NCBI GenBank assembly: GCA_025594325.1
Contig: JANHCV010000011.1
Coordinates: 62,001 to 126,000, forward strand
Direction of reading: 5' to 3'
DNA: 64,000 nucleotides
Origin: Blastocladiella emersonii ATCC 22665
Taxonomy: Eukaryota > Fungi > Blastocladiomycota
The position numbers were made by a program, and so were the translations under genes. This document shows, piece after piece, positions 1-64,000 of this stretch. Position 1 is the stretch's first letter. Every line of letters starts with the position of its first letter. The notes under the pieces are model-generated. The model was given only the letters and a program-made list of their open reading frames with translations. It searched no databases and was not told the DNA's origin.

Positions 1-1544
1 TCTTGTTGCGTGAACTGTGATATCCACTTGTGATTTGGCTATTTGCAGCTTCAGTCAGTCAATATGGTCGCTAACCAAGTTGGAGACCTGCCTTTGAGCA
101 ATGAGCAATACGTTGCGCGCGCTGATTCATGGCTCTATCTATCGTGAAGCTGGCAGCAAACAAGTAGCATGGCGGCTCTAAGAGCGCCGCCATGTGGCAG
201 ATAGTGGAGCTCAATTACGATGGGCTACATGTGCTCGTAGCAGCAACTCAAGCGCAGCCCCTCTATGACCCCATAGTTGAGCGAAGAAATAACATCCTTC
301 GCAGCTCTCCAAAGTGGCCCATCACGCGTTCCATTTGCTCAATTGCGCCAACTAAAACAAAACCTATGCACTCGATTCAAGTCCAGAAGGTTTGAAGCGT
401 ACCAGTTCAGTGCCGTGGGTGTTTTTCGTTGGTTGAGCGACCATCCCATGCGCACTTGCCAAGGAGCTAACATGACAGCACGCCCAGTACGAGGGCTCAA
501 CAACTTCGCTTACAGCAGGCTCTCATTGTCCTTCAATGTCAGGGCCCGTTTGGTCCAAAAAAGCGTTCTGACGCCACATCACAACAAACCGCCAGAACAA
601 GCTCGTTCCGCTCCAGCCTGTTCTGATCAGAACCGTAACCCAAACGTCACTGCCCTATTTTATTCTCACACTCACTGAGAACGCTCGCTGCGACCCAACA
701 GAAGCGCTCAAGCTACAATATGCCTCAGTATGCCTTTTATCACCTTCATATACTCGGTTTTGTTGCTATCAGCACTTGCATCAGCGGATAGAGCGTGTTC
801 AGCTCAGATACGGACATTGCGCTCAGTCTTGTTCCCATTCTTCACCTCCCCGCCAGAATGGACAAGCGCGCTTCTATCATGATCTTTTATCGCTACTTTG
901 AGGCCTAAACAGCCGAGGTAGTGAGTGTGTATGCGGTTGTTTTGTGGTCAGGGCTCGCATGAACCACGCAGTTGGCGGTTTGCCTTAACGCTTCTCAGCA
1001 CTGACAGTATTACGCAGGGCGCAAACTGCCTTTCAGCTGTGCTGGACGCAACAACGATATACGTCGTTTATGGACGTCGTAGCGCGCTGTCTTTGCCAGG
1101 GACGCTGACCTCCTTGAGCTTGGAGGACGCATCAGGCGTATCATCAATGGAATGATAAGGGCCGTGGCGCGCGTTCCGCTTTTAAGAGTAAACGTAGCGG
1201 TGCTGTAGGTAGCAACGTTAATCATTGCTTTGGTGTTCGAAAGAGTGCTGCGCGGTCTGACGGACGCGGGGGAGCGGGCAAAGCGCAGGGGAGTGCAAGC
1301 GTGTACACAGCAGCCCTCACATAGGCGTGGGAGTAAGTACTTCCCATTTGCATATCTCTAGTCCGCGTTACCTTTCGCCTGACATCATCTCCATCCATGC
1401 GGACGCGACCCTGTTGTAGTTTAGGACCGTCGCTGCACAGCTGACGCCTGTACAAGCGGACGGCGACCTTTGTTCAAGGTGCCAAGGGAGCGCTGGTCCA
1501 GTTGGGTCAATACATTTTATTGTACTTTGCTGCGTAGAGCTGCG

Positions 1545-1586
1545 TTTATATTTATATTTATATTTATATTTATATTTATATTTATA
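1545..1586. repeat. (TTTATA)7 microsatellite (mirror 63299-63340)
   Basis: Seven exact hexamer units read directly. Confidence 0.95.
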
Positions 1587-1845
1587 TTTTTGTGGCAGCT
1601 GGGCCGAGGAAAGTGAACGGAGAGGTGAACGCAAGGTGCGTGCAAGCAGTGGAGCAGTGGTGCTCAGGCTTTTTTCTGAGCAGGCGGCCAAATAGAGGGA
1701 TTAGCGGTGATTTTAATGTGAGATCCCAGTGAGCCTAGTCAAACAAGGCGCTTTCCACTCGGCGATGATTCATGACTGGAGTCTGGGTTGAGCCGAGTCC
1801 ATGTTCCGGGCAGCTTAGCTTCAGCAGTTCACGCATTTAAACAGA

Positions 1846-1917
1846 GGTCCTATAGTGTAGCGGTCATCACACCAGACTCTGAATCTGGTAACCTGAGTTC
1901 GAATCTCAGTAGGACCT
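1846..1917 (+). tRNA. tRNA-Gln(CTG)
   Basis: GGTCCTA/TAGGACC acceptor stem; anticodon arm CCAGA-CTCTGAA-TCTGG; T-loop TTCGAAT. Confidence 0.95.
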
Positions 1918-2300
1918 GACATTTTATTCAGTTTATAGCGTGTTGTTTGCATTTGGAACGATTGCTTTTCACACTCTCTGATGTTTAGCCAGCTAAATAT
2001 TGGCATTTCTTTTCAATTTATTGAGGTGTTTCAGCTCCGTCACTCAATAGAGCAGTGACAAACGTTGCAGGCAGGGACTTGACCTGCAATGCTTCACCAA
2101 CACAGCACTAGGGGGTGTGTGCGTTGCACACTTTGTCTCAGCAGTAGGTGAGTAGGCTGGGCGAGTCAGTGGTCCGGCTAGAACGTCAGATAGGCGAGGC
2201 CGGCGGTGATCCTCTCAGAAGTAATTTGCGACCTAGCGCAACCGCCTGCACTATCACCCCTTAGCCTCCATGTACCTCATCGCATCCAACCAACGCCGCC

Positions 2301-3300
2301 ATGGGCCCGCGCCGCTCGGTGACTTCCACGGTACGCGTCTCTCGCCTTCTCCGCACCTTGTACTCCCTTGCGATGTGCATCCACAGTCACACCTCAACTC
2401 CGCCAACACGCCCTGCACACGTTGACAGGACTTGCGCCCGCCGCTCTCAAGGGTCACGCCGCATTCCCACGCCTTCAGCGCCAGCTGTCCGTTCGCTCAC
2501 TGACGTGCCCCACGCCACGACCGCTTTGCCCTGCTTTCTAGCCTTCAAAAAGCACCTCAAGCTGAAGCAGCGCTTGTGGGGGTCCGCGGCAACGTGTTTG
2601 CGTCAATACTGACCAAGATCGCGACATGGTACGCGGTGTGCAACTCGGCCCTCACAAGCCAAGACTAACATGTTTGCTGACACCATGACTAGCGCGCCGA
2701 GTACGCCATGTCGCAGTGACAAGGGTTGCGCCGTTGCCCTTCGCATTGACTCGCTCACAACGCGCTCAAGTCCACACGGTACGGTTCTTCTCCTTTGCGT
2801 TCTTGGCGCGACTCGCGCTGCGTGCAGGCACCGCCGAGCTTCAAGCTCCCAAGCAGTCTTGCACGTGTTGTTGGCCCGGGTCTCGGGGACGTGGCTTGCG
2901 TGCTAGCGTCAATTGGACTCTTCGCCTGACTCATCGCTCACTTGTCTCCGCCCCATCGCCCATAGCCTCACTTTACTGCAACAAGCTGCTGCTGCCCTCG
3001 CCCATCAACTGGTCAGCGTTACCCTCAAGCACACAGTACTTGTTCATGGCCAAGGTATGCGACTCAGCCTCACCCATCACGGTCTCCAACTTACGCAGAT
3101 GGTTCCCTCCTGTCTAGTACAATCGAGAGCAACGTCACAAACCAATCGTTGAGGCCAATGTTGCCAACTGAGCCAGCTGCGGGTGTGAGGACGGGTCCAA
3201 GGTGCACTCGAGGCGTCATGGTACTTGTTCTTGCCTTGCTGCTGACTGACTTTGCGCTCGCAATGATCTCTCCTCGCATCGTAGGCCATATGCGGCAAGA
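2301..3300 (+). pseudogene. Degenerate multi-intron gene of unknown function (mirror 61585-62584, -)
   Basis: Series of intron-like segments: 2331-2386 (GTACGC..CAG), 2487-2541 (GTCCGT..TAG), 2629-2692 (GTACGC..CTAAC/CTGAC..TAG), with further GTACGG..CAG. Exons look codon-biased but contain stops. The reading frame is uncertain. Confidence 0.45.
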
Positions 3301-3348
3301 TCCCGCTTGATCGTCATCAAGCTGGCCGCAAGGATCACTGCCACTGGT

Positions 3349-3392
3349 TTTCCTCCCTCATCCTCCCTCATCCTCCGTCATCCTCCCTCATC
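3349..3392. repeat. Short tandem repeat of ~TCCTCCCTCA x4
   Basis: tcctccctca tcctccctca tcctccgtca tcctccctca read directly. Confidence 0.8.
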
Positions 3393-3439
3393 TTCTTACC
3401 CGCCAGCTGTTTACCTGTGTCGCTCTCGGTTCGCAGATA

Positions 3440-3737
3440 GATCGCGTGGTTTGAGCCCTGGGATCATCAATGGACCGCGACCTGGATCTGGATATATTGA
3501 GCCGTGAGCAACACCTTGATCCCTGGCGTGATCCACGCTGAGACAAAGTGAATCCACTGCACGATCAAGCTGGAGATCCACATTGACCAACAGCTTGATC
3601 CACATGAGAGGTCCGTGCAGTTTGTGGGTGGATCGAACTCGCCCAAGCTGGATCCACGCTTGATCCAGAAGAGTAATATTGCGATCCACATCCCCCCGAG
3701 GTCCATGCAGTCCACGGCTGGATCCAGGGTGGATCCA
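3440..3737. repeat. Cluster of GATC/GATCCA motifs (mirror ~61148-61445)
   Basis: 14 GATC sites in ~300 bp, 8 of them as GATCCA. Confidence 0.85.
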
Positions 3738-3767
3738 CTTCAAATGGCTGGGGCACGGTTTGGTGAT

Positions 3768-4008
3768 GCACTCTGTTCTCGCTCCCTGCTGTTCAACCAC
3801 ATACATCCTTGTTTGCTAGTCATTGTGTATTCGGCCCTCTCTGGGCGCTCCGTTACACTTTGAACAGCCTACCTGGTCAGTTTGCACCATGAGCTACTAG
3901 AACAAGGATGTATGTGGTTGAACAGCAGGGAGCGAGAACAGAGTGCGAGCGAGTGGCGGCTCAACAATCCAAGACGTCACGGCGCACATGCAGAACGCGC
4001 ACGTGACA
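3768..4008. mobile_element. Rearranged (fold-back) LTR relic of the chromovirus family (mirror 60877-61117)
   Basis: 3768-3857 is the LTR 3' part, followed by the PBS and the gag start ATGAGCTAC (+). 3896-4008 is the LTR 5' part on the - strand, ending at TGTCACG. Confidence 0.9.
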
Positions 4009-4314
4009 GAAGCGAAGTGGCGCAACGCGACATGGGGAGTGATGTCATCAGTGAAAAGTGTGACTGTAACGTGACGAAACGAGAGCTTCAAGGTCGCAGC
4101 GCCTATGGCTTGGGCAAAGCCCCGCTTTCCAAGTTGTCCTATTTCTGCAACAAAGTACATGGCAGCCGCTGCCACAGTGTCCCATTTTCAGAGTTGGCGT
4201 CGATAGGAGATAGACAGATATTATCGCACAAAAAAGGTGTTTAAATGTGACGCTTTGTTGCCCCACTTTGACATATGAACAAAAAGTCCGTAGTCTCCAA
4301 TAAGAGTTACATCA

Positions 4315-4387
4315 TGTCACTGCCCAGGATCGAACTGGGGACCGCCTGTGTGTGAGACAGGCGTGATAACCACTACACCACGGTGAC
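4315..4387 (-). tRNA. tRNA-Val(CAC)
   Basis: GTCACCG/CAGTGAC acceptor (one mismatch); anticodon arm CCTGT-CTCACAC-ACAGG; GTTCGATCC B box. Confidence 0.92.
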
Positions 4388-5135
4388 ATTAAGGAACGCT
4401 AGCAAGGTTAATATATGACTACCTGTTGTGATGCTCTTGCTGGCCAAAATGAGAGCGCGCAGCCAAAACGAGCAACTCAATTTACTCAGCTGTTATTTCA
4501 TGATTCGCAGTGTGGTGGGGGGAGTATCCTGAGGTGTTTAAGAACTTGGCACACCGTGTGGGCTTTGGTTCAAATTGCAGACACGCCAGCCGTTATTTGT
4601 GTGCACTAAACGCTGTGTAGCGCTTGCTAAGGGTCTGGGCCTTTGAGTGGTTCTCTATGACGCACGTAGCTCCCCCAGTAGCCCCAGCTACAACAAGAGG
4701 CAGCCCACTGTAGCCTGGTGAGCCTTGTCAAACAAAGCCCTTTCTGCACTCCAATGCCAGCAGCGCGGGCCAGCCATAGGGGGTTGCCAGTGCTGTGTAT
4801 GGGCAGTGGCGCGCTGCATACCGTATCTTGTATGGCTAAAAATATGCTTGGTGCCAAGATCCGCATTGAAAAATGGAGTGATTGCAATTCCTACAATGCA
4901 ACAAGTTATTGACGATGGATTTCCCACCATAGATGACGCGCCTGAAACCCGCTTTGCCCAAATGCAGATCTTTAGCCCATAGACGCCGGCCGGAAGGGCC
5001 ATCTGTGGCCCCGACTTAGCTTCTTGAAACGGGCGCCGCCGCACAGCGCAAAACTCACCTCAGCCCCAGCTCAATTTTTCAATTTTTCATTTCACCTCGC
5101 TCGCGCTCACTGCTGTTCCCCTCTCCCCGCCAAAA

Positions 5136-5446
5136 ATGTCGACATGTAATTCTGCTCACTACAACGTCCATGACTCTATGAAATCTCATGAACGTACTCT
5201 GCTTGATATGTAGACGTACCACACACGTGCGGAGGCATGTGCAAAAGCACAGACTTCGAGGTGAGCGTCCGCTACATGCAGGACAACGACTTCTACGACA
5301 CCAACAAGGAGCGCCGCTTCGAGCTATACCAGCTAGCGGCCCAGCTGCTTGGGTATCGCAGCTGCACGCCGCTTCCCCTGTGCCTCGAGCTCTACGTCAA
5401 GCATCTGTTCCCTGACAACCACTACGTCGGTTTCGTCCCGCGCTAG
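5136..5446 (+). CDS. Small spliced gene (80 aa) inside piggyBac, P2X7-ballast-like motif
   Basis: Exon 1 5136-5145 ATGTCGACAT, intron 5146-5213 (GTAATT..TAG) and exon 2 5214-5446 join in frame: MSTYVPHTCGGMCKSTDFEV...ERRFELYQLAAQLLGYRSCTPLPLCLELYVKHLFPDNHYVGFVPR*. Strong C/G3 codon bias. The family call comes from remembered consensus only. Confidence 0.7.
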
Positions 5447-5491
5447 CCATACACCGTTTGCATGGATACAGCTCAACTACTTGCAGTTATA

Positions 5492-7977
5492 TTACCCTCG
5501 AAAATGGCTTAGAGTTCCCTGGTGAGCGATGAGAAAGCACGCCTCGCAGTAGTACAGGTTGCACGGCATGCACACATGATACAAGCGCACGCAGCTCAAG
5601 TGGTTTTGCGTGCCAAACTCACGCTTTTTCGTACCCTGCATCTTGTACACGGTCTTGCCCGCGTCGTTGGCGAGGAAGTTGCCGTTGCAGAGGAAGCAGG
5701 AGCGGCGGTGCGCGGTCTTGACTGGAGCGTGGGCCAGGAAAGTGCAGGCAAGCGCCTTCACAAGCCGCTTGTACGCCGCCCTGTTGGCCGCGCGGATGAC
5801 GACTTGTGTGAGACCCGCTTCGGGGAGAAGCACGCTGCTCGGCCGCGTGTTGCTGGAGGCCAAGGTGAACTTGACGCCGCTGCCCATGAACTGGGGCACC
5901 TTGCCGTCTGCGAGGCTCGCCTCAAGCAACAGTAACGTCAGCTGCAGCATGAGCTGTTCGAGGAATTTGAAATGGCTGAGCGGCGGGTCCTGGCCATTGG
6001 TGCACAACTGCTTCCAGCGCTTGCGGTACAGGATGTACGCGTTGGTGAGCATTGTGTCGAGCGCGAAGTGGAACATGGCCTTCCACCACTTGACTGACTT
6101 GAAGTGGCGCTGGTAGTACAAGCGCAGCTGGTCCTGGCGGTCAACGCCGCCCACCCGCGCGTTGTAGTCAACAACAAGCTGGTGGGCGCAGAGAGCGACG
6201 CGCTCCTTCTTGCCCTGGCGCACGATCTTGACACAGTCGTTGGGAGTGTGGCGGGTGGAGATAAACGAGATGGACTGGTTGTCCATCCAGGACAGCGCGA
6301 GAATGGAGCCCTGCACACCGGCGGTTGTGTACGTGGCCTTGCACGCCTTGAGCGTGCCGCGTGGCGCCTTGCCATTGATCTTGAGCGCCTCGTCGGGGAA
6401 GCCCTTGCAGTTGGACTGCGCCGTACCGACAACGTATGTGCGCGCGTCAAGCAGCTTGATGGCGAGCGCCGGCGAGATGAAGAAGTTGTTGCACACAACG
6501 GTGTGGTACTTGCCGAGGCAACCAGCGCCGTCCACGAGCGAGTAGACGACGTTGCTCCCAAGCCCAAGGCCTGGCCAGTCGCGCTGCTTGTTCTTGCCCG
6601 TGTACAGCTAGGTAACCCATCTTGGGGCACGCAAGGGCCCGCACCTTGAGACCCCACTTGATGGGCTTCGCGGGGAGGTACTGGATCAGCGTTGTGCGAC
6701 CACAGAACGAGACCAGCACCTTGTCAACGGACAGAAACTCGCCAATCTTGAAGACAGCGCGCAGCGCCTTGTTGACGTAGAGCATGAACTTGACAATCTT
6801 GAACTCGCGGCGCTCAAACGCGGGTGCGTTGGGGCCGGGTGCACTCTTGTTGTTGCACAGGTGCAGGTTGGCAAGGATGAACTTGAAGCGGTCGCGCGAC
6901 ATGACTGTGGCGAACCACGGCATAGACGTAGGCGAGTCCATGGCCCAGTACTGCTGCACGTTGTTCTTCTGGACCGAGTTCATGCCGATCTTGATGGCGA
7001 TCCAGCGCAGCATCTTGTGCTGCGTGACGGGCTCAAACTCAGCGTGACAAAGAGATGCGTATAGATTGGTCTCTTCACACATGATGCACAGCGCCATCCT
7101 GCCAAGCGTCGTGTTGTTGAAGATGAAGAGGAAGCAGTTGATTGGGGTAATGAGCTCAGGGTCCTTGGCGGGCATGGTTGTGGGTTGCGGCGGCTTGCCA
7201 ATGTACAGCCGGCAAGGGGCGTCTGCTGCAGGAGGTGCGCCGTTGCCAGCCGTTGCTGTGGAGGGCGTTGGCTTGCCAAGGGACAAGTCAAAGTTGGGGC
7301 CCTCGTTGTTGCGGACTGGCGCGGCTGGATTGTCAAAGGTCAGGACGCGCCACTTGAGGACGAGCTTAGGGTTGTCACCGAGGACAAATTTGAGCCACCT
7401 GCGCTACTCTTCTTGCCCGTTGCCTTGGCCATCATCTTGGGCGCAGGCATGGGCGCAGGCGCTGGTGCTGGCGCCTGCTCAGCTTCTACGTGACTCGGTT
7501 CGAGTGAGTGTGGAGCGATGGGGCGTAGAACAGTATGAGCAACGGACGTTGTTTGTGTTTGTCCTCCTTGTCAGAATCGTCCGCAAGCTTGCACATGAAC
7601 TCACCGTTGCTTGACTTGGCCACGTCGCTGGCTTCCAGATCCTCAAACGCCACCGCATCCACCTCATCAGCGGACGACTCTGCGTTGAGGTCGTTGTCGC
7701 CAGCGCCGTCTGAGTCAGAAGGGACAGCAGCGCGGGCGGGTTTACGTTGAGCGGCGGCGGTTGCAGGAGCGGGAGCACATTGAGCAGCGGCAGGGGGCTT
7801 AGGTTGTGCATTGACGCGGCGGCGCTTGTTGCTTGCCAACGGCGTGGTAGGAGCAGAGTCGGATGGCAAAGGTGTTGGTGCAGAGCGCTTGGCAACGCGG
7901 GCCAACGCCCGAGTTGAAGGCAAGGGCGCGTCTGCGGCGGCCGCGCGCTGAGGCGGGCTCTTCTTTCTTGATCCCAT
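5492..7977 (-). pseudogene. piggyBac transposase, frameshifted
   Basis: Motifs MSRDRF, FLSVD(K)VL..FCGR, KPIKWGLKV, YTGK (shifted frame), C(N)NFF (D to N), YNARVGGVDRQDQ and a C-terminal Cys/His cluster CFLC..C..YHVCMPCNLYYCEACF..H. Frameshift near 6605. Probable 62-nt intron at 7486-7547 (GTCCGT..CTCAC..TAG). Confidence 0.88.
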
Positions 7978-9418
7978 GTGAAGTGTCTAGCGTCTAAGAT
8001 GGCCCAGGAGACCGTTCTGCAACGGGAGAGCGGGAACGAAGGGAGGCACAGCAGCGGCAAGGCGGCGGGCAGCGGAGTGGGGCCGGGGCCAACTTTGGCC
8101 CCGCCACCCAGAACGCCAACCACTGCGGTTTTCGGCCATTTTCTCGCTCCCCATGCAAGCCACAAGCCTCGTCTTATGCATATCGGATTGAGCGTCTCTG
8201 GGCGCACACGTGAAGCTCAGTCGCGTTGCGGTGTCTCGCACCTGGCTGGAGAACGGCGGGACTTTGTCTCCCAAACGCGCGAACGAGAGCGTCCGACCCC
8301 CTCTCAACACATCAGTTCTAATCAATATAGCTCGTAACTTCACATAATGGTAGAAGGTAATGTAGGGTTCCGCCAGTTAAAGTTTGAGGCAAATCCATGA
8401 AAAGGTGTTGTCATAATGGGCGTTCGCGCCAAGTTCATAACTTTGGCGGCTCCTCACAGCCCAATGACTGGGCGTCGCGCCGCGCCAAAATTACCGGGTA
8501 CTCGTAGATTCAATAGCTAGAAATCCGCTGAGCGAAGATTCGAGAGTGCATTGTAAAAAGTGGTGGAGATATGGGGGTGGTGGTTTGGGGCCAATATTGG
8601 CCCCTCGTCGTCTATGGGTTAACCTGCTCTCCCGCCATGGAGCGCACCCACCTCCTCATGGTGTGAGTGCACAATGGCAAACAAGAAAAAAAAAATGATT
8701 TGTGGTGTGGTGAAGAGAATGCGCCAATTGGTGATTCTATTACTGATCCAGACTACATGACGCATGTGTCTGGATCTCCTTCATTTTCTTTAGACTGGCT
8801 GAGTGAGTTTCTCTCTCTTGTGTTTGGCACTGTTCCACAAATTTAATGAGTCCTCAATTGTCTCGGCCCCATAAACTCTCAGCTCCTCTAAAATGTGTTG
8901 ATTGACGCTCAGCTACTTGGTACACTCCTGCCTTGTGCTCATCTGGAACGCAGCACCATCCACTGCCAATTCTGCCTGCACTGCCGCAGAGTTGCCAATC
9001 CCCCTTCCTGGCCCATCCTCCCCTTGATTTTATTCCTTCTCTACAGAGCAATGACAATGAATGTACGCATGGAGTGAGATGATAAGGGTCATTAGAGAAG
9101 TTGCGGAAGTCGTGGTCCCCAACTTGAGGAGCTGAACGGGAGTGGCTTGAAAATCTCACCGCAATGCACAGCGGACGGGCTGAAAGTGATTGTCCCCGAC
9201 TTGCGACCATCGGAAAAGCGAGGGTCCAAAGTGAGGGTCCCCGACTTGAAACCTGTGGTTTAGCTTGGTTCCCGCTGGTTTTGTGAGGCGAGGGGCGACG
9301 CTGCGGCTGGAGCACGCCGCGCCGACCTCCTCCCCTCTTCAAGGTTCCGCCTACAAAAGCCAGACGTGCCCCGCTCTCCGTCTCCTCTCTCACCACCGCC
9401 CAACGTCCCTCGTTCGCC

Positions 9419-10457
9419 ATGACTACTACGCAGGCCGCAGCCCCGACGCCCAACAAGCGCCGCCGCCGCGGCGTTCCTGCAACTGCCACCGCGCCCAACG
9501 AGGCGCCTGTCCTGCAGGCGCCAACCACGGCCACGGCCACGGCCGCGCCCAAGAAGTCGACGGCCACCAGGGTGCAGGGCAAGTTCCCGCACATCGCCGC
9601 GCAGTCGCACAAGGAGCGCGTCATCCTGCGCGCCGCCATCGACCACATCAAGCAGCTCCCACGCAACAAGGAGATCGTCAAGGTCCAGGTTGTGTGTGCC
9701 GTCAACAAGGCCATGGGCCGGACGGCACCAACAACGGCATCACGAAGAAGGTGACCCAGAAAACGCTGATCAACAACGTGTACGCCGTCCTCAACGGCGC
9801 CCAGCTGCGCGCCAATGCCAACAAGGCGCGGGTCGGCGAGAGCGGGGCTGCCTCGGACATCCTCACTGCGAATGATGTACGTTATTTCGGCTCCGCCAAG
9901 GTCGCCGCTCTCACTGACGTGCAACGCAACGCGTAGCGCCTCGCATTCGAGCTGCGCGGCGCCATCGCCGCGGCCAAGGCCAACTACAAGGAGTACAAGA
10001 AGGAGGTCGCGGCCAAGAAGCAGACCAAGGACGCCGCCGGCCTTGAGGCGCAGCGTCTCTCCTACGTGCGTTTCCTCCCTCGCCTCGCCTTGGCATGCCC
10101 ACGACTGACAACGAAACGGTACGTCGCTAGCTCACGCGCAAGGAGGTGGACGAGGCCATCGCTGCTTCGCCCCGCCACAACGCCCTTGACCTCGCGCCCC
10201 GCCCGAACCAGTCGCTTGTGCTGACGCCCGCCGGCCACGACTTCTTCTCGTACGGCGCTGTCCCCGCTGTTCCCGCAACGCCTCGTATGGGCGTTGTGTC
10301 GCCCGACCTCGCGACGCCCGCCGCCGCCATGCACGGCGGTATGGGCGCCAACTTTGACCAGCAGCTCAACTGGGCCATGGGCACCGCAGTGTCGCTCATC
10401 AACGAGGTGGCGCAGCGCGTCCGCTCGCGCAACAGCCAGAACGGCCGCCGCGAGTAA
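9419..10457 (+). pseudogene. Second (putative Myb/SANT-like DNA-binding) gene of the Harbinger-type element (mirror 54428-55466, -)
   Basis: ATG at 9419, frameshift near 9717, TAG at 9934-9936. Intron 10066-10130 (GTGCGT..CTGAC..TAG) joins SY to LTRKEVDEA in frame. The Myb-like role is inferred from PIF/Harbinger organisation. Confidence 0.7.
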
Positions 10458-10835
10458 GGCGAGCACAAACGCGCGGCGCCCCCTTCCATTTTTCCACCGC
10501 CTCATTTGTGACCTTCATTCCCTCCCCGTGTACCCTGCATACCAGTATACGCGATTCCCTTTTGTCAGATTATGCTTTCTCACCACAGCTCTCGCCAGGT
10601 AAGTCAAAGGTGAGCCGTGTCTCGCGTGCCTTGCACCACACGTGGCTGATCATCGCGACGCGTCTTCACGCGTTTTTCGCGCGTCTTCTCCGCCGAGCGT
10701 CATCACGCTCCGCGTTGTTCGAGGTCGCCCTGAGTGCTCATGACTGGAGGGACACGCCTTCTCGATCTGGGCGAGCGTGAGCTATTCAGAACCAAATTTA
10801 TGCAAGAGTGACATGAACAAAACCAACGCGCTCCT

Positions 10836-12065
10836 TCAAGCAGCAACGCGATGGACGACGTGGTAGATGCCCTGCACGTAGTGCTCGAGCAGCGGCGGGC
10901 GGCGATTAAAGTACTGCGAGATCTCGTTGGGATAGATGCAGTTCCGCATGTTTGTGAGGATCACGGCGACGCGATGGTATAAAGCGATGGGCGAGTGGCG
11001 GACACGCAGCAGGCGGTGGTTGTCGAGGTTTAGAAACTGGTTTGTTGTCATGCCAAACGACCACTTGACCGTGACGCGGACACGAGAGAGGGACAAGTTG
11101 TACGCGCCCTGCTCCTGGGTCAAGTTCTCGCGGGCACCAGGGAATGGCGTGCATACCACATCGCTCGCGGTGTATCCCTTGTCGCCAAAGACGATGTACT
11201 GGATTCCAAGCGGCGTAGGCGGAAGCATGCGCAGTGCCTCCTGGAGTCGGCGTTTGGCGAGTACGCAACGGTCGTTTGTTGGACCCAGCTGCGCCTCACT
11301 AAAGTCAAGCGTGAGGCCGTTTGACGCGACCAGCGAGTAAAACTTGAGTGAGTGAATCTGCTTGTACGTGCTGTATACCGCGTGTTGCATGTCGTGATCG
11401 TCAGGTCGCGCGATCTTGCGCAGAGTGCCATCGATAAAGCCAATACAATTGTTCTGCGGCGCGCCCTTGGCCTGGATGGACGCGGCCGTGTCCTCAAGCA
11501 TGGCGGGCGTGAAGGCGCCTGGGTTGAAGTCCAGCAGGTGATCCCAGCGGTCGTGGAACTCGAGGAACAGGTCGTTGAGGATGCGCGAGAGTCGAGACTC
11601 GTCGTACGGGAAGAAGGCCTCGAGGTCAATGAGAGTACCTGGGTGCGCAAGTCGGCGCTGGATCAGGCAGATCGCTTCCACGCGGTCGAGACGTTTGCTG
11701 GGAAGGATCACCTTGGGCTCGGGGAAGACGACCTGGGCGAGGTAGACGATGTGTTGGGGGAAAAGGCGGAACTGATAGAAGCAGTCCTCAGGGGTGAACC
11801 GGCGCAGGTCGAAGCGGCCGCGAAAGCGAGTGCAATTGCGCGCCCTGATCGCGTAGAAGGCGTCGCGGTTCTCGATATTGACCGCGAGTTGGTGCTCGTA
11901 CAGGAGCTGAAGCTGCTCTGCTCAACGCTGTCCGTGAAGTTGAACAAGGCCGCGCAGCTGCAGCATGAGCTGCAAGACCTCAAGCAGGTCGCAGAGAGCT
12001 TCTAGGTCCTTGAGGTCAAGGTCGAGGTCCATTTCACCAAGTGCGAGAGCTCCATCAGCTGCCAT
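10836..12065 (-). pseudogene. Harbinger-type DDE transposase (DDE_Tnp_4-like) with premature stop
   Basis: IGFIDGT, GPTND, IVFGDKGY and SRVRVTV(K)WSFG (catalytic E to K). The frame continues upstream to the ATG at 12065 through one TGA (11912-11914). Confidence 0.9.
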
Positions 12066-12576
12066 TTTGTTTTATTAGGGGTGCGGGGGTGGAGAGGCGA
12101 GCGGGAAGCTCAAGGTCCAGGTCCGGGTCGCCACGATCTGGCGCGGTGAAAACCAGTTTTGGGCGGTCACGTGACCCAAAACCCGGGTTTCAAGTTGGGG
12201 ACCACGACTTCCGCAACTCCTCTATTGTTGAAACCACCACAGGAGGCTCCTACTGCTCCTCTCCATGCTAGCACGCTAGCCAATCAGTCCTGTTGCTGGT
12301 AAAAGGGCGCATCCACAACTGCTGCAGCCGGTCCTGCCAACCTTGGTGGGTCATTATCATCACCTTTTTGCACAAAGCTGGCTGGCGCTGCCAAGCCCTC
12401 CCCCCCCCCAACCATTGCTTTTCCTACAGTTTGGATCTGACGTGGCACCCAACATCAACTAAACAGGCGCCAAGAGTGATTCCCTTTTTCTTTCAGGACC
12501 TCCCGTGGCTGACAAGAATACTCACCTTTCCCTGCAAACTCAACCAAGGTATACCCCGAGGGGTTCGGCAAAACGT

Positions 12577-12648
12577 TGCCGCCTGGGAGGATCGAACACC
12601 CGGCCTTTGCTTTACGAGAGCAACGCTCTACCACTGAGCTAAGGCGGC
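12577..12648 (-). tRNA. tRNA-Thr(CGT)
   Basis: GCCGCCT/AGGCGGC acceptor; TAGCTCAGTGGTAGAGC D arm; anticodon arm TTGCT-CTCGTAA-AGCAA. Confidence 0.94.
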
Positions 12649-13140
12649 CTGCGTTCTGGGAACTATTTAGCATTATATAGATAGTATAAGATTTTGAAGT
12701 TATCTGAACACAAAAGGTCGCGTCAAAGAGCGCGGTCAAGAGCAAGCACCTGCTGTAGGGATAGAAACGCTGTAGCGGATTTGTTTTTGTCCGATTCCCC
12801 AACATGGGGGAGCCTTTCCGCACGTGGTCTTGAGAGAGGGGAGGAGCGGAACTTGGATGACTGGGGGCAAGCAGGCAGAGAGCGGTGAGAGGCAGATGGT
12901 CAGTGCAAAGAACGAAAATAAAATGCTCAGGGAGAAGAATTGAGCTACCAAAAGGACTGACTTCTAAGAAAGTTCCTGCCAATTCCAGGAATTTCTGCAT
13001 AGCTGTAATTTAACCAGAACCTCCTCATCCAAACGCAAGGGCACTAGATGTTACTCCATCACCAGGATATACCCTCTACTCATGTGTGCCAAGAAAAAAT
13101 ATATTTCCAGTCTGGGTTTTAGTTAGTGCAACGTGGCAAT

Positions 13141-13448
13141 GGGTGTCAATCATAACCCCGTTTTTGAGCTGCGAAGAAAGCAGGAAGTTGCCGCGCAAGT
13201 GAAGGTGCTTGTTGCGCCATCACCTTGCTGCATTTTTACTTAGCTGGCTTCAACCAAGTGTGCGAGTTACAGGTTTGTTTAATAAAATGATTGCCAAGCA
13301 TTTATTTCACCCACCAAAAAAGTCCCAGCGCTGAAGCTGCGTTGCTCAGCGAAGGGGAGCTGATTTTCGCACGCGGGTGGGGCTGCAACCTGCGCTGCCG
13401 CTCACGTGGCACCTTACCTGCCTGAAAACGGGGTTTTGATTGACACCC
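13141..13448. mobile_element. MITE, 308 bp (mirror 51437-51744)
   Basis: 24-bp TIR GGGTGTCAATCA(T/A)AACCCCGTTTT (23/24 match); AAT on both flanks. Confidence 0.85.
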
Positions 13449-14549
13449 AATGGCGTCCCCACTCCAACTTACAGCACTCTATAGGCCTGCGGATGCCGTG
13501 TCCAGCGCGACCCACCCTTCGCGTCCAACTTTGGCATCAGTTTGAACGTTCATGGCTGGCTGTCGGTTTCCCTTGTGCGCCAACTATTGCACCAGTTCCA
13601 AGGTTGTGAGTCGCCGTTGACCAGCTCAGACCACGTGGAATTGCGGACAAGATCAACTCATTCAAAGTCAAGGATCTCTTTCAGATTAGTCAAAGCGCGG
13701 CGTATCTCGCGATGGTTAATGTCTTGCAGCCAGGTGCAGCAGTGGGAGACATTGGTGCGCTTCCACTCCAGCACGCCACTCACCTCAAAACTGACTCAGC
13801 AGATCGCCTAGTCATACGAACAGTATAGGAATTTTCATCAGAGGCAGTGGAAACTAATGCATGGAGTTGGAGCGCTAGAGCTCGAGTTGGAGTCAGAGTG
13901 CATGAGGCAGAGATTGGAGCAGTCAGTTGGTGACGCGTCTCCCACTGCTGCGCCACCACCCTGCTGCGCCACCCGCTATGCCACCACCGTCCTGTTCAGA
14001 GCCTCGCGGCCAAATCAAGCTGGTCGTGGAGTCAGAGGCGCGAAACCGTCCAAGCTGGAGCTTTAATGCACTGAGTAGTAGCCAGAAGCGTTGGAAATGC
14101 GGAGGTAGAAGGGCGGATATTGGAGGGCTCAGCAACAGAGAGAACTGGAGTACTGGTGGTCAGAGCGGGAAGAGAGTAGTGTCAGAATTTTTTTCTTAGG
14201 GAGAGCCAAAGATATTGCCGGAAGTTGGACAGTCAGGGTTACAATCAAATTTGGAGAACAAGGGGTCGTAGCTTTGAGGTTGTAGCTGGAGTCGGAGGCG
14301 GGAGCATCACGTGGAGAACAGCACAAAGTTGAGTTTACTGATAGCCCAGCTTCAAGCCGAATTCAGTTTGGGAGAAACTCAGCCTACTGCTGAGAACATG
14401 CACAAACGAGTCGCGGCATGGAACACCAGCCATCAAGGGCTGCGAGCGGCTGAAGAATTAGTGGGAACGAAGCTGAGGTTTGCTCTCAAACTCTGGTACC
14501 GCGCTCGGCTGCCTGAGAAAAGTGAGGGACTCGAGTTGCGCGCGGGCCC

Positions 14550-14703
14550 TTTATATTTTTATTTTATTGTTATATTTTTCTTTTTCTTTTTTATTTTTCT
14601 TTTTATTTTTATTTTTATTTTTATTTTTATTTTTATTTTTTTTTATTTTTTTTTTTTTATTTTTTTTTTTTTTATTTTATTTTATTTTATTTTTTTTTTT
14701 TTT
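14550..14703. repeat. T-rich (TTTTTA)n / poly-T tract (mirror ~50183-50335)
   Basis: ~150 bp almost all T with interspersed A; the terminal T run differs by one base between arms. Confidence 0.95.
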
Positions 14704-14773
14704 GGCCCGCTCCCTGTGCATTGCGGTGCTGCCGCTCACCCCTCATCCAGCTAACGCTTGAAGTCCAGTACTG

Positions 14774-14792
14774 GACTTTCCGCAACTCTTCT
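14774..14792 (-). mobile_element. Solo TIR related to the Pangu-like element (mirror 50094-50112)
   Basis: GACTTTCCGCAACTCTTCT versus element end GACTTCCGCAACTCCTCT; no partner end found. Confidence 0.55.
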
Positions 14793-16223
14793 AGTCAGCT
14801 GGAAGGAGGAAGTGGGGACAGGAAGCTGTCGCTCTCCCAACGCAATGCAATAAAATATACTCACTCATTTATGTAACCGCGCCCCACTACCTGAAACTGC
14901 TTGGGAGCGGAGCGTACCTTGCCCCTGCCAATTACCAGCACTTGGCTTGCCCTCTTGCCTGAGTTGCTCAATGGCTGCCCCGCCAAGATGGCTGCTGATC
15001 TGAGCTGCACAGCTTTTTTACTGGCAGGTGGAAAGCCTCTACTCTGCTTAGTGTGAAGTCTATGGCTTGAGCCTTACCAAGCATTTGTGCAGAGCCCAAT
15101 GTGGCACGCCAAAGTTGACAGCACCAGTAAAACTTGATGCAGCACACCAGGAGACCACACTGTTGCAGCATTGCATTTGCAACATTAAGGAAGCTGTGGC
15201 CAACACCTAACACATCACTGCCACCATGTGCAAGTAGGCCAGCCAATCTACACAAACCAGCTCTTAAACATTGACCTTCACAGCACATTGCGTTTGACAG
15301 TGCACTGAGCAGGTGATGGATGCCATACGGGTTGCAATGCATGAGCTGGGATGTTGTGTGGCCACACTTTTTGCTGACCCCACAAACGCTAAGGGAATCG
15401 CACCACTTACTTGTCTTGATGCTGCACAAGACTTCTGTGTATGAGATGGTCACGTGTAGCTGCAGATGGGATTCTTGCAGTGCCATGTGCAGCTGTGCAA
15501 GGGGGATCTGGGCAGTGAGTGAAGCCTGCAGCAAGCTTGCACACACAGTTGTCAAGCACAAAGCCTACCTCCACGCGCCTGCCATGGAGCAGGAAGTGTA
15601 CTGCACCAAATTGGCAGACAGGGTATGGGTAAAGGTCAGGGTTCCAGGGGTGGTTGGATGGGCAAGTATTACGTGGCAAAATAAATGATCATCTTCCACA
15701 AGGACCAGGCGGATTGCCCCTCTGGTTGAAGTAGTTCCAGACACAAACACAAGCACAAACACATGTGTGCAAGACAAGACACCAGTGGCATCACATTCAC
15801 ATGCGCCACAGTTCAGATGGCTGCATTGCTCCATGAAACAGTAGAGAGTGGCAAAGAAGGCAGCACAACAACCACCTTGATGAAGCTGGCAGAGTAGGTA
15901 CACCTGTGATCATGCCTGTGGTTCCTATTCCTTTCTTGTATGACGTTCTGGATGACAACAGGATGGAAACAATGACTGACAGGAGCGAATGAGAGGCGAC
16001 CAATTAAGGCGGTGGTCAAAAACCGTCACAGCGGAAGTAGGTATTGTTTGTGCTGCAAGCAATTGGATAGAACCTGTCACTGCAATCCAGAAAAGCACAT
16101 ATTTACCCAACACACACACATCTTGCCGTGTCGGCGAAAGATACACTTACGCTAGCTTCCTTCAATAAATAGAGGGTTTAAAGGCAGGCAGTTGCAAAAA
16201 CACATCTTGGTGGGCGGCAAAAG

Positions 16224-16295
16224 TGGAGGAGCCGAGGATCGAACTCGGGGCCTCTCGCATGCGAAGCGAGCGCTCTACCACTGAGCTACACCCCC
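16224..16295 (-). tRNA. tRNA-Ala(CGC)
   Basis: GGGGGTG start; anticodon arm CTCGC-TTCGCAT-GCGAG; CCGAG-TTCGATC-CTCGG T arm; TTTT after the 3' end. Confidence 0.94.
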
Positions 16296-16314
16296 TCTTG
16301 TTTAACTCCTCAAT

Positions 16315-17352
16315 AGAGGATTTCGACAAGTCTCGGGCGGGGCAATAAATGCGTCCAATAAAGCGACGCATTACAGGGCGCATCGGGGACTTTGGCCCTG
16401 CAGTCCCGGGCCCAAGCAGCAATACACGCTCCTGATTTAGCACCTGATGAAGCGCTCTCTGGGCCCTGCCCTGCACTGCACACTGCCCACCTCGCTCCAC
16501 CGCGCCTGCACGACTGTCCACCCTGCGCTTCCCCCTCTTTGACCACAAACGCTAACCTCACAAAAATATGAGGCTCAGGACGGAGCGGCTAGACGTGCAG
16601 CTGTTGCATGGACTGCGGCAGATAGGAGCTTCTCCCTGCAGTAAGCCTGAGGCTGCACAGCGCCTCTCTCCCTGTTGCTTAGCAAGGAGCGCGACGGCTG
16701 AGGCAGCGCAGGCAATGAGTAGAAATGTATGAACGTGTACAAGGGACATGATATCCAGCACACAATCAACTGAGAACAACTGAACAGGATTGCTGCTGCG
16801 CTAGTCATAGCCGAGCAGCGTCACGAGAGCATCACGCTTGCCAGCTGAGACAGTGCGAGTTCCAAGCGCAGCATATAGTACACCATCACGGCCATGATTG
16901 CGTACAGACGTCAAAATCCACCCTTGGGCGCGCTGCAGGCCAACACCCGAGCCTTGTCAACCACGCTGGACAGGCGGTGGCCGCGTAGCTGGCTAGACAC
17001 CACACTGAGTATAAGGACTCGCCCTTGTGGCTACCACGCAGCAAGCAGCGGGCCATGGGATGTCATATGCCGCGTGACACCATGGTCGCAGGCGGCGTAC
17101 AAGGCCCAAGGTCGCTTCTGCAAGACCATGTGTGTGTTGCTGTCAAGCCAACGTCTGTGGCACAAAGCGGTGTGGTGCACATTAGCCCTGCCAGCAAAGA
17201 ATGGCGCAAAATAACAGCATGTGCACGTTGGACAGCCAGAGGTGAAGTGAAAGGTGCAGTGGATGGGCCAGCGCATGACTGGTGTGGTGGTGGAGTGTCA
17301 CAGGCTGAGTCCCAGAGGTCAACTCCCTGGCTGCGACTTTTGTAACTCCTCT
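16315..17352. mobile_element. Putative non-autonomous Pangu-like element, 1038 bp (mirror 47534-48571)
   Basis: Imperfect TIRs AGAGGATTTCGACAAGTC vs AGAGGAGTTACAAAAGTC (13/18); AAT on both flanks. Confidence 0.6.
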
Positions 17353-18497
17353 AATAGGGTTACGCCAATGGAGTTTAAAGTCTTTTCAACTATGCTTCAC
17401 GTCCTACAAAGCTACAAAGCCAGTCCAGTCACTGGAAATAGTTGACAGATCAGCAGTGCGTTGTGAGCAAGATGCAGAATTATTTACAACCTTGTGACAT
17501 GCCCTGACAAACGCATCACCTAGCGCCTACCCCCAATGCAAAACCTTTGCCTCCCACTCCCTTCCTTTCTGGCTGGCCCAGTTGTCTATAGGCAGTATCC
17601 TCCTGTCCTCCTGCTTTGTAGGCAACGTGGCCTGCCCCAGCCATATCAACACCAGGCTGGAACGCCCTCATGTAGCTATATCATGCACTAAACTTAACCT
17701 TGTAAAGTACCTTTTCTAGTATAGGAAAATGTACTTATCACACATGACCAGGGCAAAAAATATATATGCAAATGTGGTCACGCAAACTAAGGCCTGATTC
17801 TACCATGGTTTGTGAACTTGGCCCATCCCCCCACTTAATCCTGACCTTGACCTTGACATTGGCCAGAGCAACTGGGCTTAAGCTCACTGAGCATGTGATT
17901 GAAGCCAACCTCAGGGCGTTGGTGCCTGTTAAGCACTGAACTTTAATTCATTGCAAACCTGGGACCTTGCATATTGATGGAGAGAATATCCAAGGCTTCA
18001 TCATTTTTCACTCTATTGAGTAGTGAATGGCCTGCAGGTCAGCCTGGGCAGCAGCTTCAGGTCCAATTGTTTACAAAACGTTGCGCTAGATTTATCTTCA
18101 CTTGATGATGCGCAAGTTTAGTGCTGCTAATCGTTGGCCGAAGTAATGACCAATTAGGGGTGCTGAGGAGCGAGCGAGCAATTCACAAATTGATGCGCAA
18201 ATTTTCAAAATTGTTGTGCTGGGCTCAACCCCAGTGGTCTCCCCGAAAAAAACCTGGTCCACGTGATTTGGTGGACGCGGCCCTAGCGACCAGTCACCTG
18301 ACCCCACCCAAAGCTCGATTTCCTTTGCGCCTCACCACGAAGTCGCTGCACGGGCTGCGCGTTGCTCATGTCCATCTCCTAAGAGATCCGGACGTTCTTA
18401 CACATGGAGCAACGTTGACGCAGTCTAATGAAGATCGCCGCGACGCAAAAAGGCGCGCGAAGCGCGCAGCGTGGGCTGAAGCTCAGGTCGCCACTGG

Positions 18498-18649
18498 TGT
18501 CACGTGCGCGTTTGGCACGTGCGCTGTGACGTCTCGGATTGTTGAGCCGCCGCTCGCTCGCACTTTGTTCTCGCTCCCTGCTGTTCAACCACATACATCC
18601 TCGTTTGCTAGTCATTGTGTATTCGGCCCTCCCCGGGCGCTCCGTTACA
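18498..18649 (+). repeat. 5' LTR (mirror 46237-46388)
   Basis: TGTCACG...CCGTTACA. Confidence 0.97.
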
Positions 18650-18651
18650 CT

Positions 18652-18660
18652 TTGAACAGC
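18652..18660 (+). promoter_or_regulatory. Self-complementary primer binding site
   Basis: TTGAACAGC is the reverse complement of GCTGTTCAA in the LTR (18580-18588); no TGG-type tRNA PBS. Confidence 0.75.
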
Positions 18661-18680
18661 CTACCCAGTCGGCTCACACC

Positions 18681-19967
18681 ATGAGCTACTCGAACAGGGC
18701 CGCTCAACAGATCGTCGGCGACTGCCCTGTGCTTGCGGAACTCACGCCCGTGCACGTCAAGTTCATGCAGCAGTCGCTCGCGCAGAAGAACCTCAACCCC
18801 GTCCAGGCCGTGTGCATGCTGGCGATGCAGGTTGGCAACCTCAAGTCAGAGCTGCAGCAGCAGCAGGCGACCGTCGTGGAGACGGCGGCGCAGTACAACC
18901 AGATCCAGCAACAACTCGCAGCGGCGCAGCAGCAGGCGCAGGCGGCCGAGGCGGCTCGCACCAAGGCGGTGATTGAGTCGGGCAAGCAGCGCACCAAGGC
19001 GGACGGCGTGCGCGACATGCTCGACCGCGCGCAGGGCCAGCTGACTGCCGAGCTGGCCAAGTCGGTCAAGTCCTGGAACAAGATTGACGAGCTGCACGCC
19101 GCGCTGCTCGCGCTGCACCAGGAGAACACCAAGCGGCGCCCTGACGACTCGCAGCTGTCCAAGGCCACCACGGACCTGCTGACGGCCATGGGCAGCATTG
19201 ACAGTGAGAAGATGTCGCTCAAGGTGGGCCTCAAGCAGTACTTGTCCGCCATCCAGTACTCGCCCGGCGCCGACGAGGCTTACAAGATCCGGCGGTTCCA
19301 GGTCATGCTCTCGGGCAAGGCCAAGAAGACAGTCGGCGCGGCGTTCCACAGGCGTGCAGACTGGGCCGACAACGGCAAGTCGTTTGAGGCGTTTGCCAAG
19401 ACCGTGCGCACGCTGCTGCCGCCCAACAAGCTTCCGCGCGTGTACTTCCAGGAGTTCATGGACCTCAAGTACGTCCGCGGCACGCATGCGGCCGGCACAA
19501 TCATTGACAAGTACCGCCGCCTCATGGCCATGTCGGGAGACATGGTCTCAGAGCAGCTGAGCCGCAAGCACTCCCGCACCGTGGTGCACCCGGCCGTCAC
19601 GCTGGGCGGCAACGCGCAGTTCAACGCCGCGTACGAGGCCAAGGACTTTGAGGGCATGGTCGCGGCCTTTGCGGCCAACGAGGCGTCCGAGGAGTACTTG
19701 ATGCCAGTCGCGCCGCGCCCGTCATTCGCGGCGGCTCAGCCGTCATTCGCGGTCCCGCACCAGGTCGAGGAGTACGCCGGCGAGCCCATGGACATCGGCG
19801 CCGTCACCGCGCGCTGCCCAGGCCAGCACCAGCGTCTTCCGTCGGTGGCGCTGCCACAGCAGTTGCAGCCGAGGCCCCCGGCGGGGTGCTGGACGTGCGG
19901 CGAGATGGGGCACATTGCGCGCCGCTGCCCAAAGAAGCAGGAGTCGGGAAATGGCGGTCGGGCGTAG
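18681..19967 (+). CDS. gag: Gag (428 aa)
   Basis: ATG after the PBS; Q/A-rich coiled-coil-like N-terminus; EPMDIG motif; zinc knuckle CWTCGEMGHIARRC. Confidence 0.93.
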   Translation: MSYSNRAAQQIVGDCPVLAELTPVHVKFMQQSLAQKNLNPVQAVCMLAMQVGNLKSELQQQQATVVETAAQYNQIQQQLAAAQQQAQAAEAARTKAVIESGKQRTKADGVRDMLDRAQGQLTAELAKSVKSWNKIDELHAALLALHQENTKRRPDDSQLSKATTDLLTAMGSIDSEKMSLKVGLKQYLSAIQYSPGADEAYKIRRFQVMLSGKAKKTVGAAFHRRADWADNGKSFEAFAKTVRTLLPPNKLPRVYFQEFMDLKYVRGTHAAGTIIDKYRRLMAMSGDMVSEQLSRKHSRTVVHPAVTLGGNAQFNAAYEAKDFEGMVAAFAANEASEEYLMPVAPRPSFAAAQPSFAVPHQVEEYAGEPMDIGAVTARCPGQHQRLPSVALPQQLQPRPPAGCWTCGEMGHIARRCPKKQESGNGGRA

Positions 19968-22900
19968 CGGAGCAGGCCGCGACGTCCTTGAAACCAAAAC
20001 CTGCTGATTCGGGTGGTGGTACGCAAGTGGTGGCCGCGGTGGCGGTCGCCAAGGAGGAGGAGGTCGGCGCGTTCGGAGCCGACGCTGTTGGTGTTGTGAC
20101 GAAGACTAATGAAAATGCCCTCCTTTCGTACATTGGTGCTGTTGTGCGTCTAGAGTCGTCGCCAGGAGCTCATCTTCATCTCGGCGGCGCGCTGTTGTGT
20201 CTGGGTTCTTTGAGTAAGGCGCCAGCGCTCTCGTTCATGATGCTCAACACGGGCGCCCCTGTCAACCTCATTAGCCGCTCCCTGGCCGAGCGGGTCGGGC
20301 TCGTGACGGAGCGTCTGGCGCGCTGGATCGATTTGCGCGGCGTGGTCGGGGCTGCAGCGGGGCAGCAGTACATCACGCACGCCGTGCGGGTGGTTGTGTC
20401 GGTGACGTCCCCCAAGTTCATGCATGCGGCGCTCGCGGGCACGACGGCCATGTTTGGCAATGGCGTCGTTCCGCCCAAGGGCGGGAAACCGGAGCTGTAC
20501 GTTCCGCCGCACCGCCGAGACGGTGACGCCAACAAAGCGATTGATATCCCGTGTCTCCACTGCTCAGTCGCGCGGTTCCTGGTCGTCGACTCGCCCGCGT
20601 TTCCCGTGATCCTTGGCCTCGAGTGGCTCGTTGCAAATGGAGCGGACCCGCGTCCGCGCGCGCGCGAGGTCGAGATCGACGGCGGCTGTGCGGGTTGCTG
20701 CGGCTGTCCGCCGGGCAAGCGCGTCACGGTGGCCGCGGCGTTGGTACGCGCCGACGTTGACCCGGACGAGTGGGACAAGGCCAACGGGTCGGACGACGGC
20801 GGCGACGCGCCCAAGGTCACGCTACCGCTCAAGTACGCCAAGTGGTCGCGCGTGTTCAACGCCGAGGCCGCGTCCGCGCTGCCGCCGCACCGGCCATACG
20901 ACTGCGAAATTGAGCTCGTCAAGGGCGCCAAGGTGCTGTTCCTGCCCATCTACCCGCTGTCGCAGACCGAGCTCGACGAGCTGCGCAGGACCATCGACGA
21001 GAACCTCGCGCGCGGCTTCATCCGCCCGTCGCGGTCGCCGGCCGGCGCCCCGATCATGTTCGTGCCCAAGAAGGACGGGTTGCGGCGCATGTGCGTCGAC
21101 TACCGCCGCCTCAACAACCTGACGGTCAAGAACCGGTACGCGCTGCCGCTCATCTCGGAGCTCATGAACCAGCTGCAGGGCGCGCGGTTCTTCACCAAGT
21201 TCGACCTGCGCGGCGCGTACAACCTGGTCCGGATCCGCAAGGGCGACAAGTGGAAGATGGCGTTCCGCACGCGCTACGGCCACTACAAGTGGCTGGTGAT
21301 GCCGTTTGGTCTCGCGAACGCGCCCGCCGCGTTCCAGGCGTTCGTCAACAACGTGTTCCGCGACCTGCTTGACCGCGGCGTCGTGGTGTACCTGGACGAC
21401 ATTTTGATCTACAGCGGCGCGACGCAGGAGGAGCACACGGCGCTCGTCAAGGAGGTGCTGCAGCGGCTGCTTGACAACCACCTGTCCGTCAAACTCAAGA
21501 AGTGCGCGTTCGATGTGCAGCGCGTTGAGTACCTTGGGCACGTGGTCAGCACGTCGGGCGTCAAGATGGACCCGGGGAAGGTGCGCGCCGTGATGGAGTG
21601 GCCCGCGCCGCGGACGGTCAAGCAGGTGCCGTCGTTCCTCGGCCTCGCTAACTACTACCGCAACTTCATCCCCGACTTCTCGAAACTGGCGCTGCCGCTC
21701 ACGCGGCTCACGCAGAAGGACATGGCGTGGCGGTGGGGCGAGTCGGAGGCGGTGGCGTTTGAGGCCATCAAGTTGCAGTTCGCCACGGGCGGGGTGCTGG
21801 TGCACGCGGACCCCGACAAGCCGTTTGTGGTTGAGACGGACGCGTCCAACTTCGCCATCGGGTGCGTGCTGGCGCAGCGCGACGACGCGGGCGAGCTGCG
21901 GCCGGTCGCGTTCCACTCGCGCTCGCTCAAGGCGGCGGAGCTCAACTACCCCGTGCTTGATAAGGAGCTGCTTGCCATCAAGGCCGCGTTCAAGGTGTGG
22001 CGGCACCACCTCAAGGGCGCGCGGCACCCGGTCCAGGTGTTCACCGACCACAAGAACCTCGAGCATTTCCGCACCATGAAGGTCAAGTCGCAGCGGCACG
22101 CGCGGTGGGCGCTGTTCTTTGAGCGGTTCAAGTTCCGGTTCACGCACCAGCCTGGCGCCATCAACAAGCGCGCCAACGCGCTCTCGCGCCGCGCCGACTA
22201 CAAGGCGCGCGACAACCCGATGCTCGGCCGCTTGATCGTTCCCGCCACGTCGCTCACGGTCGGCGCCACGCTGGGCACGTCGGCGGGCGACGGCGAGGGG
22301 GAGGAGGACGGCAACTCGACCCGCGTGGCGATTCTGGACGGCATGCGCGACAACGAGTACGCGCAGAAGGTGCGGCGCAACCAGGCCAAGTACCCGCAGC
22401 TCGAGGTCGACCTCGACGGTTTCATCTGGCGCAAGGCCAAGCTGTACGTGCCCGCGGGCGTTGCGCGCACGCACGTGCTCGAGGAGGCGCACTCGACGCG
22501 GGTCGCGGGGCATTTTGGCGTCGCGCGCACCATCAACCTGGTCGGGCGGTCGTACTGGTGGCCCAGGATGCGCCGCGAGGTCGACCTGTTCGTCAAGTCG
22601 TGCCTCACCTGCGCGCGGGCCAAGGTGCCGCGTCATCAACCCAACAGCAAGCTGCAGCCGCTGCCCACGCCGGCGCGGCCGTGGTCGTCGGTCTCCATGG
22701 ACTTCATCACGGACCTGCTGCGCAGCAAGGGTATGACGTGCATCATGGTCGTGGTCGACCGTTTCTCCAAGATGACGCACTTCATCCCGCTCGCCGCAAT
22801 CCCAACGGCCGCCACGACCGCCAAGGCCTTCATCCAGCACGTCGTGCGGCTGCACGGGCTCCCCACCGACATCGTTTCGGACCGCGGGTCGCAGTTCACG

Positions 22901-23959
22901 TCGCGGTTCTGGTCGGCCATGTGCGAGTCGCTCGAGATCAAGGCCAAGCTCTCGACGGCGTACCACCCGCAGACCGACGGGCAGACCAAGCGCATGAACC
23001 AGACCCTCGAGGTGTACCTGCGCATGTTCGTCAACGAGGACCAGACGAACTGGGTCGAGCTGCTGCCATACGCCGAGATGGCCATCAACAACGCGCGCAA
23101 CAAGTTGACGGGCAAGACGCCATTCAAGGTCAACTACGGCTTTGACCCGCAGCTGGTGGCGGCGACGGACCGGTCAGATTGGGTCCCATTGGCCGCGGCG
23201 CTGGCCAAGCGCATCGCCGACATCCAGGGCCAGCTGCTTGAGAAGGTCGAGCGCGCCAAGCAGCTGTACAAGAAGCACGCCGACCAACGCCGCCGCAAGG
23301 GCCCCGACTACAAGGTTGGCGACATGGTGCTGCTGAGCACCAAGAACCTGCGCGTTGACGTGCCCAAGGCCAAGCTCGGGCAGAAGTACACGGAGCCGCT
23401 CAAGATTGTGCGCCTCATCCGCAAGTTGGCCATTGAGCTCGAGCTGCCGCCAACCATGGCGCGCGTCCACCCGGTGTTCCACGTCTCGCTCATCAAGCCA
23501 GTGGTCGCGCACAACGAGGACACGTTCCCGGGCCGCACGCTGCCGCCGCCAGCGCCGTACGTTGTCAACAGGCGCGAGGAGTGGTTGGTTGAGGCGATCA
23601 TTGACGCGCGCAGGTCGGCTTCGGGTCACAGCGTCAAGTACCTGGTCAAGTGGCACGGCTGCCCCAAGACTGACAACACGTGGGAGCCGTACGCGAACCT
23701 CAAGCACCTCGAGATGCTCGCCGAGTTCCACGTCGCGCACCCGTTGGCCCCCGACCCTCGCCGCAGGAGGGGAGGGGGGGGGGATAGTGTCACGTGCGCG
23801 TTTGGCACGTGCGCCGTGACGTCTTGGATTGTTGAGCCGCCGCTCGCTCGCACTCTGTTCTCGCTCCCTGCTGTTCAACCACATACATCCTCGTTCGCTA
23901 GTCATTGTGTATTCGGCCCTCCCCTGGCGCTCCGTTACAACTGGCAAGACGGCAGCTAG
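19886..23959 (+). CDS. pol: Pol (PR-RT-RH-IN-chromodomain), -1 frame relative to gag; open but catalytically damaged
   Basis: MLNTGA (PR D to N), VILGLEWL, CVDYRRLN, YLDDILIYS, ETDAS..IG.VL, HSTRVAGHFG..C..C, SMDFI, SDRGSQF, GQT(K)RMNQ (IN E to K), YLVKWHG..DNTWEP chromodomain. Confidence 0.95.
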   Translation: MLDVRRDGAHCAPLPKEAGVGKWRSGVAEQAATSLKPKPADSGGGTQVVAAVAVAKEEEVGAFGADAVGVVTKTNENALLSYIGAVVRLESSPGAHLHLGGALLCLGSLSKAPALSFMMLNTGAPVNLISRSLAERVGLVTERLARWIDLRGVVGAAAGQQYITHAVRVVVSVTSPKFMHAALAGTTAMFGNGVVPPKGGKPELYVPPHRRDGDANKAIDIPCLHCSVARFLVVDSPAFPVILGLEWLVANGADPRPRAREVEIDGGCAGCCGCPPGKRVTVAAALVRADVDPDEWDKANGSDDGGDAPKVTLPLKYAKWSRVFNAEAASALPPHRPYDCEIELVKGAKVLFLPIYPLSQTELDELRRTIDENLARGFIRPSRSPAGAPIMFVPKKDGLRRMCVDYRRLNNLTVKNRYALPLISELMNQLQGARFFTKFDLRGAYNLVRIRKGDKWKMAFRTRYGHYKWLVMPFGLANAPAAFQAFVNNVFRDLLDRGVVVYLDDILIYSGATQEEHTALVKEVLQRLLDNHLSVKLKKCAFDVQRVEYLGHVVSTSGVKMDPGKVRAVMEWPAPRTVKQVPSFLGLANYYRNFIPDFSKLALPLTRLTQKDMAWRWGESEAVAFEAIKLQFATGGVLVHADPDKPFVVETDASNFAIGCVLAQRDDAGELRPVAFHSRSLKAAELNYPVLDKELLAIKAAFKVWRHHLKGARHPVQVFTDHKNLEHFRTMKVKSQRHARWALFFERFKFRFTHQPGAINKRANALSRRADYKARDNPMLGRLIVPATSLTVGATLGTSAGDGEGEEDGNSTRVAILDGMRDNEYAQKVRRNQAKYPQLEVDLDGFIWRKAKLYVPAGVARTHVLEEAHSTRVAGHFGVARTINLVGRSYWWPRMRREVDLFVKSCLTCARAKVPRHQPNSKLQPLPTPARPWSSVSMDFITDLLRSKGMTCIMVVVDRFSKMTHFIPLAAIPTAATTAKAFIQHVVRLHGLPTDIVSDRGSQFTSRFWSAMCESLEIKAKLSTAYHPQTDGQTKRMNQTLEVYLRMFVNEDQTNWVELLPYAEMAINNARNKLTGKTPFKVNYGFDPQLVAATDRSDWVPLAAALAKRIADIQGQLLEKVERAKQLYKKHADQRRRKGPDYKVGDMVLLSTKNLRVDVPKAKLGQKYTEPLKIVRLIRKLAIELELPPTMARVHPVFHVSLIKPVVAHNEDTFPGRTLPPPAPYVVNRREEWLVEAIIDARRSASGHSVKYLVKWHGCPKTDNTWEPYANLKHLEMLAEFHVAHPLAPDPRRRRGGGGDSVTCAFGTCAVTSWIVEPPLARTLFSLPAVQPHTSSFASHCVFGPPLALRYNWQDGS
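19946..19987 (+). promoter_or_regulatory. Putative -1 programmed frameshift signal
   Basis: G GGA AAT heptamer in gag phase (19946-19952), 7-nt spacer, then hairpin GGGCGT-A-GCGG/CCGC-G-ACGTCC (19960-19987). Confidence 0.75.
23788..23939 (+). repeat. 3' LTR (mirror 40947-41098)
   Basis: 5 differences from the 5' LTR in 152 bp (4 C/T, 1 G/T). Confidence 0.97.
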
Positions 23960-25086
23960 GGTGTGGAACCAGTGCTGGAGGCGCAACACCCTGCAGGCGC
24001 GAGTGCTGTTGCGTGTGGAGCAGCCGTCGTTGCTGAGCCAAAGCGACCTGGAGCCATTGGCCGATGGGAAGGAAGAACCTGCGCATGAGCAACCGCGCGC
24101 ACCGCCCGTCAATACACGCTCTTCGCACCGGCTACTACCTGCATGTGAGTCTAGCCGCTTGCCTCGCACAAGCGCTGCGAGTTCCTTGCGAGGCTGAAGG
24201 TTCGCTCGCGCTTGGGCTTTCAAAGCAGAGGCAGAAGGCCGCGACGATCATGTTCGGCAGCCACTGACACCCGCCTGGCCGCTCCAGCGGGGCGAGATCG
24301 TGGATTTTGTCGCTTCTCTTGCGCGGCGCGGCGCCAACCAACGTGCTCGTCGCGCCGCGCGGTGCACCGCTGGCCTACTGCCCCATGTCCGCCACTGCGG
24401 ACTGGCCGAGACCTTCCCGCTCCCGCTGCCCAAGCTCGAGTTGAAGGAGCAGCGATTTCGCGACGATTCTGATGGCCGTGCAGTGGGTCTTGTCACCAAT
24501 CGCTTTGTGTGGGGCTCCGATGTGGCACACGCCCGTCTCGATCAGCCAAAAGCGTGCTACGGCGCATCTGGTTGCGATTGGCGGTCCACTGGACTCGCCG
24601 TCCCTTGCGCCGCGTTCCGCGCCATGGACGGCGTGCCCGCCGTCACCATCTCAAAGAAGGCGCTCGTTTTCCTCAAAAGAGGCCGCGAAGACGATTGAGA
24701 AGCACATCAACTTGGTGCAGAAGCCGCCCATGTTCACAATTGTGGACGGTGATTGCATCGGATTCGCCGCCTTGGTTGACAACGCGACGTAGCTTGAGCT
24801 CTTTGCCATTGCGCTCGCGCAGATGCTTGGCAACTTTGAGGTCAACCCCCGCAATGCGGTTCCCCGCCCCCACTTTCTGCAGACGAACAATGAGCAGGCC
24901 ATCGCGGCCGCGTTGATCCCTATGAGCGTGGCTGCATTGGGCTCCTTTCACGCCAACTCCGCTGGCCCCTCCACGTCGCTCAATGAGCATTTGCTGCGCA
25001 CGTGTTATCCCTGCAACGCAGTAAGGATTCGCAAGCTTGTCGTCTCGCCGCCATATCCCGTGTCCCGCATCACGACGCTCTGCTGA
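23945..25086 (+). pseudogene. Degenerate gene relic of unknown function, possibly interrupted by the retrotransposon (mirror 39800-40941, -)
   Basis: Codon-biased segments in shifting frames with stops; intron-like GTGAGT..CAG from ~24147. Confidence 0.4.
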
Positions 25087-25230
25087 ACCGACGCGCCTAT
25101 TGTGTGATACTTACTCTCCTTGCTCGATTTGATCGCCTCTCAGATCCCTCCCTGATCCTGCGTTCTCTCGCAAACGACGCATAAACCACAACGCCGCAGC
25201 GCATGTATCACTCATTGACGCGCTGGTGGA

Positions 25231-25417
25231 TTGAGTTGAGTTGAGGTTTGGGTTGAGGTTGAGTTGAGGTTTGGGTTGAGGTTGAGTTGAGGTTTGGGTT
25301 GAGGTTGAGTTGAGGTTGAGGGTGAGTTGAGGGTGAGTTGAGGTTGGGTGAGTTGAGGGTGGGGTGGGGTGGGGTGGGGTGGGGTGGGGTGGGGTGGGGT
25401 GGGGTGGGGTGGGGTGG
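25231..25417. repeat. G-rich compound repeat: 23-mer x3, TTGAG(G) units, (GGGGT)11 (mirror 39469-39655)
   Basis: TTGAGTTGAGGTTTGGGTTGAGG x3 at 25236-25304; (GGGGT)11 at 25361-25415. Confidence 0.95.
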
Positions 25418-26110
25418 GAGGGATGGGGTTGAAAGCCCAGCACGGAGGGGAACAGTTCCTAACGCTACTGGTCGCCAATTTTATTTGTGAGTGTGTTTCA
25501 TGCGGAAACATAGTGCATATAGGAACGGGGGCCGCCGCTATCAAGACGCACGCTCTGCAGTCCAGTATTCCATGGTGTGTGCAACAGGAACAATGCACAA
25601 CAAGATGCCCCGAGTGGACTGGAAATGCACTACCTCAGACACAGTCACTGTTAGTTTCTACTGTCTGCCAATTGCCTGCGGATTGTCTGTGAATGAACTA
25701 TCCAAGAGTTGCCCAACCAGTGCATGTTGCTCCTAATACAACCCACACGCAGGCCACTGTCACTATTGTCGTTTGCAGCCAAAATGCGCCAGGTGGGCCC
25801 ACCCCGCAGCTGATCTCGCTCACATGGGCTTGATTTCCACCTCACCCCGCTGCCGGCGACGCGTCGTGGCCACTCTCCTCCGCCAAAGCCCAAGTGCTCG
25901 CGTGTTCTCTCTCTCCCAGCAGCGTGTCAATAAATCGATTTTAAACCCATGCATCGCATATTTACGACATTCGCCTGAGCGGGCCCCCGCCCCCCGCACC
26001 GCTGAGTGGCTGACTTTGCCAGCTCTCCTAGTTTGTTGCGGCCACCCTCCGCCCTCGGAGCATAACACTGGTTTGGGGGCAGCCGTAATATAACTTGTCG
26101 CTTCCACACA

Positions 26111-27240
26111 GTGTCCTCCGCTGCCTCTGATTGGCGCTACGTTCCTCCCGCGGATTCGCCACTGCCTCGCTTCGCCATTGACCCAAACAGCCAAGACGCG
26201 CGCATCCATGCCTGCTCATGGATCGCTGTTGACAGTGAGGCCGAGTTTGTTACGCAACTGGCGTGCTTTGTGCCGAGGCCGCCCGTGGGCTCAACTTTGC
26301 CCGCGCTTACTCCAAACGGCGCGATCTCACGCTTCCTCCTTGCGTCAGCCTCGGCGCGGCTTACATTCGCGTTTCGCGTCGTGTACCTTGACGACAACAA
26401 GCTCGTTGTACCTTTCGCTCTCGTTTAACAACGCACGCACTCTTGCGTCGCTGAGTTGCGCCAGCGGCGAACAAACCACAGATACCGCTCCCTCAAGCAA
26501 CTACGCGTTAACGCGGCGTATGTTCCGCCCGCTTCCAGGCCTCAACAACGGCGATGGTCGTGATGTTGATCCGCTTGATGGCGAAGAGTTTGGCAAGCCC
26601 GCCTCGGCTTGTTGCTGTTTGGGGGCTGTGTCTGAGCACGCGGGCAAGAACACAATCTTCACCACGCTGGACCAGTTCTTCTTCCTCACCTACAACAAGA
26701 CCGAGATCGCACACGGCCTCAGAAGCATAAAGTAACACGCGGGCCTGTACGGCGTTTGAGGCGCGCTGCCGCTGGCCCAGCGTGGCGACGCGCAGCGGTC
26801 GCGTCGTTGGGCGGCAACTGCTGCGCGTGAGGCCGCTGCGGTCAACAACGCGGACGAGTCTGGCCCAGCGTGACGACGCGCAGCGGTCGCGTCGCAGCCA
26901 AACGACCCGCCTGCGCGAGAGGCTGCGGCCGTCGACAACGCGGACGAGTCAAGCGACAACAAGGGCATCACCTTTGTCCGTGAGCGCGCGGTGACGCCCA
27001 GTGTGGTCTTCGTACGTGAGCGCATTGTCACGCCCAAGCGCGCCGCATTGCCTGACATTCTCTTGGCCGCGAGCGCGGGCCCCCAACCACGATCAACTAC
27101 TCCTGCGCACGTTCCCCTTCACCCAACATTATCTCCATCCATGCGTCAGCGCCCCTGTCATAGGCGGCCCCTGTTGTAGATTGGGACCATTGCCGCGCAG
27201 CTGGCGCCTGCGTGAGCAGAGGGCGACCTTCAATTGAGGT
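26111..27240 (+). pseudogene. Degenerate gene relic with internal tandem duplication (mirror 37646-38775, -)
   Basis: Successive codon-biased ORF fragments broken by stops; 88/90-bp tandem repeat at 26772-26949. Confidence 0.4.
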
Positions 27241-28612
27241 GCTGAGGGAGTGCCAGCAGGGTTGGGTCAAGATATTTACTTTGCATAGAGCTGCGTTTAT
27301 TAATTTTCTGCTGAGCGACGAGGGAGGTGAACATGCGGGCGAGGGAGGGAGGCGAGGTGAGCGGGAAGCGCGCGAGCGGTGGAGCGGTGCTCAGCATTTT
27401 TTTCCAGGCGGGCGGCCGAGCAGAGGAATGAGCGGTGAGTTCGCTGCGAGATCGGCTGCGAGGTTAGCCCCGCGAGCTCGCCGCGTCGCACTTTGGTCGC
27501 AAGCGGCAATAACTGAGCAGATGCTGCCCAAGAACAGGGTGGTGCAGCAATTGCTGCGTGGTGGCCAGCAATTGCTGCTGCAGGCAAGAGAGGCGCGCCA
27601 ATTAGTGCTCATGGTTGGGAAACAGCAAAACACAATGTATTTGGAGAGCGGGTGGACTTAACAACGATTGCAGTACCTAGATCTCCCCCATTGAGGTGAG
27701 CTATGATGTGCCTAAAGTGATGTGTGGTAAGGTTGTGCCAGGTTGGTTTGACACTCAAAGACGTTGTATAACTGCCTCCACAGAGCTACCCAAAAGGCTA
27801 TAAAAAATTTACTCTGAGTACACGCAAAAAATTGGGAGATTGTCCACCCTGGAGATTCAATCGTGAATTTACTGTACCCTATTCTATGCTTTTCCAAGTT
27901 CTGCCCTGGTGGGCCGCATCATCAAACTTGCACTGCTTGATACCATACATTGGAATCTGCGGGCTTTTTAGGCCAGGTTCAGCTTCAGAACACGAATAAC
28001 CATCATTTTCTTTCATGTACTGCAAAATCTGATCCAGAGGGGATGGACGGGAAAGACAAAGACGCTGTGACCATGGTGAAGACCAAAGCCATGGTTGTGA
28101 CCTTGGGCTGAGATGAGAGTTGTGCGGCTTGAATGACTTCAATGTATATACATAGGCAGGGTTGCTGGTCCAACTGCAAGACGTGTCTGACTCCAGCGAG
28201 GTTGGGCAAGTGTCATCCAGTTGGGCCAACGTGACAATTTAATTACTTACCTGATGGGGGGCTTGTCTAACTTGGAGGCTGCCACTACCATTATTGTCCG
28301 CGTCACTCATATGTGGGAGTTTGTGTGCCAAGTGGCCCACATAGTCCCACTGGTTGAGCGTAGTTCTTTTCCAAATCTTGAAATTGACCTTACACCTAAA
28401 TGACACTTTCTCGACCTCGCCATTTACAGTATTATCCGCGTGACCAATTTATGTTCAACAAGGTCTGGCCGCTGTCAAGTACAGAGATGTTGGGCTGTAA
28501 TCCCACGGCGCAAACCACAAGAAATTGACTGCACAAGCTCCGAAGGTCTCTGTGTCTTGGAGAAAACCGTAAAATATGCTATCGTTGGAATCGCTCAAAT
28601 AGGAGTCAAAAA

Positions 28613-28684
28613 AGGGGCCGCCGAGGATTGATCTCGGGACCTGTCGATCTGCAGTCGACCGCTCTACCGCTGAGCTACAACCCC
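28613..28684 (-). tRNA. tRNA-Cys(GCA), T-loop variant (A54)
   Basis: GGGGTTG/CGGCCCC acceptor; anticodon arm GTCGA-CTGCAGA-TCGAC; T-loop ATCAATC; T-run terminator. Confidence 0.9.
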
Positions 28685-30009
28685 AGGTTTTTGTTCTTCA
28701 CACCTTAGGTGCGCCGCAATTCAATTTATTCTTAGAATGACGACTAACCAGCACCAATGCCAAACGCTATCCAATGCAGGGTATTTGCGCTTTCCTGACT
28801 CTTTTTCTGATGTCGCAGTGATAGCACCAGCGGTTCCCAATGGTAGCTGACTAACAGTGACAACATTGCAGTTGAGGCCTAAGTTCTGTCAATTTTTTGT
28901 TATAGGATGTGGGGCGGCAGCATGTGTTGGTCCTGCAGCCACTCAAGGACTGGCAGAACCACACCACGCTTGACTAGTGACAAACATCGTTTTATGATAT
29001 GCAGTATTCACGAAGCAACAGAGACCGCATTGTACGGATTTCTGTAATAGTCATAAAGGACCAACGCCACTCACATGGCCGCGTCAACAGCGCTCCTTTT
29101 TGCTAGGCCGCCTCCACTTTGCGCCAAGGACGCGTCACTCCCGCACATCTATTGTTAATCCTGATGGCTTTTAACTTCATGCAGGAAGGTCAGAGCCCCC
29201 CCCCCCCCATAAAGCAGACATGTGCCTCAGCGTTACAGAGAGCAAACCAGACTGCCCAAGGGAGGAGCGTCCAGGTTGGATCACACACAGTTACTTTGGG
29301 GGCGTGAGGCTCATGCGCATCAAGTGAGGAGCGAGGAGTCCTAATAGCCTACTTTGGACTTTTGGGGCTTGCTGCTGATGGGTACACCAAACAGCAGAGA
29401 TCTTGGAGGAGAGGGGAGGGGGCTAGTCTCCATGTATTTATCTAAAAAAAAAACTATTGCAATGGCGTCTTAGCTGTTGGTACGCCCTATTGTTACGCGT
29501 CAAGCTACGCGTTGAGCAGGGAGCGGGTGGCAACTGCCCACTTGATTTTGCGTGTGATTGCCTGCACTGTTGCTCTGGCCCACCGCGCCCCCGCAGCGCT
29601 GTTCCCCCTGTTGTCATTCTCGCTCCCCTCACCCCACCCTGGTTTGGGACCAAAGGCAGGAATACACGTCCCTGACTAGCTGCATCCTCACCTCATCTAC
29701 TGCTCTGCATCAACACCAGGTCGACTCCCCTTGGGACTTGACACCTATAATGGCTTCCAATCAATACCAGTCAACGCGCACTGGCTCAACAAACACGCCA
29801 AAGCCCCAATAAGCTGCTGCATAGCGCATAGTTCTGCAGCACTTGCCTTATTTGGATTGACGCTTACATATACGCAGCAGTCTGATGCCGTTTGTTTCAA
29901 TTTCTGGTGCACGTGTTACAAAGTAAATGAACGAGGTGGGGTGATGATGACTCTCCTCGAAAACGTGAAAGGAAAGCACGACAATCTTACTGACAGTGAT
30001 AGCAAAAAG

Positions 30010-30082
30010 CGAGCATACCAGGGTTCGAACCTGGGTCCTTCAGTGCCGGAAACTGACGCGGTATCCACTCCGCTATATGCCC
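30010..30082 (-). tRNA. tRNA-Arg(CCG)
   Basis: GGGCATA/TATGCTC acceptor; anticodon arm TCAGT-TTCCGGC-ACTGA; CCAGG-TTCGAAC-CCTGG T arm; TTTTT terminator. Confidence 0.93.
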
Positions 30083-30926
30083 ATGATACTTTGTGTACAC
30101 CGCATATACATATTCCTGTGTTAGCAAATGGGGTCTTGCCTGTACCTTTGTCCAGTGCCCCCTTGTCCCTCCCTGCCTGCACTTGTCGACAATGTGTTCA
30201 TTGTGCCAACTGGGGAAGTTGAGCAGGTTGATGGACCCTTGATTGACTTGGCAGATCAGCCAAGTTGAAACACACGCACCTCTGCTGGCCCAACCACAAG
30301 AGACGCGTTGAGTAATCATTCAAGTGGCACATGCTGTTGGCGCCACACCTCTGATCACCGCCAGCGGACTGCCTCGCCACAGGGTTGCACACTCACCTCA
30401 CACAAGTGTCTCCACTCCCTCTGGTTTTGTTCTGGATCGCTGCTACTATTAGCCACTAGGTGTGTTTCAGCTTTAGTAGGTTGTGTTGGTCTGTCAAACC
30501 TCTCGCCCAGTCCTGCTCCGCTTGTTGCCACTGAGTCTTTTCCTTGCTAACATGTTCTTCCATTTTGCAATTCCTGCCACCCTTGCTATCTCACTCGCCC
30601 CTCTTTGTCGCGCCAGCTGTAATTGCTGCCAGGTCATTCTTATTTCTAGCCAGCTGTTCCTTGTCTCTTCCTTTTCCTCTGCACCAAAGGTGCTGCCATT
30701 GCCATGTTCGCTCTCCCTCCACTCCCAATTATTGTCAAAATCCCCCCAAAACTATGTATATACGACCGTTGTTGTGCTGGACTTCTGCTACTTCAATGTG
30801 TTGGGTCGGTTTGCGGCTCTGTTCAATTGTGGTAACGGATATTCCTTACCTTTGCGCTATCTGTCACCACCTGGAGCCTCTCACAGAGGAAGGCTGCAAT
30901 GTGTGGCCTTGTCGCACAGCCTTCCT

Positions 30927-31343
30927 TGCAGGGCATCTACCACGTCGTTCATCACGTTGCTGCTTGAAGGAGCGCGTTGGTTTTGTTAATGTCACCCTCA
31001 CATACATATGGTTCTGAACAGCTCATGCTCGCCTGGATCGAGGAAGCCTGTTGCTCCAGTCATGTACACTCAGGGCGACCTCAAACAACCCGGAGCGTGA
31101 TGACGTTTGGTGGAAAAGACGCGCAAAATACGCGTGAAGTTGCGTCGCAATGATTGGCCACATGGGGTGCAAGACACGCAAGACATGGCTCACCTCTGAT
31201 TAGCCTGGCAAGAGCTGCGGCAAGAAAGCATGATTTGACAAAAGGGAATCGCGTACACTGGTATGCAGGGTACACGGGGAGGGGAATGAAGGACACAAAT
31301 GAGGTGGTGGAATACAGGAAGCGGGCGCCGCGCGTTTGCGCTC
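30927..31343 (-). mobile_element. Diverged fragment of the Pangu-like element (3' ends of both genes)
   Basis: Reverse complement aligns by eye to ~10460-10876 with many substitutions; includes the transposase end IYHVVHHVAA*. Confidence 0.85.
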
Positions 31344-31499
31344 AGGGGCCTCTCGTTCAGGCCGCAGCCTTTGTGACGTAATTGCGTCGCCAATGCTCAC
31401 GTGCCTCGCGCAACAGCCAGAATGGCTGCCGTTGCCGGTGCCTTCACCGCTCGCTCCGTTCGGGTGTCAACTGTGCGGGGCTTTGCCCAACTGCCCTCT

Positions 31500-33386
31500 C
31501 GCAGCGATCACTCAGCGCAACGGATGCGTTGTGGACGCGCGATTCAGGTAACTGCATGATTTATGAAGTGGAACACACGGAACTCGGTTCAGGTGCAGCA
31601 TCGCTGACTGAGACTGTGCTTCGGATCCGCGTTACATGGAGGGACATGAGAGAAAGGGTCGCGACAAGTCAGTACCGCGCGTTGGAGCTGTCCCGACACG
31701 CCTACTTCTCCCGCTTTTGCTCGCCTTCCTACTGTCGAGCTGGATCAAGTTGACTACGGACGGGACGGAGCAAACTGAATGTCGCTAACCGGACCGCTTT
31801 TCCAGCTCTGGGAGCAACTCATTGTGCAGCGAGCTGCGCTCACGCACACAAACGCGGCCGTCCACGCTTCAGTGATGGTGCCTTTGATGGAGCACTTGTG
31901 CGCGGCATGCTGGTTGGCCATGGGCGGCGAGTGCTTTCAAACGCGTCCCAGAATAGTCCTTACGCTTGCAGCGCTTGACCATCATGTGTTCAAGGCCGTT
32001 GAGCTCAAACGTGCGACGTGCGTGAGCGCGACGGGCTGCCGCTCGACCACGGACAGCGAGAAGTGCATATTGAGCGCGCCGTGGAGGGAGCAGCTGACGA
32101 CCGCAAAAATGGGCGAAAAAGACTTCCTTCACTTAGCGCGCGCTTCCAGCGACTCAACTTCCCCGCAGTCTCCCGCAACGCGACAAGCTTTCATCTAAGA
32201 AACCAGGCGACAATGTGACCGTGTGCATCGCATGTCACAATCTAGTTTTAGACCTCGAGCAAGCTTGGTTTCTCAGAAACGGACCAGGAGCGCTCAGATG
32301 AAGCGGGTCTACTGTGGAACGGTTGCGCAAGGTCGACGCGCGATAGGGCGGACCACGGGATGACGTTTGTTGAGACGTGGGACGCGTCAGCGCTAATCAA
32401 AATCGCGTGCATCATGATGCACGCATGGGCGGAGCGCTTTGTCTCGTTCGTCCCCACCTGGCAAAACTCGCTCATGCAGAAATACTCACTTCACGCAAAA
32501 CCTCGAGAACGGGAGGACTGTCAAGCTCGTGCTGACGCACGCCTGTCGGTGAGAAGCTGGCATCAGCGGCCGCGACGGCCTGCTCAGCCGACTTTTGCTC
32601 GCCTTCAGCTGCGCGGTGGCCGACGTGCACAAATTGCATGGGAAGCATATCAATGTCAAACGTCGTGATGATTCGCAGGCCGCATCAAATAGAGCTCGCC
32701 GACAAGGTGTTCTAGCGATTCAATAGCGCGTTCTGCCACCGGCCAAGTCGCAGCGATCATGAACAAAAGCGGTGAGCAGCACAGCCGATGGAGCCACGCA
32801 TGCTTGCGCTGGAACGAAGTCAGCTGCGTGCTCTGCTCAGAACATAGCTCGCACCTCATACCGCTGAGGTGGAGATATCGAGTAGCCACTCGCCGCGAAG
32901 GCTCACGCGGCTTCGTCGCTCCGCGTTGCTCAGCGCAAAGTCCCGCGGCAAATAACCAGGACGCGACGCGACGCTAGGCCTGGCAGGCACAACGGCAGTG
33001 TAGTAATAGCGGCGGCGGCGGCGGCGCACGAATAGCGAGTCCATCTACAGCAGGGGAAGGATAAGGACACATTGAGCAAGAATTTCGAGCTTGGGTCACC
33101 TCAGAGAACAAGGCATTGCAGCTCAGGCAACGTGAAAGCATCCTGCTGCATGCTTCTCCGCTCACGAGCTCGCTTAAGCAGCACTCGCGCAGCCTGAAGA
33201 GGACAGCGCGAAAGAGATGCCAACGGAACACCCAAGCCAACGGTCGAACGAAGCACAGCACAGCACTTCGCTGCGCGGGCTCCACCCAAAACGCCGCAGG
33301 AGAGACGGGACCAGCCTGCCGTCGGTTTCATGATTTATGATATCCATCGCATAGAGCAATTCAGCTTCATCGACTAAGGTGAGCAT
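31500..33386 (-). pseudogene. Possible degenerate multi-exon gene in the spacer
   Basis: Coding-like stretches (MLTLVDEAELLYAMDII.., MDSLFVRRR..DISTSA, ITTFDIDMLP..VLRE) bounded by GT../..AG-like sites; could not assemble an intact frame. Confidence 0.3.
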
Positions 33387-33417
33387 ATGGGAGGGGAGCA
33401 GTGCGGAAGCGAGAGCT

Positions 33418-33532
33418 GAAGCGAAGTGGCGCAACGTGACACGGGGAGTGATGTCATTGCGAAGAGTGTGACTGGAACGTGACGAAACGAGAGAAGAAAA
33501 TCGCGGTCACTATAGCTCGGGCAAAGCCCCGC
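33418..33532 (+). repeat. ~115-bp dispersed repeat shared with 4009-4124 (and its mirror)
   Basis: gaagcgaagtggcgcaacg..ggggagtgatgtca..gtgtgactg.aacgtgacgaaacgagag..gggcaaagccccgc in both places. Confidence 0.8.
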
Positions 33533-33535
33533 ACA

Positions 33536-33960
33536 AGTAAGGCGAGCGCAAACGCGCGGCGCCCGCTTCCTGTATTCCACCACCTCATTTGTGTCCTTCA
33601 TTCCCCTCCCCGTGTACCCTGCATACCAGTGTACGCGATTCCCTTTTGTCAAATCATGCTTTCTTGCCGCAGCTCTTGCCAGGCTAATCAGAGGTGAGCC
33701 ATGTCTTGCGTGTCTTGCACCCCATGTGGCCAATCATTGCGACGCAACTTCACGCGTATTTTGCGCGTCTTTTCCACCAAACGTCATCACGCTCCGGGTT
33801 GTTTGAGGTCGCCCTGAGTGTACATGACTGGAGCAACAGGCTTCCTCGATCCAGGCGAGCATGAGCTGTTCAGAACCATATGTATGTGAGGGTGACATTA
33901 ACAAAACCAACGCGCTCCTTCAAGCAGCAACGTGATGAACGACGTGGTAGATGCCCTGCA
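33536..33960 (+). mobile_element. Diverged Pangu-like fragment, right copy; homology extends 8 bp into the spacer
   Basis: agtaaggcgagcgcaaacgcgcggc vs 10454 agtaaggcgagcacaaacgcgcggc. Confidence 0.85.
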
Positions 33961-34804
33961 AGGAAGGCTGTGCGACAAGGCCACACATTGCAGCCTTCCT
34001 CTGTGAGAGGCTCCAGGTGGTGACAGATAGCGCAAAGGTAAGGAATATCCGTTACCACAATTGAACAGAGCCGCAAACCGACCCAACACATTGAAGTAGC
34101 AGAAGTCCAGCACAACAACGGTCGTATATACATAGTTTTGGGGGGATTTTGACAATAATTGGGAGTGGAGGGAGAGCGAACATGGCAATGGCAGCACCTT
34201 TGGTGCAGAGGAAAAGGAAGAGACAAGGAACAGCTGGCTAGAAATAAGAATGACCTGGCAGCAATTACAGCTGGCGCGACAAAGAGGGGCGAGTGAGATA
34301 GCAAGGGTGGCAGGAATTGCAAAATGGAAGAACATGTTAGCAAGGAAAAGACTCAGTGGCAACAAGCGGAGCAGGACTGGGCGAGAGGTTTGACAGACCA
34401 ACACAACCTACTAAAGCTGAAACACACCTAGTGGCTAATAGTAGCAGCGATCCAGAACAAAACCAGAGGGAGTGGAGACACTTGTGTGAGGTGAGTGTGC
34501 AACCCTGTGGCGAGGCAGTCCGCTGGCGGTGATCAGAGGTGTGGCGCCAACAGCATGTGCCACTTGAATGATTACTCAACGCGTCTCTTGTGGTTGGGCC
34601 AGCAGAGGTGCGTGTGTTTCAACTTGGCTGATCTGCCAAGTCAATCAAGGGTCCATCAACCTGCTCAACTTCCCCAGTTGGCACAATGAACACATTGTCG
34701 ACAAGTGCAGGCAGGGAGGGACAAGGGGGCACTGGACAAAGGTACAGGCAAGACCCCATTTGCTAACACAGGAATATGTATATGCGGTGTACACAAAGTA
34801 TCAT

Positions 34805-34877
34805 GGGCATATAGCGGAGTGGATACCGCGTCAGTTTCCGGCACTGAAGGACCCAGGTTCGAACCCTGGTATGCTCG
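34805..34877 (+). tRNA. tRNA-Arg(CCG), mirror copy
   Basis: Reverse complement of 30010-30082. Confidence 0.93.
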
Positions 34878-36201
34878 CTTTTTGCTATCACTGTCAGTAA
34901 GATTGTCGTGCTTTCCTTTCACGTTTTCGAGGAGAGTCATCATCACCCCACCTCGTTCATTTACTTTGTAACACGTGCACCAGAAATTGAAACAAACGGC
35001 ATCAGACTGCTGCGTATATGTAAGCGTCAATCCAAATAAGGCAAGTGCTGCAGAACTATGCGCTATGCAGCAGCTTATTGGGGCTTTGGCGTGTTTGTTG
35101 AGCCAGTGCGCGTTGACTGGTATTGATTGGAAGCCATTATAGGTGTCAAGTCCCAAGGGGAGTCGACCTGGTGTTGATGCAGAGCAGTAGATGAGGTGAG
35201 GATGCAGCTAGTCAGGGACGTGTATTCCTGCCTTTGGTCCCAAACCAGGGTGGGGTGAGGGGAGCGAGAATGACAACAGGGGGAACAGCGCTGCGGGGGC
35301 GCGGTGGGCCAGAGCAACAGTGCAGGCAATCACACGCAAAATCAAGTGGGCAGTTGCCACCCGCTCCCTGCTCAACGCGTAGCTTGACGCGTAACAATAG
35401 GGCGTACCAACAGCTAAGACGCCATTGCAATAGTTTTTTTTTTAGATAAATACATGGAGACTAGCCCCCTCCCCTCTCCTCCAAGATCTCTGCTGTTTGG
35501 TGTACCCATCAGCAGCAAGCCCCAAAAGTCCAAAGTAGGCTATTAGGACTCCTCGCTCCTCACTTGATGCGCATGAGCCTCACGCCCCCAAAGTAACTGT
35601 GTGTGATCCAACCTGGACGCTCCTCCCTTGGGCAGTCTGGTTTGCTCTCTGTAACGCTGAGGCACATGTCTGCTTTATGGGGGGGGGGGGCTCTGACCTT
35701 CCTGCATGAAGTTAAAAGCCATCAGGATTAACAATAGATGTGCGGGAGTGACGCGTCCTTGGCGCAAAGTGGAGGCGGCCTAGCAAAAAGGAGCGCTGTT
35801 GACGCGGCCATGTGAGTGGCGTTGGTCCTTTATGACTATTACAGAAATCCGTACAATGCGGTCTCTGTTGCTTCGTGAATACTGCATATCATAAAACGAT
35901 GTTTGTCACTAGTCAAGCGTGGTGTGGTTCTGCCAGTCCTTGAGTGGCTGCAGGACCAACACATGCTGCCGCCCCACATCCTATAACAAAAAATTGACAG
36001 AACTTAGGCCTCAACTGCAATGTTGTCACTGTTAGTCAGCTACCATTGGGAACCGCTGGTGCTATCACTGCGACATCAGAAAAAGAGTCAGGAAAGCGCA
36101 AATACCCTGCATTGGATAGCGTTTGGCATTGGTGCTGGTTAGTCGTCATTCTAAGAATAAATTGAATTGCGGCGCACCTAAGGTGTGAAGAACAAAAACC
36201 T

Positions 36202-36273
36202 GGGGTTGTAGCTCAGCGGTAGAGCGGTCGACTGCAGATCGACAGGTCCCGAGATCAATCCTCGGCGGCCCCT
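36202..36273 (+). tRNA. tRNA-Cys(GCA), mirror copy
   Basis: Reverse complement of 28613-28684. Confidence 0.9.
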
Positions 36274-39200
36274 TTTTTGACTCCTATTTGAGCGATTCCA
36301 ACGATAGCATATTTTACGGTTTTCTCCAAGACACAGAGACCTTCGGAGCTTGTGCAGTCAATTTCTTGTGGTTTGCGCCGTGGGATTACAGCCCAACATC
36401 TCTGTACTTGACAGCGGCCAGACCTTGTTGAACATAAATTGGTCACGCGGATAATACTGTAAATGGCGAGGTCGAGAAAGTGTCATTTAGGTGTAAGGTC
36501 AATTTCAAGATTTGGAAAAGAACTACGCTCAACCAGTGGGACTATGTGGGCCACTTGGCACACAAACTCCCACATATGAGTGACGCGGACAATAATGGTA
36601 GTGGCAGCCTCCAAGTTAGACAAGCCCCCCATCAGGTAAGTAATTAAATTGTCACGTTGGCCCAACTGGATGACACTTGCCCAACCTCGCTGGAGTCAGA
36701 CACGTCTTGCAGTTGGACCAGCAACCCTGCCTATGTATATACATTGAAGTCATTCAAGCCGCACAACTCTCATCTCAGCCCAAGGTCACAACCATGGCTT
36801 TGGTCTTCACCATGGTCACAGCGTCTTTGTCTTTCCCGTCCATCCCCTCTGGATCAGATTTTGCAGTACATGAAAGAAAATGATGGTTATTCGTGTTCTG
36901 AAGCTGAACCTGGCCTAAAAAGCCCGCAGATTCCAATGTATGGTATCAAGCAGTGCAAGTTTGATGATGCGGCCCACCAGGGCAGAACTTGGAAAAGCAT
37001 AGAATAGGGTACAGTAAATTCACGATTGAATCTCCAGGGTGGACAATCTCCCAATTTTTTGCGTGTACTCAGAGTAAATTTTTTATAGCCTTTTGGGTAG
37101 CTCTGTGGAGGCAGTTATACAACGTCTTTGAGTGTCAAACCAACCTGGCACAACCTTACCACACATCACTTTAGGCACATCATAGCTCACCTCAATGGGG
37201 GAGATCTAGGTACTGCAATCGTTGTTAAGTCCACCCGCTCTCCAAATACATTGTGTTTTGCTGTTTCCCAACCATGAGCACTAATTGGCGCGCCTCTCTT
37301 GCCTGCAGCAGCAATTGCTGGCCACCACGCAGCAATTGCTGCACCACCCTGTTCTTGGGCAGCATCTGCTCAGTTATTGCCGCTTGCGACCAAAGTGCGA
37401 CGCGGCGAGCTCGCGGGGCTAACCTCGCAGCCGATCTCGCAGCGAACTCACCGCTCATTCCTCTGCTCGGCCGCCCGCCTGGAAAAAAATGCTGAGCACC
37501 GCTCCACCGCTCGCGCGCTTCCCGCTCACCTCGCCTCCCTCCCTCGCCCGCATGTTCACCTCCCTCGTCGCTCAGCAGAAAATTAATAAACGCAGCTCTA
37601 TGCAAAGTAAATATCTTGACCCAACCCTGCTGGCACTCCCTCAGCACCTCAATTGAAGGTCGCCCTCTGCTCACGCAGGCGCCAGCTGCGCGGCAATGGT
37701 CCCAATCTACAACAGGGGCCGCCTATGACAGGGGCGCTGACGCATGGATGGAGATAATGTTGGGTGAAGGGGAACGTGCGCAGGAGTAGTTGATCGTGGT
37801 TGGGGGCCCGCGCTCGCGGCCAAGAGAATGTCAGGCAATGCGGCGCGCTTGGGCGTGACAATGCGCTCACGTACGAAGACCACACTGGGCGTCACCGCGC
37901 GCTCACGGACAAAGGTGATGCCCTTGTTGTCGCTTGACTCGTCCGCGTTGTCGACGGCCGCAGCCTCTCGCGCAGGCGGGTCGTTTGGCTGCGACGCGAC
38001 CGCTGCGCGTCGTCACGCTGGGCCAGACTCGTCCGCGTTGTTGACCGCAGCGGCCTCACGCGCAGCAGTTGCCGCCCAACGACGCGACCGCTGCGCGTCG
38101 CCACGCTGGGCCAGCGGCAGCGCGCCTCAAACGCCGTACAGGCCCGCGTGTTACTTTATGCTTCTGAGGCCGTGTGCGATCTCGGTCTTGTTGTAGGTGA
38201 GGAAGAAGAACTGGTCCAGCGTGGTGAAGATTGTGTTCTTGCCCGCGTGCTCAGACACAGCCCCCAAACAGCAACAAGCCGAGGCGGGCTTGCCAAACTC
38301 TTCGCCATCAAGCGGATCAACATCACGACCATCGCCGTTGTTGAGGCCTGGAAGCGGGCGGAACATACGCCGCGTTAACGCGTAGTTGCTTGAGGGAGCG
38401 GTATCTGTGGTTTGTTCGCCGCTGGCGCAACTCAGCGACGCAAGAGTGCGTGCGTTGTTAAACGAGAGCGAAAGGTACAACGAGCTTGTTGTCGTCAAGG
38501 TACACGACGCGAAACGCGAATGTAAGCCGCGCCGAGGCTGACGCAAGGAGGAAGCGTGAGATCGCGCCGTTTGGAGTAAGCGCGGGCAAAGTTGAGCCCA
38601 CGGGCGGCCTCGGCACAAAGCACGCCAGTTGCGTAACAAACTCGGCCTCACTGTCAACAGCGATCCATGAGCAGGCATGGATGCGCGCGTCTTGGCTGTT
38701 TGGGTCAATGGCGAAGCGAGGCAGTGGCGAATCCGCGGGAGGAACGTAGCGCCAATCAGAGGCAGCGGAGGACACTGTGTGGAAGCGACAAGTTATATTA
38801 CGGCTGCCCCCAAACCAGTGTTATGCTCCGAGGGCGGAGGGTGGCCGCAACAAACTAGGAGAGCTGGCAAAGTCAGCCACTCAGCGGTGCGGGGGGCGGG
38901 GGCCCGCTCAGGCGAATGTCGTAAATATGCGATGCATGGGTTTAAAATCGATTTATTGACACGCTGCTGGGAGAGAGAGAACACGCGAGCACTTGGGCTT
39001 TGGCGGAGGAGAGTGGCCACGACGCGTCGCCGGCAGCGGGGTGAGGTGGAAATCAAGCCCATGTGAGCGAGATCAGCTGCGGGGTGGGCCCACCTGGCGC
39101 ATTTTGGCTGCAAACGACAATAGTGACAGTGGCCTGCGTGTGGGTTGTATTAGGAGCAACATGCACTGGTTGGGCAACTCTTGGATAGTTCATTCACAGA

Positions 39201-40926
39201 CAATCCGCAGGCAATTGGCAGACAGTAGAAACTAACAGTGACTGTGTCTGAGGTAGTGCATTTCCAGTCCACTCGGGGCATCTTGTTGTGCATTGTTCCT
39301 GTTGCACACACCATGGAATACTGGACTGCAGAGCGTGCGTCTTGATAGCGGCGGCCCCCGTTCCTATATGCACTATGTTTCCGCATGAAACACACTCACA
39401 AATAAAATTGGCGACCAGTAGCGTTAGGAACTGTTCCCCTCCGTGCTGGGCTTTCAACCCCATCCCTCCCACCCCACCCCACCCCACCCCACCCCACCCC
39501 ACCCCACCCCACCCCACCCCACCCCACCCTCAACTCACCCAACCTCAACTCACCCTCAACTCACCCTCAACCTCAACTCAACCTCAACCCAAACCTCAAC
39601 TCAACCTCAACCCAAACCTCAACTCAACCTCAACCCAAACCTCAACTCAACTCAATCCACCAGCGCGTCAATGAGTGATACATGCGCTGCGGCGTTGTGG
39701 TTTATGCGTCGTTTGCGAGAGAACGCAGGATCAGGGAGGGATCTGAGAGGCGATCAAATCGAGCAAGGAGAGTAAGTATCACACAATAGGCGCGTCGGTT
39801 CAGCAGAGCGTCGTGATGCGGGACACGGGATATGGCGGCGAGACGACAAGCTTGCGAATCCTTACTGCGTTGCAGGGATAACACGTGCGCAGCAAATGCT
39901 CATTGAGCGACGTGGAGGGGCCAGCGGAGTTGGCGTGAAAGGAGCCCAATGCAGCCACGCTCATAGGGATCAACGCGGCCGCGATGGCCTGCTCATTGTT
40001 CGTCTGCAGAAAGTGGGGGCGGGGAACCGCATTGCGGGGGTTGACCTCAAAGTTGCCAAGCATCTGCGCGAGCGCAATGGCAAAGAGCTCAAGCTACGTC
40101 GCGTTGTCAACCAAGGCGGCGAATCCGATGCAATCACCGTCCACAATTGTGAACATGGGCGGCTTCTGCACCAAGTTGATGTGCTTCTCAATCGTCTTCG
40201 CGGCCTCTTTTGAGGAAAACGAGCGCCTTCTTTGAGATGGTGACGGCGGGCACGCCGTCCATGGCGCGGAACGCGGCGCAAGGGACGGCGAGTCCAGTGG
40301 ACCGCCAATCGCAACCAGATGCGCCGTAGCACGCTTTTGGCTGATCGAGACGGGCGTGTGCCACATCGGAGCCCCACACAAAGCGATTGGTGACAAGACC
40401 CACTGCACGGCCATCAGAATCGTCGCGAAATCGCTGCTCCTTCAACTCGAGCTTGGGCAGCGGGAGCGGGAAGGTCTCGGCCAGTCCGCAGTGGCGGACA
40501 TGGGGCAGTAGGCCAGCGGTGCACCGCGCGGCGCGACGAGCACGTTGGTTGGCGCCGCGCCGCGCAAGAGAAGCGACAAAATCCACGATCTCGCCCCGCT
40601 GGAGCGGCCAGGCGGGTGTCAGTGGCTGCCGAACATGATCGTCGCGGCCTTCTGCCTCTGCTTTGAAAGCCCAAGCGCGAGCGAACCTTCAGCCTCGCAA
40701 GGAACTCGCAGCGCTTGTGCGAGGCAAGCGGCTAGACTCACATGCAGGTAGTAGCCGGTGCGAAGAGCGTGTATTGACGGGCGGTGCGCGCGGTTGCTCA
40801 TGCGCAGGTTCTTCCTTCCCATCGGCCAATGGCTCCAGGTCGCTTTGGCTCAGCAACGACGGCTGCTCCACACGCAACAGCACTCGCGCCTGCAGGGTGT
40901 TGCGCCTCCAGCACTGGTTCCACACC

Positions 40927-43900
40927 CTAGCTGCCGTCTTGCCAGTTGTAACGGAGCGCCAGGGGAGGGCCGAATACACAATGACTAGCGAACGAGGATG
41001 TATGTGGTTGAACAGCAGGGAGCGAGAACAGAGTGCGAGCGAGCGGCGGCTCAACAATCCAAGACGTCACGGCGCACGTGCCAAACGCGCACGTGACACT
41101 ATCCCCCCCCCCTCCCCTCCTGCGGCGAGGGTCGGGGGCCAACGGGTGCGCGACGTGGAACTCGGCGAGCATCTCGAGGTGCTTGAGGTTCGCGTACGGC
41201 TCCCACGTGTTGTCAGTCTTGGGGCAGCCGTGCCACTTGACCAGGTACTTGACGCTGTGACCCGAAGCCGACCTGCGCGCGTCAATGATCGCCTCAACCA
41301 ACCACTCCTCGCGCCTGTTGACAACGTACGGCGCTGGCGGCGGCAGCGTGCGGCCCGGGAACGTGTCCTCGTTGTGCGCGACCACTGGCTTGATGAGCGA
41401 GACGTGGAACACCGGGTGGACGCGCGCCATGGTTGGCGGCAGCTCGAGCTCAATGGCCAACTTGCGGATGAGGCGCACAATCTTGAGCGGCTCCGTGTAC
41501 TTCTGCCCGAGCTTGGCCTTGGGCACGTCAACGCGCAGGTTCTTGGTGCTCAGCAGCACCATGTCGCCAACCTTGTAGTCGGGGCCCTTGCGGCGGCGTT
41601 GGTCGGCGTGCTTCTTGTACAGCTGCTTGGCGCGCTCGACCTTCTCAAGCAGCTGGCCCTGGATGTCGGCGATGCGCTTGGCCAGCGCCGCGGCCAATGG
41701 GACCCAATCTGACCGGTCCGTCGCCGCCACCAGCTGCGGGTCAAAGCCGTAGTTGACCTTGAATGGCGTCTTGCCCGTCAACTTGTTGCGCGCGTTGTTG
41801 ATGGCCATCTCGGCGTATGGCAGCAGCTCGACCCAGTTCGTCTGGTCCTCGTTGACGAACATGCGCAGGTACACCTCGAGGGTCTGGTTCATGCGCTTGG
41901 TCTGCCCGTCGGTCTGCGGGTGGTACGCCGTCGAGAGCTTGGCCTTGATCTCGAGCGACTCGCACATGGCCGACCAGAACCGCGACGTGAACTGCGACCC
42001 GCGGTCCGAAACGATGTCGGTGGGGAGCCCGTGCAGCCGCACGACGTGCTGGATGAAGGCCTTGGCGGTCGTGGCGGCCGTTGGGATTGCGGCGAGCGGG
42101 ATGAAGTGCGTCATCTTGGAGAAACGGTCGACCACGACCATGATGCACGTCATACCCTTGCTGCGCAGCAGGTCCGTGATGAAGTCCATGGAGACCGACG
42201 ACCACGGCCGCGCCGGCGTGGGCAGCGGCTGCAGCTTGCTGTTGGGTTGATGACGCGGCACCTTGGCCCGCGCGCAGGTGAGGCACGACTTGACGAACAG
42301 GTCGACCTCGCGGCGCATCCTGGGCCACCAGTACGACCGCCCGACCAGGTTGATGGTGCGCGCGACGCCAAAATGCCCCGCGACCCGCGTCGAGTGCGCC
42401 TCCTCGAGCACGTGCGTGCGCGCAACGCCCGCGGGCACGTACAGCTTGGCCTTGCGCCAGATGAAACCGTCGAGGTCGACCTCGAGCTGCGGGTACTTGG
42501 CCTGGTTGCGCCGCACCTTCTGCGCGTACTCGTTGTCGCGCATGCCGTCCAGAATCGCCACGCGGGTCGAGTTGCCGTCCTCCTCCCCCTCGCCGTCGCC
42601 CGCCGACGTGCCCAGCGTGGCGCCGACCGTGAGCGACGTGGCGGGAACGATCAAGCGGCCGAGCATCGGGTTGTCGCGCGCCTTGTAGTCGGCGCGGCGC
42701 GAGAGCGCGTTGGCGCGCCCGTTGATGGCGCCAGGCTGGTGCGTGAACCGGAACTTGAACCGCTCAAAGAACAGCGCCCACCGCGCGTGCCGCTGCGACT
42801 TGACCTTCATGGTGCGGAAATGCTCGAGGTTCTTGTGGTCGGTGAACACCTGGACCGGGTGCCGCGCGCCCTTGAGGTGGTGCCGCCACACCTTGAACGC
42901 GGCCTTGATGGCAAGCAGCTCCTTATCAAGCACGGGGTAGTTGAGCTCCGCCGCCTTGAGCGAGCGCGAGTGGAACGCGACCGGCCGCAGCTCGCCCGCG
43001 TCGTCGCGCTGCGCCAGCACGCACCCGATGGCGAAGTTGGACGCGTCCGTCTCAACCACAAACGGCTTGTCGGGGTCCGCGTGCACCAGCACCCCGCCCG
43101 TGGCGAACTGCAACTTGATGGCCTCAAACGCCACCGCCTCCGACTCGCCCCACCGCCACGCCATGTCCTTCTGCGTGAGCCGCGTGAGCGGCAGCGCCAG
43201 TTTCGAGAAGTCGGGGATGAAGTTGCGGTAGTAGTTAGCGAGGCCGAGGAACGACGGCACCTGCTTGACCGTCCGCGGCGCGGGCCACTCCATCACGGCG
43301 CGCACCTTCCCCGGGTCCATCTTGACGCCCGACGTGCTGACCACGTGCCCAAGGTACTCAACGCGCTGCACATCGAACGCGCACTTCTTGAGTTTGACGG
43401 ACAGGTGGTTGTCAAGCAGCCGCTGCAGCACCTCCTTGACGAGCGCCGTGTGCTCCTCCTGCGTCGCGCCGCTGTAGATCAAAATGTCGTCCAGGTACAC
43501 CACGACGCCGCGGTCAAGCAGGTCGCGGAACACGTTGTTGACGAACGCCTGGAACGCGGCGGGCGCGTTCGCGAGACCAAACGGCATCACCAGCCACTTG
43601 TAGTGGCCGTAGCGCGTGCGGAACGCCATCTTCCACTTGTCGCCCTTGCGGATCCGGACCAGGTTGTACGCGCCGCGCAGGTCGAACTTGGTGAAGAACC
43701 GCGCGCCCTGCAGCTGGTTCATGAGCTCCGAGATGAGCGGCAGCGCGTACCGGTTCTTGACCGTCAGGTTGTTGAGGCGGCGGTAGTCGACGCACATGCG
43801 CCGCAACCCGTCCTTCTTGGGCACGAACATGATCGGGGCGCCGGCCGGCGACCGCGACGGGCGGATGAAGCCGCGCGCGAGGTTCTCGTCGATGGTCCTG

Positions 43901-45000
43901 CGCAGCTCGTCGAGCTCGGTCTGCGACAGCGGGTAGATGGGCAGGAACAGCACCTTGGCGCCCTTGACGAGCTCAATTTCGCAGTCGTATGGCCGGTGCG
44001 GCGGCAGCGCGGACGCGGCCTCGGCGTTGAACACGCGCGACCACTTGGCGTACTTGAGCGGTAGCGTGACCTTGGGCGCGTCGCCGCCGTCGTCCGACCC
44101 GTTGGCCTTGTCCCACTCGTCCGGGTCAACGTCGGCGCGTACCAACGCCGCGGCCACCGTGACGCGCTTGCCCGGCGGACAGCCGCAGCAACCCGCACAG
44201 CCGCCGTCGATCTCGACCTCGCGCGCGCGCGGACGCGGGTCCGCTCCATTTGCAACGAGCCACTCGAGGCCAAGGATCACGGGAAACGCGGGCGAGTCGA
44301 CGACCAGGAACCGCGCGACTGAGCAGTGGAGACACGGGATATCAATCGCTTTGTTGGCGTCACCGTCTCGGCGGTGCGGCGGAACGTACAGCTCCGGTTT
44401 CCCGCCCTTGGGCGGAACGACGCCATTGCCAAACATGGCCGTCGTGCCCGCGAGCGCCGCATGCATGAACTTGGGGGACGTCACCGACACAACCACCCGC
44501 ACGGCGTGCGTGATGTACTGCTGCCCCGCTGCAGCCCCGACCACGCCGCGCAAATCGATCCAGCGCGCCAGACGCTCCGTCACGAGCCCGACCCGCTCGG
44601 CCAGGGAGCGGCTAATGAGGTTGACAGGGGCGCCCGTGTTGAGCATCATGAACGAGAGCGCTGGCGCCTTACTCAAAGAACCCAGACACAACAGCGCGCC
44701 GCCGAGATGAAGATGAGCTCCTGGCGACGACTCTAGACGCACAACAGCACCAATGTACGAAAGGAGGGCATTTTCATTAGTCTTCGTCACAACACCAACA
44801 GCGTCGGCTCCGAACGCGCCGACCTCCTCCTCCTTGGCGACCGCCACCGCGGCCACCACTTGCGTACCACCACCCGAATCAGCAGGTTTTGGTTTCAAGG
44901 ACGTCGCGGCCTGCTCCGCTACGCCCGACCGCCATTTCCCGACTCCTGCTTCTTTGGGCAGCGGCGCGCAATGTGCCCCATCTCGCCGCACGTCCAGCAC
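40927..45000 (-). CDS. pol: Pol, mirror copy
   Basis: Identical except codon NKR vs NGR. Confidence 0.95.
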   Translation of the reverse strand: MLDVRRDGAHCAPLPKEAGVGKWRSGVAEQAATSLKPKPADSGGGTQVVAAVAVAKEEEVGAFGADAVGVVTKTNENALLSYIGAVVRLESSPGAHLHLGGALLCLGSLSKAPALSFMMLNTGAPVNLISRSLAERVGLVTERLARWIDLRGVVGAAAGQQYITHAVRVVVSVTSPKFMHAALAGTTAMFGNGVVPPKGGKPELYVPPHRRDGDANKAIDIPCLHCSVARFLVVDSPAFPVILGLEWLVANGADPRPRAREVEIDGGCAGCCGCPPGKRVTVAAALVRADVDPDEWDKANGSDDGGDAPKVTLPLKYAKWSRVFNAEAASALPPHRPYDCEIELVKGAKVLFLPIYPLSQTELDELRRTIDENLARGFIRPSRSPAGAPIMFVPKKDGLRRMCVDYRRLNNLTVKNRYALPLISELMNQLQGARFFTKFDLRGAYNLVRIRKGDKWKMAFRTRYGHYKWLVMPFGLANAPAAFQAFVNNVFRDLLDRGVVVYLDDILIYSGATQEEHTALVKEVLQRLLDNHLSVKLKKCAFDVQRVEYLGHVVSTSGVKMDPGKVRAVMEWPAPRTVKQVPSFLGLANYYRNFIPDFSKLALPLTRLTQKDMAWRWGESEAVAFEAIKLQFATGGVLVHADPDKPFVVETDASNFAIGCVLAQRDDAGELRPVAFHSRSLKAAELNYPVLDKELLAIKAAFKVWRHHLKGARHPVQVFTDHKNLEHFRTMKVKSQRHARWALFFERFKFRFTHQPGAINGRANALSRRADYKARDNPMLGRLIVPATSLTVGATLGTSAGDGEGEEDGNSTRVAILDGMRDNEYAQKVRRNQAKYPQLEVDLDGFIWRKAKLYVPAGVARTHVLEEAHSTRVAGHFGVARTINLVGRSYWWPRMRREVDLFVKSCLTCARAKVPRHQPNSKLQPLPTPARPWSSVSMDFITDLLRSKGMTCIMVVVDRFSKMTHFIPLAAIPTAATTAKAFIQHVVRLHGLPTDIVSDRGSQFTSRFWSAMCESLEIKAKLSTAYHPQTDGQTKRMNQTLEVYLRMFVNEDQTNWVELLPYAEMAINNARNKLTGKTPFKVNYGFDPQLVAATDRSDWVPLAAALAKRIADIQGQLLEKVERAKQLYKKHADQRRRKGPDYKVGDMVLLSTKNLRVDVPKAKLGQKYTEPLKIVRLIRKLAIELELPPTMARVHPVFHVSLIKPVVAHNEDTFPGRTLPPPAPYVVNRREEWLVEAIIDARRSASGHSVKYLVKWHGCPKTDNTWEPYANLKHLEMLAEFHVAHPLAPDPRRRRGGGGDSVTCAFGTCAVTSWIVEPPLARTLFSLPAVQPHTSSFASHCVFGPPLALRYNWQDGS

Positions 45001-46388
45001 CCCGCCGGGGGCCTCGGCTGCAACTGCTGTGGCAGCGCCACCGACGGAAGACGCTGGTGCTGGCCTGGGCAGCGCGCGGTGACGGCGCCGATGTCCATGG
45101 GCTCGCCGGCGTACTCCTCGACCTGGTGCGGGACCGCGAATGACGGCTGAGCCGCCGCGAATGACGGGCGCGGCGCGACTGGCATCAAGTACTCCTCGGA
45201 CGCCTCGTTGGCCGCAAAGGCCGCGACCATGCCCTCAAAGTCCTTGGCCTCGTACGCGGCGTTGAACTGCGCGTTGCCGCCCAGCGTGACGGCCGGGTGC
45301 ACCACGGTGCGGGAGTGCTTGCGGCTCAGCTGCTCTGAGACCATGTCTCCCGACATGGCCATGAGGCGGCGGTACTTGTCAATGATTGTGCCGGCCGCAT
45401 GCGTGCCGCGGACGTACTTGAGGTCCATGAACTCCTGGAAGTACACGCGCGGAAGCTTGTTGGGCGGCAGCAGCGTGCGCACGGTCTTGGCAAACGCCTC
45501 AAACGACTTGCCGTTGTCGGCCCAGTCTGCACGCCTGTGGAACGCCGCGCCGACTGTCTTCTTGGCCTTGCCCGAGAGCATGACCTGGAACCGCCGGATC
45601 TTGTAAGCCTCGTCGGCGCCGGGCGAGTACTGGATGGCGGACAAGTACTGCTTGAGGCCCACCTTGAGCGACATCTTCTCACTGTCAATGCTGCCCATGG
45701 CCGTCAGCAGGTCCGTGGTGGCCTTGGACAGCTGCGAGTCGTCAGGGCGCCGCTTGGTGTTCTCCTGGTGCAGCGCGAGCAGCGCGGCGTGCAGCTCGTC
45801 AATCTTGTTCCAGGACTTGACCGACTTGGCCAGCTCGGCAGTCAGCTGGCCCTGCGCGCGGTCGAGCATGTCGCGCACGCCGTCCGCCTTGGTGCGCTGC
45901 TTGCCCGACTCAATCACCGCCTTGGTGCGAGCCGCCTCGGCCGCCTGCGCCTGCTGCTGCGCCGCTGCGAGTTGTTGCTGGATCTGGTTGTACTGCGCCG
46001 CCGTCTCCACGACGGTCGCCTGCTGCTGCTGCAGCTCTGACTTGAGGTTGCCAACCTGCATCGCCAGCATGCACACGGCCTGGACGGGGTTGAGGTTCTT
46101 CTGCGCGAGCGACTGCTGCATGAACTTGACGTGCACGGGCGTGAGTTCCGCAAGCACAGGGCAGTCGCCGACGATCTGTTGAGCGGCCCTGTTCGAGTAG
46201 CTCATGGTGTGAGCCGACTGGGTAGGCTGTTCAAAGTGTAACGGAGCGCCCGGGGAGGGCCGAATACACAATGACTAGCAAACGAGGATGTATGTGGTTG
46301 AACAGCAGGGAGCGAGAACAAAGTGCGAGCGAGCGGCGGCTCAACAATCCGAGACGTCACAGCGCACGTGCCAAACGCGCACGTGACA
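40947..46388 (-). mobile_element. Chromovirus, mirror copy
   Basis: Reverse complement of 18498-23939; shares the LTR-specific differences checked. Confidence 0.98.
44919..46205 (-). CDS. gag: Gag, mirror copy
   Basis: Reverse complement of 18681-19967. Confidence 0.93.
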   Translation of the reverse strand: MSYSNRAAQQIVGDCPVLAELTPVHVKFMQQSLAQKNLNPVQAVCMLAMQVGNLKSELQQQQATVVETAAQYNQIQQQLAAAQQQAQAAEAARTKAVIESGKQRTKADGVRDMLDRAQGQLTAELAKSVKSWNKIDELHAALLALHQENTKRRPDDSQLSKATTDLLTAMGSIDSEKMSLKVGLKQYLSAIQYSPGADEAYKIRRFQVMLSGKAKKTVGAAFHRRADWADNGKSFEAFAKTVRTLLPPNKLPRVYFQEFMDLKYVRGTHAAGTIIDKYRRLMAMSGDMVSEQLSRKHSRTVVHPAVTLGGNAQFNAAYEAKDFEGMVAAFAANEASEEYLMPVAPRPSFAAAQPSFAVPHQVEEYAGEPMDIGAVTARCPGQHQRLPSVALPQQLQPRPPAGCWTCGEMGHIARRCPKKQESGNGGRA

Positions 46389-48590
46389 CCAGTGGCGACC
46401 TGAGCTTCAGCCCACGCTGCGCGCTTCGCGCGCCTTTTTGCGTCGCGGCGATCTTCATTAGACTGCGTCAACGTTGCTCCATGTGTAAGAACGTCCGGAT
46501 CTCTTAGGAGATGGACATGAGCAACGCGCAGCCCGTGCAGCGACTTCGTGGTGAGGCGCAAAGGAAATCGAGCTTTGGGTGGGGTCAGGTGACTGGTCGC
46601 TAGGGCCGCGTCCACCAAATCACGTGGACCAGGTTTTTTTCGGGGAGACCACTGGGGTTGAGCCCAGCACAACAATTTTGAAAATTTGCGCATCAATTTG
46701 TGAATTGCTCGCTCGCTCCTCAGCACCCCTAATTGGTCATTACTTCGGCCAACGATTAGCAGCACTAAACTTGCGCATCATCAAGTGAAGATAAATCTAG
46801 CGCAACGTTTTGTAAACAATTGGACCTGAAGCTGCTGCCCAGGCTGACCTGCAGGCCATTCACTACTCAATAGAGTGAAAAATGATGAAGCCTTGGATAT
46901 TCTCTCCATCAATATGCAAGGTCCCAGGTTTGCAATGAATTAAAGTTCAGTGCTTAACAGGCACCAACGCCCTGAGGTTGGCTTCAATCACATGCTCAGT
47001 GAGCTTAAGCCCAGTTGCTCTGGCCAATGTCAAGGTCAAGGTCAGGATTAAGTGGGGGGATGGGCCAAGTTCACAAACCATGGTAGAATCAGGCCTTAGT
47101 TTGCGTGACCACATTTGCATATATATTTTTTGCCCTGGTCATGTGTGATAAGTACATTTTCCTATACTAGAAAAGGTACTTTACAAGGTTAAGTTTAGTG
47201 CATGATATAGCTACATGAGGGCGTTCCAGCCTGGTGTTGATATGGCTGGGGCAGGCCACGTTGCCTACAAAGCAGGAGGACAGGAGGATACTGCCTATAG
47301 ACAACTGGGCCAGCCAGAAAGGAAGGGAGTGGGAGGCAAAGGTTTTGCATTGGGGGTAGGCGCTAGGTGATGCGTTTGTCAGGGCATGTCACAAGGTTGT
47401 AAATAATTCTGCATCTTGCTCACAACGCACTGCTGATCTGTCAACTATTTCCAGTGACTGGACTGGCTTTGTAGCTTTGTAGGACGTGAAGCATAGTTGA
47501 AAAGACTTTAAACTCCATTGGCGTAACCCTATTAGAGGAGTTACAAAAGTCGCAGCCAGGGAGTTGACCTCTGGGACTCAGCCTGTGACACTCCACCACC
47601 ACACCAGTCATGCGCTGGCCCATCCACTGCACCTTTCACTTCACCTCTGGCTGTCCAACGTGCACATGCTGTTATTTTGCGCCATTCTTTGCTGGCAGGG
47701 CTAATGTGCACCACACCGCTTTGTGCCACAGACGTTGGCTTGACAGCAACACACACATGGTCTTGCAGAAGCGACCTTGGGCCTTGTACGCCGCCTGCGA
47801 CCATGGTGTCACGCGGCATATGACATCCCATGGCCCGCTGCTTGCTGCGTGGTAGCCACAAGGGCGAGTCCTTATACTCAGTGTGGTGTCTAGCCAGCTA
47901 CGCGGCCACCGCCTGTCCAGCGTGGTTGACAAGGCTCGGGTGTTGGCCTGCAGCGCGCCCAAGGGTGGATTTTGACGTCTGTACGCAATCATGGCCGTGA
48001 TGGTGTACTATATGCTGCGCTTGGAACTCGCACTGTCTCAGCTGGCAAGCGTGATGCTCTCGTGACGCTGCTCGGCTATGACTAGCGCAGCAGCAATCCT
48101 GTTCAGTTGTTCTCAGTTGATTGTGTGCTGGATATCATGTCCCTTGTACACGTTCATACATTTCTACTCATTGCCTGCGCTGCCTCAGCCGTCGCGCTCC
48201 TTGCTAAGCAACAGGGAGAGAGGCGCTGTGCAGCCTCAGGCTTACTGCAGGGAGAAGCTCCTATCTGCCGCAGTCCATGCAACAGCTGCACGTCTAGCCG
48301 CTCCGTCCTGAGCCTCATATTTTTGTGAGGTTAGCGTTTGTGGTCAAAGAGGGGGAAGCGCAGGGTGGACAGTCGTGCAGGCGCGGTGGAGCGAGGTGGG
48401 CAGTGTGCAGTGCAGGGCAGGGCCCAGAGAGCGCTTCATCAGGTGCTAAATCAGGAGCGTGTATTGCTGCTTGGGCCCGGGACTGCAGGGCCAAAGTCCC
48501 CGATGCGCCCTGTAATGCGTCGCTTTATTGGACGCATTTATTGCCCCGCCCGAGACTTGTCGAAATCCTCTATTGAGGAGTTAAACAAGA

Positions 48591-48662
48591 GGGGGTGTAG
48601 CTCAGTGGTAGAGCGCTCGCTTCGCATGCGAGAGGCCCCGAGTTCGATCCTCGGCTCCTCCA
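48591..48662 (+). tRNA. tRNA-Ala(CGC), mirror copy
   Basis: Reverse complement of 16224-16295. Confidence 0.94.
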
Positions 48663-51600
48663 CTTTTGCCGCCCACCAAGATGTGTTTTTGCAACTGCCT
48701 GCCTTTAAACCCTCTATTTATTGAAGGAAGCTAGCGTAAGTGTATCTTTCGCCGACACGGCAAGATGTGTGTGTGTTGGGTAAATATGTGCTTTTCTGGA
48801 TTGCAGTGACAGGTTCTATCCAATTGCTTGCAGCACAAACAATACCTACTTCCGCTGTGACGGTTTTTGACCACCGCCTTAATTGGTCGCCTCTCATTCG
48901 CTCCTGTCAGTCATTGTTTCCATCCTGTTGTCATCCAGAACGTCATACAAGAAAGGAATAGGAACCACAGGCATGATCACAGGTGTACCTACTCTGCCAG
49001 CTTCATCAAGGTGGTTGTTGTGCTGCCTTCTTTGCCACTCTCTACTGTTTCATGGAGCAATGCAGCCATCTGAACTGTGGCGCATGTGAATGTGATGCCA
49101 CTGGTGTCTTGTCTTGCACACATGTGTTTGTGCTTGTGTTTGTGTCTGGAACTACTTCAACCAGAGGGGCAATCCGCCTGGTCCTTGTGGAAGATGATCA
49201 TTTATTTTGCCACGTAATACTTGCCCATCCAACCACCCCTGGAACCCTGACCTTTACCCATACCCTGTCTGCCAATTTGGTGCAGTACACTTCCTGCTCC
49301 ATGGCAGGCGCGTGGAGGTAGGCTTTGTGCTTGACAACTGTGTGTGCAAGCTTGCTGCAGGCTTCACTCACTGCCCAGATCCCCCTTGCACAGCTGCACA
49401 TGGCACTGCAAGAATCCCATCTGCAGCTACACGTGACCATCTCATACACAGAAGTCTTGTGCAGCATCAAGACAAGTAAGTGGTGCGATTCCCTTAGCGT
49501 TTGTGGGGTCAGCAAAAAGTGTGGCCACACAACATCCCAGCTCATGCATTGCAACCCGTATGGCATCCATCACCTGCTCAGTGCACTGTCAAACGCAATG
49601 TGCTGTGAAGGTCAATGTTTAAGAGCTGGTTTGTGTAGATTGGCTGGCCTACTTGCACATGGTGGCAGTGATGTGTTAGGTGTTGGCCACAGCTTCCTTA
49701 ATGTTGCAAATGCAATGCTGCAACAGTGTGGTCTCCTGGTGTGCTGCATCAAGTTTTACTGGTGCTGTCAACTTTGGCGTGCCACATTGGGCTCTGCACA
49801 AATGCTTGGTAAGGCTCAAGCCATAGACTTCACACTAAGCAGAGTAGAGGCTTTCCACCTGCCAGTAAAAAAGCTGTGCAGCTCAGATCAGCAGCCATCT
49901 TGGCGGGGCAGCCATTGAGCAACTCAGGCAAGAGGGCAAGCCAAGTGCTGGTAATTGGCAGGGGCAAGGTACGCTCCGCTCCCAAGCAGTTTCAGGTAGT
50001 GGGGCGCGGTTACATAAATGAGTGAGTATATTTTATTGCATTGCGTTGGGAGAGCGACAGCTTCCTGTCCCCACTTCCTCCTTCCAGCTGACTAGAAGAG
50101 TTGCGGAAAGTCCAGTACTGGACTTCAAGCGTTAGCTGGATGAGGGGTGAGCGGCAGCACCGCAATGCACAGGGAGCGGGCCAAAAAAAAAAAAATAAAA
50201 TAAAATAAAATAAAAAAAAAAAAAATAAAAAAAAAAAAATAAAAAAAAATAAAAATAAAAATAAAAATAAAAATAAAAATAAAAAGAAAAATAAAAAAGA
50301 AAAAGAAAAATATAACAATAAAATAAAAATATAAAGGGCCCGCGCGCAACTCGAGTCCCTCACTTTTCTCAGGCAGCCGAGCGCGGTACCAGAGTTTGAG
50401 AGCAAACCTCAGCTTCGTTCCCACTAATTCTTCAGCCGCTCGCAGCCCTTGATGGCTGGTGTTCCATGCCGCGACTCGTTTGTGCATGTTCTCAGCAGTA
50501 GGCTGAGTTTCTCCCAAACTGAATTCGGCTTGAAGCTGGGCTATCAGTAAACTCAACTTTGTGCTGTTCTCCACGTGATGCTCCCGCCTCCGACTCCAGC
50601 TACAACCTCAAAGCTACGACCCCTTGTTCTCCAAATTTGATTGTAACCCTGACTGTCCAACTTCCGGCAATATCTTTGGCTCTCCCTAAGAAAAAAATTC
50701 TGACACTACTCTCTTCCCGCTCTGACCACCAGTACTCCAGTTCTCTCTGTTGCTGAGCCCTCCAATATCCGCCCTTCTACCTCCGCATTTCCAACGCTTC
50801 TGGCTACTACTCAGTGCATTAAAGCTCCAGCTTGGACGGTTTCGCGCCTCTGACTCCACGACCAGCTTGATTTGGCCGCGAGGCTCTGAACAGGACGGTG
50901 GTGGCATAGCGGGTGGCGCAGCAGGGTGGTGGCGCAGCAGTGGGAGACGCGTCACCAACTGACTGCTCCAATCTCTGCCTCATGCACTCTGACTCCAACT
51001 CGAGCTCTAGCGCTCCAACTCCATGCATTAGTTTCCACTGCCTCTGATGAAAATTCCTATACTGTTCGTATGACTAGGCGATCTGCTGAGTCAGTTTTGA
51101 GGTGAGTGGCGTGCTGGAGTGGAAGCGCACCAATGTCTCCCACTGCTGCACCTGGCTGCAAGACATTAACCATCGCGAGATACGCCGCGCTTTGACTAAT
51201 CTGAAAGAGATCCTTGACTTTGAATGAGTTGATCTTGTCCGCAATTCCACGTGGTCTGAGCTGGTCAACGGCGACTCACAACCTTGGAACTGGTGCAATA
51301 GTTGGCGCACAAGGGAAACCGACAGCCAGCCATGAACGTTCAAACTGATGCCAAAGTTGGACGCGAAGGGTGGGTCGCGCTGGACACGGCATCCGCAGGC
51401 CTATAGAGTGCTGTAAGTTGGAGTGGGGACGCCATTGGGTGTCAATCAAAACCCCGTTTTCAGGCAGGTAAGGTGCCACGTGAGCGGCAGCGCAGGTTGC
51501 AGCCCCACCCGCGTGCGAAAATCAGCTCCCCTTCGCTGAGCAACGCAGCTTCAGCGCTGGGACTTTTTTGGTGGGTGAAATAAATGCTTGGCAATCATTT

Positions 51601-52236
51601 TATTAAACAAACCTGTAACTCGCACACTTGGTTGAAGCCAGCTAAGTAAAAATGCAGCAAGGTGATGGCGCAACAAGCACCTTCACTTGCGCGGCAACTT
51701 CCTGCTTTCTTCGCAGCTCAAAAACGGGGTTATGATTGACACCCATTGCCACGTTGCACTAACTAAAACCCAGACTGGAAATATATTTTTTCTTGGCACA
51801 CATGAGTAGAGGGTATATCCTGGTGATGGAGTAACATCTAGTGCCCTTGCGTTTGGATGAGGAGGTTCTGGTTAAATTACAGCTATGCAGAAATTCCTGG
51901 AATTGGCAGGAACTTTCTTAGAAGTCAGTCCTTTTGGTAGCTCAATTCTTCTCCCTGAGCATTTTATTTTCGTTCTTTGCACTGACCATCTGCCTCTCAC
52001 CGCTCTCTGCCTGCTTGCCCCCAGTCATCCAAGTTCCGCTCCTCCCCTCTCTCAAGACCACGTGCGGAAAGGCTCCCCCATGTTGGGGAATCGGACAAAA
52101 ACAAATCCGCTACAGCGTTTCTATCCCTACAGCAGGTGCTTGCTCTTGACCGCGCTCTTTGACGCGACCTTTTGTGTTCAGATAACTTCAAAATCTTATA
52201 CTATCTATATAATGCTAAATAGTTCCCAGAACGCAG

Positions 52237-52308
52237 GCCGCCTTAGCTCAGTGGTAGAGCGTTGCTCTCGTAAAGCAAAGGCCGGGTGTTCGATCCTCCC
52301 AGGCGGCA
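52237..52308 (+). tRNA. tRNA-Thr(CGT), mirror copy
   Basis: Reverse complement of 12577-12648. Confidence 0.94.
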
Positions 52309-52661
52309 ACGTTTTGCCGAACCCCTCGGGGTATACCTTGGTTGAGTTTGCAGGGAAAGGTGAGTATTCTTGTCAGCCACGGGAGGTCCTGAAAGAAAAA
52401 GGGAATCACTCTTGGCGCCTGTTTAGTTGATGTTGGGTGCCACGTCAGATCCAAACTGTAGGAAAAGCAATGGTTGGGGGGGGGGAGGGCTTGGCAGCGC
52501 CAGCCAGCTTTGTGCAAAAAGGTGATGATAATGACCCACCAAGGTTGGCAGGACCGGCTGCAGCAGTTGTGGATGCGCCCTTTTACCAGCAACAGGACTG
52601 ATTGGCTAGCGTGCTAGCATGGAGAGGAGCAGTAGGAGCCTCCTGTGGTGGTTTCAACAAT

Positions 52662-55600
52662 AGAGGAGTTGCGGAAGTCGTGGTCCCCAACTTGAAACCC
52701 GGGTTTTGGGTCACGTGACCGCCCAAAACTGGTTTTCACCGCGCCAGATCGTGGCGACCCGGACCTGGACCTTGAGCTTCCCGCTCGCCTCTCCACCCCC
52801 GCACCCCTAATAAAACAAAATGGCAGCTGATGGAGCTCTCGCACTTGGTGAAATGGACCTCGACCTTGACCTCAAGGACCTAGAAGCTCTCTGCGACCTG
52901 CTTGAGGTCTTGCAGCTCATGCTGCAGCTGCGCGGCCTTGTTCAACTTCACGGACAGCGTTGAGCAGAGCAGCTTCAGCTCCTGTACGAGCACCAACTCG
53001 CGGTCAATATCGAGAACCGCGACGCCTTCTACGCGATCAGGGCGCGCAATTGCACTCGCTTTCGCGGCCGCTTCGACCTGCGCCGGTTCACCCCTGAGGA
53101 CTGCTTCTATCAGTTCCGCCTTTTCCCCCAACACATCGTCTACCTCGCCCAGGTCGTCTTCCCCGAGCCCAAGGTGATCCTTCCCAGCAAACGTCTCGAC
53201 CGCGTGGAAGCGATCTGCCTGATCCAGCGCCGACTTGCGCACCCAGGTACTCTCATTGACCTCGAGGCCTTCTTCCCGTACGACGAGTCTCGACTCTCGC
53301 GCATCCTCAACGACCTGTTCCTCGAGTTCCACGACCGCTGGGATCACCTGCTGGACTTCAACCCAGGCGCCTTCACGCCCGCCATGCTTGAGGACACGGC
53401 CGCGTCCATCCAGGCCAAGGGCGCGCCGCAGAACAATTGTATTGGCTTTATCGATGGCACTCTGCGCAAGATCGCGCGACCTGACGATCACGACATGCAA
53501 CACGCGGTATACAGCACGTACAAGCAGATTCACTCACTCAAGTTTTACTCGCTGGTCGCGTCAAACGGCCTCACGCTTGACTTTAGTGAGGCGCAGCTGG
53601 GTCCAACAAACGACCGTTGCGTACTCGCCAAACGCCGACTCCAGGAGGCACTGCGCATGCTTCCGCCTACGCCGCTTGGAATCCAGTACATCGTCTTTGG
53701 CGACAAGGGATACACCGCGAGCGATGTGGTATGCACGCCATTCCCTGGTGCCCGCGAGAACTTGACCCAGGAGCAGGGCGCGTACAACTTGTCCCTCTCT
53801 CGTGTCCGCGTCACGGTCAAGTGGTCGTTTGGCATGACAACAAACCAGTTTCTGAACCTCGACAACCACCGCCTGCTGCGTGTCCGCCACTCGCCCATCG
53901 CTTTATACCATCGCGTCGCCGTGATCCTCACAAACATGCGGAACTGCATCTATCCCAACGAGATCTCGCAGTACTTTAATCGCCGCCCGCCGCTGCTCGA
54001 GCACTACGTGCAGGGCATCTACCACGTCGTCCATCGCGTTGCTGCTTGAAGGAGCGCGTTGGTTTTGTTCATGTCACTCTTGCATAAATTTGGTTCTGAA
54101 TAGCTCACGCTCGCCCAGATCGAGAAGGCGTGTCCCTCCAGTCATGAGCACTCAGGGCGACCTCGAACAACGCGGAGCGTGATGACGCTCGGCGGAGAAG
54201 ACGCGCGAAAAACGCGTGAAGACGCGTCGCGATGATCAGCCACGTGTGGTGCAAGGCACGCGAGACACGGCTCACCTTTGACTTACCTGGCGAGAGCTGT
54301 GGTGAGAAAGCATAATCTGACAAAAGGGAATCGCGTATACTGGTATGCAGGGTACACGGGGAGGGAATGAAGGTCACAAATGAGGCGGTGGAAAAATGGA
54401 AGGGGGCGCCGCGCGTTTGTGCTCGCCTTACTCGCGGCGGCCGTTCTGGCTGTTGCGCGAGCGGACGCGCTGCGCCACCTCGTTGATGAGCGACACTGCG
54501 GTGCCCATGGCCCAGTTGAGCTGCTGGTCAAAGTTGGCGCCCATACCGCCGTGCATGGCGGCGGCGGGCGTCGCGAGGTCGGGCGACACAACGCCCATAC
54601 GAGGCGTTGCGGGAACAGCGGGGACAGCGCCGTACGAGAAGAAGTCGTGGCCGGCGGGCGTCAGCACAAGCGACTGGTTCGGGCGGGGCGCGAGGTCAAG
54701 GGCGTTGTGGCGGGGCGAAGCAGCGATGGCCTCGTCCACCTCCTTGCGCGTGAGCTAGCGACGTACCGTTTCGTTGTCAGTCGTGGGCATGCCAAGGCGA
54801 GGCGAGGGAGGAAACGCACGTAGGAGAGACGCTGCGCCTCAAGGCCGGCGGCGTCCTTGGTCTGCTTCTTGGCCGCGACCTCCTTCTTGTACTCCTTGTA
54901 GTTGGCCTTGGCCGCGGCGATGGCGCCGCGCAGCTCGAATGCGAGGCGCTACGCGTTGCGTTGCACGTCAGTGAGAGCGGCGACCTTGGCGGAGCCGAAA
55001 TAACGTACATCATTCGCAGTGAGGATGTCCGAGGCAGCCCCGCTCTCGCCGACCCGCGCCTTGTTGGCATTGGCGCGCAGCTGGGCGCCGTTGAGGACGG
55101 CGTACACGTTGTTGATCAGCGTTTTCTGGGTCACCTTCTTCGTGATGCCGTTGTTGGTGCCGTCCGGCCCATGGCCTTGTTGACGGCACACACAACCTGG
55201 ACCTTGACGATCTCCTTGTTGCGTGGGAGCTGCTTGATGTGGTCGATGGCGGCGCGCAGGATGACGCGCTCCTTGTGCGACTGCGCGGCGATGTGCGGGA
55301 ACTTGCCCTGCACCCTGGTGGCCGTCGACTTCTTGGGCGCGGCCGTGGCCGTGGCCGTGGTTGGCGCCTGCAGGACAGGCGCCTCGTTGGGCGCGGTGGC
55401 AGTTGCAGGAACGCCGCGGCGGCGGCGCTTGTTGGGCGTCGGGGCTGCGGCCTGCGTAGTAGTCATGGCGAACGAGGGACGTTGGGCGGTGGTGAGAGAG
55501 GAGACGGAGAGCGGGGCACGTCTGGCTTTTGTAGGCGGAACCTTGAAGAGGGGAGGAGGTCGGCGCGGCGTGCTCCAGCCGCAGCGTCGCCCCTCGCCTC

Positions 55601-55791
55601 ACAAAACCAGCGGGAACCAAGCTAAACCACAGGTTTCAAGTCGGGGACCCTCACTTTGGACCCTCGCTTTTCCGATGGTCGCAAGTCGGGGACAATCACT
55701 TTCAGCCCGTCCGCTGTGCATTGCGGTGAGATTTTCAAGCCACTCCCGTTCAGCTCCTCAAGTTGGGGACCACGACTTCCGCAACTTCTCT
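52662..55791. mobile_element. Pangu-like transposon, mirror copy
   Basis: Reverse complement of 9094-12223. Confidence 0.92.
52820..54049 (+). pseudogene. Harbinger-type transposase, mirror copy
   Basis: ATG at 52820, TGA at 52971-52973, same motifs. Confidence 0.9.
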
Positions 55792-56907
55792 AATGACCCT
55801 TATCATCTCACTCCATACGTACATTCATTGTCATTGCTCTGTAGAGAAGGAATAAAATCAAGGGGAGGATGGGCCAGGAAGGGGGATTGGCAACTCTGCG
55901 GCAGTGCAGGCAGAATTGGCAGTGGATGGTGCTGCGTTCCAGATGAGCACAAGGCAGGAGTGTACCAAGTAGCTGAGCGTCAATCAACACATTTTAGAGG
56001 AGCTGAGAGTTTATGGGGCCGAGACAATTGAGGACTCATTAAATTTGTGGAACAGTGCCAAACACAAGAGAGAGAAACTCACTCAGCCAGTCTAAAGAAA
56101 ATGAAGGAGATCCAGACACATGCGTCATGTAGTCTGGATCAGTAATAGAATCACCAATTGGCGCATTCTCTTCACCACACCACAAATCATTTTTTTTTTC
56201 TTGTTTGCCATTGTGCACTCACACCATGAGGAGGTGGGTGCGCTCCATGGCGGGAGAGCAGGTTAACCCATAGACGACGAGGGGCCAATATTGGCCCCAA
56301 ACCACCACCCCCATATCTCCACCACTTTTTACAATGCACTCTCGAATCTTCGCTCAGCGGATTTCTAGCTATTGAATCTACGAGTACCCGGTAATTTTGG
56401 CGCGGCGCGACGCCCAGTCATTGGGCTGTGAGGAGCCGCCAAAGTTATGAACTTGGCGCGAACGCCCATTATGACAACACCTTTTCATGGATTTGCCTCA
56501 AACTTTAACTGGCGGAACCCTACATTACCTTCTACCATTATGTGAAGTTACGAGCTATATTGATTAGAACTGATGTGTTGAGAGGGGGTCGGACGCTCTC
56601 GTTCGCGCGTTTGGGAGACAAAGTCCCGCCGTTCTCCAGCCAGGTGCGAGACACCGCAACGCGACTGAGCTTCACGTGTGCGCCCAGAGACGCTCAATCC
56701 GATATGCATAAGACGAGGCTTGTGGCTTGCATGGGGAGCGAGAAAATGGCCGAAAACCGCAGTGGTTGGCGTTCTGGGTGGCGGGGCCAAAGTTGGCCCC
56801 GGCCCCACTCCGCTGCCCGCCGCCTTGCCGCTGCTGTGCCTCCCTTCGTTCCCGCTCTCCCGTTGCAGAACGGTCTCCTGGGCCATCTTAGACGCTAGAC
56901 ACTTCAC

Positions 56908-59393
56908 ATGGGATCAAGAAAGAAGAGCCCGCCTCAGCGCGCGGCCGCCGCAGACGCGCCCTTGCCTTCAACTCGGGCGTTGGCCCGCGTTGCCAAGCGC
57001 TCTGCACCAACACCTTTGCCATCCGACTCTGCTCCTACCACGCCGTTGGCAAGCAACAAGCGCCGCCGCGTCAATGCACAACCTAAGCCCCCTGCCGCTG
57101 CTCAATGTGCTCCCGCTCCTGCAACCGCCGCCGCTCAACGTAAACCCGCCCGCGCTGCTGTCCCTTCTGACTCAGACGGCGCTGGCGACAACGACCTCAA
57201 CGCAGAGTCGTCCGCTGATGAGGTGGATGCGGTGGCGTTTGAGGATCTGGAAGCCAGCGACGTGGCCAAGTCAAGCAACAGTGAGTTCATGTGCAAGCTT
57301 GCGGACGATTCTGACAAGGAGGACAAACACAAACAACGTCCGTTGCTCATACTGTTCTACGCCCCATCGCTCCACACTCACTCGAACCGAGTCACGTAGA
57401 AGCTGAGCAGGCGCCAGCACCAGCGCCTGCGCCCATGCCTGCGCCCAAGATGATGGCCAAGGCAACGGGCAAGAAGAGTAGCGCAGGTGGCTCAAATTTG
57501 TCCTCGGTGACAACCCTAAGCTCGTCCTCAAGTGGCGCGTCCTGACCTTTGACAATCCAGCCGCGCCAGTCCGCAACAACGAGGGCCCCAACTTTGACTT
57601 GTCCCTTGGCAAGCCAACGCCCTCCACAGCAACGGCTGGCAACGGCGCACCTCCTGCAGCAGACGCCCCTTGCCGGCTGTACATTGGCAAGCCGCCGCAA
57701 CCCACAACCATGCCCGCCAAGGACCCTGAGCTCATTACCCCAATCAACTGCTTCCTCTTCATCTTCAACAACACGACGCTTGGCAGGATGGCGCTGTGCA
57801 TCATGTGTGAAGAGACCAATCTATACGCATCTCTTTGTCACGCTGAGTTTGAGCCCGTCACGCAGCACAAGATGCTGCGCTGGATCGCCATCAAGATCGG
57901 CATGAACTCGGTCCAGAAGAACAACGTGCAGCAGTACTGGGCCATGGACTCGCCTACGTCTATGCCGTGGTTCGCCACAGTCATGTCGCGCGACCGCTTC
58001 AAGTTCATCCTTGCCAACCTGCACCTGTGCAACAACAAGAGTGCACCCGGCCCCAACGCACCCGCGTTTGAGCGCCGCGAGTTCAAGATTGTCAAGTTCA
58101 TGCTCTACGTCAACAAGGCGCTGCGCGCTGTCTTCAAGATTGGCGAGTTTCTGTCCGTTGACAAGGTGCTGGTCTCGTTCTGTGGTCGCACAACGCTGAT
58201 CCAGTACCTCCCCGCGAAGCCCATCAAGTGGGGTCTCAAGGTGCGGGCCCTTGCGTGCCCCAAGATGGGTTACCTAGCTGTACACGGGCAAGAACAAGCA
58301 GCGCGACTGGCCAGGCCTTGGGCTTGGGAGCAACGTCGTCTACTCGCTCGTGGACGGCGCTGGTTGCCTCAGCAAGTACCACACCGTTGTGTGCAACAAC
58401 TTCTTCATCTCGCCGGCGCTCGCCATCAAGCTGCTTGACGCGCGCACATACGTTGTCGGTACGGCGCAGTCCAACTGCAAGGGCTTCCCCGACGAGGCGC
58501 TCAAGATCAATGGCAAGGCGCCACGCGGCACGCTCAAGGCGTGCAAGGCCACGTACACAACCGCCGGTGTGCAGGGCTCCATTCTCGCGCTGTCCTGGAT
58601 GGACAACCAGTCCATCTCGTTTATCTCCACCCGCCACACTCCCAACGACTGTGTCAAGATCGTGCGCCAGGGCAAGAAGGAGCGCGTCGCTCTCTGCGCC
58701 CACCAGCTTGTTGTTGACTACAACGCGCGGGTGGGCGGCGTTGACCGCCAGGACCAGCTGCGCTTGTACTACCAGCGCCACTTCAAGTCAGTCAAGTGGT
58801 GGAAGGCCATGTTCCACTTCGCGCTCGACACAATGCTCACCAACGCGTACATCCTGTACCGCAAGCGCTGGAAGCAGTTGTGCACCAATGGCCAGGACCC
58901 GCCGCTCAGCCATTTCAAATTCCTCGAACAGCTCATGCTGCAGCTGACGTTACTGTTGCTTGAGGCGAGCCTCGCAGACGGCAAGGTGCCCCAGTTCATG
59001 GGCAGCGGCGTCAAGTTCACCTTGGCCTCCAGCAACACGCGGCCGAGCAGCGTGCTTCTCCCCGAAGCGGGTCTCACACAAGTCGTCATCCGCGCGGCCA
59101 ACAGGGCGGCGTACAAGCGGCTTGTGAAGGCGCTTGCCTGCACTTTCCTGGCCCACGCTCCAGTCAAGACCGCGCACCGCCGCTCCTGCTTCCTCTGCAA
59201 CGGCAACTTCCTCGCCAACGACGCGGGCAAGACCGTGTACAAGATGCAGGGTACGAAAAAGCGTGAGTTTGGCACGCAAAACCACTTGAGCTGCGTGCGC
59301 TTGTATCATGTGTGCATGCCGTGCAACCTGTACTACTGCGAGGCGTGCTTTCTCATCGCTCACCAGGGAACTCTAAGCCATTTTCGAGGGTAA
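56908..59393 (+). pseudogene. piggyBac transposase, mirror copy
   Basis: Same lesions as the left copy; differs at two nucleotides. Confidence 0.88.
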
Positions 59394-59438
59394 TATAACT
59401 GCAAGTAGTTGAGCTGTATCCATGCAAACGGTGTATGG

Positions 59439-59749
59439 CTAGCGCGGGACGAAACCGACGTAGTGGTTGTCAGGGAACAGATGCTTGACGTAGAGCTCGA
59501 GGCACAGGGGAAGCGGCGTGCAGCTGCGATACCCAAGCAGCTGGGCCGCTAGCTGGTATAGCTCGAAGCGGCGCTCCTTGTTGGTGTCGTAGAAGTCGTT
59601 GTCCTGCATGTAGCGGACGCTCACCTCGAAGTCTGTGCTTTTGCACATGCCTCCGCACGTGTGTGGTACGTCTACATATCAAGCAGAGTACGTTCATGAG
59701 ATTTCATAGAGTCATGGACGTTGTAGTGAGCAGAATTACATGTCGACAT
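59439..59749 (-). CDS. Small spliced gene inside piggyBac, mirror copy
   Basis: Reverse complement of 5136-5446. Confidence 0.7.
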
Positions 59750-60497
59750 TTTTGGCGGGGAGAGGGGAACAGCAGTGAGCGCGAGCGAGGTGAAATGAAA
59801 AATTGAAAAATTGAGCTGGGGCTGAGGTGAGTTTTGCGCTGTGCGGCGGCGCCCGTTTCAAGAAGCTAAGTCGGGGCCACAGATGGCCCTTCCGGCCGGC
59901 GTCTATGGGCTAAAGATCTGCATTTGGGCAAAGCGGGTTTCAGGCGCGTCATCTATGGTGGGAAATCCATCGTCAATAACTTGTTGCATTGTAGGAATTG
60001 CAATCACTCCATTTTTCAATGCGGATCTTGGCACCAAGCATATTTTTAGCCATACAAGATACGGTATGCAGCGCGCCACTGCCCATACACAGCACTGGCA
60101 ACCCCCTATGGCTGGCCCGCGCTGCTGGCATTGGAGTGCAGAAAGGGCTTTGTTTGACAAGGCTCACCAGGCTACAGTGGGCTGCCTCTTGTTGTAGCTG
60201 GGGCTACTGGGGGAGCTACGTGCGTCATAGAGAACCACTCAAAGGCCCAGACCCTTAGCAAGCGCTACACAGCGTTTAGTGCACACAAATAACGGCTGGC
60301 GTGTCTGCAATTTGAACCAAAGCCCACACGGTGTGCCAAGTTCTTAAACACCTCAGGATACTCCCCCCACCACACTGCGAATCATGAAATAACAGCTGAG
60401 TAAATTGAGTTGCTCGTTTTGGCTGCGCGCTCTCATTTTGGCCAGCAAGAGCATCACAACAGGTAGTCATATATTAACCTTGCTAGCGTTCCTTAAT

Positions 60498-60570
60498 GTC
60501 ACCGTGGTGTAGTGGTTATCACGCCTGTCTCACACACAGGCGGTCCCCAGTTCGATCCTGGGCAGTGACA
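60498..60570 (+). tRNA. tRNA-Val(CAC), mirror copy
   Basis: Reverse complement of 4315-4387. Confidence 0.92.
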
Positions 60571-62967
60571 TGATGTAACTCTTATTGGAGACTACGGACT
60601 TTTTGTTCATATGTCAAAGTGGGGCAACAAAGCGTCACATTTAAACACCTTTTTTGTGCGATAATATCTGTCTATCTCCTATCGACGCCAACTCTGAAAA
60701 TGGGACACTGTGGCAGCGGCTGCCATGTACTTTGTTGCAGAAATAGGACAACTTGGAAAGCGGGGCTTTGCCCAAGCCATAGGCGCTGCGACCTTGAAGC
60801 TCTCGTTTCGTCACGTTACAGTCACACTTTTCACTGATGACATCACTCCCCATGTCGCGTTGCGCCACTTCGCTTCTGTCACGTGCGCGTTCTGCATGTG
60901 CGCCGTGACGTCTTGGATTGTTGAGCCGCCACTCGCTCGCACTCTGTTCTCGCTCCCTGCTGTTCAACCACATACATCCTTGTTCTAGTAGCTCATGGTG
61001 CAAACTGACCAGGTAGGCTGTTCAAAGTGTAACGGAGCGCCCAGAGAGGGCCGAATACACAATGACTAGCAAACAAGGATGTATGTGGTTGAACAGCAGG
61101 GAGCGAGAACAGAGTGCATCACCAAACCGTGCCCCAGCCATTTGAAGTGGATCCACCCTGGATCCAGCCGTGGACTGCATGGACCTCGGGGGGATGTGGA
61201 TCGCAATATTACTCTTCTGGATCAAGCGTGGATCCAGCTTGGGCGAGTTCGATCCACCCACAAACTGCACGGACCTCTCATGTGGATCAAGCTGTTGGTC
61301 AATGTGGATCTCCAGCTTGATCGTGCAGTGGATTCACTTTGTCTCAGCGTGGATCACGCCAGGGATCAAGGTGTTGCTCACGGCTCAATATATCCAGATC
61401 CAGGTCGCGGTCCATTGATGATCCCAGGGCTCAAACCACGCGATCTATCTGCGAACCGAGAGCGACACAGGTAAACAGCTGGCGGGTAAGAAGATGAGGG
61501 AGGATGACGGAGGATGAGGGAGGATGAGGGAGGAAAACCAGTGGCAGTGATCCTTGCGGCCAGCTTGATGACGATCAAGCGGGATCTTGCCGCATATGGC
61601 CTACGATGCGAGGAGAGATCATTGCGAGCGCAAAGTCAGTCAGCAGCAAGGCAAGAACAAGTACCATGACGCCTCGAGTGCACCTTGGACCCGTCCTCAC
61701 ACCCGCAGCTGGCTCAGTTGGCAACATTGGCCTCAACGATTGGTTTGTGACGTTGCTCTCGATTGTACTAGACAGGAGGGAACCATCTGCGTAAGTTGGA
61801 GACCGTGATGGGTGAGGCTGAGTCGCATACCTTGGCCATGAACAAGTACTGTGTGCTTGAGGGTAACGCTGACCAGTTGATGGGCGAGGGCAGCAGCAGC
61901 TTGTTGCAGTAAAGTGAGGCTATGGGCGATGGGGCGGAGACAAGTGAGCGATGAGTCAGGCGAAGAGTCCAATTGACGCTAGCACGCAAGCCACGTCCCC
62001 GAGACCCGGGCCAACAACACGTGCAAGACTGCTTGGGAGCTTGAAGCTCGGCGGTGCCTGCACGCAGCGCGAGTCGCGCCAAGAACGCAAAGGAGAAGAA
62101 CCGTACCGTGTGGACTTGAGCGCGTTGTGAGCGAGTCAATGCGAAGGGCAACGGCGCAACCCTTGTCACTGCGACATGGCGTACTCGGCGCGCTAGTCAT
62201 GGTGTCAGCAAACATGTTAGTCTTGGCTTGTGAGGGCCGAGTTGCACACCGCGTACCATGTCGCGATCTTGGTCAGTATTGACGCAAACACGTTGCCGCG
62301 GACCCCCACAAGCGCTGCTTCAGCTTGAGGTGCTTTTTGAAGGCTAGAAAGCAGGGCAAAGCGGTCGTGGCGTGGGGCACGTCAGTGAGCGAACGGACAG
62401 CTGGCGCTGAAGGCGTGGGAATGCGGCGTGACCCTTGAGAGCGGCGGGCGCAAGTCCTGTCAACGTGTGCAGGGCGTGTTGGCGGAGTTGAGGTGTGACT
62501 GTGGATGCACATCGCAAGGGAGTACAAGGTGCGGAGAAGGCGAGAGACGCGTACCGTGGAAGTCACCGAGCGGCGCGGGCCCATGGCGGCGTTGGTTGGA
62601 TGCGATGAGGTACATGGAGGCTAAGGGGTGATAGTGCAGGCGGTTGCGCTAGGTCGCAAATTACTTCTGAGAGGATCACCGCCGGCCTCGCCTATCTGAC
62701 GTTCTAGCCGGACCACTGACTCGCCCAGCCTACTCACCTACTGCTGAGACAAAGTGTGCAACGCACACACCCCCTAGTGCTGTGTTGGTGAAGCATTGCA
62801 GGTCAAGTCCCTGCCTGCAACGTTTGTCACTGCTCTATTGAGTGACGGAGCTGAAACACCTCAATAAATTGAAAAGAAATGCCAATATTTAGCTGGCTAA
62901 ACATCAGAGAGTGTGAAAAGCAATCGTTCCAAATGCAAACAACACGCTATAAACTGAATAAAATGTC

Positions 62968-63039
62968 AGGTCCTACTGAGATTCGAACTCAGGTTACCAG
63001 ATTCAGAGTCTGGTGTGATGACCGCTACACTATAGGACC
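62968..63039 (-). tRNA. tRNA-Gln(CTG), mirror copy
   Basis: Reverse complement of 1846-1917. Confidence 0.95.
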
Positions 63040-64000
63040 TCTGTTTAAATGCGTGAACTGCTGAAGCTAAGCTGCCCGGAACATGGACTCGGCTCAACCC
63101 AGACTCCAGTCATGAATCATCGCCGAGTGGAAAGCGCCTTGTTTGACTAGGCTCACTGGGATCTCACATTAAAATCACCGCTAATCCCTCTATTTGGCCG
63201 CCTGCTCAGAAAAAAGCCTGAGCACCACTGCTCCACTGCTTGCACGCACCTTGCGTTCACCTCTCCGTTCACTTTCCTCGGCCCAGCTGCCACAAAAATA
63301 TAAATATAAATATAAATATAAATATAAATATAAATATAAACGCAGCTCTACGCAGCAAAGTACAATAAAATGTATTGACCCAACTGGACCAGCGCTCCCT
63401 TGGCACCTTGAACAAAGGTCGCCGTCCGCTTGTACAGGCGTCAGCTGTGCAGCGACGGTCCTAAACTACAACAGGGTCGCGTCCGCATGGATGGAGATGA
63501 TGTCAGGCGAAAGGTAACGCGGACTAGAGATATGCAAATGGGAAGTACTTACTCCCACGCCTATGTGAGGGCTGCTGTGTACACGCTTGCACTCCCCTGC
63601 GCTTTGCCCGCTCCCCCGCGTCCGTCAGACCGCGCAGCACTCTTTCGAACACCAAAGCAATGATTAACGTTGCTACCTACAGCACCGCTACGTTTACTCT
63701 TAAAAGCGGAACGCGCGCCACGGCCCTTATCATTCCATTGATGATACGCCTGATGCGTCCTCCAAGCTCAAGGAGGTCAGCGTCCCTGGCAAAGACAGCG
63801 CGCTACGACGTCCATAAACGACGTATATCGTTGTTGCGTCCAGCACAGCTGAAAGGCAGTTTGCGCCCTGCGTAATACTGTCAGTGCTGAGAAGCGTTAA
63901 GGCAAACCGCCAACTGCGTGGTTCATGCGAGCCCTGACCACAAAACAACCGCATACACACTCACTACCTCGGCTGTTTAGGCCTCAAAGTAGCGATAAAA

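What the first reader, a model, noticed from the sequence alone, without database searches (positions are those of the whole stretch)
4976..8618. piggyBac carrying a second, convergent, intact spliced gene with a P2X7-ballast-like motif
Seen: inside the TIRs, tail-to-tail with the transposase (45 bp between stops), is an 80-aa gene whose 68-nt intron splices in frame and which has no lesion, while the transposase is broken. Its C-terminal pattern R..LY....LG....PLP.C....VK..FP...Y.GF resembles, from memory, the P2X7 cytoplasmic ballast / nanor-like consensus (R..AY...LG...R..LP.C...IR..FP...Y.GF). I recall related small proteins accompanying Kolobok transposases (KolX). Typical piggyBac elements encode only the transposase, so a two-gene piggyBac with this accessory protein may be undescribed (inference).
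Basis: partly seen in the sequence, partly recalled or inferred. Interest (0 to 1): 0.78.

Follow-up and report, generated by a model that had tools for sequence, protein, structure and literature searches.

The report
Dead piggyBac with small ballast-like gene
This fungal jumping gene is a dead piggyBac element that also carries a small second gene related to the tail of the animal P2X7 receptor; such piggyBac elements were briefly reported in 2022, so this is a new fungal example, not a new kind.

Summary
Window 4976-8618 is a piggyBac element with 13-bp inverted ends and TTAG/TTAA flanks. A small plus-strand gene lies tail-to-tail with the transposase, 45 bp between the stops.

A profile of the small protein and its in-genome paralog finds about 40 small relatives. 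Twelve of the 35 I aligned match Pfam P2RX7_C, only its last ~50 positions. The family profile's best solved-structure hits are all P2X7, residues 538-596.

The transposase is dead: an unavoidable frameshift at 6608-6612, and Asn in place of the second catalytic Asp.

The novelty claim fails. Kojima and Bao 2022 (PMC9587614) already note piggyBac families encoding a KolX-C-terminal-like protein without most of its cysteines.

What this adds:
- the same convergent two-gene layout in a complete Catenaria anguillulae piggyBac and three metagenome contigs;
- a host paralog fused to ankyrin repeats.

Cautions:
- the window's two copies are one insertion inside an inverted duplication of at least 14.7 kb, so dN/dS cannot be measured;
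- an open 0.24-kb gene beside a broken 2.4-kb one is expected by chance;
- residue 50 is Cys where 30 of 35 relatives have Arg;
- the 68-nt intron is plausible but unverified.

The parts
4972..4975 (.). Left target-site copy, TTAG (degenerate TTAA)
   Evidence: all eight sister-family copies have TTAA here
4976..4988 (+). Left terminal inverted repeat, CCCATAGACGCCG
   Evidence: pair I4; aligned with the sister-family ends
5136..5145 (+). Putative exon 1 of the small gene (ATG plus 7 nt). The ATG and its CCAAAAATGT context are kept in all eight sister-family copies
   Evidence: splicing not verified
5146..5213 (+). Putative 68-nt GT..AG intron. If it is not spliced out, the ATG at 5136 opens a 25-codon ORF ending at the TAG at 5211-5213
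   Evidence: read directly; no RNA data
5214..5446 (+). Exon 2 of the small gene: a KolX-C-terminal-like 'mini-ballast' protein (HTCGGMC ... RRFELY ... PLPLC ... FPDNHYVGF), stop at 5444-5446
5447..5491 (.). 45-bp spacer between the two convergent stop codons
5492..6607 (-). C-terminal part of the transposase (371 codons, one frame). It matches DDE_Tnp_1_7 positions 204-349 and includes a Cys-rich tail. The second catalytic Asp is replaced by Asn
6608..6612 (-). Frameshift site inside the DDE domain: a TAG in the downstream frame directly follows ...KMGYL in the upstream frame. There is no space for an intron
   Evidence: the Catenaria relative reads straight through this point
6612..7403 (-). 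Middle part of the transposase (264 codons, a second frame), matching DDE_Tnp_1_7 positions 1-169
7486..7977 (-). N-terminal acidic, low-complexity ORF of the transposase (163 aa, a third frame). Its join to the next part could be an intron or a second frameshift
8606..8618 (-). Right terminal inverted repeat
8619..8622 (.). Right target-site copy, TTAA
56267..59909 (-). Second copy of the same insertion (2 nt differences, at the positions matching 6514 and 7605). It lies in the other arm of an inverted segmental duplication of at least 14.7 kb

Best explanation
This is a single, inactivated insertion of an autonomous-type piggyBac transposon in an early-diverging fungus. It was later copied along with its surroundings by a large inverted segmental duplication.

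Its piggyBac lineage carries a small accessory gene besides the transposase. The gene sits next to the TIR at the transposase's 3' side and points towards the transposase. The protein, 69-80 aa, is a cut-down relative of the KolX / nanor / P2X7 'ballast' domain.

What it keeps:
- the last conserved block, (L)PxC-x3-(I/V)(K/R)-x2-FP-x3-Y-x-G-F;
- the R-x3-Y pair that aligns with R546 and Y550 of P2X7;
- a short N-terminal H/C-x-C-x3-C motif.

What it lacks: the whole middle cysteine cluster.

Inferred: it folds as a three-helix unit, and the N-terminal Cys/His plus the PxC cysteine may hold one zinc ion. It would act in trans as a cofactor or regulator of transposition. This inference rests on the same kind of protein travelling with both piggyBac and Kolobok, two unrelated transposase superfamilies that both insert at TTAA.

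In this particular copy the transposase is dead. The small gene is still open, probably only because it is short.
For: piggyBac identity: TIRs and TTAA, and DDE_Tnp_1_7 matches at E 2.5e-28 and 6.3e-24.

One insertion only: the flanks of the two copies are identical for at least 500 bp and the mirror identity runs to about 14.8 kb. No other piggyBac transposase was found in the genome.

Homology of the small protein:
- A profile of the window protein plus its paralog finds 45 proteins at E<=1e-3 among 1.84 billion.
- 12 of the 35 I aligned match PF20478 P2RX7_C. P0023 scores 28.3 bits against a 23.5-bit cut-off. P0002, P0003 and P0013 match profile positions 141-192 or 165-192 below the cut-off.
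- The family profiles' top PDB hits are all P2X7, E 0.06-0.23, residues 538-596.

Conserved two-gene layout (small gene convergent with a piggyBac transposase):
- Catenaria anguillulae L025: TTAA on both sides, TIR CCCTTTGG, transposase E 1.9e-66.
- Metagenome contigs L024, L032 and L036.

Prior literature.

Fold: AF2 model, mean pLDDT 81, three helices.
Against: - The window protein itself gets no Pfam hit, even at E<=1, and no PDB sequence hit.
- The PDB profile hits are only marginal (E 0.06-0.2).
- Foldseek finds nothing. In the wide structural search P2X7 ranks 14th at Z 4.3, which is within the noise.
- No function is known for KolX or for any of these proteins, so the cofactor role, the zinc site and any link to TTAA are inference.
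- Splicing and expression were not tested.
- Residue 50 is Cys where 30 of 35 relatives have Arg, so this copy may already be damaged.
Confidence: 0.82

Rival explanations
1. The small gene has been kept by selection for the host (exapted) while the transposase decays. This is what the reader's contrast between an intact gene and a broken transposase hints at.
For: The ORF is open while the transposase has a frameshift and a catalytic Asp-to-Asn change. The genome also holds a host-type paralog fused to ankyrin repeats, so domestication of this domain has happened in this lineage.
Against: The gene is about 0.24 kb against about 2.4 kb for the transposase. With one or two disabling lesions in the larger gene, the smaller would usually escape by chance. 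Only one independent copy exists, and its duplicate is identical across the gene, so no selection test is possible. A well-conserved Arg is replaced by Cys. The gene still lies inside a transposon in a repeat-rich stretch.
Confidence: 0.08
2. The small gene is a host gene fragment picked up by this one element (transduplication) from the ankyrin-plus-ballast gene on contig 21. On this reading it is not a native piggyBac gene.
For: Its closest relative anywhere is the in-genome paralog L022, at 48% identity and sharing the HTCG motif.
Against: The same small gene sits in the same place and orientation in four other, very divergent piggyBac elements: Catenaria and three metagenome contigs. It was also reported in red-alga and oomycete piggyBac families. 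The start codon context is kept in the sister non-autonomous family. Transfer from transposon to host is therefore the more economical direction.
Confidence: 0.06
3. The ORF is a chance open frame in GC-rich DNA and the motif likeness is coincidental.
For: GC-rich sequence produces many spurious ORFs. The window protein alone has no Pfam hit.
Against: The whole-library profile hits reach E 8e-10. The nearly invariant columns R34, Y38, L45, L53, P54, C56 and P66 are all present in the window protein. Synteny with piggyBac transposases recurs.
Confidence: 0.01

Closest known systems
piggyBac families encoding a KolX-like second protein (piggyBac-2_GrCh_2p, piggyBac-14_PI_2p; Kojima and Bao 2022, Mob DNA 13:24, PMC9587614, Data S6)
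   Same: [quoted passage not shown] By eye, the GrCh protein ends R..AY...LG...IPRC....IRRLWPD....YMGF, the same motif as here.
   Different: Those families come from taxa other than fungi; from the Repbase-style abbreviations I read them as a red alga and an oomycete (not checked). This one is fungal, and its protein is shorter: 69-80 aa against about 175 aa for GrCh. The paper gives one sentence and two sequences, with no gene layout or wider distribution. I did not align the two published sequences with tools, because they exist here only as printed letters without a reference.
KolX of Kol0-lineage Kolobok transposons
   Same: A small accessory protein of a TTAA-targeting DNA transposon, sharing the C-terminal motif. 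One relative found here (P0004, L029) lies convergent, 26 bp from a non-piggyBac gene with weak Mutator-like and SAP matches.
   Different: KolX carries the full ballast domain with seven Zn-binding cysteines. The transposase superfamily is different. I did not confirm that L029 is a Kolobok element.
P2X7 cytoplasmic ballast / nanor (Pfam PF20478 P2RX7_C; the ZCD of Rump et al. 2020, PMC7016195)
   Same: Cysteine cluster 3 is present: (L/I/V)PxC-x3-I(R/K)-x2-(F/Y)P-x3-5-Y-x-G. So are the R546 and Y550 equivalents (R34, Y38) and the F581-P582 equivalents (F65, P66).
   Different: Cluster 2 (LCCRx3GxC) is absent. Cluster 1 is reduced to HxCx3C. About 25 residues lie between the N-terminal cysteine motif and the R..Y pair (read), against about 64 between C482 and R546 in P2X7 by the residue numbering. 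The GDP ligands H547, R574, R578 and K583 are not all matched. It is a free-standing transposon protein, not a receptor tail.

Membership tests
piggyBac superfamily | DDE_Tnp_1_7 (PF13843) transposase | tested here: met
   two pieces match at E 2.5e-28 (profile 1-169) and 6.3e-24 (profile 204-349). They are 40-47% identical to the Catenaria piggyBac ORF.
piggyBac superfamily | TTAA target duplication and short TIRs starting CCC...GGG | tested here: met
   TTAG|CCCATAGACG...CGTCTATGGG|TTAA, with one base of the left TTAA changed. Eight sister copies have TTAA.
piggyBac superfamily | Intact catalytic DDD triad (needed for an active member only) | tested here: not met
   the second Asp is Asn (CNNFF against TDNFF). 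There is also a frameshift at 6608-6612. This is a dead member, not a non-member.
P2RX7_C / ballast ZCD (PF20478) | Score above Pfam's gathering cut-off (23.5 bits) | tested here: not met
   the window protein gets no hit at E<=1. Relatives do: P0023 28.3 bits, P0002 21.7, P0003 17.6; 12 of 35 match at E<=1. All matches cover only the last ~50 of 192 profile positions.
P2RX7_C / ballast ZCD (PF20478) | Cysteine cluster 1, PxWCxCxxC (Rump et al. 2020) | tested here: inconclusive
   The window has HTCGGMC and relatives have C-x3-5-C-x-C. It is a similar but not identical pattern, and only 24 of 35 aligned sequences reach this region.
P2RX7_C / ballast ZCD (PF20478) | Cysteine cluster 2, LCCRx3GxCITT | tested here: not met
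   Absent from the window protein and all close relatives. This agrees with the statement in PMC9587614.
P2RX7_C / ballast ZCD (PF20478) | Cluster 3, (L/I/V)PSC(C/S)x3IRx2(F/Y)Px5Y(S/T)G, together with R546 and Y550 | tested here: met
   Window: PLPLCLELYVKHLFPDNHYVGF and RRFELY. Aligned to P2X7 residues 538-596.
P2RX7_C / ballast ZCD (PF20478) | Binds two zinc ions and GDP/GTP | not testable with these tools
   Needs biochemistry.
piggyBac lineage with a KolX-like second gene (Kojima and Bao 2022) | A small KolX-C-terminal-like ORF lacking most of the conserved cysteines, inside the piggyBac TIRs | tested here: met
   for the window. The same layout is found in L025, L024, L032 and L036.

The most novel reading that the evidence does not exclude
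The 'mini-ballast' protein is a dedicated cofactor shared by the two unrelated transposon superfamilies that insert at TTAA, piggyBac and Kolobok. Its function would be tied to TTAA targeting or to seamless excision and repair at TTAA. The P2X7 receptor tail, nanor and the fungal ankyrin fusion seen here would then all be domestications of this transposon protein, which spans fungi, oomycetes, red algae and animals.
Probability: 0.2. Interest if true: 0.6.

Novelty: new member of a known kind. Interest (0 to 1): 0.35.

Why it matters
piggyBac is a major genome-engineering tool and is normally treated as a one-gene element. A conserved second gene in a natural piggyBac lineage, now seen in fungi with the same layout in several distant elements, points to an accessory factor that nobody has tested.

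It also extends the evidence that the P2X7 ballast domain began as a transposon protein well beyond animals.

The Catenaria element, which has clean TTAA flanks and a DDE domain in a single unbroken ORF, would be a better test object than this dead copy.

Tried and rejected
- Pfam, PDB sequence search, the word-indexed protein search and the ESM Atlas on the window protein alone all gave nothing useful. Only the exhaustive profile search worked.
- Foldseek on the AF2 model found nothing. The wide structural search put P2X7 at rank 14 with Z 4.3, which does not discriminate.
- PF20478 searched against the whole genome found nothing, and its controls were also silent, so that result is uninformative.
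- A word-indexed search with the transposase C-terminal piece returned no hit at E<=1e-10.
- dN/dS is impossible. The two copies are one insertion and are identical across the small gene. The sister family lacks the gene.
- I tested whether the first frame change of the transposase (around 7403-7489) must be a lesion. Many in-frame GT..AG candidates exist, so it may be an intron and I left it open.
- Two low-ranking profile hits (P0038, P0042) are Sel1-repeat proteins, i.e. false positives. I left all five long multi-domain hits (P0008, P0010, P0017, P0038, P0042) out of the alignment; P0008 is a true P2RX7_C protein.
- The joined (spliced) 80-aa model was not searched. Following the operators' note, exon 2 alone was used, by reference (window:5216-5443:+).
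- The two protein sequences printed in the paper's Data S6 were compared by eye only, because they have no reference.
Full report
**What is in the sequence**

Window 4976-8618 is bounded by a 13-bp imperfect inverted repeat, CCCATAGACG(C/A)CG. The flanks are TTAG on the left and TTAA on the right.

On the minus strand, three open stretches in three frames together make a piggyBac transposase:
- 7977-7486, the N-terminal part;
- 7403-6612, which matches Pfam DDE_Tnp_1_7 positions 1-169 (E 2.5e-28);
- 6607-5495, which matches positions 204-349 (E 6.3e-24).

On the plus strand, ORF 5237-5446 extends upstream in frame to 5207. The two stop codons are 45 bp apart.

**Is the transposase really broken?**

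Yes.
- At 6608-6612 the upstream frame reads ...KMGYL. The downstream frame begins, directly after a TAG, with LYTGKNK. No intron can fit there.
- The Catenaria relative reads straight through this point in one ORF.
- The motif holding the second catalytic Asp reads CNNFF, against TDNFF in Catenaria. That this Asp is catalytic rests on established knowledge of piggyBac transposases.
- The earlier frame change at 7403-7489 may be an intron, since many in-frame GT..AG pairs exist. I leave it open.

**How many copies are there?**

Two copies lie in the window, the second at 56267-59909(-). They differ at 2 nt, both C/T. Their flanks are identical, and the mirror identity runs from window position 1 to about 14.8 kb. 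So there is one insertion, later copied by an inverted segmental duplication or an assembly fold-back.

No other piggyBac transposase was found in this 32.7-Mb, 21-contig genome. Earlier notes of this scan call the genome a fungus.

A related non-autonomous family of about 1.87 kb is present:
- it has at least 8 copies, 93-98% alike, each flanked by TTAA;
- it shares 73-80% identity with the two ends of the window element;
- it keeps the CCAAAAATGT start context of the small gene but not the gene itself.

No dN/dS test is possible.

**What is the small protein?**

Alone it matches nothing in Pfam, PDB, the word-indexed protein search or the ESM Atlas. The genome holds one paralog, at 48% identity, on contig 21.

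A profile of the two, run exhaustively over 1.84 billion proteins, gave 45 hits at E<=1e-3. Most are 50-150 aa. They share this pattern:
- an N-terminal C-x3-5-C-x-C;
- NKQ(R/K)RF-x-Y;
- LGY-x2-R-x-PLP-x-C(V/I)-x3-I(K/R)-x2-FPD-x2-3-Y-x-G(F/Y).

I aligned 35 sequences: the window protein, its paralog and 33 hits.
- Twelve match PF20478 P2RX7_C.
- P0023 passes the curated cut-off (28.3 against 23.5 bits).
- The piggyBac-borne P0002, P0003 and P0013 match profile positions 141-192 or 165-192 below the cut-off.
- The family profile's top PDB hits are all P2X7 chains, residues 538-596, at E 0.06-0.23. This holds whether I use all 35 sequences or the seven closest relatives, four of which are the piggyBac-borne proteins.

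In that alignment the nearly invariant R34 and Y38 fall on R546 and Y550. The PxC cysteine falls on C572, and FP on F581-P582. Rump et al. single out these same positions as conserved across ballast domains (PMC7016195). Their cysteine cluster 2 is entirely missing, and cluster 1 is reduced to HxCx3C.

The AF2 model has mean pLDDT 81 and three helices. It gave no Foldseek hit. In the wide structural search, P2X7 residues 479-587 rank only 14th at Z 4.3, though with the highest identity on the list, 18%. Structure neither adds to nor detracts from the case. The homology rests on sequence profiles.

Two weak hits were Sel1-repeat false positives. I left all five long multi-domain hits out of the alignment; one of them, P0008, is a true P2RX7_C protein.

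**Is the gene native to piggyBac?**

I looked up the genomic context of twelve relatives. Six contigs had enough downstream sequence to judge.

| Locus | Source | Small gene | Downstream partner |
|---|---|---|---|
| L025 | Catenaria anguillulae GCA_002102555.1 (species named in PMC6690862) | P0003 | Convergent piggyBac transposase, E 1.9e-66, 40-47% identical to the window's. Complete element of about 4.1 kb with TTAA on both sides, TIR CCCTTTGG/CCCTTTAG and subterminal palindromes |
| L024 | metagenome | P0002 | Convergent piggyBac transposase |
| L032 | metagenome | P0012 | Convergent piggyBac transposase, 15 bp between genes |
| L036 | metagenome | P0013 | Convergent piggyBac transposase |
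| L029 | metagenome | P0004 | Convergent 576-aa protein, 26 bp away, with weak Mutator-like and SAP matches. Possibly Kolobok; not confirmed |
| L035 | metagenome | P0014 | Uninformative |

The two-gene, tail-to-tail layout is therefore a lineage trait, not a one-off capture.

**What is already known**

Kojima and Bao 2022 (Mob DNA 13:24) showed that KolX of Kolobok has the ballast fold and proposed it as the origin of the P2X7 tail and of nanor. [quoted passage not shown] No later paper on this turned up.

This case adds a fungal host, the conserved position and orientation of the gene, a set of about 40 relatives, and a host paralog.

**Functional status here**

The open reading frame is not evidence of selection. 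The gene is a tenth the size of the transposase gene, which carries one sure frameshift. Residue 50 is Cys (TGC), one C-to-T step from the Arg (CGC) found in 30 of 35 relatives. The element as a whole is dead.

The intron model is reasonable:
- The H-x-C-x3-C motif shared with the paralog lies upstream of Met 5237 and downstream of an in-frame TGA at 5204-5206.
- The ATG at 5136 has a good context and is conserved in the sister family.
- Without splicing, that ATG opens a 25-codon ORF that ends exactly at the acceptor TAG.

It remains unverified.

**Mechanism**

Shown: the homology, the gene's placement, and its conservation across distant piggyBac elements.

Inferred: a small three-helix protein, possibly holding one zinc ion through the N-terminal His/Cys and the PxC cysteine. 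It would act in trans with the transposase or on a host pathway. Because both carriers, piggyBac and Kolobok, insert at TTAA (PMC9587614), a role linked to TTAA targeting or repair is the most interesting possibility. I put it at about 20%.

- The joined spliced 80-aa model was not submitted to any tool. Exon 2 was searched by reference.
- The two sequences printed in the paper's supplement were compared by eye only, because they have no reference.
- Nothing here involved human sequence, toxins or animal viruses.

Noticed in passing
window 1-~14780 and ~50100-64000; also G000:C21:1350882-1354103 vs 1397135-1400356 and C3:644607-647731 vs 676003-679127: At least three large inverted duplications, 99.9-100% identical, with spacers of roughly 28-46 kb (about 35 kb in the window). 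They may be real palindromes or long-read assembly fold-backs. Every 'pair' of repeat copies I met in this genome was of this kind.
   Followed up: partly
L022:1516-2349 (-) = G000:C21, and its mirror copy L023: A 277-aa host-type gene with three ankyrin repeats, an acidic/Ser-rich linker and a mini-ballast domain 48% identical to the transposon protein. Its TAA stop falls exactly on the conserved Tyr codon of the final Y-x-G-F motif. It is either a domesticated copy or a decaying one.
   Followed up: partly
L003:1501-3367 (G000:C16) and seven further copies (L004-L010): A non-autonomous piggyBac family of about 1.87 kb, 93-98% alike, all TTAA-flanked, with TIR CCCATAGCCGAC. The copies look young, yet the only piggyBac transposase in the genome is the dead one in this window. 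At C3 the copy directly abuts what looks like another piggyBac end (...TCTATGGG TTAA CCCATAG...).
   Followed up: partly
L025:5767-9852 (Catenaria anguillulae MCFL01000003.1, about 843794-847879): A complete two-gene piggyBac with perfect TTAA flanks and subterminal palindromes GTTGGACG..CGTCCAAC. Its 337-aa DDE ORF has no frameshift. The public annotation calls the small gene and pieces of the transposase as separate hypothetical genes, plus a probably spurious plus-strand ORF at 6509-7042.
   Followed up: partly
window 5363-5365, 6491-6493, 6514, 7605: The changes at conserved sites are C-to-T or G-to-A steps: Arg to Cys in the small protein and catalytic Asp to Asn in the transposase.
   Followed up: partly
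L029:682-2412 (-) and L030: A metagenome element in which a mini-ballast gene (P0004) lies convergent, 26 bp from a 576-aa protein with only weak Mutator-like and SAP matches. It may be a Kolobok-type element with the same tail-to-tail layout.
   Followed up: no
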